A stretch of DNA of 64,000 nucleotides. Source: Leucoraja erinacea. Lineage: Eukaryota. A model generated the notes under the pieces. It did not search any database. It saw only the letters and a list, made by a program, of their open reading frames with translations, and was not told where the DNA came from. Position numbers and translations under genes: made by a program. Below are positions 1-64,000 of the stretch, piece after piece. How positions within the stretch are numbered: the stretch's first letter is position 1; each line of letters starts with the position of its first letter. Location of the stretch: positions 29,822,001 through 29,886,000 of the forward strand of contig NC_073395.1 of NCBI RefSeq assembly GCF_028641065.1, in the 5' to 3' direction.

Positions 1-340
1 AGGCCCTGCGGTTGGAGCTTTGATCCCTGGCAATGGGATCACAAGCTCCACGGTTAAAGTTGCGCAGACTCCGGCAGCTTGGAGCGGCCGTAAGTCACCA
101 GGAAAGGTCGCAGTGGGGATGGAGAAACGATATGGAAAAAAATCGCATTTTTGTCGAGGTAAGAGATTGAAAAAAAAGTTCCCCCCAACCCCCCCACCCC
201 CAACATAAAACAAACCAAGGAACACTAAAACGTACTTTTTAACGCATACTAAAAGCAAGAAAAATAAGAAAGCACAGACAGTCTGTGCGTTGGTATGGCA
301 GCTGTATGCGTTGGTGAGGCAGCTGCTGCTGATCGCCGCA
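1..340 (-). mobile_element. 5' part of a GC-rich non-autonomous retroelement (related to 4273-5204), truncated by window edge
   Basis: Same layout as 4990-5204 (GC-rich block, AAAA.TCGCATT, C-run, A-rich tract, GC-rich end). Confidence 0.45.
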
Positions 341-796
341 TTAGGATTTGCAGGCTTGTAGGATTTGCCGACTTTGGAGAGGGTGTGAAAGAGGTTTACC
401 AGATTGCTGACACATGGAAATGTATTTGTTGGTTTACAAAGAAAGACACAAAGGTCTTCTATTCATGTTCTCCCAAAATGCTGCCTGACCCGTTTAGTTA
501 TTCCATCATATTTGTTTCTTTTTTCTTTACACCAGAATTGAACTTGGATTAGATGGTATTAGTTATAAAGGGAAATTGGTTGAACTTGGATTGTATTTCT
601 GGAGTGTAGGAGTCAGAGACATAGAGTGATACAGTGTGGAAACGGGCCATTCGGCTAAAACATGCCCACACCGGCCAACCTGTCCCAGCTACACTAGTCC
701 CACCCGCCCGTGTTTGGTCCATATCCCTCCAAACCTGTCCCATCCATAGAAGCTGTGAAGATCTGATGGAATTATGAAAAATCCAGAGAGACATGG

Positions 797-1290
797 GGGC
801 CTGTCCCATGAGCATGCGACTGCATGCAGCAAGCGCAAACTAACGTGGTAGCTTGAGCCGTAGGGCCTCGCGTGGCCGGTCCCACTTCGATCACCGGAGC
901 CGTATGGAGTTGTGCGGAGCTGGTCCCGACATCACGCGGGGCTCCGAAAAACTGACACTGTCCAAAAATTCTGCGCGGCAATGACCTGCCAGCCTGCAGC
1001 CGCATTGAGGCCGTACGCATCGACTCGGTGGCCATGCGCGGTGTCTCGACGCCGTACGCAGCGTCTTGACGCTGTACGTCATGCGCGAACTTCCAGCAGA
1101 TTCGCTCGAACTTCACGTGAACTCGTACATGATCACTTGACCTCCGCGCGGCCCCCACTTCCGGTTTGGTCGCGCACGCCGCATGCAACCTCATGCTGGT
1201 GGGACAGGCCCTGTACGGGGATCACTCGACCTCTGCGCGGCCCCCGCTTCCGGTTTGATCGCGCTTGCCGCATGCTCGTGGGACAGGCCC
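797..1290. mobile_element. PIF/Harbinger-like MITE with duplicated right terminus
   Basis: TIR GGGCCTGTCCCA at 797 and TGGGACAGGCCC at both 1200-1211 and 1279-1290; CpG-rich; homologous to 22562-23079. Confidence 0.75.
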
Positions 1291-3221
1291 TTAGGGTATA
1301 CTGACAGAGCCTTTTCCCCGGAGTGGAAATCAAAGATTAGAGGGCATTGGTTTAAGGTGAAAGGGACACACTTTAAAGGAGATAAGAGGAGCAAGTGATT
1401 TACACAGAAAATGCTGGCAGGGATGATGGTGGAAGCAGATGCAACATTGGTGTTAAAGATGCTTTTGGAGATACACATGGATATGTTGGGGATGAAAGGA
1501 TATCCATGTGTATCTTTCTTATTTTGCACAAGGTCTTTCCTTTTGTCTGAATTATATGCATTTTAGACCATATTGGATCTACTTTATATGATTCCATGTT
1601 CACCGTTTTGCTGAGCACGGATACTCCATCAACCATTCTGACCACACAACTCAATATATTCCCAATTCCATGCACGTCCAACTTTGGTTTTCCATCCAAG
1701 GACTTCACAAGACCTATCGACTATTTTGTGCATTTGAAGTGTGGTATTTTCATTCCTGTGTGTGTTTTCCCACTTTATTCTCCAATCTACAAAGTATTTA
1801 ACCCTGCACCTCTGCAGGACGTGGTCTGAAAGAGTTTGTAGGGTGAATTAAAGGGCATGCATTTAGTATGAGGCAGGTGGGCATATGTAGAATACACAAG
1901 TACCTCTCTTCCCTTTCATATATTCCTGCAGCTGGAATCTCCATAGTCTTTCCTGCCACTGGGGTAAAATTATCCTACACCCAGCCAAGCACCATAATAT
2001 GGCCAATACTGCAGACCTGATGCTTAGTTTGGTTACTGTAATGAAATATATCCAGGATTCAAGGATTCGGATCAATGAATGGAGGAAGCACATGGTGAAG
2101 AGCGCACATAACTATTTATTAAAGCAAACACAAGTAAACATCAAAAAAACTATCAATGAAACAATACAAAATAACTCTTACGCCCCTTTGCGTATTCAAG
2201 TCTCTTGTCTGTACTGGCTGGCACCGGCACAAACCACAATCCAAGCTCTTCCTCTCACTCTCTCTCCTTGGCAAAGCTCTTTTCTCTCCCTGACGATGAA
2301 AATCTTTTCTCTCCCCAAAGATGAAGCTCATGCTGTCATGGTAGAAGCATGTATTTATATAATCATTTTATCACTAAGAATAACAGGTGATTATGTGTCA
2401 GCTAGCTATTCTCCGTGGTACCGTAATGGCGTGAGTTATGTGTCCTATCAGACACTGAGCTAGTATCGGATGTCTCTGGGAAAGCATAGTTTATCTCAGT
2501 GACTTCACAGGTGTCTTCATGATCTACTGGTCTCCCAATTAGCCCAAGCATTCTTAGAAAAAACATGACTTGTTTCAAAACATGGTGCTGCTGATTCAGC
2601 TGACAACTCCATTCCAGCTCAGTCTGACCCTTACGTTCAGTTACTCTTTGAAGGACCGTGCCATGTGTTTGATCTATGTCCCATGAATGGATGAAAATTC
2701 TTTGTCTCTGGAAGTCAGGCCAACTTTGATACCTCAGTGTACTGCCCACTTGTGATATGCTGTGTGTTGAATGATCATCTAACCATACCCTAGTTTTGAG
2801 TAAGACCCAAAAAGACATTGGCATGAGCAAATCAACCCTCAAGTCTACTTCATCAGTCAATAAGATCATGGCTGATCCAACTTTCCTCATCCAATATTCC
2901 ACCCTGGCCCCATAGGCATTGATTCCAAAGCTGATTAAAAATTCATTTTAATTGACGGATTCAGTTTTCAGGAGCTAGGAATTCCAAAGACCTAAAGCCC
3001 ACCTTTACTATTGTTTTCAGTGTCCAGAGTCTTTCTCCACTGAACAACAGAAATAAAAAGAACTTCTTTTGATGCATTATTTCTCTATGCATTTGTTATT
3101 TTCCAGAAGGAATTCAGCCTGAAATTATTTTGGTACTGCTGTTGGATTTGTGACCCTCAGTGCCTTCACATTGTTGCTGTTTGACTCTTCACTATAACAG
3201 AATCAAATTTGTAACTTGGTT

Positions 3222-3628
3222 TATACTCACTAGAATTTAGGAGATTGAGAGGGGATCTTATAGAAACTTACAAAATTCTTAAGGGTTTGGACAGGCTAGA
3301 TGCAGGAAGATTGCTCCCGATGTTAGGGAAGTCCAGGACAAGGGGTCGCAGCTTAAGGAAAAGGGGGAAATCCTTTAAAAACCGAGATGAGAAGAACTTT
3401 TTTTCACACAGAGAGTGGTGAATCTCTGGAACTCTCTGCCACAGAAGGTAGTTGAGGCTATATTTAAGAGGGAGTTAGATGTGGCCCTGGTGGCCAAGGG
3501 AATCAGAGGGTATGGAGAGAAGGCAGGTATGGGATACTGAGTTGGATGATCAGCCATGATCATATTGAATGGCGGTGCAGGCTCGAAGGGCAGAATGGCC
3601 TACTCCTGCACCTAATTTCTATGTTTCT
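3222..3628 (+). mobile_element. CR1 (HER1-like) LINE 3' fragment
   Basis: ORF2 C-terminal remnant (YSLEFRRLRGDLIETYKILKGLDRLDAGR), conserved 3' UTR and TTTCTATG tail. Confidence 0.9.
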
Positions 3629-4272
3629 AAATGTTTCATGGTGCTACAAACTAAATTTGACTTGTGCCTTCTGTTATTCCGTGTGAGGAATGGATCAACT
3701 CAAATGGATGCAAAGTAGCTCTTCGAAGGAATATATTTACTTTAAACATATCAATATATCCAAGAAATGGGGCATTTTTAATGCACATCAGAAATTTGAT
3801 TAGAAAATACAACAAAAAAGTGCAGAGGATTCTCCATTCTCTAGACGTGTAAATAGATGGAAAAGAAAGGTTGTTTCAGGTAGCCATTATGAAAAGGTAC
3901 CAAAGCCAAAGAAAAAGTTGGAATATAGATTAATCTGGATGCATACGAAGGCAGGCAACCAAATGTTAAAAGGAAACAATAGTCTTTAAGTCAGCATTAA
4001 AGGCAAAAACATGAAGGAAGGAAAGCTTAGAGCAATATCGTCCCAATGCAGGCAAATGGGACTAGCCCTGGAAACACCTGGGTCCACATGGATGTTGGGC
4101 CGAAGGGCCTGTTTCAATGTTGCATCAGTCGAATTAGACTCTAGGATTCCGATCTCATGTAGATATGTTTCCCTATGTTTGCGAATAATTCAGATGAGCC
4201 ATTTTGAGAAGATACATGATAATTGTAAGCACAGGATTAATTTCTGGGGTGGGCAAAGCACTAACACAACGA

Positions 4273-5204
4273 ATAGAATAGAATAGAATAGCCTTTTATT
4301 TGTCATTCAGACCGAAGTCTGAACGAAATTTAAGCAGTCATACATACAATAAAAAACAACAATAAACACATATTAACATCCACCACAGTGAGACCACCCA
4401 ACATCTCCTCACTGTGATGGAGGCAAAAGCCTTTGGTCTGCAGTCTCTTCCCTCCTCTTCTCCCTCTGCGCTGAGGCGATACCCCCCCCGGGCGATGTTA
4501 TAACAGTCCCGCGGCTCAACACTGCGGCCCGGGGTGGTCGTAGCTGCCGCCCACCCAGACCTGCAGACGCAGCCGCTGGCCCGCGGCCGAAAGCCAGACT
4601 CAGGCCACCGCCGCCAGAACACCGTCCCAGCCACCCACACGTGAGTAACTGTCGACTTCAGCCTCGGGCCGGGCCACCCCGACATGGGCGTTGCTCCTCC
4701 CTTCGGCTGGGCCGCCCCGACACAGGCACCGAACCTCCCCCGGGCCGTGCCGCCCCAACTCGGGCGTTGCTCCTCCCTTCGGCCGGGCCGCCCCGACATA
4801 GGCGCCGAACCTCCCTCGGGCTGCGAGCGCCGCACCTCCCCAAGCTCAGCCGCTCCGACGGGAGCCTCGTTCCACCTCGGGCTGGCCGCTCCTCTCCTGT
4901 GCCGACCGCCCTCACGGGAGCGAGCTCAGGGCGAGTCTAGACGGTCTCTGCCTCCGGAGCCTTGAGGTCGCCAGCTCCATTTAGGCCTCAGCGCCGACGG
5001 AGGCAGAGAAGGGGAATACGACAGAAAAGTCGCATTCCCCCGCAGGGAGAGACTGCACACCCCGTTCCACCCCCCCCCTCCCCCACAAAACACCACTAAA
5101 AAAACAAAAACTAGACTAACCAAACAAAATAAACAACACAAAAAACACAAAAACAAACAGGACTGTCGATGAGCCGCTGCAGCCAGAGCCGCGCCGCCAC
5201 TTCC
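4273..5204 (-). mobile_element. Non-autonomous retroelement with Rex1/Babar-type 3' end and (CTATT)n tail
   Basis: Minus strand ends AAATTTCGTT-stem/loop-AATGACAAATAAA...(CTATT)n; GC-rich non-coding body with about 76-bp tandem duplication (4686/4762). Confidence 0.6.
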
Positions 5205-5319
5205 ATGAAGATAGATAAATGAATCAGCAGGATTTATTGTAACTCTTGAGAAGGGATCTCCACTTTGCACTCTATTCTGCACTGGACCCACTGGACAAAG
5301 AAAACAACTCAAACCCCAG

Positions 5320-5640
5320 GAATGAAGGAGATCACAAAAAGTGGTGAACATAACCTGGTCCATCATGGGTACAGGCCTCTCCACTATCCAAGGGATTTCA
5401 CCAACAGACTATTTTACACCACAACCACTAACTAAACTTTGAATTACAAACTGTCTTGGTTGCGTTAGGGGACTTTGAATTTTTGTTTTGCACTAATCTT
5501 GATTTTGTTTTTGGAAAGTTGTTAGTTTATTATGTTGTCTATTGAGTACTGTGTTCACAGACCTGTTATGCGGCTGCAAGTACGAATTTCATTGTTCTGT
5601 TTCGGAACATATGACACTCAAACATTCTTGACTCTTGAAG
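5320..5640 (+). mobile_element. Degraded Rex1/Babar LINE fragment
   Basis: QKVVNITWSIMGTGL-like remnant and 3' end AATTTCATTGTTC...ATGACA...(TCTTGA)n. Confidence 0.55.
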
Positions 5641-7174
5641 CACAGATGTCTCACATCATTTTGTTCTGGAAGCTGAGAACAATTGAATGCTCAAATTACA
5701 TCTATGCTGATTGATCCAAAATTGTCTACCTTCATCCCTTGTGTTGATTGATATGAAGATTGGTAGAGAGCAGTAACATATGAACTGTGATTTAGTCCAT
5801 TAACAATGGAGTATAATTGTGTAAAAAATCACAAATTTAGAACTTTGTGAAAATGCAAATAGACAAGTTAATTGTCTGGAGGTGAACTATAACCAACGAG
5901 TCTTGAGATTCGGGTCTTGAGATTCATTGGACTTCTTCTGAGTGAGTTGCTGCTACTCCAATAATCCTCCATATGGAATTTGCCCAGATTTGAAACCAAT
6001 TGTTAAGCCTGATTGGTGGACTTCATGTTCAGTGGCTAAAAAAGGCAGTAGTCAAATGTGGACGGGATGGGTCGGCTTGTGCTCTGCAGTGGTTGGTTAA
6101 TGTTAGATCAGAAGAAGGGTTGCTCGATATTCTTGCATCATGTGAATGTAAAATAATTACATCTTTTTGCTGATAGCTACAAGCTAAGTAGCATTTACGT
6201 TAAATTTGACATTATCTTGATTAGCACGGGTGTCAGTGGTTATGGGGCTAAGGCAGGAGAATGAGGTTGAGAGGGAAAGATAGATCAGCCATGCTTGAAT
6301 AGTGTAGTGGACATAATGGGCTCAATGGCCTTATTCCGCCCCTAGATCTGATGAACTTATCATCCGATTGCTTCCCCACAAAACGTTTGCAAAATTGACT
6401 ATCACATTGGCAACGCACCAGAAAAACCATCTGACATATATTTGGGACTGCCATTTGTGTGAATCCTTTGGGTGAAATGGTGTTCTGCGATACCTTGAAA
6501 CAAGCACAAGGTCTAATTTAAAATGCTCTTGTTCTGCATATCTTCAGCCTTGTGTTTGTTAGAAGTGAGATGTGAAAAAAACCCGTGATTAAATATTCAC
6601 CATTACAGTGGTAGTTCTGAAACTAGAGTTACTTGAAGCACCCAAGAGATAGGTAATAGATGCCTGCTTTGGTCTGGATTTAGACCCAGAAATTCAAATA
6701 GTTATAGACAGGCCGACTGGAAAACCTAACAGACTGGGCTGGCCATTACTTTGTTTACCACTCACGTAGATACCGAATATATCTGCAATAGTATTCCTAA
6801 CCAGCGTAGATATTGTCAGTGGAACATTTTGACTGTCAAACTGGATTGTATTGTAACTTGCACAGTGGCTGGAGAAGTGGCCAACAATTCTTCACAACAC
6901 TGCAGCTAGCATTATCAATTGTAAATCCTACATAATTTAAAAAGCTGTTCATTTCCTTTCTTACCAAGCATTAATCTCAGGTAACTAATTCAGGTTAAGA
7001 TTCGAAAACCCACCTTGAAGAATGTGTCATTGTACTTGTCAATATCAACAAAAGTGAATGTTTATTGTTTGTTCACCACCTACACAGCCTGTAAAACGAT
7101 TCATTAATTCTGAAGCATGTGCTCCCCTTTGGTAACCAAAGACATTTCGTGAAAGGTGACGTCTCTTGCATGTA

Positions 7175-7222
7175 TCTCTCTCTCTCGTTCTCTCTCTCTC
7201 TCTCTCTCTCTTGCCCTCTCTC
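7175..7222. repeat. (CT)n microsatellite
   Basis: Direct reading. Confidence 0.9.
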
Positions 7223-7877
7223 TATTTATCTGTTTTTGTTGTTTAATCAAGAAATTTCTTGTCCCTGGAGAGAATGCAAGAATTTAGCAATTAGTGGCAG
7301 CTCCATCAACAGCTAGTAGCTTCAGGGAACGCAAGCTGTTAGAGTTCAGCTGTCTGGAATTTCAAAAGAAGAATTGAGAATTAATTCATCCCTTCAGAAA
7401 ACAAAACCAGCAAGTAAGCTAAATGCTAACTTAAGGTAATTTTTACTTTAAAAATAATTTGAAAAATTGTTCTGTGCCTTCCCGGAGATGAGCTATAGTT
7501 CTCCCAGAGTGAACAGAATATAGCTGAGCAGTACTTCTTCTCAAAGTTAGAATCAGTAGTTATAAAGCTACCAGACAAGACTAAGCCTTCAAGCTTAGAG
7601 GCCAGTTTTAATGAGAGTGCTGTATGGGAAAGGTTTTAAAAAAAAAACCCAACCTCACCAGACTGACCTGAGCCAGAGGCATTTTTCCTTAACCAACGTT
7701 CGAGTAGGTTTCACTGCATTCAGGTGAGGTTTATCTTAGAAGTCCATGTTTTGATAATGAGCTCAGCACCTCTGTGGGTTTTGTTAATGAAGGTTTATCA
7801 TGGAGGGTGGGAATGTGTGGGGTAACTTCCTCCAGAGAAACACAGCCTCCCACAGGACCACGGCACCCATGGTAAAT

Positions 7878-8110
7878 AGAAACATAGAAACATAGAAAAT
7901 AGGTGCAGGAGTAGGCCATTCGGGCCTTCGAGCCTGCACCGCCATTCAATATGATCATGGCTGATCATCCAACTCAGTATCCCGTACTTGCCTTTTCTCC
8001 ATACACCCTGATCCCCTTAGCCACAAGGGCCACATCTAACTCCATCTTAAATATAGCCAATGAACTGGCCAGTTTTGGGACCAGGATGGATTTCTGTGTG
8101 AAAAATGTTT
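7878..8110 (-). mobile_element. CR1 LINE 3' fragment
   Basis: (CATAGAAA)n tail and reverse complement of the 3' UTR seen at 3480-3628. Confidence 0.85.
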
Positions 8111-8265
8111 TTCAGGATGGATTTATCCTTATCTTCCCTGCTTCATTGCAGCCTGTGCTGTGAATTTGTACAACCTCCCAACCTAAGTTAAGCATTTCAC
8201 TGTACCTAAGTACAAGTGACATAAAGTATCATTGAATTGAAGTCAACCATAAACACTTACACTTG

Positions 8266-8661
8266 GTCCACCGAGGCCTACCGGATCTGCCGGTTACTAA
8301 CTATATAAAAACTATAGTCTTTACTATTTTTAACTCCCCTTCCCATTCCCATACTCAGCTGCTTGCCCCAGGTCCCTTCTATTGCCAGAGTAAGGTCACA
8401 CACAAATGTCTTTTTTCCCCCTCCACCTACATGTATTTCTCTGGCTTCCCAATTCCCAATTCTTCAATCCTTTTGTCTCGCACCTTTTTTCCAGCTCTGG
8501 CCTTTGTCCACCCATCTGCCTATCAAAGCCACCCCCGCACCTGTCTTCATCTATTACCCGTCACACTTTGTCCTGCCCCTCTTCTCTTTTAGATTTCTTC
8601 CTTCCCCCTCCAATCAGTCTGAAGAAGGGTTCTGACCCAAAATGTCACCTATCCATGTTCT
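8266..8661 (+). mobile_element. Penelope-like 3' fragment/pseudo-LTR, left half (resumes at 12446-12520)
   Basis: Homologous to 38560-39000; ends CAGTCTGAAGAAGGG...TATCCATGTTCT and continues TGTTCTCCAGAGAT at 12446. Confidence 0.7.
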
Positions 8662-8741
8662 TTTAGTTGAGTTTAGTTTATTGTCAAGTGTACCTTATAT
8701 GGTTACCGAGGTACAGTGAAAAGCTTTTGCTGCATGCTAAC

Positions 8742-8944
8742 TGTAGATCGGCTATTGCATGCTAGCCAATCATAGTGTTTGGTAGTAGTAGCCCCGCCTC
8801 GTACATGCTGTATAATATTAAGAAATCGCCGACGTCAGGCAGTATATGCAGCAGCTCAGAGATGTAACGTACTGCAGATCCAATGCTGTAAGTGTTTAAT
8901 AGAGATGTGTTGTATCTTTATATGTGTCTGGGTTTCGTGAAACA
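8742..8944 (+). repeat. 5' LTR
   Basis: TGTAGA...AACA; about 90% identical by eye to 11563-11765. Confidence 0.92.
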
Positions 8945-8991
8945 TGGTGTCAGAAGTGGGATTCGAAGCCACGCCTCTATTTGGACGCCAG

Positions 8992-11484
8992 TCCCTTAGA
9001 ACACTCCTCTACGAACGGGACAAATTCTCAGTCATGAAGGTCTCGTTTGTGCACACTGATCGTTTACGCCACCTTGCCGAACACACGGCTGCGGATGAGG
9101 CTTTACAATTGCTGTCAACAGTCATACGGAACGGTTGGCTCCACAAACAGTCAAATACCCCGCTCGAGATACGCCCTTACTTCCTTAATCGTGACGAATT
9201 AGTGCTACAGGACGGGATCATAGTCAAAGGCCACAAGGTCCCAACCGCATTACGGGATGAATACTACAGCGACGTCCACAGGGGTCACCCTCCTACGAGC
9301 GCAAAGTATGTTTTACTGGCCCGGAATGACAAAATACGTATGTGCAAGAACCGAAACGTGCGCTGTCTGCAACAGTTTAGCACCACGTCAACAGAAGCAG
9401 CCTCTCCTGCCCCAACCAGTTCATCCTCTTCCGTGGTCCTCGCTGCCCACCGACATCCTCGAATGGCATGGAAAACACTATCTAGTTCTTGTTGACTCTT
9501 ATTCAGGATGGTTCAAAATAGACCTACTGCAAACCATTTCCTCGGAGGCAGTGATCGAGAAGCTGCAACGGCATATTTCCGTGCATGGCTCCCCTGCACG
9601 TATTCAGACTGACAATGGCAGGCAATTCACCAGCCAAGCATTCAAGAACTTTGCTGAAAGATGGGACTTCCAACATATTACCAGCAGCCCCGAGTTCCTG
9701 CAGACCAACGGATTGGCCCAACGTGCTGTTAGGAGTGCGAAACAACTTATGGAACGTTCTTACCTTGCCACATCCAACGTATACCTGGACTGGCTCAATC
9801 TATGAAACATTGCATGGGACCCCATACTAGGCTCTCCAGCCCAGCGACTATTGTCTCGCCAAACCCATGCACCCCTGCCTATCTCTCAGCAGCTGCTGTA
9901 TCCACGCGTTCACTTCCCGCCCGCGGGGCAGAAGCAGCTACAATTCAAACGGGACGCACAGAAGCATTTTGTTTGACAAGTCTAGCAAGCCGCTTAAACC
10001 ACTTGCGCGTGGACAAGTGGTTCGCCTGCAAACCGACAAGGGTCATACACGACTGGGGCACATTTACAGCCCATCCAAAGAGCCACGTTCATACCTGGTC
10101 GAAGTGGACGGAGTCATCTACAAACGCAACCGTCAACAAATCCTTTCAGTGAAGGAAACACGTCCTGCAACTCCAGGTCCTGATGCCCCGCCTCTCGTGT
10201 TCGCTCCTACAGCTGTTCCAGCGAGTCGACCACCAGCCGTTACTTCTGCCGCGGGTTCCCCGCGACGGTTGAAGCCTGGCTCGCCTATGGCATCTCCCAC
10301 CAAGCTTGCCGGTCGCCGGTCATGTCCCCACTACCTCTAGGTATGTTACAAAACCTACCCGAATCGTGGCTGAGAATCTGTCCCAGCCCCGTGTGTGTGA
10401 TTTTGGCGCTGTTTAGAGGGGGCGGGTTTAAAACGCGATTTTTACTAGGCTGTTGCAATCGAAAATGTTCAGCCTAGTAAATCATTAATGGAAAATCGCT
10501 GAAAGACCCCGTCGCAAAAGGTATTATTAGTTTTTATGGCCTTGTATAATAGTTATAGTAGTTTAAAAATCACTCTCTAAACCCGCGACCTCTCGCAGCC
10601 CCAGGGTTTTATAAAGCAAACAATTAAAGGTATGTACCTTATTTTTACATTAAAAGGGGCTTCTTAAGAACCCTGTATATAAAGTTTTCTATAGCGAATA
10701 GTTCATTTTGGGCTCTTTATATCCCGCAGTATTTTTCTGGGCATTTGAGGGCACAAATCCAGCGCAATGTGAACGTTCTAAACCAGCGCGTTCACAGGAT
10801 CCCACTAGAAAGCCGATTTAAATTGACTTTAATTTACAGCAATTGAACACTAAATTCCTTCCATTTGGCCTATAAATTAATGTAAATGAGATTTAAAAAT
10901 CATGTTTTATTGTGAATTATTTGTGAATATTATTTGGACACTTAGGCTATTTAAAAATGTTAATCATTTATTAAGAAATGGATAGATGTTTAGATCTAGT
11001 AATTGAAGTTTGAAATTAGCTACAATTGGGTAACTAACTAATTATATGCTTTAATTTCAGGTCCTCCAAGTAAGATTATTTTATATTTGTTTCAGAATGG
11101 TTCAATCTTTGATAACTGAAAATTTCATTCAGTTCTCTTAATTTTTAAGAAGGTTATGGGTTTTTGACTGTCCTCGATCACAGCTTTTTTGTTATGTCCA
11201 TAGAAAATCAATAGGGAACAAGATGCTAATTTCCGAGTATGAAAATGGCCATAACTTTTTTATTACTTGAGATATGAAAGTGAATTAGGTGTCAAATTAA
11301 ACTTATTGTTATGCTTTATCTGATGGGATAAATTGCAGACTTGATTTTTTAAATCTCAAAATTTTGTAACATTGCTACTACCTCCCCCTGTCTTTTTCCC
11401 ACGAAAGGAGGTGAGGCGGTCTCCTACCGCACGAGGGCTGGATGGGTTTGCAGGCCACCTGTTAGATATGCCGATTTTGTGTAA
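8992..11484 (+). pseudogene. Frameshifted Gypsy pol 3' part (integrase HHCC, DDE core, C-terminus), interrupted by a DNA transposon
   Basis: H..GH, YWPGM, CAVC, HYLVLVDSYSGW, TDNGRQFTS, HITSSP...NGLAQRAV, PRSYLVE, and terminal RTRAGWVCRPPVRYADFV* after 11378. Confidence 0.88.
10338..11377. mobile_element. Non-autonomous hAT-like DNA transposon inserted in the Gypsy integrase tail
   Basis: TIRs TAGGTATGTTACAAAA / TTTTGTAACATTGCTA (14/16 match); flanking duplication CTACCTC; AT-rich non-coding interior. Confidence 0.8.
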
Positions 11485-11562
11485 TCTTGCTAGCATATTC
11501 TTAGCACCCCCGCATCATATTGTTTAAGGCACCGTAGTTTCTTTATTTTCTACAAGAAGATA

Positions 11563-11765
11563 TGTAGACCGGCTATTGCATGCTAGCCAATCATAGTGCT
11601 TGTTAATAGTAGCCCTGCCTAGTACATGCTTTATAATATTAAGAACTCGCCTACGTCAGGCAGTAGATGCAGCAGCTCAGAGGTATAACGTACTGCAGAT
11701 CCAATGCTGTAAGTGTTTATAAAGATGTGTTGTATTTTTATATGTGTCTGAGTCTCGTAGTTACA
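11563..11765 (+). repeat. 3' LTR
   Basis: TGTAGACC...TTACA followed by TSD CTAAC. Confidence 0.92.
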
Positions 11766-12073
11766 CTAACTAGTCAGCGGAAATACAACACATGATTGCA
11801 AACGAGCCATCCACTGTGTACAGATATATGATAAAGGGAATAATGTATAGTGTGAGATAAAGTGCAGTAAAGTCTGATTAAAGATCATCCGAGGGTCTCT
11901 AATGAGGTAGATAGTAGCTCAGGACTGTTCTCTTGTTGTTGGTAGGATGATTCTGTTGCCTGATAACAGCTGGGAAGAAACTGTCCCTTAATTTGGAGGT
12001 GTGCATTTTCACACTTCTATGTCTTTTGCCTGATGGGAGAGGGGAGAAGAGGGAATGGCCAGGCATGTTGATT

Positions 12074-12372
12074 ATAACATATAACCATATAACCATATAG
12101 CAATTACAGCACGGAAACAGGCCATCTCGGCCCTACAAGTCCGTGCCAAACAACTTTTTTTCCCTTAGTCCCACCTGCCTGCACTCATACCATAACCCTC
12201 CATTCCCTTCTCATCCATATGCCTATCCAATTTATTTTTAAATGATACCAATGAACCTGCCTCCACCACTTCCACTGGAAGCTCATTCCACACCGCTACC
12301 ACTCTCTGAGTAAAGAAGATCCCCCTCATATTACCCCTAAACTTCTGTCCCTTAATTCTGAAGTCATGTCCT
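12074..12372 (-). mobile_element. CR1 LINE 3' fragment with (ATGGTTAT)n tail
   Basis: ATAACCAT repeats followed by reverse-complement CR1 3' UTR. Confidence 0.8.
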
Positions 12373-13362
12373 CCCCTTCCTGCAAGAGAACAGTCCTGAG
12401 CTACTATCTACCTCATTAGAGACCCTCGGATGATCAACTGTGGATTGTTCTCCAGAGATCTTGCCTGAGTTACTCCAGTACTTTTTTGTTTTTGTAAACC
12501 AGCATCCGCAGTTCCTTGTTGCTATAAATACTTTATTCCACCTCTATTACATGCTTGAGACTCTGGCAGCCCCCTGCTCCAATTCTCCCACTCACTGGCT
12601 GTCCAAAGTGTTAATTCCCATTGATGCCAGGCGGAAGACTGAAATCAAGAGTTTAGATGGGGGCCAGTAGTTAAAATTAACCATGCCTTGCGAGCTTTTA
12701 TAACTCAAACACTTTGATCATTTTATGACTAACCCATCCGTACTCAATGCATGACTTCAGAGTCAAACCGTGGCCCTCTGTGCTTAATTGAATTTAAGGT
12801 CTGAGTTTGAGAATCCGAACAGCAGAATCCCTCAACACCACAATTATAAAAATGCATTGTACGTTGCATTAATTGTTAAACTTAAAACATCTGTTGGAGT
12901 GCTGCTGACACCTTTTAGAAATTAGCATTTAATTTGAACTATCTTATTTAATTTTGCCTTTTAGTTGCTGAATTATTTATCAACCGCTACCTTCAGGATA
13001 AAATACAACTGATTCTTAATTAGTGCAGCTGAACACATGTGTCATTCTGCCTGCTGCAAAACGTGTGTGTGGAGGATAGGAGCTGCTGTTAGCAGTGGTC
13101 TGTGCCTCATTCGTGCACAAGGTACGGAAGAAGGGAACAGTGGAAAGCAAGTGTGTGCACAGGAAGCATTAGCTATACCTTAGTCAAAAAGCCAGCTGAG
13201 GTAGCTTCTGCCTTCAGCATACGAGTGCCATTATGATGAATGTTTACAGCACTTCATCGAGAGCCAATTATCCTTTTTGTGGGAGGCCTGATGATTTGCT
13301 CACACTGTGGCTTGTACAAGCAACAGTGGATTCAGAAATGGAGTAGCTGAAGGAAAATTACT

Positions 13363-13381
13363 ATGAAGAGAATTTTCATAG
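13363..13381 (+). other. Candidate coding end of a first exon (MKRIFI) with a strong splice donor
   Basis: ATG at 13363, ATAG|GTAAGA donor, unique non-repeat context with CAGCTG E-boxes upstream; no homology recognised. Confidence 0.25.
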
Positions 13382-14636
13382 GTAAGATTTTCTTTTTTTT
13401 ATATATATATGTGTGTCTTTTCCTTCCTGGAGTTGCTGCAAATCAATTGCAACAAAGGAAGACTATATTCTTAAATTGCATTCTCTGAGTTATTGTGACT
13501 GTGGATATCAAAGATATCAACAAGATGTTAGTTATTTCACCGATTTTATAATTTATGTGGCATTGGAGGTCTTTGTGAAAAGAGACGTAAACTAACAGAA
13601 GATTATTTGGAGTTAGAAAATTAAGAGCCAAATTTTAAGATAGATAAATTATAAAATTGTTAAGCATATTTTCACAACTACTGAGTAAATTGTATGAATG
13701 ATATTTTTGTAAATTGGGTACATTTATCAAGTAGCATTCAAGTTTTTTGTTAATGTTAAAAGCATAAAGTTCTGACTTTATTTTCAGTATGGGTATTTGA
13801 ACTTCCCAATATATGAATTAATTTATTTCATAATGACATCCAAACAATTTGTATTAAATTATGAAATTAAGAACAATCAGGCAAAGAAGTACCAATACTA
13901 ATTTCTTCTGCTTTGAGAGCCTTCATAGATTTTATTTAACTCTAAGCATGTGAGCACTTTATCTGATTTTGATATTCAAACACCCTGTATTGCTACTACA
14001 ATGAGCGGATTTAACTAAATATTTAACATGCAACACAGTTTCATACTAAGCTCTGCCTAGAAGGAAAATAATGTATTCAGATCACTTGAAGGTTATATTC
14101 CATACTCTCTACTTTTTATTTTACTTTGTTTTAATGTAAGCTAGACTCTGTGTTTCTATATTTCTCTTGTTGAGTATCTCTAAGATTCAATACCTCTTCA
14201 CTGACCTACATATTGCAGTGTTATCAAATATCTCTTCAGCACGCTGTTACCTCAGTATTCTCAAGACGTTTTGAAATAAATCTGGTCTCAAAATGTAATT
14301 GTAGAATTAACTAACATCACACAGAACGTGCGGCTGTCATGGCTTCTCCTGGGAGCGATGAGAAATTTCCATGTGAAAAAACTAAAGCACAAATTTGATG
14401 CAGTTGAAAGCTTCTGGATATGGGTTAACTGGCAGGTGGGGGGGAGGGGGGGGGGGGGAGAGGAATGTTATTTTAAGGTGAAAAGCTCAGCATAAAAAGG
14501 GTTAATTTAAGCAAATATTATTGCGACTAGGCATTATTCAACGTATTTAATCTTTGGAACACTATTTCTGGCATATCCCCGGAGGGAACACACAGAGTTT
14601 GGGTCCAGATGACCCTAACTGATTTTGAATCTCCAG

Positions 14637-14682
14637 GGTTTGTATACGAAGGGCTGCCCCAAGTCAGCTCATGTGCCAGAAG
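14637..14682 (+). other. Candidate 46-nt internal exon
   Basis: CTAAC branch-like motif, TCTCCAG| acceptor, AAG|GTATTA donor; no homology recognised. Confidence 0.2.
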
Positions 14683-16679
14683 GTATTAAATTACCTGTCC
14701 AATGCATGCACTGACTCTTGATTAATAGCTGGGATCTGCGGGAGATTCGCTTCAGCCATTTGTACTTGCCTGACTTGAATCTTCAACATCATAATGCCAG
14801 ACAAACCCAGCAGTACGGGGTGAATACCTTTGCTGCAGGTTGAAATTCTGAAATCCTTTTTTTTCCTCTTGGGATCATGAGTGCAAGTGATTCTGACCTG
14901 TGATGGCTGTACAGTTGCATCAAAAGACACATTTGCAAAAACAGTGATGAATATTTCAAGTTTCTCTTCCGATTATTTTCCCCCAAATGTCTTTGTGTTC
15001 ACCAACTATTGGTCCTCTGTTAATAATGTCAGTAGTTCATCAAATATTCACATTATTTATTAGATAAGCCAAGGTACTGCCCAATTCACCTCTACCTCAT
15101 TGTGGACATTGGAGCTTGCCTGGGCAACTGATGATCTGCAATGCTGAGAACTATATTCTGCACTCTGTATCTTCCCCTTAGCTCAAGGGGAACATTTGAG
15201 TTTGACTTGATTGCATTTATGCCTAGTCTATCTGACCTTGGTACATGTGACAAGGAAAAAACCTAAAACATCTAAACCTGATCCTAAATCTAAGATATGT
15301 TATGTCAGAAAGTAAAGGTGATAAATATTATATCGTTTATTTTCATTTTAAGACTTGGATACAAATAACGTGCAATGCTCTTCCCAAAACCAGGCCCACA
15401 TTCAAATGTAGGGACACAAAGAGAATGCAGTTACCTCGTTCAAATCACTAGTAACGCTTATTTGACATACCCAGTTCAGGACTGACTTGCCCACTAACCT
15501 GACTAACTTGTTTTGAAAAGCTATGGGAGAAACTAACGGGACAATAGAAAAGTGACCGAGATGGACCCCAAGCATTGTATGGCGTCTGGTGAAGGATATT
15601 AATTGAATCATTTATATATTAATCAAAATGTGATCTTTACATTATCCATAACTAACAAGATTAATTTGAAAAAGTAGAGAAGAAAATAATTATGTTTGTT
15701 CTTTTTCTGGACTGAAAATTATACTTCCTAGATTGCTGCAGAAACAGTATCCAAAATAAACTTCAGAATGCTTGCTAACAAACTAAATTTTCAGTCTGGA
15801 AGACAATTTTGACTGGAGTATAAATTTAAGCACATTTGTTTCCTCTTTCTGGTACAGAAATGATAGGAGCTCATTTTCCACAGTTGTATCCATTTGGGAG
15901 TGATTTGTCCATGGAAGTGATTTTGGTGCACAACATAAATCAACCAGGATGTGTTCATCACTTGCTCAATGGAATTGGGAAAGAACCTGTGCTGTTTTGA
16001 TGAGCAAGCTTAACTTAAATGAATCGGCAAGCTTCCAGTGCTGACTGCATTCCTTACAGTAGGGTGAGATTTTCAATCTTGTGTCTGAAAATTGACATTT
16101 AGTTACAGAACAACCATTTTCCCAGTTTCCCTGAAACCACACTAATTCACAACCTGCAAACCGTAGTTTATACAGTTTATAGGTGTGCCTTGTTTCTCTG
16201 CCCATTGAGATCAGGGTCACGATTACTCTCAGCTCCCGACTGTTTAATTATTTCAGTTTGCCACTGTTGATCTCTGCTGTATCTCAGTCTTCACTGCCTA
16301 ATGCTGCAAATGGTCATAAGGTCATGAGTGATAGGATACGAATTAGGCCATTTGGCCCATCAGGTCTACTCTGCCATTTAAACATAGCTGATCGATCTCC
16401 CCTCCTAACTCCATTCTCGTGCCTTCTCCCCCCCATAACCTCTGACACCCATACTGCAAAATGCAAGTCAGCCCAACTCTGCACTCAAGGTGAGGAGATT
16501 ACATCTGTATTTCCTTCAGATGGAGGAAACTGATGCCTGTACCCATGTTTCCCCACAGTGCAGGCATTCATACAATGCACCATGTCCTTACAAAGACATA
16601 GAATATACACCATGACACTGGAGCTGATGGCACTAAAGCGGGTGGTGTTGCTTGGATGTCAGTCATTGAGGGCCTGAGC

Positions 16680-17092
16680 AATTGGGAGACGTTGGGCAGG
16701 CTCGGATTTTTATTCCCCATGAAGGGTATGAGGTTGAGGACATCTTGTAGAGGTGTTATAAAATCATGGGTGGAATTAATAGGGTAGTTGCACAGTGACA
16801 TTTACCCAGAATAGGGGAATCAAGAACCAGAGGACATAAGTTTAAGGTGAGAGGGGCAAGATTTAGCACATATTTGAGGGGCAACATTTTCACTCGGAGG
16901 GCAGTGGGGATATGGAATGAGCTGCCAGAGGTATCCGGGGCAGGGTTATCACAGCATTTAATAGACATTTAGATAGGTACATGGATAGAAAAGATTTAGA
17001 GGGATTTGGGCCAAATATTGGCAAATGGGGGCTAGATGGGCATCGTGGTTGGCATGGACTAGTTAGGCCGGAGGGCCTGTTTTAGTACTCTA
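16680..17092 (+). mobile_element. CR1 LINE 3' fragment (host of Helitron 1)
   Basis: CR1 3' ORF/UTR motifs; tail CTCTA|TGACT is restored when the Helitron is removed. Confidence 0.75.
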
Positions 17093-18280
17093 CTAGACGA
17101 AGTGGGACCCATTGGGTCCCAGCATCACACGGGAGGGCTGGTCCCCCAATGCAATATTCCCCCTCTCCACCAATTCCAGTATTGGTGGCCAGTGGGGAGT
17201 GAGGGAGGGGGTGGGGCTTTCTGGAGCGCTAGTATGGGTGTTGTGGGCTGAAGGGACTGGTTTCCAGAGGGCTAGTAGGACATTGTGGGCCGAATGGATT
17301 CTTGGGCTGGCAGCTCAGTCACTCAAGCCTGTTGTGCTGCCAGCTCACTCACTCACGGCGGGTGGGCTGGCCCTTGACTCACTGCTATTCCTTGAAATTC
17401 AATTTCAAGCAGGGTGCAAGGCCACCAAATTCAAGTGCATTTTATCCCATTTCAAGCAGGGTGCAAGGCCACTAAAGACAGCGACGCGTGACCTCTCCCT
17501 CCTCCATCTTGCAGAGACTAAGCCAAGTCCACACTTCTGGATTTTATAGTCCCTCCCCCTCCCACCAGAAGGGGCATGGCCTTCATGGCGTGATTGACAG
17601 GAGAGAGAATCTCAACATTTTTTAAACACTAATAACTTTTATTTACATTTTATCGATGGGAAAGTTCTCAGCACCTGATGAGCGGAGGGGGACTGAGTAA
17701 GATGGCCAATAATCACAGCCTACATGGTAGCGTTTTTTCTAAAATCTATATAAAGAGCAAACAGGAAGTGGTCAAGATTAGACTTTTAATTATATAGAAG
17801 GCAAGGCAACTTTAATTAGGCAAGGCAACTTTAATTAGGCAACACAGCTTTAGCATTTCCAAACCAAAGGCAACACAGCTTTAGCATTTCCAAACTATAT
17901 TTTCAAACCACATTAAAGGCACTGACAGGTCAGTAAAACCACTCACAGTTTAGTAGACATGTGTTCAGTGTTATTCACAGCTTAGACTGAGAGACGTGAC
18001 CCTCTCTCTCCCCCATCTTGCAAAGACTGACTGAGGCAATCAACACCTCTAGGTTTTATAGTCCCTCTAGAAGGTGCCTGGCCTTCAGGAGAGAGAATCT
18101 CAACATTTTAAAACACTAATAACTCTTTTATTTTTCATCGATGGGAAAAATCCTCGTCCTGCGCAGCGGAGGGGGACACTGAAGATGGCCAAAAATCACA
18201 GCCGTAAGTGGCAGCGTTTTTCTAAAATCAATATACAGAACAACAGGAAGTGGTCAAGATCAGTCTTTTAGTAATATAGA
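17093..18280 (-). mobile_element. Non-autonomous Helitron, copy 1
   Basis: Minus strand: A|TCTATATTACTAAAAG 5' end; GGGACCCAATGGGTCCC hairpin then CTAG|T 3' end; no TSD. Confidence 0.88.
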
Positions 18281-18671
18281 TGACTGTGTAGCAGAGATCT
18301 ACAGCATAGAAATAGGTACTATGGCTCAATGAATCAATGCTAACCATCACATAGTTATTTACACTAATCCTAAATAATCTAATTTTTATTGTGCTCACAT
18401 TCTCATCTGCTCCCCCTAGATTGTAACATTCATCTACGAAGGCCAAATAACCTACCAACTTGCACATCTTTGTAAAGCGGGGGAATCCGGTACATTTGGA
18501 GGAAACCCACACAGTCATAGGGAGAAACTCCACACAGACTGCATCTGAGGTCCGGATCGACCTGGGTTAAGTGCTGGGTTATCTGCTGCCACTTATAAAG
18601 GCTTACAACGTAGCAACAGCATTTACCTTGCCTAAGTGCCAATGCAAATTGCAGTATAGGGTAACCCAATA

Positions 18672-18935
18672 CTAGTTTAGTTTAGAGTTACAGCGTGGAA
18701 ACAGGCCCTTCGGCCCACCGAGTCCGTGATGACCAACGATCCCCAAACACTAACTCTTAGTGAAGCCAATTAACCTACAATCCTGTAGTCTTTGAAATGC
18801 AGAAGGAAACCTGAGCTCCTGGGGAAAACCCACTCGGCCTCGGGGGAAAACGTACAAGCTCCGTACCGACAGCACCCCTGATCAGGATGAAACCCAGGTC
18901 TCTGGCACTATAAGGCACTCTACTGCGGCCCACAA
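18672..18935 (-). mobile_element. tRNA-derived HE1/V-SINE
   Basis: Reverse complement of the 26371-26676 family; (AAACT)n tail. Confidence 0.8.
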
Positions 18936-19470
18936 TGTTCATGCGTTCCCTATGTTTTTGTGACTTTGAAATACTATTTTGGGAGAACCCTCAGTGGCTG
19001 CAATAATGCCAAAAAATAGCGTTGCGAAATCTCCAGGTAAGCATCATGTGATGTAGAAAGGCAGGAATGTTGTGGATAGCACAATAATTAAAGGTAGCCT
19101 TCTGTACTTTATTGCTGAGATGCTGTTTACACCACTGTACAATGAGTAACAATATATATTTGAAAAAGCAGTTAATATGGTATCATCAGAGAGCTTGTAT
19201 TCTCAAAGAACAACATATACAATTATAATATAAGGAAAAATAATGTTTTTCCCTTCAATGGGCAAGGAGAACCCAGAGAAACATTAAAACATTTAGCTTA
19301 GAGATAATCTGCACCAACCACTGATCCCAGCTCACTGATCCCACACACACTTTTACATATATACCATGCCAATTACCTACACACCTGTGTTTAAGAAGGA
19401 ACTGCAGATGGGACGAATTTACATGGAGAAACTCATGGGTGCAGCAGCATCTATGGAGCGAAGGAAATAG

Positions 19471-19503
19471 GCAACGTTTCGGGCCGAAACCCTTCTTCAG
19501 ACT
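19471..19503 (-). ncRNA. Minimal type I hammerhead ribozyme motif in a PLE pseudo-LTR (intact core)
   Basis: Minus strand AGT-CTGAAGA-AGGGTTTCGGCCC-GAAA-CGTT-GC: CUGAnGA box, stem II, GAAA box, ACGT palindrome, NUH triplet. Confidence 0.6.
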
Positions 19504-19929
19504 GATCTTCTGAAAGGGTTTCGTGTGGGCTTTGAAGTTGTACGAAACTCCATAGCTTCGCTCCATGCTGCTGCAAACACAAGATCTCAGAGAAAACCTA
19601 CGTAGGTCATGGAGAGAATGTACAGACAGCGCCCGTAGTCAGGATCGAACCTAGGTCTCTGAGGCAGTAACGCTACCGCTACACCACCATGCCGCCCGTT
19701 AATAAAAAGAGATTGCAAGATGTGCAATACTAAAAATGATATTTTTGAGAACCAGTTGCTTTTTAAGAAGAAAATTATTGGAGTCACTGGATACCACTTT
19801 CCTTCATGTTTCTCTTATTTTCTGCATTGCAAGACCAATTCTACAACCATCTTTTGCATTTGTCTCCTGATCATAGGAGGACTCTTATTGCAGCTCTTCA
19901 TTGGTATATCCATACTCTCAGCTGAGAAA

Positions 19930-20790
19930 AGGGCCCTTTGGCACAACTCATCCTTGCTAACCAAGATGATTATCCCAGCTAGTCCCATTTGGCTCCTACC
20001 CCTCTGAACCTTTTCTATCCAAGTAACTATTCAATTATCTTTTGAACATTGTAATTGTACCTGCCCTTCTAGCTTCCTCTATCAGTTTGTTCTGTATACC
20101 CACTATACTCCATGTGGAAAAGGTTACCCTTGGGTCCTTATGATAATATTGTTTATTTTCTTACCCCTCTCACCTTAACTTTATGTTTACCAGTCTTAGC
20201 TGCCCCTCCTTGAAAAATAGATTGAGACCATTCACCTTGTCAGTACCCCCTCATCACTTTATATACCTCTGCAAGGGCATCTGCCAGCCTCCAATGGTCC
20301 AGGGAGGTAGTCCCAGCTTATACAACCTCTCCTTATAATTCAAGCTCTTAAGTCTTGGTCCCATCCTTGTAAATCTTTTTGCACCCCTTTCATTTTAATG
20401 ACATTCTTCTTTTAGCTGAATCAGGCCAGAACCGCACTCATACTTTGTGCGGTTTCACCAATGACTTGTACAGTTGCAACCTAACTTCTGTACTTAATCC
20501 CATGACCAATGAAAGCATATGTGCATTGGCCCTTCTTCACTACTCTGTCTATCTGTGTTGCCTCTTTCAGGGAACCATGTATCTGAAGGATCTCGACCCG
20601 AAACGACACCTATCCATATTCTCCAGAGAAGCTGCCTGTCCTGCTGAGTTACTCTGGCCCTTTGTGTCATTTTGTGTGTTAACCAGTCATCTGTGGTTCT
20701 TTGCTTCAACATGTATTTATACCCCTTGGTTTCTCTGTTCTCCAATAATTTCCAGGGCCCTATCATTTACTGTGTACATTTAGCCTAATC
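19930..20790 (-). mobile_element. Older CR1 LINE fragment interrupted by a short PLE unit
   Basis: Reverse-complement CR1 ORF2 3' region. Confidence 0.7.
20583..20709 (+). mobile_element. Short PLE-derived unit with degenerate hammerhead core
   Basis: Begins at CTGAAG; flanked by CATGTAT (20576-20582, 20710-20716). Confidence 0.7.
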
Positions 20791-21654
20791 TAGCTGACCA
20801 AAATGTATCACCATGCACTTGAACCTGCCATTGCCCTCACAACTATTTACCCAGTGGGGTCAGACTTGGCCAGTTTTCCTGTCATTACCACACTCTGCAT
20901 GTCTTGTGTGTCTTTTAAAGCCCTTTTCAATACCACACAGGCAAAACATAGTATCAATACCTTTGCTGTAGATGCTAGCAATAGAGGAAAAGAGGAGAAA
21001 GTCAGGAGGAGATCCTGCCCCTGTAAATCTGACAGCAATGGAAAAATGATTGTCAACACACAGCAGGGAGAGTACATGCAACGACAAAAGTTACAAACTG
21101 CTGGGAGGTCTGATGCCTTCCCTTTGCTCGTTCACTTAGGCTACAGGATAAACTATCCAGCAGTTTAACTTGACCACGTACAGCTGCATGCTCTTCACAC
21201 ATTGTGACTATCTATATCCTTTTCCTTCTTCATGATAAGCAAGTGTCAGAAACGTTCTTGGTGCAAAGGCTAAGGCAGTGAGCACTCTTAAAAATGTACT
21301 GTTACTTACATGTACTCTTTAGAACTAACAGCGCAGAAATCAGTACCCCAAACATTATACGTGGCAAGTCTCAAGAGTGTGCATTAAGAGTTTCATGCAT
21401 AATCGGGGTCCGATCGCCCGGCGAGGGGGAGCTGAAATCCCGCCGATGCAGGAGCTTATCGCCCCGGCGCGGAGGGCCCAAACGCTGCCGGCTACGGGAG
21501 TCAAGATCGTCCCATCAACGGAAGGAAACCTGAGCTCCTGGGGAAAACCCACACGGTCACGGGGAAAACGTACAAGCTCTGTACCGATTTTTTAATAAAT
21601 TAACTTTAGGCCTAATATTTTGCTTAATGATCCAAAACTAACTACTATAATTCC

Positions 21655-22040
21655 ACACAATAAACGGTAGAGCTCTGTTAAGTGTTGTAGAACAGAGGGA
21701 TCTAGGAGTGCAGGTACATAGTTCCTTGAAAGTGGAATTACATGTGGCAGGGTGATCAAAAAGGCTTGTGGCACATTGGCCTTCATCAGTCAGAGTATTA
21801 TACTGTAGATGTTGGGAGCTCATAGATTCACAGAGTGGAAACAGTGCCCTTCGGCCCAACTCGCCCACACCAGCCAACAATGTCTCAGCTACACTATTCC
21901 CACATGCCTGCGCTTGGTCCATATCCCTCCAAACCTGTCCTATCCATGTTCTTGTCTAACTGCTTCTTAATTGATGGGACAGCCCCAGCCTCAACTATCT
22001 TCTCTGGCAGCTCGTTCCAGTCACCCACCACCCTTTGCGT
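21655..22040. mobile_element. Two CR1 fragments in opposite orientation
   Basis: Plus-strand RDLGVQVHSSLKV remnant followed by a minus-strand 3' UTR. Confidence 0.7.
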
Positions 22041-22063
22041 GTTATTAGATGAGGCCACATTTA

Positions 22064-23337
22064 AGGGGCTGTCCCACTTGGGCGACCTAATCTGCGAGTT
22101 TAGAAGAGTGTCTTCGACCTTCAAACTCGCAGCATGGTCGACACGTGGTCCTAGGAGGTCCTATGAGGTTGCTGGAACTCTCCTTCATGCTCGAGGGAAG
22201 TTCCCGCGGCCTCAGCTAGGTAGCGGAAAAATCTTCAGCATGTTGAAAAATTTTCCGCGAGTAATATTTGGTTGGCATGGTTGTTTTTGACTTGTAGTGC
22301 AGTGGAGTGGGGTCGCTATTTAGTTACAGGCAGTCTAGAGCAGCCGTAAGCAATCTCCTTCGCTGACTAGGCATTTTGATTGGCTCATTGGAGTTTTCAG
22401 GACCAAGGAAAACCTAATGGTAGGTAAAATGCCCGATAAACTTTATTATTCTTCTTAAAAGTGTCTCCACTTCTTATCCTCCCCCCCCCCCCTTCTCCTC
22501 CCCCCCCCTTTCTCTCCCCCCCCCCCCCCCCCCCCCCCCTCCGCCCTCTCTAAAGGACTTAAGGGCATGCGTCTAGTGTGACCAAACGTGATTGCTTGAG
22601 GCCTCACGGGGCCGGTCCCACTTCCATCGGCAGAGACGTATGGTGTTGTGCGGGGCTGGTCCCGACATCGCGCGGGGCTCCACAAATCTTGCACTGTCTG
22701 ATAATCCCGCGCGACAACTGCCTGTCGGCCCACAACCGCATTGAGGACGTACGCAGCGTCTCGACGGGCGTACGCAGAGTCTCGACGCCGTACTCAGCGT
22801 CTTGACAGCGTACGCCTAGCGTGTGGCGTTGCGTGATGACGTCACCGCTCGGCGTGCCGTTGCGTGATGATGTCACCGCCCGACACCGTGCAACGTCCAA
22901 ATTCAGTTGGCCCTCCTCCTGCCCAGCTGATTGGTGAATTTGACGTAAATTACACCACGCTCGAACTTTACGCAAACTTTGCGCGTACTTACCACGTACT
23001 TAACGCGAACTGAGCTTGAACTCCGCTTCTGTTTGGTCGTGCTTGATGCATGCAATCGCATGCTGGTGGGACAGGCCCTTTACCGTTACTGTGCAGCCAT
23101 TTTACCTTCTTCATCGTGGGTGTGAATTTCAGACAGCGTTCCCCCCCCCATTCCCTGGTTCCCACCTTTGCTGTGTGTGTGCGCGCGCGTGCGCCCGTGT
23201 GCCCGGCTGTCCAGCTCACGGTTTCACCGCGGTTGGTCGATCCAACTCGAGGCTTTCCAGGCGAGTGCCCTCGAGCTTGAAGGTCGAAGACACTATTCTG
23301 GACTCGCCAATTAGGTCGCCCAAGTGGGATAGCCCAT
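22064..23337. mobile_element. PIF/Harbinger-like MITE (outer element)
   Basis: About 66-bp imperfect TIRs starting AGGGGCTGTCCCACTTGGGCGACCTAAT; TTA TSD (22061-22063, 23338-23340). Confidence 0.87.
22562..23079. mobile_element. PIF/Harbinger-like MITE nested in the outer MITE
   Basis: TTA TSD (22559-22561, 23080-23082); right TIR GTGGGACAGGCCCT; left TIR partly deleted; homologous to 797-1290. Confidence 0.82.
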
Positions 23338-23561
23338 TTAGAGTATTATGGTCCGTTTCGGTCATTATATATAGAAAAGTTAGTAATCTCTAGATTTTGA
23401 AAGAGCATTTCAGTTCAGTCAGGAACTCCGGTCCAGTACAGCCCAACCATGGTCGTGAGTATCACCATTGTCTCCATGCTGCATAGCTTGGCATTTCAAA
23501 GAGCAGTGTGAAGGGAGAAGATGGAGCAGAAATCGCGGCAAGGACAGAACGTGTGCAGATG

Positions 23562-23776
23562 GACACAAACTGGAGTAACTCAGGGGGTCAGACAGCATCT
23601 CTGGAGAAAAGGAATAGGTGACGTCTCGGGTCGAGACCTTTCTTCAGTCTGAAGAAGGGTCTCCACCCAAAACATCACCTATTCCTTTTCTGCAGTGATG
23701 CTGTCTGACCTGTTGAGTTACTCCAGCATTTTGTGCCTATTTTCAGTTTAAACCAGCATCTGCAAATCTCTTACAC
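23562..23776. mobile_element. Palindromic (head-to-head) dimer of the PLE/hammerhead unit
   Basis: About 78-bp arms around the axis TCTTCAG-T-CTGAAGA at 23648. Confidence 0.8.
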
Positions 23777-24061
23777 CAAATGAATGCAGGATGTATACTG
23801 ACACACCAATGCAATAAGGAATAGTCCTATACAAAATGGACACACACGGCTTATTTTGAGCTGGACTTTACAGATACTCAATCAAATGTTAAAATATCTT
23901 CAATCCAGATTATCCTTGTTATTACATCATTTCTTATAAATGTCACTTTTCTAAAAAGTCTTATTTTGCCCTTTCAGGGAAAGAAACCCCACAGATTATT
24001 AATTTACATTGTCTCATGTCAGGCTGACATTGGTTGTACTGGTTTGGGGTTTCTGTGGCCA

Positions 24062-24535
24062 TATGTAGGGTAAGAAAGTACTGCAGATGCTGGTTTAAAC
24101 TGGTTAGACACAAAATGCTGGAGTAACTCAGCAGGACAGGTAACATCTCTGGAGAGAAGGAATGGGTGACATTTCAGGTCGAGACCCTTCTTCAGACTGA
24201 TGTCAGGGGAGTGGCCGGTACAGAGATAGAATGTAGTCAGAGACAGTAAGACTGGTGGGAGAACTGGGAAGGGGGAGAGGATGGAGAGAGATGGAAAGCA
24301 AGGGCTACTTGAAGTTAGAGAAGTCAATGTTCATACCACTGGGGCATAAGCTACCCAAGCAAAATATGTGGTGCTGTTCCTCCAATTTGAGCTGGGCCTC
24401 ACTTTGGCAATGGAAGAGGCCCAGGACAGAAAGGTCAGATTGGGAATGGAAGGGGGTTAAAGTACCGAGCAACCAGGAGATCAGGTAGGTTAAGGCGGAC
24501 TGAGCGGAGGTGTTCAGTGAAACGATCTGCCCGGG
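24062..24535 (-). mobile_element. Penelope-like element 3' fragment with pseudo-LTR
   Basis: GIY-YIG C-terminal remnant (LSVLGLFHCQSEAQLKLEEQHHIFCLGSLCPSGMN) and CTGAAGAAGGGTCTCGACCTGAAATGTC motif. Confidence 0.82.
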
Positions 24536-25550
24536 AGCAGTCGGCAATGGATTTATGTCTGAGCTTCACAGGAAATCATCTGAAAGGCCCTAGGCCAAAG
24601 GACTCTGGGATATGGCAGCAGCTGTTTTAAGTGCTGCCTGCGTATTGTTATGGTATCACTGAATATAATAATTTATGATATGTTTGCCAATAATGAGTTT
24701 AGATTTTCAATATAATTAATATTAATACATTGGACAGTAGAATCTTTCAATTTTGATAGCAATCGTATAATACTTTGAGTAAATGAGGAACACATCAGGC
24801 CATTGTTTCCCACATCCATCCTAAATATGTTTGTTAATTCCCAATTTGCACTGTACCTAACAGCACAGAGAGATTCAGTAAACACCATATTGCGTGAAGT
24901 GCCTTCTTCGTACATGTAGCGATTCAATCACATTTTGCAAACTGCAGGGACTGCAAATTTTCATGAAATAGAAATTGTGAGACTTGTAACACTGAACCGG
25001 TGTCTCACGGGATCTCTCGATTAGCTGAGCATGAAATCCATTTGGATTGCCAAATAAAGCCTGGCCTACCTCTTAAAGGGAAAGTGCATTCCTTGGTGTG
25101 GGCTAAAAATAATAGATCCCATGAAAACAAAAACAAAGCATTTAACTATTGTCTCTAGATTCCCTGTAGAATCTAGAGGCAATAGGCCAACAGGAAGAAA
25201 GATACCTTCTTACAGAAGTCAGAAACATTCTCTCATCTCCTAGAAAGAGAGGTGATGGAGCATATATTAACGGCGGTAAAGTGATGTTCAAACAGCTGGT
25301 AATTAAAGATTTAATTGCCTCATCTGGATCACCACAGTAAAAGTCGATTTCATGTTTGGCCACAGATTTCCACTCACTTCACACTTTAACCTCGGTGATC
25401 TTGGATAGATAATATGAGTGTGATAGTCTTTCCTGTATCTTGTGCAAAAAGCCTAATTGAGAAAAGTATTGAGATATGCCATGTGCAAATCCTGTAAAAG
25501 CTTGGGGTCTGTAACATGTAAATACAGGGTAACCTTTAAGAACTTGTAAG

Positions 25551-25815
25551 GGGGGCACAATGGTGCAGCGGTAGAATTGCTGCATTACAGCATCAGAGAT
25601 CCTGGTGCTCCGGTGTCCTCCCACATTCTAAAGACGTGCAGGTTTGTAGGTTGTGTAAGAAGGAACTGCAGATGGTGGAGCAACTCAGCAGGTGGGGTAG
25701 CATCTCTGCAGAAAAGGAGCAGCTGATATTTAGGGTCGAGACCTTTCATCATGTCAGGTTTGTAGGTTAATTGGCTTCTTTAAATAGTTTCTGGAGTGTA
25801 GGGTAGAACTAGTGT
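25551..25815 (+). mobile_element. HE1/V-SINE fragment interrupted by a PLE unit
   Basis: tRNA-like head and V-domain TGCTCCGG...CCTCCCACA; resumes after 25754. Confidence 0.7.
25653..25754 (-). mobile_element. Short PLE-derived unit
   Basis: 14-bp TSD CAGGTTTGTAGGTT (25639-25652, 25755-25768). Confidence 0.78.
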
Positions 25816-26370
25816 TTACCTCCCGACTAAAGTGGAAAGTTTGATTTTAACTGTTTTTTGGGGCTTAATTTCTGATGAAAACAAGTTGAATTGGCTTTAT
25901 GTGCCAAAGCAATTTAATACTGTTCATTTTCTGCTGGAGGTTGGAAGATGGAGACTTTTGAGGAGACATTCTAATAGCACAAGGAGACATTCGAAGAGCT
26001 TTGCCAAAATTGCATGAACATCATATGATGTTATTTAGGTGAATTCTTGAACTCCACTTGAAAATAACAAGACAGAGTGCCTTGTTACTCTTTGTGAGAC
26101 ACCTAATTAAAGTTATTGCAATAAAAAAATAAACAGAGTAAAGCCCTGATAATCCACAGGTGCTGCTACAATGGGAAAAAGTCCAAGTGGATATCCTATT
26201 GAATGTTTTTCCAATTAATATTCCAACATACTTAGCATTCATATTTTTTTAGATGCTACATAATATTTTAATTAATTTTCCAGTGAAACCTCCTGCAGCA
26301 AATGAACAACATTAAATTATTTATACATTATTCAAAACCTCAGTAAAGACAGATTTATTTTTGATATATT

Positions 26371-26676
26371 AGGTGACACAGTGGCGTAGTGATAGAGCTG
26401 CTGCCTTACAGCGTCAGAGACCCGGATTCAATCCTGACTATTGGTGCCGTCTGTAAGGAGTTTGAATGATTTCTCTGTGACCTCATGAGCTTTCTCCGTG
26501 TGCTCCGGTTTCCTCCCACACTCCAAAGACGTACAGGTTTTTAGATGAATTGACTTCGGTAAAATTATAAATTGTCTCTAGTGTGTTGGATAATGCTCGT
26601 GTATATGGTGATCGTTGGTTGGCGTGGACTCGATGGGCTGAAGGGCTTGTGTCCGATCTGCATCTCTAAAGTCTAC
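26371..26676 (+). mobile_element. Full-length tRNA-derived HE1/V-SINE
   Basis: A-box TGGCGTAGTGAT, B-box GGATTCAATCC, V-domain TGCTCCGGTTTCCTCCCACACTCCAAAGAC, CR1-type tail GGGCTGAAGGGCTTGT. Confidence 0.85.
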
Positions 26677-27466
26677 AGATAGAATATGAGACCAAATGCT
26701 ATGCACCAAAGTGCCTTGCGACCTCTTCACATAGAAATAGAATTCATCCCCTTAACAACCCATTGGGTGGTCATTCCTGGCACTGGCTTCATTTCCTTTA
26801 ATAGGGCAGATATCCCAAAAGACAAACTGGAAGAATTCTATTGTAGACTATAAACATTGAGAAACTTAGCTGCATTAAGGTTTTTTTTGGCTCAAGCATT
26901 TGCTAATGATCAGGCCAAGTACATGTCCATTCTGCAGGTCTCTCCACTGAGCTTCCACTAACTCACCCATGACTGGTACTAATACTACTACTTCCTGCTG
27001 TAAGGGATGATCGATAGTGTCCACTCTCCATGGGGCTGAAGGTGCAATGAAACAGAGTCTGATGCAGCTTAGAAGGATTCATTCGCCTGCTCTTCCCTTC
27101 CAGCCCTGCAAATTATTCCCCTTCATGTATTTATCCAATTCTCTTTTGGAAGTTACAAACAAATATTGCTTCAGACCAAGCATCTCAGATCAAAACAACT
27201 CAATAAAGGACTTCTGCCTCTGGGCAAGAGAACTTGCTTTACTGCACCGATGGCTGAATGCTTCACATTCTTGTTGGGCTTCTATTATAATAGCCAAGAA
27301 CTGTTTCAAGCAAGGTTATCTCTTTATTTAATTCTCATTGCTTTACATTTGTTTGATCCGAATTAACATTTTATTTTTGCATTCTTACTCTAGGACTGGA
27401 AAACGTACCAGTAAAAATATAGCTTGACAAGGATACTAACACTTGAATTGTATGATTACTGTACAT

Positions 27467-27730
27467 GTGGCACAGTAGTGCAGCCAGCAGAGCTTCTGCC
27501 TCATGGCACCAGAGATCTGTGTTCAATTCTGACCTCTGTCTACAATATGTGGAGTTTGCACTCTCCTTGTGTCTGCATTGTTTGCTTGTTTTGGGCACTC
27601 TGGTTTCCTCATACTTCCCAAAGACAATTGGGTTGATCGACCTCTGTGTATCACCCTAGTGTACAGGTGAGTGGTAGAATCTGAGGGGAGTTGATGAGAA
27701 TGTGGAGCCTTGGGGTAGTGTAAGTGACTG
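27467..27730 (+). mobile_element. Older V-SINE copy
   Basis: Degenerate A/B boxes and V-domain. Confidence 0.65.
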
Positions 27731-27889
27731 CTCTGCATTGTAAACATGGAGCAAAATAGTATGAATGCGCCAAAATACTTGAGTATCTCAGCTTTGTATT
27801 TAAAATACGTTGAGAGATTAACCTTATAAATTAATGTGTTACAGCAACCTATTGAGATGAGTATAAGATAGAAGAATACTATTGTACTG

Positions 27890-28312
27890 ATAAGTGTGCA
27901 GGTGAGATTCACTGAGATGTTGCCTGGAATAGAATATTATGCTCTGAGGTTGATGAACTAGGTTTGTTTGAGCAAAGGAGATTGAAGGGGACCCATAGAG
28001 GAGCACAGCATTATGAGAGGTATTATAGGGTAGATGGTAAAAAACCTTTCACCATAAATAGAGGTGTCTAAAATCAGCAGGCACATGCTTAACGTGAGGA
28101 ATTGTGGGTAAGTGGGGATCTGAGGAAAATTATTTTCATCCAGATGTTGGTTGTGATTTGGAACACATGCTTGATAAGGTGGAGGGGCCAAAATAGTTAA
28201 AAGGAAACCTTCTAGATGAGCACTTGAATCACCAAAGCCTAATAGACTACAGGCTAAGTGATGGCAAATGGGATTGGTCAGCTGAAGGGCTAATTTCTGT
28301 GTTGTATGACTG
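27890..28312 (+). mobile_element. Old CR1 3' fragment
   Basis: Degenerate similarity to other CR1 3' ends in the window. Confidence 0.6.
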
Positions 28313-28595
28313 TGAGAAGACTTCATATCAAAATATAAAGATAAAAATACTGTATCAAAATGATTTTGACAACAGAACTTGGCAATCCTGGGTAACAAAA
28401 GAACTAGGAATGGGTTAAACAGCATGTTGCTGGCTGGGCATCCCTGAACTGATAACAAAATGTGTTTACAAAGAAACCAAATGTTCCTGCTTTGAATGCA
28501 TTCATCATAGCACGGTTTTCAAGATTGTGCGAGTTTCAGAAGGCTCTTATCATTCAATCTTCTCCCAAAAACCATTTGCATAGTGCTCAGTGTAA

Positions 28596-28713
28596 AATTT
28601 GAAGTGATCGACCAAAATCAGTCAATCAGTCAATCATTAAATTTTAAATTTAATGCAAATTGACTTAAAAATTAATGTTTTGACTGTTTGATTTTGCTCG
28701 ATCATTTCAGATT
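28596..28713. repeat. AT-rich imperfect palindrome (about 50-bp arms)
   Basis: AATTTGAAGTGATCGACCAAAATCA pairs with TGATTTTGCTCGATCATTTCAGATT; inner arms also pair. Confidence 0.75.
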
Positions 28714-28989
28714 CATTTTAACAAATTAGTTACGCTCAAATATGTCCATGGAAATATTCTTTATGTATATAGGAATGGTAACTTGATGGAAATGTATTAA
28801 TATAGATGAAAATGGGTTTGTTAAAAATGTGAGCAAATCAATCAATGTTTTGAAAGCATGACCAGGAAGAAGCCTGAAAATGGGTTTTTAAAAGACATAT
28901 AGAACCATCGACTGCTAACATTGGTGTAGAAAGGTATGGACTCATTTCTCAGTTTCTAAGTTAACGAATAACCTAGCGGTGGCTCAGCG

Positions 28990-29278
28990 GGTGCGGTGTG
29001 ATGGAGCAGCTGTAGAGTTGCTGCCTTACAGCGCTTTAAGCGCCAGAGACCTGGGTTCAATCCTGACATCGGATGCTGTCTGTACAGAGTTTGTATGTTC
29101 TCCCCGTGACCGCATAGGTTTTCTCTGAGATCTTCAGTTTCCTCCCACACTCTAAAAACGTACAGGTGTGTAAGTTACTTGGCTTAGTATAAATCGTCCC
29201 TAGTGTGTGTAGGTTAGTGTTATTGTGCGGGGATCGCTGGTTGGCGCGGACATGGTGGGCCAAAGGGCCTGTTTCCGT
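28990..29278 (+). mobile_element. HE1/V-SINE
   Basis: Same family as 26371-26676. Confidence 0.82.
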
Positions 29279-29398
29279 TGAAATGCGTATGAGATATGTT
29301 GGAGCTTCCGGTGTTGGACCTTTTAAACCAACCTAAAAGATTCTATAAACTCATTTCACGCTAAGACTAATTTGTGAATCAAATTAATTAATCCTTTG

Positions 29399-29617
29399 TT
29401 TAAGAAGGAACTGTAGATGCTGGCAAATCAAAGGTAGACAAAAATGCTGGAGAAACCCAGTGGGTGAGGCAGCATCTATGGAGCGAAGGAAATGGGCAAC
29501 ATTTTGGGTCGAAACCCTTCTTCAGAAAAAGGGCTTGACCCGAAGCGTTGCCTATTTCCTTCGCTCCATAGATGCTGCCTCATCCGCTGCGTTTCTCCAG
29601 CATTTTTGTCTACCTTC
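29399..29617. mobile_element. Palindromic dimer of the PLE/hammerhead unit with a single TSD
   Basis: About 90-bp inverted arms around 29525; ATTAATCCTTTG at 29387-29398 and 29618-29629. Confidence 0.85.
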
Positions 29618-30577
29618 ATTAATCCTTTGCAGTGACTTGGTTACTATTGACCAAACTCCTGTCCAGTAACAAAATAAAAATGCCCCAGGGCATTTTAAAA
29701 GTTCATAATTGGACAAAGTCCATTCTCCAATTACAACTGATTAGTGCATAGATTCAATAAAAGTTATACAATGGATGTTACGCATTTTACAATAGAAAAA
29801 TGAACTCAGTTTTAGGCTCCATCTATCAGAACCTCTGAAAGTGTGACTGAGATGGAGCAGCTTTCTCGCCCAATATCAGCACAACTTCAAGGAAGTTTTC
29901 GAAATTATTCGGAGAAGGAACAAACTCATCGTTTCTACCTGCTTGTTTCTGTTTGGCCAGAAAGAATAAAGTGCACTTTGCTCCCTTGGAATTCTCCAGC
30001 CATAAAGGGTAACTTCCATACAAGTTGAGAACAGAATCGAATGAACTTTGAGTCTCGTTTCTATGGCAATGTTTTTCAGGTACTGATGTGAATATTTGTG
30101 ATTCTTGTTTTAAAGGAATTAATTTTGCCTGGGTTTTATAGTTTGAGACTAGATGGACTGTCGTGGAAGATTCAATTGACATTTCATTTCGGAAGGTTGA
30201 ATTGGGATTTGTAATGGTAGATCAGGAAAGGGACAATTGAAGTTCACAGATTCTTGGTTGAAAACAGCTCTCTCTAAATTGTCGTCTGTTGACGAGTCAG
30301 TTATATTTCTGATGGTAAACAGTATTCCCTGATTATAGCATTTTTTTGTCTTCACTATTTCCTTAATTGGGAAAATAAAATGTTTAAAAGATATTTCATG
30401 CCAGCTTCCTGTATGGGAAGATACGGTGTCACTTGAATGCACAGGGCCATGGAAGACAATATGAACTGATGTGAACCAGTCATAGCCCTGCCGATTCCTT
30501 TTTACATGCTCTGTGAGTAGTGAGGATTTATTTTCTTTGCCTTTGCACATTATATTCAAACCGACCTTCTTTTCAAG

Positions 30578-30658
30578 CACACCTTTGAATGCATCCAAAT
30601 ATAAATCGTCCCAGATATACGAGCAGATGTGCGGTATGAGCGAGGAAGTGCTGACAAG
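30578..30658 (+). other. Candidate 81-nt symmetric (phase 2) exon, TPLNASKYKSSQIYEQMCGMSEEVLT
   Basis: CTTCTTTTCAAG| acceptor, AAG|GTAACC donor, one open frame, locally CpG-retaining; protein not recognised. Confidence 0.3.
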
Positions 30659-31918
30659 GTAACCAGGTCATTCATTCTATACAGGTAAAAAGTTGGACCA
30701 GTTCAATTGTGACCTTTAATCAGAACTGATGATACTTCTTAAGGAGGTTGTACATTAAATATTGACCTATTCTCTTTCAGATGCAAATTTGAATACAGTG
30801 CAATGCCAGCACTTTTAGACCTTCTTTAGATTTCCAGTATTTGTAGTGTTTCTTCTTATCTCAACTGATAAAAATCACATTGTAAATGTTTGATACCCAA
30901 ACCCAACTTGAATGCCTCATGTGAATTAGCTTCTACTTTTCAAGACAGCTCACTTAAAAATCCAAATCCTGCCAGTAAAACTGAACATTTTTTTATTTCA
31001 ACGAGTGTGCATTTTTCATTCTTCTTTTGTATTATGTACAAGATTGAATGGCTTTGCTTATGATACTTCAGCAGTTTCTGTGGGAAGAATGTAAAGGGAA
31101 GTATTATAAAATTTGCAGATAGTGAATTTCCCCACACAACACTTATCTTTATTACTAATGACAAGTTGATAAAATTTGCACTTATTTTTGCATGATATTT
31201 TATTAACTTCTACCCACACTCTGCGATATCAAGGCACCTACCCATCTATTTTAAAATGGACTGTCTTCTAAATTGGAGATGGCACCAGTAATGAACAAGA
31301 ACATCATAATAAACTCCAGTAAGAATGATATAGATAGATGAAGTTACTTTATTGTGCAGTTTATATGTTGATGAGTTGAGGCACATTAGATGCAAGCATT
31401 CATCTTGTCATAGGAAAATGGTTTTGCTTGTCAAAATAACGATAGTTCTAAGTACATGGTAGAATTCACCACTGCACAATTTCCCCAGAGGAAATTAGTA
31501 ATATGGTCACTTTTAATTGATGAGCCATTTTATGTTGTAAATTATTTAGCTCTTTGCAAAGATGCCATTCTCATTGAGTCGGCCTAATTTTTAGGTCATA
31601 CATTGATTGTATAGCTGACACTAATATTATAGATGAGGAGAGAAGCCTCCCAACTGTGATGTTTTCCACATTCAATAAGAATAATCAAACAAATTAACAT
31701 AAAATATAATATGTTAAACATGCAGTGTGCCTCTGTTAGTACCTACTAGGGTGATGGGGAGAAGGCAAGAGCATGGGGTTGGGAAGGAAAGATAGATCAG
31801 CCGTGATTGAATTGTGGGTTAGACGATGGTCCGAACTTATGAATCACAGAGATGGAAAATTGTCTTCAATGGATTTGCCACCTGAGATACACCCATTCCG
31901 ACTTAAATTTTCATTCAA

Positions 31919-33184
31919 TCTAAATTACTAAAAGTTTGATCTTGACCACTTCCTGTTGTTCTGTATATTAATTTTAGAAAAAAACGCTGCCATTTACGGC
32001 TGTGATTTTTGGCCATCTTACTCAGAGACCCCACCGTTGTGCATGACAAGAGGATTTTTCCCATTGATGAAAAATAAAAGAGTTATTAGTGTTTAAAAAA
32101 ATGTTGAGATTCTCTCTCCTGAAGGCCACACCCCTTCCAGAGGGACTATAAAACCCAGAAGTGTGGAGGTGCCTCATTTCTCTGCAAGATGGGGGGGGGC
32201 AAGAGGTCACAATTCTCAGTCTGAGCTGTGAATAACACTATAACACTGAAAACGAGTCTACTAAATTGTAAGTGGTTTTACTGACCTGTCAGTGTCCTTA
32301 ATGTGGTTTGAAAATGTGGTTTCAAAATGCAAAAGTGTGTTTTTGTTTGAAAGTGCTAAAGCAAGCCGTGTTGCCTTTGGTTTTGAAAGTGCTAAAGCGA
32401 TCTGCCTTGCCTAATTAGATCTGCCTTGCCTAATTAGATCCGCCTTGCCTAATTAGAGCTGCCTTGCCTAATTAGAGCTGCTTTGTCATCTCTATAATTA
32501 AAATCTATTCTTGTCCACATCCTGTTTGCGCTTTAAATTGATTTTAGAAAAAATGCTACCACGTACGACTGATTTTGGCCATCTTACTCAGAGTCCCCCT
32601 CCACTCATCAGGTGCAGAGGATTTTTCCCATCGATGAAAGATAAGAGTTATTAATGTTTAAAAAATGTTGAGATTCTCTCTCCTGTCAATGACGACATGA
32701 AGCCACGCCTTTTCTGGTGGGAGGTGGGGAGGGACAATAAAACCCGGAAGTTTGGCGTGGCTCAGTCTGTGCAAGATGGGGGAGGGAGAGGTCAAGACTC
32801 ACTGTCTTTAGTGGCCTTGCACCCAGCTTGAAATGATATGAAACTGCACTTGAATTTGGTGCCCTTGCACCCTGCTTGAAATGGAATTTCAAGGAATAGC
32901 CATGAGTCAACTGCGAGCCCACCAGGCATGAGTGAGTGAGCTGCCAGCACAACAGGCTTGAGTGACTGAGCCGCCAGCCCAAGAATCCTTTTGGCCCACA
33001 ATGTCCTTTCTAGCCCAATGGAAACCAGTCCCTTCAGCGTACAACAACCATACTAGCGCTCCAGAAAGCCCCTCCCCCCCCTCTCTGGCCGTCATTATTG
33101 GAATTGGAGGAGAGGTGGAATATTGCGTTGGGGGACCAGCCCTCTCGTATGATGCTGGGACCCAACAGGTCCCACTTAGTCTAG
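31919..33184 (+). mobile_element. Non-autonomous Helitron, copy 2
   Basis: A|TCTAAATTACTAAAAG 5' end; GGGACCCAACAGGTCCC hairpin then CTAG|T; full-length homology to 17093-18280. Confidence 0.88.
32399..32485 (+). repeat. 19-bp tandem repeat inside the Helitron (about 4.5 copies)
   Basis: GATCTGCCTTGCCTAATTA units. Confidence 0.9.
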
Positions 33185-33667
33185 TCTATAATAAAAGTCA
33201 GGTGAAGGGGCTTGGACATGAAGGTTAACTGTTTCTCTCTCTCCATAGATCCTGCTTTACCTTCTAGATATTTCTTGCATTTTCTGTTTTTATTCCAAAT
33301 TTCCAGCAACTGCAGTTTTTTTTTTGGAACATTAATTAATTAGATTGGATGCAATTATAGGTAACTTACATTAATTGGCTTGGTAAATTTGTAAATTGTC
33401 CTTTGTGTGTATGCGTGTAAGATAGCATTAGTGTGCGGGGATCGCTGGCAGGCCCATATGAAGCTTTTCAAAAAGGGGGTGGCATGACACGATTACAAAA
33501 AACTTAATGTGAAATAGTGTGTGTGCTGCGCACATTATGAGTGCGAAGCATGAAGTCCCTCAATGCCAGGGTGCAGGGCCCACTTAAAGGCCCTGGAAGC
33601 TCAGGAGTTTTAGATGCTCTCTGATCCATTCTGAGCCTTGTTTTGGAGCATTTTTGCACCAAATTTG

Positions 33668-33937
33668 TGACCAATATTTCAGAAATTAACAGGAATCTGA
33701 GAGGTAGCCTTTTCACTCAAAGGGTGCTGGGTGTATGTAACGAGCTGCCAGAGGAGGTAGTTAAGGCTGGGACTATCCTAATGTTTAAGAGACATTTGGA
33801 CACGTACATGGACAGGACAGATTTAGATGGATTTGGGCCAAATGCGTGTGAGTGGGACTAGTTTAGATGGGACATGTCGGTCGGTGTGGGCAAGTTGGGC
33901 TGAAGGGCCTGTTTCCACACTGCATCATTCTATGACT
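33668..33937 (+). mobile_element. CR1 3' fragment
   Basis: FTQRVLGVCNELPEEVV remnant and 3' UTR. Confidence 0.8.
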
Positions 33938-34063
33938 AAAAAGTGAAGAAGAAAAATGCATGTAGATAAGTAGAGCAGATTTGAAAGAGGAGTGAAATGT
34001 AAAGGTTAATGGGTGGAAAGGAGGGGGGAGAGTGGGCTTGGGCAGATGGGTGAAGGGAAAATT

Positions 34064-34285
34064 GTCACAAAGTGCTGGAGTAACTCAGTGGGTCAGGCAG
34101 CATCTGCGGAGAATATGAATAGGCGACATTTCACAGAGTGCTGGAGTAACTCAGCGAGTCAGGCAGCATCTGTGGAGAACATGGATAGGTGGCATGTCAC
34201 AGAGTGCTGGAGTAACTCAGTGGGTCAGGCAGCATCTCTGGAGAAAAGGTATAGATTATAGTTCGGGTCAAGACCGTTCTTCAGT
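34064..34285 (-). repeat. Three tandem 66-bp units derived from the PLE pseudo-LTR
   Basis: TCACA(A/G)AGTGCTGGAGTAACTCAG at 34065, 34131 and 34197; degenerate hammerhead core at the right end. Confidence 0.85.
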
Positions 34286-34469
34286 AATATTCATGATGTG
34301 CCATGCATAGACATTCCTGAATGTTACCCAAACCATCGTGAGCTACTTTGTTACGGTGCTTGCCCTCTCCTATAACGTCTCTGCTGCCTTGGGTGATGCA
34401 GGACAGGACACAAGCTTTGGGACACGGTGTGAAGCTGTTGCCGTCTGTCCCAGCCTGGTAAAAACCTGG

Positions 34470-35703
34470 ATGGAGTGGATTTGGAGAGGATGTTTCCACT
34501 AGTGGGAGAGTCTAGGACCAGTGGCCACAGCCTCAGAATTAAAAGGCATTCCTTTAGGAAGGAGATGAGCAGGAATTTCTTAAGTCAGAGGGTGGTGAAC
34601 TGTGGAATTCATTGCCACAGACAGCTGTGGAGGTCAAGTCAATGGACATTTTTCAGGAGGAGATTGATAGATTATTGATTGATACGGGTGTCAGAGGTAA
34701 TGGGGAGAAGGCAGGAGAATGGGTTTGAGAGGGAAAGATAGAGTCATAGAGTGATACAGTGTGGCAACAGGCCCTTCGGCCCAGCATGTCCCATCTGCAC
34801 TAGTCCCACCTGCCCACGTTTGATCCATATCCCTCCGAACCTGTCCTATCCATGTACCTGTCTATAATTGTTTCTTAAAAGTTGGGATAGACCCAGCATC
34901 AGCTACCTCCTCTGGCAGATTGTTCCATACACCTACCACCCTTTGTGCGAAAAACATACCCCACAGATTCCTATTAAATCTTTTGCCCTTCACCTTAAAC
35001 ATATGTCCTCTGCTCCTCGATTCACTTACTCTGGGCAAAAGACTCAACCATATCTACGCAAATCATGATTTTATACACCTCTATTAGATTATCCCTCATC
35101 CTCCTGTGCTCCATTAAATAGAGTCCCAGCCTACTCAACCTCTCCCTATAGCTCTGGCCCTCTAGTCCTGGCAACATCCTCATAAATCTTCACTGTACCC
35201 TTTCCAGTTTGATGACATCTTTCCTATAACATGGTGCCCAGAACTGAATACAATACTCTGAATGCGGCCTCACCAACTTCTTATGCAACTGCAACATGAC
35301 CTCCCAACTTCTATACTCAGCCTGATCCGCTGAGTTACTCCAGCACTCTGTGAAACGTCACAGAACAGGGCAAGATTAGCAAGTTTGCTGATGATACAGA
35401 AGTGAGTGGTTTTGCAGATAGTGAAGATGGTTGTGAAAGATTGCAGCAGGATCTGGATCAATCAGCCAGGTGGGCAGAGGAATGGTTGATGGTTGCATGG
35501 TTCCTTGAAGGTCGTGTCGCAGGTATATCAGGTGGTCAAAAAGTATTTTGGCACTTTGGCCTTCATCAGTCAGAGTATTGAGTATAGAGGTTGGGAGGTC
35601 ATGTTGCAGTTGTATAAGACGTTGGTGAGGCCGCATTTAGAATATTGTGTTCTATTCTGGGCACCATGTTATAGGAAAGATGTCAAACTGAAAAGAGTAC
35701 AGA
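34470..35703. mobile_element. Cluster of CR1 fragments (+ 34470-34742, - 34743-35318, + 35365-35703)
   Basis: SKFADDT and [13 protein letters not shown] remnants and 3' UTRs. Confidence 0.78.
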
Positions 35704-35704
35704 T

Positions 35705-36262
35705 ATCCCCATCCTGGATCGGTCCAATCAGGGTTGTGTCATCCGCAAACTTGAGAAACTTGACAGAGGTGTCTGTGGAGGTGCAGTCATTGGGTGTGAA
35801 GTGGTGATTGGAGTGGGGTGGGTGTAGAAGGGCCCAGTCTTTGGTCAGACTGTGAGTGGGTGTGAAGTGTTGGGTGGGGTGGGAAAGGGTCCACTCTTTT
35901 CATACTGGAGTATTGCCCTAAGTAGGTGTGAAGTGGTGAATGGGAAGGAGAGGGTGCAGGGTCCATTCTTTGCAGACTGGGGTCTGGTTGTGTTTGTTGG
36001 GGAAGGGGTACCAGGGTTACGTTTCAGATTTTCAAGCCTGCAGTAAAACTCATTCAGGCCGTTCGTCATGATGATTGTCCAAAGAGCGGGGGGGCTTTCC
36101 TCTTATAGCTGGTGATTTCTTGCATTCCCTTCCAAACTGAAGAAGTGTCATTAGCTGAGAATTTGCTACTCAACTTCTCAGAGTACCTTTCCTTGGCAGC
36201 TCTGATTCCTCTTCTCAGCTCTTTATCGATTAGGCTATCTTTTAACTCTTTAACGATTAGGC
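35705..36262 (-). mobile_element. Rex1/Babar LINE internal fragments
   Basis: KFADDTTLIG remnant; AKERYSEKL...SVWKGMQEITSYK and LNEFYCRLE motifs. Confidence 0.75.
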
Positions 36263-37302
36263 TATCGGCTTGACGCATATTTGCCCCCCCCCCCGATCTC
36301 GAAATGGAAATGTTACATCTGTATATAATGATCCCATTAAAATGTGTATTTATGTCACAAACTATTGAATTCATATTTTTCAGTATTGTTATCAAGGATA
36401 AGAAAGCAGTTCCAATTGTTTGATAATATTTGATATTGTTTAATATTATTCAAATGGAGGAGAAAATAATTGCTCTAAAACCTACCTTAATTTTGCAATC
36501 TCACTCAAGATAATCCTCCTTTCCCTCTCCCCTCCCCCATCTCTCTCTCCTCTCCCTTCCCCTCTCTCTCACCCCTCTCCACTCTCACATCCCCCCTCTT
36601 TCTTGTGGGGGAGCGAAGATGAAGGTGGCATGGGCCCAGCGGGGCGGGGGGATGAATGGGGTGGGCCCAGCAGGGGTGGTGTGTGCCCAGTGGGGATGGC
36701 GTGTGCCCAGCGGGGGTCAGCGAGGGTGGCATGGACCTAGTGGGGGTCAGGTGGGTGGGCCCAGTGTGGTGCCAGCGGGGGTGGAGTGTGGACCCAGCGG
36801 GGGTGGCGTGGAACCAGCGGGGGGGGGTCAGCGGGGATGGAGTGGACCCAGCGGAGGTGGCGGGGGCCCAGCTGAGGTCATCGAGGGTGGCGTGGACCCA
36901 GCAGGGGTCAGCAGGGGTGGCGTGGGCCCAGCGGGGGTGGTGTGGGCCCAGTGGGGTGGCATGAGCCCAGTGGGGGTGGCATGAGTCCAGCTGGGGTGGC
37001 GTGGGCCCAGCAGTTGTCAGCGGGGGTGGTGTGGGGGGAAGATGGCTTGGGCCCTTGCGGCGGGGGGAGGCGAGGGGAGCGAGCTCCGCCACAGCGGCGT
37101 CTGGTGTTGGGGTTACAACCGTTGGGTTCAGATTCAGCCACTCCCGTCCGGAGACGGGAGAACAGAGAACTGGCCATTTCCAAAGTGGAAACGTTGATTT
37201 TTTTCTTCTGATTTTTTTTTTTTTTTCCTTTTGTGACTTTTTTTAGGGGGAAAAAAAGGGGGGTGCGGTCGCACCCAACGCACCCCCCTTCAGACGGCCA
37301 TG
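36263..37302 (-). mobile_element. Truncated putative hAT-like non-autonomous DNA element containing a minisatellite
   Basis: One terminus CATGGCCGTCTGAAGGGGGGTGCG...CGCACCCCCC (subterminal hairpin); no matching second TIR found. Confidence 0.4.
36622..37035 (+). repeat. G-rich minisatellite, about 20-bp unit GGGGTGGCGTGGGCCCAGCG
   Basis: About 20 degenerate copies read directly. Confidence 0.85.
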
Positions 37303-37894
37303 GCTGGTCTGCGTGGACCCAGTGGGCCAAAGGGCTTGTTTTCATGCTCTTTCTCTAAACTAAACTAAATTAAATAAGGAGAGCTTAATGCATTTCTTTT
37401 ATTGCTTTTGGTGCAATTCTGACAAACCTAGTAATTTAGCAGAGACAAAGGATTTTGCACTATGTGGACTTAGATTCATTTCTCACCTTATGAGGACATG
37501 GACATAGTGATTATAATTTGTCTCTAAAATTCAAGAATCCAATTTAAGGTTTACCATTCAAACATGGGATGAGAACTCAGTTCTCTAAGACAACGCAATC
37601 ACCCTCCAGCATTGCTCTTGGGTAACCCCAGGTAGTTTTAGAATTCAAATCGCATTGGAAAAATATATTGCACATTTACATTCTAAATTTAATTTTACTG
37701 CTTCAAGGATGAAATTAAACTTCCCGAATATTTGCCATTTGAATGCTGCCTCATTTCGTCCTCCAATGTCACAATTCGTAAACCTTTCAAAACTCCTCAC
37801 CACAATTCAGAAAGAGTGATTTATTACAAAGATATAGCATTTTTGAATGTTAAACAAGTCAATATTTTCTTAATTGAAAGCAATCCATTAATTA

Positions 37895-39060
37895 TTTACA
37901 AACCCACTGACTCCCACAACTATCTCGACTACACTTCTGCCCACCGTGCATCCTGCAAAGACTCTATCCCCTACTCCCAATTGCTCCGTCTCCGCCGCAT
38001 ATGCGCCCAAGATGAAGTGTACCATATTAGAAAACCTGAGATGTCTTCATTCCCCGCACACTTAGATGAGGCCCTCACTCGTGTCTCCTCGGTACTACAC
38101 AGCTCCGCCCTTGCTCCCCCTCCCCCTCGCCGCAGCAGTGACAGAGTCCCCCTAGTCGTTACCTTCCATCCGCCGTCGCATACCACATATAATCCTCAAA
38201 ATTCCTGCCATCTCCAACGTGATCCCAACACTGGCCACATTTTCTCATCTCCACCCCTTTCCGCCTTCCGCAGAGACCTCTCCCTCCGCAACTCCCTGGT
38301 TAACTCATCCCTTCTCACCCAAACCTCCCACTCCCCAGTTACCTTCCCCTGCAACCACAGAAGATGCAACACCTGCCACTATACCTCCTCCCTCGACTCT
38401 GTCCATTGATGCCGGCAGTCCTTTCAGGTTAGGCAGAGGTTCACTTGCACCTCCTCAAACCTCATCTACTGTATCCGTTCTTCAAGATGTGGACTCTTAT
38501 ACATCTGTGAGACCAACCACAGATAGGGCGATCGATTTGTGGAACACCTTTGCTCACCCGCGTGAACCAACTTGATCTCCTGGTTGCAGGAACATTTAAT
38601 TCTCCTTCCCATTCCTACACAGACAATTCCCTCCTCGGTCTCCTCCATTGTCAGAGTGAGGCAAAGCGCAATTTGGATGAACAGCATCTCATATTTCGCT
38701 TGAGCAGCTTACAGCCCAGAGGTATGAATATTAATTCCTCTCACTTCAGGTAGCCCCGGCATTCCCCCCCTCTCTCTCTCTATCCCTCCCTCATCCAAGT
38801 TGCACCAGCTTCTCATTTTCACCCTACAAACAGCTTTCAATGCCTGTTTCCTTTATCATTTTTTTGCATCTTTTTCATTCATTGTTATTTATCTCTCCAC
38901 ATCACCATCTATATCTCTCGTTTCCCTTATCCCTAACCAGTCTGAAGAAGGGTCTCGTCTCGAAACGTCACCCATTCGTTCTCTCCAGAGATGTTGCCTG
39001 TCCCGCTGGGTTACTCCTCTATTTTCTGTTTAAACCAACATCTGCAGTTCTTTCTTACGT
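37895..39060 (+). mobile_element. Penelope-like element, 5'-truncated (RT thumb, GIY-YIG endonuclease, pseudo-LTR)
   Basis: YKPTDSHNYLDYTSAH...SIPYSQLLRLRRIC, CNHRRCNTC, FTCTSSNLIYCI...CGLLYI.ET; frameshifted. Confidence 0.9.
38938..38973 (+). ncRNA. Minimal hammerhead ribozyme motif downstream of the PLE ORF
   Basis: CAGT-CTGAAGA-AGGGTCTCGTCTC-GAAA-CGTC-ACCC; stem II weakened by substitutions. Confidence 0.55.
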
Positions 39061-39575
39061 CATTCATTATTAATATAGTTTTGCTGATAAAAATTGGCTC
39101 TTCAAACAACATTGGGGAATCATATCAATATTTGTCACAATGAAATGCTGTTTATTCGTTCAACATCATAATTGAAAGCAAATTCTGTCTCTCCATTACT
39201 TTTAAATGAATTTCTGTCCCCAGCTAGTGCCTTCAAACTGCAAATTCTTTGTAGAATGAATCATTTTCAGACTTCAAAGTTGTGAAGAGATTAGCAGTGA
39301 TGATGACATTGACAAATCAGATATATTAAGACTCTGCTGGAGGGGATCTGTTGAGTGAGGAGCATAGGGCCTGTGTTGAAGGCTGCTGCCTCTTTTCATG
39401 GGTTTGAAAAAGGACACATCACAAAGAAAAACAACCACTTCTAATTTGATAAGTATTGAAGAAACCTACGGTTCTTGGGGCATATACAGAGCAAAGATTA
39501 AACAAACGGACTGTACACATGCAGGTAGATCATTTTATCTTCAGCAGCAATTGTCAAAGTGGCTTGGTATTGATA

Positions 39576-40885
39576 TTGGTTTATTTTTGTCACGTATTCT
39601 GAGAGAAACTGTTTTGTATGCTGTCCAGGCAAATCCTACCGCACTTGGGTACATCAGGTAGTGCAAAAGAGAAAAATAAGCAGCAGGCAGAGTATAGTGG
39701 TACAGCTGCAGAGAAAGTGCAAGGGTCGCTACATGGTAGATTGGTTGATCAGAAATTCATCGTTGGTTCACAAGAACTCCATTCAAGGGTCTGATAACAG
39801 CGGGGAAGAAGCAGTTCTTGAATCTGCTGGTGTGTGCTTTCAAGCTTTTATTATCTACTGCCTGAGGAGAGATGGGAGAAGAGATAAAGAGGAATGACCT
39901 AGTTTGGGTCATTCTTGATATTGATAGCTACTTTTAAAATGCAACGTGAGCAACAGATCAAATCGATGGAAGAGGCAGTGGGGGGGTGGGGAAACAGGCT
40001 GTCTTGTGTTGCCGGCAGGGTTGCGTTTTCAGCTCTCTGCGATTTCTTGCTATCTCGGGCCGTACTAAGCTGTGATTCGTCCAGATAGGTGCATCTGTCG
40101 AGATTGGCAGTCATTGGGGACATGCTGTATTTTCCTGGTCTTCTGAGGAAGTACAATTGTCGGTGCGCATTCTTGGCAGTAACATCAATGTGACTGGAAT
40201 TGTTGCTGATATTGTTGCTCCACCCCGCCTGGTGACTTCAGTGACCTGCTGCTTATTTTGCTGACATTGAGGGAGAGGTTGTTGTCTTGACACCGTGCAA
40301 CCGAGCTCTCTATCACCTTCCTGTGCCCCATCTCATTATTGACTGAGGTCTAGCCCACTACAGTGGCATCACTTGCAACCTTGTAAATGGTGTTTGTTAG
40401 GGATTCAAGATTCAAGAATTTATTTTCATGTGTCCCAAATAGGACAATGAAATTCTTGCTTTGCTTCAACACAACAGAATACTGTAGGCATAAATAAATA
40501 CAGAACAGAACTGATCAGTGTGACCATATACCAATGAATACATATATACACACACACATAAATAAACAGATAAATTGCAATGGGCTATTAATGATCAGAG
40601 TTTTGTTTGAATTGAGTTTAATGGCCTGATGGCTGTGGGGAAGTAGCTATTCCTGAACCTGGATGTTGCAGATTTCAGGTTCCCGTACCTTCTACCTGAA
40701 GGCAGCGGGGAGATGAGTGAGTGGACAGGATGGTGTGGGTCCTTGATGATGCTGGCAGCCTTCTTGAGGCAGCGACTGCAATAGATCTCCCTCGATGATA
40801 GGGAGGTCAGAGCCGATGATGGACTGGACAGTGCTTACAACTTTCTGCAGTCTTTTCCGCTCCTGGGCGCTTATTTGCCGAACCA
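39576..40885 (-). mobile_element. Two Rex1/Babar LINE 3' fragments
   Basis: SAQERKRLQKVVSTVQSIIG motif; (TCTTGAA)n tail near 40403; older copy at 39576-40400. Confidence 0.72.
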
Positions 40886-41106
40886 AGCCGGCAGGGGGGT
40901 TTAAAATTATATTGAATGAGCAACCATTAATGCAAATCAATGACCTGAATATTGATTCTAATGTAATGTAATCAAGTAACCAAGGCCTTCCGCAATGTAA
41001 AGAGAATGTGTGGGTGCGGTGGCCAGAACATGCCACAAAGCAATTGAGAAACCTCTGTCTGGAGGTTAAACAGATCCCTCTAGGTTAGCTAACTGTCAGA
41101 AATAAT

Positions 41107-41310
41107 GTGTATGGAGGAACTGCAGATGCCGGTTTACACTAAAGATAGACACAAAATGCTGGAGCAACTCAGCGCATCAGGCGGCATCTCTGGAGAAAAG
41201 GAATAGATGACGTTTCGGGACTAAAGAAGGGTCTTTCCCCGAAACATTACCGTTTCCTTTTCTTTGGAGATGCTGCCTGACCCTGTGAGTTGCTCCAGCA
41301 TTTGTGTCTC
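41107..41310. mobile_element. Palindromic dimer of the PLE/hammerhead unit
   Basis: Inverted arms 41147-41219 and 41221-41309. Confidence 0.78.
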
Positions 41311-41317
41311 TCCATAT

Positions 41318-41513
41318 TGTAATGAGTCAAGTCAAACGCATATCAATATACAACACATGTTTATTAAATCTACTTACAGCATCGATCTGCAGGGCATTAC
41401 AGTTCCTAGCAGCTACTCATACTGAATGGCATAGGCAAGCTCTTGTTAATATAAAATGCATATTAGGCGGAGCAACTACTAACAATTGGCTAGTAGGAAA
41501 TAACCAACCTACA
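41318..41513 (-). mobile_element. Solo LTR related to the 8742 Gypsy family
   Basis: TG...CA ends, 5-bp TSD CATAT (41313-41317, 41514-41518), homology to the LTRs at 8742 and 11563. Confidence 0.82.
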
Positions 41514-41554
41514 CATATATAAACTCTTGTACTTTGAGTTTGGAGATTCCAACA

Positions 41555-41990
41555 CCGTATCTAATGGGTGGCCTGCTAACCCGTCACGTGTGAAAATGTC
41601 TGTTTCGTTTGATGAATGAAGACTTTGACATCAATCAGCACACAACGGGGCGGGGAGGTGGTGAGATAGGCAAGCTATGCGGCGAACGCCATGGGGAGGC
41701 CGCGGTGGAAATGGTCGCTGATAGTGGAGCAGCAGGACCAGCAGTGGAGGGGGGGACACACAAAATGCAAGACATCTGGATATGGAGTCGCAGGACGCGG
41801 TTCCTTCATTGGAAGGATATGTTGACAGTTGCGTCTGTAAATGGCTCCGTCCGCTTCAACCAGGTAGGAGCGCGGTTCTTTGGCAGGGCCGCAGATGTGA
41901 CCCAGACGGCCGTAGCCCTTGTTGATCTGGAGGTGGACCACTGGTGAAAGGTTTAAGTGGTTTACTGGATTTGTCAAAAAAAAGTTCCTG
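41555..41990 (-). pseudogene. Gypsy integrase C-terminal remnant
   Basis: KEPRSYLVEADGAIYRRNCQHILPMKEPRPATP, homologous to ORF 9867..10340. Confidence 0.8.
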
Positions 41991-43289
41991 GACATTTGAA
42001 TTGGGGTTTCTGGACAGCTTGGAAGAACTTGTGGATAAAAGCTGCTGGGACATCCTTTAAATCACTCGTTGGGCTGGAGAAGAACTTGGGATCCCTGGCA
42101 ATGTTCCTTAAATGCAGCACTAGAGTGGTCCGATTTGCAAGGTATCTCTGGAACTCTCGTGCCACAGAGGGTTGTTGGTAAAATGAGAAGAACCAGTTCA
42201 TTTTTGCTGGCTGGTGATATTTACCGTTGTCAGACAGTGAGTTAGGAGAAGTGACGCTGGCCCTGACCACTTCAGTGGCCATGTCAAACCAACCCAAATA
42301 AGGGAACCAGATAGTGTTTCCAGGGGGGCTATGGACCACGGGAGAAGGCAGGGTGCGGCACGCTTCTGGATAGGCTTTTGCAGACTTCTCCGACACCATG
42401 TAATGATTGAGCCATGATACAACATTGTTTAATGGCGCATTGATGCAGGACTCGAGCAGGGCCAAGAATGGCCTACTAACAATTGGCCTGCACCTAATAT
42501 AAACTCTTGTACTTTGAGTTTGTTTGGAGTCTTCTATGTCTGTTTCGTATCCTCACAGTAGCTCATACTCAGTAGTTTAGGCATCTCCACACTGTTTGTG
42601 CAGAATTTGGCCACACACTCATAAAATTCCATATATAATACGGGGCTGAGAACGCAACCTTGCAGGGCACTATTGCTAAAAATTATCATGAAATCACATC
42701 CTTTCACGCAGTGTGTCCTTGATCACAGTTCACTCCTTAAAAACATCTTGTGTCTATCCTGGGTCTGCACTAAAAATCTGACTCCATCTCCCGAAATCTT
42801 CACTGTTAAGTGCACACCCTAAAATGTGGGACCTTTTCAAAAGCTTTCCTAATGTCCACATAAACCATGTTTATCTCTCTGCCTTCACCAATTTTCTTAC
42901 TGACCTCCTTAAAAAAAACTAAATGAGATTTGTGACCATGATCTCCCCTCCACAAAACTATGGCCCCTAATCAATCCCTACCTGTGTAAGTGAAAATAAA
43001 TCCCGTCTCTCAGGATCTTCACCAACTTCCCCACCACTGACTGACACAAGGCTCACTGGCCTGTACTTTTTAAGTTTATCCAAACTTCCTTTTTGAATGG
43101 GGAGACAACATGAGCTCGCCCCCATTCTTCTGGCACGTCACCTATAGCTAACAACGATGTTCAAATCTTCTCCCTTGCTTCTCTTGGTATTGGCATTGGT
43201 TTATTATTGTCACATGTGGCAAGATCCAGTGAAAGTCTTTGTTTCTATGCTATCCAGTCAAACGATACTATACCTGGGTTCCTGACTAC

Positions 43290-43625
43290 ATAGTCTTTTT
43301 CCCCAGGATTGGGGAATCAAGGACATAGGTTTAAGGTGAGAGGGAAAAGATTTATTAGGAAGCTGAGGGGCAACTCTTTCATTCAGAGAGTGACGGCTAT
43401 GTGGAATGAACTGCCAGAAATAGTGGTTGAGGAAGTTCAAGTTCGCATTTATTGTCATTTAATCAATGAAGGTACAATACCAACATTTAAAATATATTTT
43501 GATGAGTACATAGATAAGAAAGGTTATGAGGTATATGAGCCAAACATGGGCAAATGGGACTACTTTAGAGGAACATTTAAGCCGGCTTGGATGTGTAGGA
43601 CCAAAGGGCCTGTTTCTGTGCTGTA
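43290..43625 (+). mobile_element. CR1 3' fragment
   Basis: GHRFKVRGKRF...QRVTAMWNELPE. Confidence 0.78.
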
Positions 43626-44319
43626 TAAAGCTTTTCTAAGCTGTAAAGCTCTAAGCTTCACTATATGACACTTCCCCATGCATAATTTTGCCAGATTTTA
43701 ACTGTCTCAGCATTGATACTTTCATCCTTCTTGCTAACTAAAAAAATAACCTGTTAGTCCTTACTCTTATTTTTCTTTAATGTCTGTTAAATAACTTTTT
43801 ATCCAATATTGTTCATCTTTAGTCTTTAATCTATACCAAATTATTACTCTTAAATCTGTGAGTCTATCCCTTGTGTATCTATTCTACTAATATACTCTTC
43901 ACTATATTTACAAGATATCTTTTGCTAATACTTATTCAAACTTCATAAATAATTTGTCATTATGATTCTCTTTTCGTGATATCTTGCTAACTCACTTTGT
44001 GTATTTCTAAGGACATTATTCTCACTTATTTAATAAAGGATTTTCAATATTTTTTCTAACATCTGATATTAGGCTAACTTACCTGGATTTAACGGCTTCT
44101 TGTTTCCATTTCTTCTTGAGTGGAGTTGATAAATTTTTAATTAAAGTGTAGATGCTTGCACAATCTTTTGCACATCTTGCCAGTTTATGGTTGTAGTCTA
44201 TTTTCTCCCAATTTCAAAACCACACGTTCAGCCTCCCATGTAAATGCAACTTTATATGCTTCCTTCTCATCAAATCCCAGCCTAAACTTACATAAACATT
44301 TAAAAAATACATGAAAGCC

Positions 44320-45100
44320 TTTGTGCTAGAGTAATTCAACAGGTCAGGCTGCCTTCCTGGAGAACATGGATAGGTGCATTTTGGGTCTGGAATAATTGGG
44401 GGGGGGGGGGGGGGGACGACGACATCTAGAAGAGAAGTGGGAGGTTGGCATGTTGGGCTAAACACAAATTGGAGGAACAGCATCTCATATTTTGCTTGGG
44501 CAGCTTACAACCCAGTGGTATGAATATTGATTTCTCTAACTTCAGGTAGCCGTGGTATTCCCTCTCACTCTATCCCTTCCCCACCCAAATCACACTAGCT
44601 TCTCATTTTCACTCTGCAAACAGCTAACAATGACATTTCCTTTATCATCATTACTTTTTTTGCATATCTTTTATTCATTGTTCTTTACCTCTCCACAGCA
44701 CTATCTATATCTCTAATTTCCCTTATCCCTAACCAGTCTAAAGAAGGGGCTCGACCCGAAACGTCACCCATTCCTTCTCTCCAGAGATGCTGCCTGTCCC
44801 ACTGAGTTACTCCAGCATTTTTTGTCTTCCTTCAATATCCATCATGTTGGGTTGTAAGCTACCCAAGTGGAAAACATGGTGCTGTCCTTCCAGTTTATGA
44901 GTGGCATTACTCTGGCAATGGAGGTGGCCCAGGACAGAAAGGTCAATATGGGAATAGGAAGGGGAGTTAAAATGATAGCAACAGGCCTTGGTAGACTGAG
45001 TGCAAGTGTTCGGCAAAACGGTCACCTGGTTTACACCTGGATCTGCCGATAGAATGGAGGCCACATGGGGAACTGGGGTGCAGTAGAGGAGGTGCCCTTG
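44320..45100. mobile_element. Penelope-like fragments in alternating orientation
   Basis: Plus copy 44460-44833 with pseudo-LTR; minus GIY-YIG remnant 44834-45100. Confidence 0.75.
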
Positions 45101-45103
45101 AAC

Positions 45104-45390
45104 CACGGCACAGTGGCTCTGCAGAGGAGTTGCAGCCTTTCAGCAGCAGAGACCTGGGTTCAATCCTGACCATGGGTGCTGGGCTTTCTCGGGTGGTCTG
45201 ATTTTCTCTCAAACTCCAAGATATACAGATTTTTAGGTGAATTTGCTTCCCTAAAATAAATTGTAAATTGTCCCTCATGTGTTGGACAGTGTGCGTGTGT
45301 GGGGTGATCATTTATTCGATATGGACTCGTTGGGACGAAGGGCCTGTTTCTGTGCTAAATCTTGAAACTATACTAAACTAAACCAAACTG
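45104..45390 (+). mobile_element. HE1/V-SINE
   Basis: tRNA-like head, CR1-type tail, (AAACT)n. Confidence 0.75.
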
Positions 45391-45494
45391 ACAAAGGAGG
45401 AGTCGGGATAGATTTACCATCTCCAGCGATTGCAGGGGAAAGTTCCTGGGGAGGAGTTAGTTTAGGTGGGAAGGGATGAGTAGATGAGGTGAAA

Positions 45495-46615
45495 TCATTG
45501 GACAAAGTCAGCATGGATTTATGAAAGGTAAATCATGTCTGGCGAATCTTATAGAATTTTTCGAGGATGTAACTAGTAGAGTGAATAAGGGAGAACCAGT
45601 GGATGTGTTATATCTGGACTTTCAGAAGGCTTTTGACAAGGTCCCACTTAAGAGTGGGACCTTGTCAAAAGCACACCTTTGCAAACTTAAAGCACACGGT
45701 ATTGGGGGTTCAGTATTGATGTGGATAGAGAACTGGCTGGCAGGCAGGAAGCAAAGAGTAGTAGTAAACGGGTCCTTTTCAGAATGGCAGGCAGTGACTA
45801 GTGGTCACGGTGACTAGTGGACAGTGACAAATGCATGGCAGATGCAGTATAATGTGGATAAATTTGAGGTTATCCACTTTGGTGGCAAGGACAGGAAAGT
45901 AGACTATTATCTGAATGGTGGCCGATTAGGAAAAGGGGAGATGCAACGAGACCTGGGTGTCATGGCACACCAGTCATTGAAAGTAGGCATGCAGGTGCAG
46001 CAGGCAGTGAAGAAAGCGAATGGTATGTTAGCATTCATAGCAAAAGGATTCGAGTATAGGAGCAGGAAGGTTCTACTGCAGTTGTACAGGGCCTTGGTGA
46101 GACCACACCCGGAATATTGTGTACAGTTTTGGTCTCCTAATCTGAGGAAAGACATTCTTGCCATGGAGGGAGTACAGAGAAGGTTCACCAGACTGATTCC
46201 TGGGATGTCAGGACTTTCATATGAAGAAAGACTGGATAGACTCGACTGGTACTCGCTGGAATTTAGAAGATTGAGGGGGGATCTTATAGAAACTTACAAA
46301 ATTCTTAAAGGGTTGGACAGGCTAGATGCAGGAAGATTGTTCCCAATGTTTGGGAAGTCCAGAACAAGGGATCACAGTTTAAGGATAAGGGGGAAGTCTT
46401 TTAGGACCGAGATGAGAAAAACATTTTTCACACAGAGAGTGGTGAATCTGTAGAATTCTCTGCCACATAGGGCAGTTGAGGCCAGTTCATTGGCTATATT
46501 TAAGAGTGAGTTAGATGTGGCCGTTGTGGCTAAAGGGATCGGGGGGTATGGAGAGGAGACAGGTACAGGGTACTGAGTTGGCCTACTTCTGCACCTATTT
46601 TCTATGTTTCTATGT
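45495..46615 (+). mobile_element. CR1 LINE ORF2 3' part with internal deletion
   Basis: [47 protein letters not shown]; PQGSVLGP and ADD motifs deleted. Confidence 0.92.
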
Positions 46616-47114
46616 AGATCAAGGTGGTGTAGAGGGAACGATCTCAGTGGAAAGGGGTGGGGATGGAAAGATGTGACTGGTGGTGGGATCGTATTGGAGG
46701 TGATAGAAATGTCGTAGAAATGTCAAAAAGTATTAAAAAATGCAGAAAACACTAAGCAAACCCAGCATCCCCCGTGGAGAGCTAAGGATTTAATCAAAAT
46801 TAGCTTCATATTCTGCAGGGTTTTTATGCTTTCATCAACATCTATATTTAGACATGACCTGGAATGATCTTCATCCTATGGTGGCTAAATTTCTTAAAGG
46901 AGTACGCATTTGGAGAAAGTTAAGAATACCTTTTTCAAATGTCTGCCAGTGTTGTGTCTGGAAATTAATTGTAGCTGACTCATCCTGCCTAATTAAATGT
47001 CTTTATTTAGGTTTACGATTTTAGCATTGATGCAAAATGAGAAATTCTTTCATATTGTGTTGACTCCAAGTGTGGCTTTACCTAGATTTGGTAGGTGTAT
47101 AAATCAGTACTCAA

Positions 47115-47595
47115 TCCACCTAAGCCTACCTGATCTCCTTGTTGCTTTACTTTAACTCCCCTATCCATTCCCACACTGACCTTTCTGTCCTGGGACTCCT
47201 CCATTGTCAGAGTGAGGCCGAATGCAAATTGAGGAACAGTACCTCATATTTTGCTTGGGCAGCTTACAACGAATATTCATTTCTCTAACTTCAAGGAACC
47301 CTTGCATCCTCACTCTCTCCGTTCCTCCCCCACACTGTCATTGTCGACCTGGTGAGTTTCGTGTTTGTCACTCGTTTTCATCTGGGCTACAGCTAACAAT
47401 GGCCTGTTTCCTTTATCATCGTTCATTTTTTGCATATCATTCATTCATTTGTTCTCTATATCAACGTCGATATCTCTCGTTTGCCTTAACCCTAACCCTC
47501 AGTCTGAAGTCTTGACCCGAAATGTCACATACCTTTTCACCAGCGATGCTGTCTGACCCGCTGAGTTTCTCCAGCTTTTTGTGTCTATCTTCGAA
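47115..47595 (+). mobile_element. Penelope-like 3' fragment
   Basis: EEQYLIFCLGSLQ remnant and pseudo-LTR. Confidence 0.75.
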
Positions 47596-49910
47596 TTAAC
47601 TCCATATGCTTGGTTAATGTCTGCAATGGCTCGCATAACAATTTTTAGAGATTGTGCATTTGTATTCCTGCTCCCTTTAACTTCTCCAAAGTTTAATGTG
47701 CAGGGCATGAACTTTTCACACAGAGAGTGGTGGGTGCCTGGAACACACTGCTGGGTGTGGTAGTAGTGGCGGATATTATAGTGTTGTTTAAGAGACTTTT
47801 GGAAAGGCACAGTGATGTGCAGATAGTAAAGATTTGACCTTGGCATTATGTTCAGCACAGACATTATGGGCTGATGGGCCTGTTCATGTGCAGTAGTGTT
47901 CTATGATCTGTTCTGTGTAGATTTTTATTTACTAAGTAAAATGCAATGACCTTCACTTTCAACACAATTATTTGAATGATTATGTATATTCAAATATGCT
48001 CATGAACCAAAAATCCCAACAATAGATTACCTGATACAATTACATATATGTTTAGACAAGATTACGTTTTTTTTAAGAATCAAGTCCTCAGATCAAAAAT
48101 TGAGGGAAACTAAAGGCTAAATTGGAATCTTGATCTTAGAAATTTGTTGATTTATTTAGCTGAAAGTCCTCTCCAAATGTTTCAAATTAGTGACAGTGTA
48201 GCAGGTAGGTGAGAGAGCCCGGAATGAAGGCAAGGAACCAGGCAAATTCTGTAGAGGCTTTAATGAGCACAGCACACTAATCTCCGCTTCAGTGAGAGAC
48301 TGAAGACTGGTCTTGCGCCAAAAATCCCTGCTCTTATAGAAATATAGAAACCTAGAAAATAGGTGTAGGAGGAGGCCATTCGGCCCTTCGAGCCAGCACC
48401 ACCATTCGTTGTGATCATGGCTGATCGTCCCCAATCAATAACACGTGTCTGCATTCTCCCCATGCCTCTTCATTCCACTAGCCCCTGGAGCTCTATCTAA
48501 CTCCCTCTTAAATCCATCCAGTGATATGGCCTCCACTGCCCTTTGTGGCAGTGAATTCCACAAATTTACAACTCTCTGGGTGAAAACCTTTTTTCTCACC
48601 TCAGTATTAAATGGCCTTCCCTTTATTCTAAGACTGTGGCCCCTGGTTCTGGACTCACCCAACATTGGGACCATTTTTCCTGCATCTAGCTTGTCCAGTC
48701 CTTTTATAATTTTACATGTTTCTGTAAGATATCCCCTCATCCTTTTAAACTCCAGTGAATACAAGCCTAGTCTTTTCAATCTTTCCTCATATCACAGTCC
48801 CGCCATCCCAGGGATCAATCTCGTGAACCTAGCCTGCACTGCCTCAATCACAAGGATGTCATTCCTCAAATTAGGAGACCAAAACTGTACACAATACTCC
48901 AGATGTGGTCTTACCAGAGCCCTGTACAACTGCTGAAGAACCTCTTTACTCCTATACTGAAATCCTCTTGTATGAAGGCCAACATTCCATTAGCTTTTTT
49001 CACTGCCTGCTGTAGCTGCACGCCAACTTTCAGTGACAGGTGTACAAGGACACCCAGGTCTTGCTGTACCTCCCTTTACCTAACCCCATTGAGATAATAA
49101 TCTGCCCCCTTGTTTTTGCCACAAAAGTGGATAACTTCACATTTTTCTAAATTATACTGCATCTGCCACGCATCTGCCCACTCGCTCAACCTGTCCAGGT
49201 CACCCTGCAACCACCTAACATCCTCTTCACAGTTCACACTGCCACCCAGCTTTGTGTCATCCACAAACTTGCTAGTGTTGCTCCTAATTCCCTCTTCCAA
49301 ATCATTAATATCTATGGTAAATAGTTGTGGCCCTAACACCAAGCCTTGCAGCACTCCACTCGCCACTGCCTGCCATTCTGAAAAGAACCCGTTCACTCCT
49401 ACACTGTGCTTCCTGTCTGCCAACCATTTTTTTATCCACATCAACACCCTACCCCCAATACCATGTGCTCTAATTTTAGTCGCCAGTCTCCCGTGCGGGG
49501 CATTATCAAAGGCTTTCTGAAAGTCTAGCCATCCATTTTACTTGTCACGTCCTCAACAAATTCCAGAAGATTAGTCAAGCATGATTTTCCTTCCATTAGT
49601 CCATGCTGCCTTGGGCTAATCCTTTTACTGCTATCCAAATGCCCCATTATTACCTCTTTAATTATTGATTCCAGCATCTTCCCCACCACTGAAGTCAGGC
49701 TAACTGGTCTGTAATTCCCCCTTTTCTCTCTTGTTCCTTTCTTGAAAAGTGGGATAACATTAGCAATCCTCCAGTCCACCGGAACTGATCCTGAATCTAT
49801 TGAACATTGGAAAATGATCACCAATGCGTCCACTATTTCTGGAGCCACCTCCCTGAGGATCCTGGGATGCAGACCATCAGGCCCAGGGTATTTATCATGC
49901 TTCAGTCCCC

Positions 49911-50824
49911 TTAAAGACAAAGGAATTAATAATAGACTTTAGGAAGAATAAAACGGACATGGTACCATTGACTATCAGAGGGGACTGTGTGGAGAGGGTG
50001 GCGGATTTCCGCTTCCTGGGAATCCATATTGAGGAGGACCTGACGTGGAGCGTGAACACCACTGCGCTGCTGAAAAAGGTCCAGCAGAGACTGCACTTCC
50101 TGAGGGTGCTCAGGAAGAATAACATCAATCAGAGACTGCTGCTGTCCTTTTATCGGTGCTCCATTGAGAGCATCCTAACATACTGTGTATGCGTGTGGTA
50201 CACCAGCTGCACAGCGGCTCAGAGGAAAGCGCTCCAGAGGGCCATTGACAACGCCCAGAGGATTGTCGGCTGCCCTCTCCTTACCTTGGAGGACTTACAC
50301 AGTTCCCGCTGCACCAAAAAATCCCAGAGTATCATAAAGGACATTTCCCACCCCGGACACTCCCTGTTTGAACTGTTGCCGTCAGGCAGACGGTACAGAT
50401 CTACAAGGACAAGGACGAACAGACTAAAAAACAGTTTTTACCCCACTGCTATAAAAGCACTAAATGTAGCCGCCAAGTAAAAGAGGGGCCAGACATACTA
50501 AGGGAATGTGGTACACTGTGAAATCGACAGAAGGATGGAGGGTTGGGTGTTTATGCGTGCTATTTTCATGATCATGATCAGCCATGATCATATTGAATGG
50601 CGGTGCAGGCTCGAAGGGCCGAATGGCCTACTCCTGCACCTAATTTCTATGTTTCTATGTTTCTATTTTCGTGATATTTATTTTAGTTGTTTATCTTTTA
50701 ATATTTTATCTTGTATGTATCATTAGCTTTTAGAAATGTTTGAATGGTGCACTGACTGGCTGACATTTTTAAATTTTGTTGTACATGGTTCATGTTACAA
50801 TGACAATAAAGAAACTATTCTATT
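49911..50824 (+). mobile_element. Rex1/Babar LINE 3' part with (CTATT)n tail
   Basis: ORF 49959..50480 (FRFLGIHI...QQRLHFLR...IESILTY...HPGHSLFELLPSGRRYRS), uninterrupted. Confidence 0.9.
50573..50662 (+). mobile_element. 90-bp CR1 3' tail inserted in the Rex1 3' UTR
   Basis: 13-bp TSD CTATTTTC(A/G)TGAT (50560-50572, 50663-50675). Confidence 0.82.
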
Positions 50825-52309
50825 AGCCTATCCAATACTATTTCTCGCCTAATGAAGATTTCTTCCAGTTCCTCTATCTTCATAGCTGGAAGCCGCCCCC
50901 GGACCTGTCCATCAAGTGCTAAGGGGGATGAACCAGGATGTGCCCTACTCCCCAATAACTGCCACAACAGGTTCATAAAGCCATTAAAACATCCGTCAAA
51001 GAATTTATAGCTGAAAGTCTGAATGCTGTCGCTATATATGTTGCAGAACACAATCTGAGCCTATCTGAATGTGAGCAATATCCTCCAAGTCGATTTGTCA
51101 ATAATTTACATTTGATGCACAATGTTTTGTGTATCAAGGATTCTCAGTCCATGGGCAAAAGCATACAGTATTTTCTTTTCTGGGTATAAACTATGTCAAT
51201 CTACCATGATTCGGCATCACAGGAACTGCTAAAACGTTGCCCTACAGCAACTTAATTCTGCTAAGATAAACTTTGCATGCTGCCAGCAATTTTTCCCTTA
51301 TTCCTTTCTTCCAATCTGTCTTTGCTACAGGTTCGGTTATAAGTGCAGGACATGCTGGAGTTCGAAAAAGAGCATTGAGTAATGCCATTAACTGTCTAAA
51401 ACCAGTACTTTAGTTCCTTTGGCCTACATATCACCTCCGCAAATACCACATTTCAGATAAATATATGGCATTTATATTTTTATTACCAATATCACAGAAA
51501 TAAAACGCCAATGCCAAGATTTTTTATTATCTCCAGGATTGATACTTGTCTGAGCCATAGAAACAAATATTCAACAAGATGTCTTAAAATGAAATGCTCA
51601 ACTCTTATAACTCTTACTGGAGATAATTACATAGATTGTTCTTTTTTTTTGTTCTGCTGAGTTATTTTATGGAATTGTATGTTTGGAAGACTGTTATCCT
51701 GCATGTTATGAAAAGTCTTTGGTATAAACCAGCATCTGAGGTTCCTCTAAACCCCAGGGGCACTGAAACAAACCACAAAATTCTCGTTCATGAAAGTTTT
51801 ATTCTCCCTTTTGTAATAGAACGGGTTGGTGGGATAGAAATTCAGGTGCACCAGAAACATTCCAGACTGTGAATCGCATTGCACAGTGATTCACATCGGT
51901 TGAAATCAGTCCACTGATACATTATTTCTGATACATTTATCAGGAAAGTAGTGCATGATATTCCAAGGTCAATTGATATTGGGCAATGAATAACATGCAG
52001 GTTTAAATAAAACACACTTCTGCATTCCCTCTCAACCATCTTCACCTTAACACACAGATTGATCACTCCACCCACAAATCTCTTCTCGTCATCAGACCTA
52101 GTCTGAAACCTGAATCTCCACAACTCGCTTCTTATAATTCCTTGGTGCCTCAACTTTTGGCTTCTTATCTCTCCATTCAAGGCTCTGATACTCACACCTT
52201 CTATCAACTATCCACAAGGCAGTGATTTTGGCAGCTGCCCAAATGCTTTGCCCTTCTCGTGGGCCCAATGATATGATGCTAACTACTCTCACTGCCAAGG
52301 TCCTAGTTG

Positions 52310-53856
52310 GACATAGAAACATATAAACATAGAAAATAGGTGCAGGCGGAGGCCATTCGGCTCTTCAAGCCAGCACCGCCATTTATTGTGATCATGGCTG
52401 ATCGTCCCCAATCAATAACCCGTGCCTGCCTTCTCCCCATATCCCTTGATTCCACTAGCCCCTAGAGCTCTATCTATCTCTCCCTTAAATCCATCCAGTG
52501 ATTTGGCCTCCACTGCCATTTGTGGCAGGGAATTCCACAAATTCACAAATCTCTGGGTGAAAAAGTTTTTTCTCACCTCAGTCTTAAATGGCCTCCCCTT
52601 TATTCCAAGACTGTGACCCCTGGTTCTGGACTCGCCCAACATTGGGAACATTTTTCCTGCATTTAGCTTGACCAGTCATTTAATATTTTTCTATAAGTTT
52701 TCCCCTCGTCCTTCTAAACTCCAGTAAATACAAGCCTAGTCTTTTCAATCTTTCCTCATATGGCAGTCCCACCATCCCAGGGATCAATCTCGTGAACCTA
52801 CGCTGCATTGCCTCAATCACAAGGATGTCCTTCATCAAATTAGGAGACCAAAACTTTACGCAATACCAGATGTGGTCTTACCAGAGCCCTATACAACTGC
52901 AGAAGAACCTCTCTACTCCAATACTGAAATCCTCTTGTTATGAAGGCCAACATTCCATTAGCTTTTTTCACTGCTTGCTGTACTTGCACGCCAACCTTCA
53001 GTGACTGGTGTACAAGGACACCCAGGTCTTGCTGTACCTCCCCCTTACCTAACCCCATTGGGATAATAATCTACGCCCTTGTTTTTGCCACCAGAGTGGA
53101 TAACCTCACATTTATCTATCTTATACTACATCTGCCCACTCACTCAACTTGTCCAGGTCACCCTGCAACCTCCTAACATCCTCTTCACAGTTCACACTAC
53201 CACCCAGTTTTGTGTCATCCGCAAACGTGCTGGTGTTGCCCCTAATTCCCTCTTCCAAATCATTAATATATGGTAAACAGTTGCGGCCCCAGCACCAAGC
53301 CTTGCGGCACTCCATTCGCCTCTGCCTGCCATTCTGAAAAGACCCGTTCTCTCCTACTCTTTGCTTCCTCACTGCCAACCAATTTTCTATCCATGTCAAC
53401 AGCCTACCCCCAATACCATGTGCTCTAATTTTGGTCACCAGTCTCCCGTGTGGGCCCTTATCAAAGGCTTACTGAAAGTCTAGATACACTACATCCACAT
53501 TCATTTTACTTTCCTAGTCACATCCTCAAAAATTTCCAGGAGATTAGTCAAGCATGATTTTCCTTTCATAAAGCCATGCTGACTTGGAGTAATCCTTTTA
53601 CTGCTATCCAAATGCCCCATTATTACCTCTTTAATAATTGACTCCAGCATATTTCCCACCACCGAAGTCAGGCTAACTGGTCTGTAATTCCCCGTTTTCT
53701 CTCTCTCGCTCCTTTCTTGAAAAGTGGGATAGCATTAGCTATCCTCCAATCCACAGGAACGGATCCTGAATCTTTTGAACATTGGAAAATGATCACCAAT
53801 GCATCCACTATTTCTAGAGCCACCTCCCTGAGGACCCTGGGATGCAGACCATCAGA
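52310..53856 (-). mobile_element. CR1 LINE ORF2 3' part
   Basis: FADDTKLGG and [10 protein letters not shown] motifs; CATAGAAA tail; frameshifted. Confidence 0.92.
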
Positions 53857-55109
53857 CTATCAGGGACCTTTGAACGCTGGGATATTGTTATCCCCAACCC
53901 CTCCTGACTTGGTAATGGTCCATGATGGTGCATCAATCTTTGTTGGTGCAGCACCCAACAGTCATATGATGCAATAATTGGGGTGGTAGGACATCAATCT
54001 GTACACCCACATATGTTTCAGGATTGCAATAATGTTGAATCTCCATGCACGCTCTTTTCCTCTCTCTTATCTCCTCCAGCTCTAAAACTGTCCACCATTA
54101 CTGCTCAAGCCTTCAGTGAGCAAATCCCTAACTATAATTCCCTCTCCCATTCTATCATCCTCTCTATTGCTTACACTATTTCAATATTTAAACAACGTTT
54201 AGCATACCTGTTCAAATATCTTCTTATGTTGCTGAAAGTCAACATTTTTTTTGACTATCCACCTACGAAGCATGTCAAGAAGTTTCTGCTGTAATAAAAG
54301 GGAAATTAGAATCTCAGACTCAGAGCTTGGAAATAGGCCTTTCAGCCCACCGAGCCTGCATTTTGACAGTTAATAATCCAATTACTTTATTTACTTCACA
54401 TTCTCATCAACAGTCTGAAGAGAGGTCCTGACCCAAAACATTGCCTATCCATCTTTGCCACAGATGCTGCCTGACCCCCCCCCCCCCCCCAACACTGTGT
54501 TTTATGCAGCTATCAAATACATTCTGGGTGTTCTCTGACTGGCCACTTTGTATTTATCTCCACCTTTGCTTTATCTTTTTTCTTCCTATAGCTCTACATC
54601 AGAGTGGTGTTCAATTGCTTTGGCATGTCTTCAAAGCAGCAGGAACATAGGGTTGTGAATATTGCCCGATTTACACAGAGATATTGCAGGCACGTAATAG
54701 TGACAGACCTTCTATGCTGTAAAACTGCCATGCAAACTCTTTGCAGCCTTTCAATAGTGTGGAAGATTTTTTTTCCCCCTGTGGAGCCACTTATCACAAA
54801 TTGGCCACATTTTGTTTTAGGAGATTCTGGATTACATCAGGCAACTGCAAGACTCCCATTAGGACATTCACTTTGCCAAGAAAAACTGCAAACAGGGAAC
54901 AAATCTAATTGCTTTAATAACTTGACCTTGTCTATAAGATCATTAAGGCATAATATTTTGTACGGGAACCCATCATATAAAGCCTGCTGTTCTAAATGCC
55001 TTTTGCAGTAGTCAGACAAGTGCCACAGAAGTTTATTCCAGGTTGGCAATACTTAACCTGCTCTAATCTATCCTCTGCTTCACAAATGTCTGCCATTCAC
55101 TAATTTGAC

Positions 55110-55782
55110 TCCAGTACAATACAAGAGAACAGGCACTTTGGCCCACAATATCTGTGTTGTACATGATGCCAGGACCAACTCTTATGTACCTGCGTATAAT
55201 CTATATTCCTCCATTCCATACATATCCCTATGTCTATCCAAAAGGCTCTTAAATCCCACTATCATATCTGTCTCAACCACCAGCCCTGGCAGCATGATCC
55301 AGGCACTGCTCACCTTCTGTGTGTGTGGAAAAAAAAAGGCACACCACACATCTCCTTTAAATGTTGTCCCCCTTGCCTTAAAGCTGTGCCCTCTAGCACT
55401 TGAATTTTCAGGGGGGGTTGGTTGGACAGGCAGCAAGATTATTCCCGCTGTTGGGGAAGTCCAGAACAAGGGGTCACAGTTTAAGGATAAGGGGGAAATC
55501 TTTTAGGACCGAGATGAGAAAAACATTTTTCACACAGAGAGTGGTGAATCTGTGGAATTCGCTGCCACAGAAGGTAGTTGTGGCCAGTTCATTGGCTATA
55601 TTTAAGAGGGAGGTAGATGTGGCCCTTGTGGCTAAAGGGATCAGGGGGTATGGAGAGAAGGCAGGTACAGGATACTGAGTTGGATGATCAGCCGTGATCA
55701 TATTGAATGGCGGTGCAGGCTCGAAGGGCCAAATGGTCTACTCCTGCACCTATTTTCTATGTTTCTATGTTTCTATTTCTAT
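55110..55782. mobile_element. Older minus-strand CR1 fragment followed by a young plus-strand CR1 3' end (55421-55782)
   Basis: RTRGHSLRIRGKSFRTEMRKTFFTQRVVNLWNSLP and (TTTCTATG)n. Confidence 0.85.
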
Positions 55783-56499
55783 CCTGGGGAATAACGTTCT
55801 GAGTCTCTACACAGACTTGGGATGAATTTCCGGGCGTGCTCAGTTTATGGGAGGTGTACAATGGAGCACAGACTCCCCAGTAATCATTATCAATATTGAA
55901 AGAACGAGTCCCACGTGTGTACGTGTATAATGCGGGTCTAGTTTATATGGTCTGCTAAATGTAGTCAAGTTCAGGTTTCTGCACAAGCAGCTACAATCTC
56001 AAGTGAAATACACAAATATTACAACTGTGAAATTATTAGATAAAATGAAAGTAGGTATTTTTTTTTTTAATGCTGCCGGCTCTTCTGGAACAGACATATG
56101 TCCCTAATGAGAGTTAGCAGGCTTGCTGAAGTGCTCATGTAATTGGAAGCAAGTGTGACACTTGGGAATGTTGGTGAAAAAATGCTGCTACTTCCCAACC
56201 CAGCTGTAATATATTTCTCCTTGCTCTCAGCTGGAGCAGATTCTGTTGTTCCCACTTCTGAAGGTCAAGGAGCTGAGTTCTGGGACGCGTGGGCCATTAA
56301 CTAGTTTATATTCAAATTTGATCTGATTTATTGTTGACATTTACCATTGCACAACAAAAAACCCCACAAAATACCATTTAGATGGTATTGACATACATTG
56401 GGCACCTTTATCGCAGAAATGTACATTGTTGACCAGTGTGAGCAAGTTGGGCGGATGGGCCTGTTTCCACACTGTGTCACTCTATGACTCTAAATACTG

Positions 56500-56788
56500 C
56501 GGGGTGGCATGGTGGTGCAGCAGTAGAGTTTCTGCAGGGCCAGAGACCTGGGTTCGATCCCAACTACGGGTGCTGTCTGTACAGAGTTTGTACATTCTCC
56601 CCGTGACCGCGTGGATTTTCTCCGAGATCTTCTGTTTTACCCCCACACTAAAAGACATGTTAATTGGCATGGTATGGGTGTAATTTGTCCCTTGTGTGTA
56701 GGTTAGTGTTAATGTATGGGGATCGCGGGTTGGTGCAGACTCGATGGGCTGAAGGGCCTGTTTCTGCGCTGTATCTCTAAACTAAACA
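56500..56788 (+). mobile_element. HE1/V-SINE
   Basis: B-box GGTTCGATCC, V-domain, CR1-type tail. Confidence 0.8.
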
Positions 56789-57676
56789 AAATAAATACTC
56801 TAACCACCACCCATCAAGAGGAACATCTACTGCGAGAGCTTATATTTGTATAAATAAAGAATTACATCAAAGTGAATTTGCCACATATTACATATTTTGA
56901 TAAAGTATTTATGTGAAGGATTAAGTGTCAAGCTCTAGTTATATATAAAGCAGCTGCAAACGAGACATGTTATTTTTCTCTAATTCATTTTGAGGTATGG
57001 GCATTATGAGAAGAAAGAATATTAGTTCATCTTCTCCAACTGAGCTTTAGGAGGTGGTGATGAGCTGCTTTCCTCAATGATGGTTGTTCTTTTGAAGATA
57101 CTGCCATATAATGCAAAGTGCCTGAGTAACTCGGGTAACATCTGGGAGGTAGGGGACAGGTGGGTGGAGGAGGCAGGAGAGTGGGGTAAAATGGGTGGGC
57201 ATCCATTTATCCCACTATACCTTCGCTTTTCCCTGGCCTGCCATCTTCTTCCACCCATATCCCTCCCTCTGGCTTCACATTTCACTCCTCTTCTCTGCTT
57301 ATCTGATTCCCTTTTGCCTCCTTTTCAGCTCTGGCCTTTGTCCACTCTTTGGTCCACCAAAACCTCTTCAGCTGTACCAACCTATCACTTGCCAGGCTCC
57401 GCAGAACCTTACTATTGAGGAAGTCTTGACCTCCTTTAATCTGCCCTTCTGACTCCATAATCCCAGTGGTATCCTCTACAACAAATGGGTGGGTGCCTCG
57501 AATCTCCCTCTCTTGCTTTCATGTCACCACAGTGCTGTACTGTCCCCAGGTATTTATTTTCTAAGGTCTAGAGGGGTTGAGCGATATTGGTATTAATAAA
57601 CGTTTCCACCAATCATCCTTCTGAATTTGTTCTATTGATGATTCCATAGCTAGTTCTCACACAGTGTAACGGTTGA

Positions 57677-58150
57677 TCATAAGGTCATAAGTGATAGCAG
57701 TAGATTTAGGCCATTCAGCCCATCAAATCAACTCCACCATTCAATAATGGCTGATCTTTCTCTCCCTCCTAACCCCATTGTCCTGCCTTCACCCCATAGC
57801 CTCTGACATCCATACTAATCAAGAATCTATCTATCTCTGCCTGAAATATATCCACTGACTTGGCCTCCACAGTCTTCTGTGGCAAATAATTCGACAGATT
57901 TGCCACCTTCTGACAAAATAAATTCCTCCTCATCTCCTTCCTAAAAGAATGTCCTTTATTCTGATGCCATGACCTCTAGTCCTAGACTCTCCCACTAGTG
58001 GAAACATCCTCTCCACATCCACTCTATCCAAGCCTTTCGCTATTCTGTATGTTTCAATGAGATCCCCCCTCATCCTTTTAAACTCCAACGAGTACAGGCC
58101 CAGTGCCGTCAAACGCTCATCATATGTTAACCTACCCATTCCTGGGATGA
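57677..58150 (-). mobile_element. CR1 3' fragment
   Basis: LGLYSLEFKRMRGDLIETY (ORF 57930..58160). Confidence 0.85.
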
Positions 58151-58579
58151 GTAACTGCACTTCATGGTTTCCTTATTACTTAAAATCATCACTTTCTTCA
58201 AAGACCCATCACTTTACACGGTTTCTTGTGAAATCAACCAAATTTGGCACCTCTCATCAACAGACACTGTACATTCAGTTATTAAGTTGCCTCTCAGTGT
58301 CATTGAATCCTGATATTGGTTGCAGAATATCCTCATTTTCCACTGTTATTTTCCTAGTCAACATTTTTGTGAATACTCTTATTTACTCCACCTCTTCCCA
58401 AGATAATCACTTTTCACAATAAATGCTTGATATATTTATTTTATCATTTTTTCCCCCACAGATTTCCATTCAGCCACTTGCTGTGGAATCACTCAAATGC
58501 TTGTTAACCCAATAGAAATTAGATTCAGGAGTTTTCGATAATAGACTCACATTGATCTTTCTTTTTCTCATTCTATGAT

Positions 58580-58822
58580 TTTAAAGAGGAGTTATCCCTG
58601 GTGCTGTGGTCAATAGTTCTCCCTCAATCAACATTACTAACCAATAGATAACCTAGTCTATAAATCTAGTTAACATTCTTGTTCATAGAAATGTATTGTT
58701 CACAAATTGTCTGCTGAATTTCCACCATTCCAATATTGACTCCACTACAGAAGGACTTCACTGTTTGCTACATCTCTGGAATTCCTGAAAGGAAAAATGT
58801 AGAACTAATGTTTTTCTTTCCT
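58580..58822 (+). mobile_element. Ancient DeuSINE (SacSINE1/AmnSINE-like) remnant
   Basis: GGTCAATAGTTCTCCCTCAATCAACATTACTAA...CACAAATTGTCTGC resembles the Deu-domain consensus as recalled; heavily diverged. Confidence 0.55.
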
Positions 58823-59524
58823 TCATTCTTCAATTTGCTATTCGGTTCTCTCTTTGCAAATTGTTCTAGGGATCAGCTTCAAAAGGTTTCAGCAAATTAT
58901 AAAGCTTCCGTCAATTTGGTTTTACCGTGTCAAGGTTAATAACTTTATGAAGTAGAAAAAAAATTACATGCGTGCTTAGTTTTTTCCTTCTTGTAAAGGT
59001 AAGATGTTTCTGTATATGACATATTGTATTCATTTTTGAGTAGTTGGAAAGTCAATGGATTCAATTATATATGCAGCTCGCCAACCAAATGGAAATAAAA
59101 CAGCAGCTTGCCTCTGTCTCTTCTAGGTTCTTAAAGTACATCATTTTTTCTTTCATACACAAAGCTAATTTGTTCTTTTTTTCCTCAGCAAACTGTTGAG
59201 GCATCTCACCAATGTAGTTAGTTTTCATCTGGGTGAAGGAAGAAAGCAGGGTTGCTTGCGTTAATGAGAGGTCAAATATTACACTGTGCTGAGGCTCTGG
59301 GGCCTTTGGTTAGTTTCTGGCTTGGGTAATTGAATCTTAGATCCATCCTTCTGAGCAGCATGCGAGGACGGCTTGAAAAGAAGAAAGCTCAAACAATATT
59401 AAAAAAAACAATTCAATGTACACCCAATCACTTGTGGGGTCAGCATTTAAAAATAATGATGCCTTGTAAAATGAAATGCATAATGTAGTATGATTTTAGT
59501 TTAAAATGCTATCTGTTTGGTTCG

Positions 59525-59890
59525 ACATAGAAATAGAGAACACAGAAACGGAGAAGAATAGAAGCAAAATTAAGTAATTTAACCTTTGAGTCAGCTTCAA
59601 TATGTTCATTGCTGATCATCCCCACTCAGAACCCCGTTTCAGCTGTCTTCCCATATCGCTCAACCCCTCCACACCTTAGAAAAGCAACAAACTCCTTCAA
59701 TATATTTAAAGATTTGCCTTCATCTGGATTCTATGACAGAGAATTCCACAGTTGCACCATTCTCTGGGTGAAGAAATCTCCCCTCATCTCATTGTTAGAT
59801 GGCATATTATAAATCCTTGGACTGGTATATATCCCCTGGCCCTGGACTCTCTGTCCATTGGGAACAGTTTTCCGGCATCTAATCCGTTGA
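59525..59890 (-). mobile_element. Old CR1 3' fragment
   Basis: GAATTCCACAG...CTCTGGGTGAAGAAAT motif and degenerate tail. Confidence 0.65.
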
Positions 59891-60024
59891 GTGGATTTCT
59901 TGAAAGTGGCACCGCAGGTAGGTAGATAGGGTGGTCAAAAAGGCTTTCGGCACATTGGCCATCACATGTTTATTGCGAATGATCAGGGAGGAATTTCCAA
60001 GTAATGTTAAACTCTCTGCCATTT

Positions 60025-60297
60025 TGTTTAGTTTAATGATACAGTGTGGAAATGGCCCACCGAGTCAGCAGTAATCCACACACTCGTTCTATTCTCCTCA
60101 TCAGGGATAATTACAGAAGCCAATTGACCTCCAAACCTGCACGTCTTTGGAATGTGTGAGGAAACTTGAGCACCTGAGCAAACCCACATGGTCGCAGCGA
60201 GAACGTGCAAACTCCGTACAGACAGCACCCGTAGTCAGTATTGAACCCGGGTCTCTGGCAGTGTAAGGCAGCAACTCTACCGCTCTGCACTGTGCCA
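60025..60297 (-). mobile_element. HE1/V-SINE
   Basis: Reverse complement of the 26371 family. Confidence 0.8.
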
Positions 60298-62012
60298 TCT
60301 CTAATTTCTAATACCTCTCATCTTCTCATTTCCTCATTGCCCATAAACTACACCTCTCCCAATGATTCCCCCCATTTTACCCCTGAAACCATATCTTCTG
60401 CAGCTTCTTTCCCAGCCACCTCCAAGATCTCCGACTCACTTTGTCCACGAGATCCACTTCCTAGTCACCCCACCAATTTTATACTAAATTGAGTGTATGG
60501 CTAAGCTTTCCTGCCGCCAAGCCAGCTGATGCCATAATTAGTACCCCTTTCGTCTGTACTTTGCTCAACCTCTCAAAGCTATTGTCTCTGATCCTGTGCT
60601 CAAAAAATCTCATCCACCATCTCTCTGGCCTTGAAAGCAGCATCTCCAACTCCACCCTCTCTCTCTCTCTATTCGTTTAATGCTCCTGCCGGCCATATAA
60701 TTGCCTTCCCCGTTGAGGCTTTCCAAGGCATCATAAAGTTCCATGAAGTGCCTTATGCCACTTCCACTATTAAAGGCAGCACATAAATTCAAGATGTCAT
60801 TCAGATTAATTAACTCATTGATTCCAGCAGCCATAACAAATGGCACCTGCTCCTGTTCTTAATGTCTTTACAATCACGAGCTAAAACAAAGGAGTTTTAA
60901 ACTCATAGCAATATCCTAAAAATCATTGATTGATTGAAACCTTTGGGGTGGAATTGTTCCTGCAGTACAGTAGTGCAGCCCTTTGTCTTGAAGTGGTCTT
61001 TGAGGAAAACAATGGGGGAAAGCAGCTTCCTTACCTGCCGTGGGCTGCCTAGCAACGAGGAAACATTTTATCAGCTTGCAATTTCACCTCAAAATAAAAT
61101 GTGTGTGGCCTTGTCTGGCATGTTATTTGGCTTCATTATAATTTTGTAATTTGAGTTGTCAAATCTACGGCAACTGGCAGTTGTATGTTAATTATATTTA
61201 AAGCTTGACTGGATGACACTTTGTCAGGAAAATTGGTTATCCAGTCATTGTGCATCTCTGGCTAAATGGTCTGGTGTACAGAAAATGTTGTAAAGAAAAA
61301 AAAAACCATATCCACACTTACAGAGAGAGAATGCTAGTCTCTGAATAATTGCTGCCTGACCCGCTGAATTACTCCAGCATTTTGTTTATATCTTCGATTT
61401 AAACCAGCATCTGCAGTTCTTTCCTACATGCTTTGTGTTCTTGTGCTGGCTATCAAAGTAGTAATTGTTGGTTTGATGGGGATGTGTCTGTCCACACACA
61501 AATGAATATGGCAAAGGTTGAACTGATCCCAAAACCTATGTGATTTGGCGAGTATTCCAAACCTCAGATAGTCATCTGTAAAGGTCACAATTAAAGATCG
61601 TAAGCTAACACTGTATCAAGTGCTGAGAACACTCCCAGACATGTACTTGTCCCATTTCATCCTGTGACACTCTCTGGGATATTGGTCTTAATTTCCGACA
61701 CAGAATCGTTTCTGGCACACGAGTCGTCCTTGAGGCAGTGTCACCGACCGGGTGTCAAACGAAGCTTGAATTATTAATCAGTGATGATAAAATCTAAAAC
61801 CTCAAGAACCAGAGTGCTGGATGAATTCAGCGGGTCAAGTAACATCCATAGAGGCAAGAGATATATGCCAACGTTTTGGGTCAATACCCTGCTTCACCTT
61901 GTCCTGCCCTGATGCAGGGTTTTGACCTGAGAGATTGACATAAACCTTTCTCCTCGATAAATTGTTTCCGAGTTCTTCTCGTGTCTTGCTTGTCATTTAA
62001 ACCAACTAAATA

Positions 62013-62143
62013 GCAGAAGGAAATCCAGATGCTTCTTTATACCAAAGATAGACACAAAAAGCTGGAGTAACTCAGTGGGACAGGCAGCATCTCTGGAGAG
62101 AAGGAAATGGAGACATTTTGGGTCAAGACCCTACTTCAGACTG
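62013..62143 (-). mobile_element. Short PLE-derived unit
   Basis: GCTGGAGTAACTCAG...GGTCAAGACCCTACTTCAGAC. Confidence 0.72.
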
Positions 62144-63154
62144 TCAATAGAGTATTTTAAGATTAAGAACAATGGATTCCATTGTCTTAATGTTGAGAAG
62201 CATCATGGTTCTACTATACATTTCAATTTGCTTCAAGAAATGCTTTGTAAAACACTTTAAAAAAATGATAACTGTGGACACACGATACAATTTCAGATGT
62301 TCATATGTTTTGCCTGTAAATCCAGATGAAAACAAAAGTAATTTTAAAAGCAGCTTTTACATTGGAATTTTTTAATAGAAAGAACTCTCTTCAAAAGCTC
62401 CTGTGTATTTGCATCATCCCTGATTTAGTTATGATTATCTCATCACTGTCTCGGCAGAGGAAGACTGTCAGCAACCTTAATGCACAGACAGGAGCTTTGT
62501 TGCTGTGTAATAGGCAGATGAATTCTGCTTCAGAAGACAGCTTTACAGCTTGATTTGCTCTGTGTCATATTTGCTTAAATAATAGAGTCTTTTATATCCT
62601 TTATTGAGAAAACTAGCAATCGCCTAATGGGAATTCAATGAAGCAGATTGCCAGGTATTTTTATCTCCATATAGATGGAACAGCCTCACAGCCCTGGTGA
62701 TAAGAACCTCTGGAAAGAACCCACTCAAAGAAAGCAGTCCACATTTTATCTCGGGTTTTGCTGTTCAACTGCTTATGCTCTATATTCAATGGAGCATTAA
62801 ACCACCATCCGCAGGGAACGGGCTCCAACCAAGGAGCCACAGCATGTGTAATTTTATCGAGAGTGTTTGAATTGGCCTGGACATGTCTGTGGTGTTTGAG
62901 GCAGAGAATATGCAATCTGGAGCCTAATCAGAATGTGGCTCTTACCTGCAGCAGTGCACTGTAACCAATTTACACCAGCATGTTTCATGCAGTGGACTAT
63001 GATTGGGTTGAGCCATTTCAGTGAAACATCCACTGATACATTTATGCTCGGAGGGACTGTGACAACTGAGCTGCAAAGTTGCAAATATCTTGAGCAAAAT
63101 CGCCTGTAGGTTGAAGCAATGAAGTTGATTGCAACTGTGCTGGCATAAAATGCA

Positions 63155-63255
63155 TCAAGGTCATCCTACCTATCGCCTGCAGTGTTCCAGGCAGAGAGGA
63201 GAATACTGCTGATTGGTATAACTGGCAATTATCTTAACGGGTGGATTTATAAAAG
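63155..63255 (+). promoter_or_regulatory. Possible promoter motif cluster (TCAAGGTCA, inverted CCAAT, TATAAAAG)
   Basis: Motifs at 63155-63163, 63212-63216 and 63248-63255 in repeat-free DNA; motif match only. Confidence 0.2.
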
Positions 63256-64000
63256 CTATTTGACGGGGTCACTTGGTATTGATTGTGATAAAATATAAAT
63301 TGTTTTTTTTTTTTTAAACTCCATGCTACAGCTTTGTGAAGCTATCTGTAGACGAGGCAGTGGGGAGAGTTGGAAGCTGCTGTTTATTGTGCTTTGTAAG
63401 TCATTTTGACCACACCTTGCATACCAAGTTCTAAAAAAAAAATCATTGCGATGTTATTTCTCCAGGTATTTAAATTTAAAAAAAAGATTTCAGTGAAATA
63501 AAAGTTGTTTGGAATAATTCCACAGGTTATTATTACTGTACATTGTGTTATCACGAACACATACCAGAAATATAGGAACAATTAATCAGTAAATGAAAAT
63601 CAAAGAAAAGATAATGCTCAAAATCTGAAATATAAACTGAAATACAGGAAATACTCAGCAGGTCAGTTGTAGATTGACAAGGTCAATAACTGCTCTTTTA
63701 ATCACTACACTTGTATTTGTTGCAAAATGGTTTATGTTGCAAGGGAATTTTTTTGAGCAATATACATTTTGACAATGCTCCTTTGCATCAAATAATAAGA
63801 ATATTCTGCAATAAATAAGAAAATGATGAAGACGAGTTATAGTGAGAATGTTTGAAAACCATATTTAAATTGAATACTAATGTAGTCTAGTTGGATTAAT
63901 TGAGCCATTCCCAGCTGAATCCAGGGCAAACCAATTTTACATGAGGAGTTGTGCTATTGCAAAGGAGAATTGATTAAGCATGGGAGATCGACACAAAATG

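What the first reader, a model, noticed from the sequence alone, without database searches (positions are those of the whole stretch)
29387..29629. Recurrent head-to-head palindromic hammerhead dimers inserted as single events
Seen: three clear palindromes (axes near 23648, 29525 and 41220; weaker ones near 19505 and 61905) consist of two inverted pseudo-LTR units joined at the ribozyme motif. The 29399-29617 dimer is enclosed by one 12-bp TSD (ATTAATCCTTTG), so it integrated as a unit. Its arms share subfamily-diagnostic sequence that differs from the other dimers, implying repeated independent formation. Known: Penelope insertions often have an inverted pseudo-LTR at the truncated 5' end. 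Inference: the hammerhead stem acts as the fold-back or priming point, giving MITE-like hairpins with the motif on both strands that could yield dsRNA.
Basis: partly seen in the sequence, partly recalled or inferred. Interest (0 to 1): 0.7.

Follow-up and report, generated by a model that had tools for sequence, protein, structure and literature searches.

The report
Mirror-image Penelope stump from double priming
This 219-base DNA hairpin is one of very many mirror-image stumps of a Penelope-type jumping gene in a skate-like fish; it was likely built as it landed, from two short DNA copies primed on opposite sides of one cut and joined head to head, and both of its ribozyme motifs are broken.

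Summary
Confirmed: 29399-29617 is a head-to-head pair of Penelope-like element (PLE) ends inside the duplication ATTAATCCTTTG. The parent encodes RT plus a C-terminal GIY-YIG nuclease. Such pairs are common: 70 in 864 kb sampled (5.5 expected), roughly 180,000 genome-wide. The layout is known (Arkhipova 2013), and the scan noted it in six other windows.

The census speaks to the mechanism. 41 of 42 pairs with a target duplication carry the ~35-nt tail on exactly one arm. The tailed arm is the 5'-shortened one in 42 of 66 asymmetric pairs, which fold-back of one target-primed cDNA cannot make. The inner ends of the arms behave as independent draws that peak 1-5 nt before the hammerhead core, at TCAG-T-CTGA, not at the cleavage site; solo stumps stop there too. 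Arms match in subfamily (108 of 111), and junctions vary, so these are not a MITE family.

Best model: both overhangs of one staggered cut prime reverse transcription, at the element's two start sites, and the cDNAs are end-joined. Neither focal ribozyme core is intact, and no RNA reads cover its unique flanks.

The parts
29387..29398 (+). Left copy of the target-site duplication ATTAATCCTTTG (15 bp with one mismatch if extended to 29384)
29399..29430 (-). PLE tail, about 32 nt, on this arm only; in tandem copies the same tail leads into the ORF
29431..29526 (-). Tailed arm: pLTR core that starts 1 nt before the CUGA box
29498..29525 (-). Minimal hammerhead motif of the left arm: CUGAAGA and stem II present, GAAA changed to AAAA
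29525..29526 (.). Head-to-head joint; the 2 nt GA fit either arm; 4 nt short of the perfect TCAG-N-CTGA axis
29527..29617 (+). Tail-less arm: starts inside the CUGAAGA box, reads GAAG for GAAA, ends at the proximal start site where 2 nt overlap the extended duplication
29618..29629 (+). Right copy of the target-site duplication
23557..23776 (.). Second pair, other subfamily; exact TCAG-T-CTGA axis at 23648; tail on the right arm; 14% arm divergence; no clear duplication
41106..41316 (.). Third pair; tailed left arm cut off in stem II, right arm starts at the CUGA box; 19% arm divergence; no clear duplication
19390..19585 (.). Tailed arm on the minus strand with an intact core motif, followed by a scrambled second arm
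61815..61960 (.). Old decayed pair

Best explanation
This is the shortest form of an inverted Penelope-like insertion, likely made when both ends of one staggered cut in the target each primed a short cDNA on the element's RNA and the two cDNAs were then joined head to head. Shown: a PLE parent with RT and GIY-YIG nuclease; duplications of mostly 13-16 bp; one tailed and one tail-less arm; inner ends that vary independently with a peak 1-5 nt before the hammerhead core. Inferred: (1) the nuclease leaves two 3' overhangs; (2) one is primed at the distal start site (tail end), the other about 35 nt further in, helped by 1-2 nt of pairing; (3) each RT runs towards the RNA 5' end and often stops at TCAGT, perhaps because the RNA begins there (it fits the recalled initiator consensus YYANWYY); (4) the two cDNA 3' ends are joined, at best through TCAG-A-CTGA, which pairs with itself around an A.A mismatch and so gives A or T at the centre. 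The hammerhead is a passenger beside the stop point, and a transcript would lock it into the long hairpin.
For: Parent: the sequence upstream of the arms encodes a GIY-YIG domain with CxxC; long copies hold RVT_1 plus GIY-YIG; partial tandems read pLTR-tail-ORF. One-tail rule: 41 of 42 duplicated pairs not selected with the focal query, p = 1e-11 against 0.5. Both start sites are used alone: 118 tailed and 116 short-ended among 285 solo arms. Non-nested arms: tailed arm shorter at 5' in 42, tail-less arm shorter in 24, equal in 20 of 86; 15, 9 and 8 among those with a duplication. In L206 a short tailed arm is joined to a ~1.8-kb tail-less copy inside a 15-bp duplication. Independence: both, one or no inner end at the hot spot in 18, 58, 32 of 108; expected 20.5, 53.1, 34.5. 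Solo stumps with a duplication (11 of 83; control 0 of 200) start at -7 to +2 in 10 of 11. Centre base, tail arm on the left: A 10, T 8 in the junction-selected set; A 12, T 14, G 1 overall. Overlap of the short end with the duplication averages 1.63 nt against 0.50 shuffled (maximum 0.90; 49 of 58 pairs usable). In vitro the anole PLE protein cuts and extends both strands, starts at two internal sites that bound the tail, and is predicted to be a dimer (PMC11167929).
Against: All steps are read from old insertions; no intermediate was seen. The biochemistry is from a Poseidon element, while this family has the C-x4-C-x2-C linker of Neptune/Nematis. Fast deletion at a fresh palindrome centre could mimic shortened arms. 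The hot-spot window (-8 to +7) was chosen after seeing the data, and only pairs with inner ends within 60 bp were counted. Only 22 of 108 unselected pairs keep a duplication scoring 10 or more. Junction microhomology is modest: one-sided mean 1.0 nt in 34 pairs without inserted bases, many with none, no control run. The RNA start at TCAGT is untested: no pile-up of read starts appeared there, and a DPE at the usual spacing is not evident. Solo stumps with clean duplications show that a second cDNA is not obligatory.
Confidence: 0.65

Rival explanations
1. Self-priming: one cDNA, or an antisense RNA, folds back at a short palindrome and copies itself; later deletions at the hairpin centre make the arms unequal.
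For: PMC3846280 Discussion reads junction palindromes as self-priming. Arms are closer to each other than to other pairs (median 0.096 against 0.170) and share 41 rare variants against 11.3 shuffled, maximum 23. 856 and 1313 exact matches to the perfect-axis junction in two subfamilies. Long palindromes are known to lose their centres (recalled).
Against: A copy of a tail-less cDNA cannot gain a tail, yet the tailed arm is the shorter one in 42 of 66 asymmetric pairs, including young ones (L032, 1.8% arm divergence; L171, 0%) and L206. Asymmetry does not grow with age: Spearman -0.08, p = 0.48; both ends at the hot spot in 2 of 24 young and 16 of 72 old pairs. Solo stumps share the same boundary.
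Confidence: 0.15
2. A fold-back hairpin forms off the chromosome with both arms long; the nuclease cuts its stem in a staggered way, once at each site, and the piece is inserted, which also leaves one tail.
For: Explains the one-tail rule. PMC8557442 ascribes the tail to nuclease resolution of an intermediate.
Against: A cut of fixed polarity would put the tail always on the longer or always on the shorter arm; 42 against 24 is seen. The short end spreads over about positions 86-96 and overlaps the target duplication, as priming would. PMC11167929 maps the tail to two RT start sites.
Confidence: 0.1
3. The hairpins are a MITE-like family that is copied as a unit.
For: All 40 scored best matches to the focal pair cover nearly its whole length.
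Against: Those 40 were selected for likeness. Unselected junctions differ widely; the centre base is A or T; none of 17 diagnostic columns separates tailed from tail-less arms (lowest p = 0.03, at a CpG); the short end shifts with each target.
Confidence: 0.03
4. Ribozyme cleavage sets the axis, or the pair acts as a double hammerhead.
For: The family carries a well-formed minimal hammerhead (68 intact motifs; stem II pairs 88-94% kept), and such motifs are thought to work as dimers (PMC4209133).
Against: The cleavage site is at +27/28, where inner ends show no peak (2 and 0 of 216, against 51 at -5 to -1). Inverted copies give one sense and one antisense motif zipped into a hairpin, not two sense cores. 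Both cores are intact in 1 of 108 pairs and in neither focal arm.
Confidence: 0.03

Closest known systems
EN+ Penelope-like insertions with inverted pLTR, one-sided tail, junction palindrome and target duplication (Adineta Pen2a, PMC3846280; general scheme in PMC8557442)
   Same: Head-to-head inverted 5'-truncated copy, 30-40 nt tail on one end, duplication around the whole unit, short palindrome at the joint, initiator-like motif in the pLTR.
   Different: Here the unit is reduced to two arms of about 95 and 130 nt and occurs about 10^5 times. The one-tail rule, the independent inner ends and the non-nested arms argue against the self-priming reading of that paper.
Poseidon PAc of Anolis in vitro (PMC11167929)
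   Same: Two RT start sites that bound the tail, both target strands cut and extended, hammerhead in the pLTR, cleavage not needed for insertion.
   Different: That paper, in the text I read, does not treat inverted pairs or the coupling of the two sites within one insertion. Its ORF starts in stem II; here it starts about 40 nt after the tail. This family has a Neptune/Nematis-type linker.
L1 twin priming (recalled; mentioned in bioRxiv 10.1101/2024.12.14.628481, passages)
   Same: Both target ends prime cDNA, and the two cDNAs are joined in inverted orientation inside one duplication.
   Different: In L1 the two cDNAs copy different, adjacent parts of the RNA; here they copy the same part, from start sites about 35 nt apart, with no poly(A).
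Minimal hammerheads of metazoan PLEs (PMC4209133) and non-LTR retrozymes (10.64898/2026.07.22.740005)
   Same: CUGANGA, one extra base, G-C closed stem II, GAAA, palindromic CG, short helix I.
   Different: Retrozymes are head-to-tail tandems with two sense cores; these pairs are inverted, and the focal cores are broken.
MITEs
   Same: Short inverted-repeat unit with a target duplication.
   Different: Made anew at each retro-insertion, unequal ends, variable duplication length, no sign of copying as a unit.

Membership tests
EN+ Penelope-like element | One ORF with RT followed by a C-terminal GIY-YIG nuclease | tested here: met
   L207 ORF: RVT_1 E 1.6e-6 and GIY-YIG E 7e-4, both just under the curated cut-offs; L201 RVT_1 and L116 GIY-YIG above them.
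EN+ Penelope-like element | CCHH motif with two cysteines between GIY and YIG | tested here: met
   Translations read LIYCIRCSRCQLIYIGET, then EH and QHFN; definition in PMC8557442.
EN+ Penelope-like element | pLTR formed by partial tandems | tested here: met
   In L229, L230, L234, L238, L239, L240, L243, L244 and L248 (9 of 30 loci) 3' UTR, pLTR and tail precede the ORF.
EN+ Penelope-like element | [quoted passage not shown] | tested here: met
   41 of 42 duplicated pairs have one tail; the focal pair has it on the left.
EN+ Penelope-like element | Target duplication of variable length | tested here: met
   10-21 bp, 45 of 64 at 13-16 bp including end overlaps; control 1 of 400.
Neptune/Nematis clade | CX2-5CxxC linker between RT and nuclease | tested here: met
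   FPCNRRKCYTC and variants in the translations.
Neptune/Nematis clade | Placement in an RT phylogeny with named references | not tested
   No named reference sequences were fetched; the homologue search gave only uncharacterised names.
Minimal hammerhead (family consensus) | Core boxes, extra base, stem II, CG palindrome, UH | tested here: met
   68 intact motifs in the sample: stem II pairs 88-94% kept, extra base A in 65, CG in 44, UC or UU in 66; helix I only 2 bp. Only one-sided pair changes. No Rfam hammerhead model matched the window.
Minimal hammerhead (focal copy) | Intact CUGANGA and GAAA on at least one strand | tested here: not met
Double hammerhead | Two sense cores able to pair through helix III | tested here: not met
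   The arms are inverted and fold into one long hairpin.
Hammerhead ribozyme | Self-cleavage | not testable with these tools
   No pile-up of read ends at the site in fragmented libraries, which is not a test.
MITE | Copied as a unit with fixed ends and interior | tested here: not met
   Junctions, centre base and short ends vary; no arm-specific fixed differences.

The most novel reading that the evidence does not exclude
The skate stumps record the unexplained Penelope insertion cycle: a dimeric RT-nuclease on a single RNA primes both overhangs of its cut, one subunit at each of two start sites 35 nt apart, copies the 5' pLTR to the RNA start at an initiator that is also a palindrome, and the two strong-stop cDNAs anneal there. 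This one rule would explain the one-sided tail, the inverted pLTR and about a million solo and paired stumps, and would replace self-priming. The excess of shortened tailed arms (42 against 24, p = 0.036) fits the trailing RT having to displace the leading cDNA.
Probability: 0.35. Interest if true: 0.7.

Novelty: new member of a known kind. Interest (0 to 1): 0.42.

Why it matters
The copy itself is a dead fossil of a known layout. The class matters because how PLEs make inverted ends and one-sided tails is called undefined in PMC8557442, and this genome holds on the order of 10^5 natural products that separate the models. The counts favour priming from both target ends over the published self-priming idea, and they give sharp predictions for the existing in vitro system. 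The pairs are also a large store of 90-bp hairpins, some of them transcribed.

Tried and rejected
Rfam: no hammerhead match; the MIR1507 hits are far below the gathering score and reflect the hairpin. Ribozyme cleavage as axis: no peak of inner ends at +27/28. Splicing at the CAG after the pyrimidine tract, as in D. virilis where the intron ends at helix I: AG is kept in 58% of solo stumps, duplications abut the stumps directly, and no such joint was among the 15 best-supported shown of 116; not excluded for rare RNAs. Age-dependent erosion of perfect palindromes: no trend. RNA start or cleavage from reads: no pile-up, libraries unsuited. Editing: differences in reads come from other copies (90-98% of reads run on into unlike sequence), so says nothing on editing of this copy; no small-RNA data were available. 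The run search listed no holder on record as RNA. Subfamily match cannot tell one RNA from two, since subfamilies were probably active at different times. A first pass missed the focal duplication because flank resembled tail; one search found it. Literature searches for an earlier two-primer account of PLE inversions found none, but subscription reviews of 2005-2006 are not in the library and no supplements were read; Figs S1-S2 of PMC11167929 may bear on it.

Full report
Observation. The insert 29399-29617 has a left arm on the minus strand (29399-29526) and a right arm on the plus strand (29527-29617), 88% complementary over 89 nt, between two copies of ATTAATCCTTTG. It folds as one hairpin, z = -21. 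The pairs at 23648 and 41220 are real; those at 19505 and 61905 have a decayed second arm. The arms are unequal: the left has a 32-nt extension that the right lacks.

Parent element. A pattern for arms that read on past the motif has 1849 exact matches in the genome. The sequence upstream encodes a GIY-YIG nuclease with two cysteines between the motifs and a C-x4-C-x2-C linker. Longer copies hold RT and nuclease in one frame. In 9 of 30 loci fetched at the ORF start, 3' UTR, arm and extension precede the ORF, which begins about 40 nt after the extension. The arm is therefore the pLTR end of an EN+ Penelope-like element and the extension is its tail. The linker points to Neptune/Nematis (PMC8557442, passages); no tree was built. 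The best named homologues are from sharks and rays.

Census. I took 80 stretches of 10 kb at fixed positions on the 20 largest contigs, plus the window (864 kb). A profile found 425 arms and none in reversed sequence. 70 pairs were head to head, 4 tail to tail and 15 in tandem; 5.5 head-to-head pairs are expected by chance. Scaled up this is about 1.1 million arms and 180,000 pairs, a rough figure because small contigs were not sampled. The perfect junction alone has 856 and 1313 exact matches in two subfamilies. Pooling all loci gave 164 distinct pairs: 71 from the sample, 37 found by chance in flanks, 24 selected by junction, 29 selected with the focal query and 3 others. The 108 from sample and flanks are the unselected set.

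Outer ends. Duplications scoring 10 or more were found in 18 of 71, 5 of 37, 17 of 24, 22 of 29 and 2 of 3 pairs, against 1 of 400 mismatched flanks; most are 13-16 bp. Leaving out the query-selected set, 41 of 42 duplicated pairs have exactly one tail; 86 of the 108 unselected pairs do. Free choice of site by each arm would give at most half. Solo arms use both ends about equally, 118 and 116 of 285. The short end spreads over about ten positions and overlaps the duplication by 1.63 nt on average, against 0.50 when shuffled (49 of 58 pairs; 9 dropped for a poor anchor). Long insertions follow the same rule: L206 and L219 have a tailed inverted arm, a tail-less direct copy and a 15-bp duplication.

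Inner ends. With the C of CUGA as 0, 51 of 216 inner ends lie at -5 to -1 and 94 at -8 to +7; the cleavage site at +27/28 has 2 and 0. Both, one or neither end of a pair lies in the hot zone in 18, 58 and 32 cases, against 20.5, 53.1 and 34.5 for independent draws. Only 10 of 108 have the near-exact symmetric axis. Solo stumps share the boundary: identity to the element drops between -3 (58%) and -4 (39%), and 10 of 11 solos with a duplication start at -7 to +2 with target DNA directly adjoining. Family-wide RNA reads also lose likeness most often at -2 and -3, which reflects the genomic copies. The element there reads TCAG-T-CTGA, a palindrome around one base; at exact junctions the centre is A in 12 and T in 14 pairs, as expected if two cDNA ends pair around an A.A mismatch.

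Test of fold-back. A cDNA primed at the target that folds back can only copy itself, so the second arm must lie within the first. In 42 of 86 one-tail pairs the tailed arm is the shorter at the inner end by 10 nt or more, so neither arm contains the other; the reverse holds in 24, and 20 are equal. Among pairs with a duplication the numbers are 15, 9 and 8. Later deletion could make such asymmetry, but it does not grow with arm divergence (rho -0.08, p = 0.48), and it is present in pairs with 0-2% divergence. Very fast deletion just after insertion is not excluded.

Test of a MITE family. In 111 one-tail pairs with at least 45 shared columns (selected sets included), arms share the subfamily in 108, are closer to each other than to other pairs (0.096 against 0.170) and share 41 rare variants against 11.3 shuffled. 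No diagnostic column separates tailed from tail-less arms. Each pair was made anew from one source element.

Ribozyme. The family motif fits the minimal hammerhead of PMC4209133 (passages). Both cores are intact in 1 of 108 pairs, one in 31, none in 76, and none in the focal pair. An inverted pair gives one sense and one antisense motif in a long helix, not a double hammerhead. In four RNA runs the unique flanks of the focal pair had no depth, apart from one bin at depth 1, and the reads on the arms came from other copies. Reads that cross head-to-head junctions of other copies exist.

Mechanism. PMC11167929 (abstract, main text and part of the methods read) shows that the anole PLE protein cuts and extends both strands, starts at two internal sites that bound the tail, and does not need ribozyme cleavage. 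The simplest account of the census is that both 3' overhangs of one cut are primed, one at each site, and that the two cDNAs are joined where they stop. Why they stop at TCAGT is open. An RNA start is my best guess: the motif fits the recalled initiator consensus, and D. virilis Penelope has an internal promoter (PMC2377424, passages and section 15). Initiation at the 5' pLTR would then yield exactly these 95- and 130-nt stumps. This step is untested.

Comparison and verdict. The layout is described in PMC3846280 (passages and Discussion), which reads it as self-priming, and in PMC8557442 (passages), which calls the cycle undefined. Of the retrozyme preprint and the L1 preprint I saw passages only; L1 twin priming is otherwise recalled. 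Six earlier scan notes describe the same kind of stump; I had formed my reading before seeing them and did not check their loci. The focal copy is an ordinary dead member of a known kind. The population evidence on how such insertions form is the part of interest.

Noticed in passing
window 28980-29280: A different abundant short repeat (tRNA-like head, probably a SINE of cartilaginous fishes; label recalled) lies just left of the pair and collects multi-copy reads.
   Followed up: no
L201:3495-3627: 133 nt of unrelated sequence sit between the inverted tailed arm and the element body of a near-complete copy; none of the 40 scored matches covers it. Possibly a captured piece of host RNA or DNA.
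   Followed up: partly
L238:1980-2065 (minus strand): The tail is predicted to pair back onto the pLTR core, leaving a 13-nt bulge at the proximal start site and the distal site just after the stem; this could be the structure that places the two starts (fold overall not better than shuffles).
   Followed up: partly
L238:2154-3100: In the two single-cell runs, reads on the nuclease region lie mostly on the strand antisense to the element; coverage of the ORF start behind the tail is very low in all four runs.
   Followed up: no
L039:3037-3269, L039:4633-4881, L216:5269-5405: Stumps are often inserted into older copies of the same family, including inside the pLTR.
   Followed up: no
window 34069-34284; L034:438-682; L218:3078-3314: Head-to-tail runs of part of the arm (39-70 nt units), a possible route to retrozyme-like tandems.
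   Followed up: no
window 35213-35685, 11883-12435, 797-1211: Other inverted repeats not related to the arm profile, one with 53-nt perfect arms.
   Followed up: no
L033:4718-4930, L039:7247-7451, L108:6987-7175: A recurrent second junction class joins stem II of one arm to the three bases before CUGA of the other through a 3-4 nt match.
   Followed up: partly
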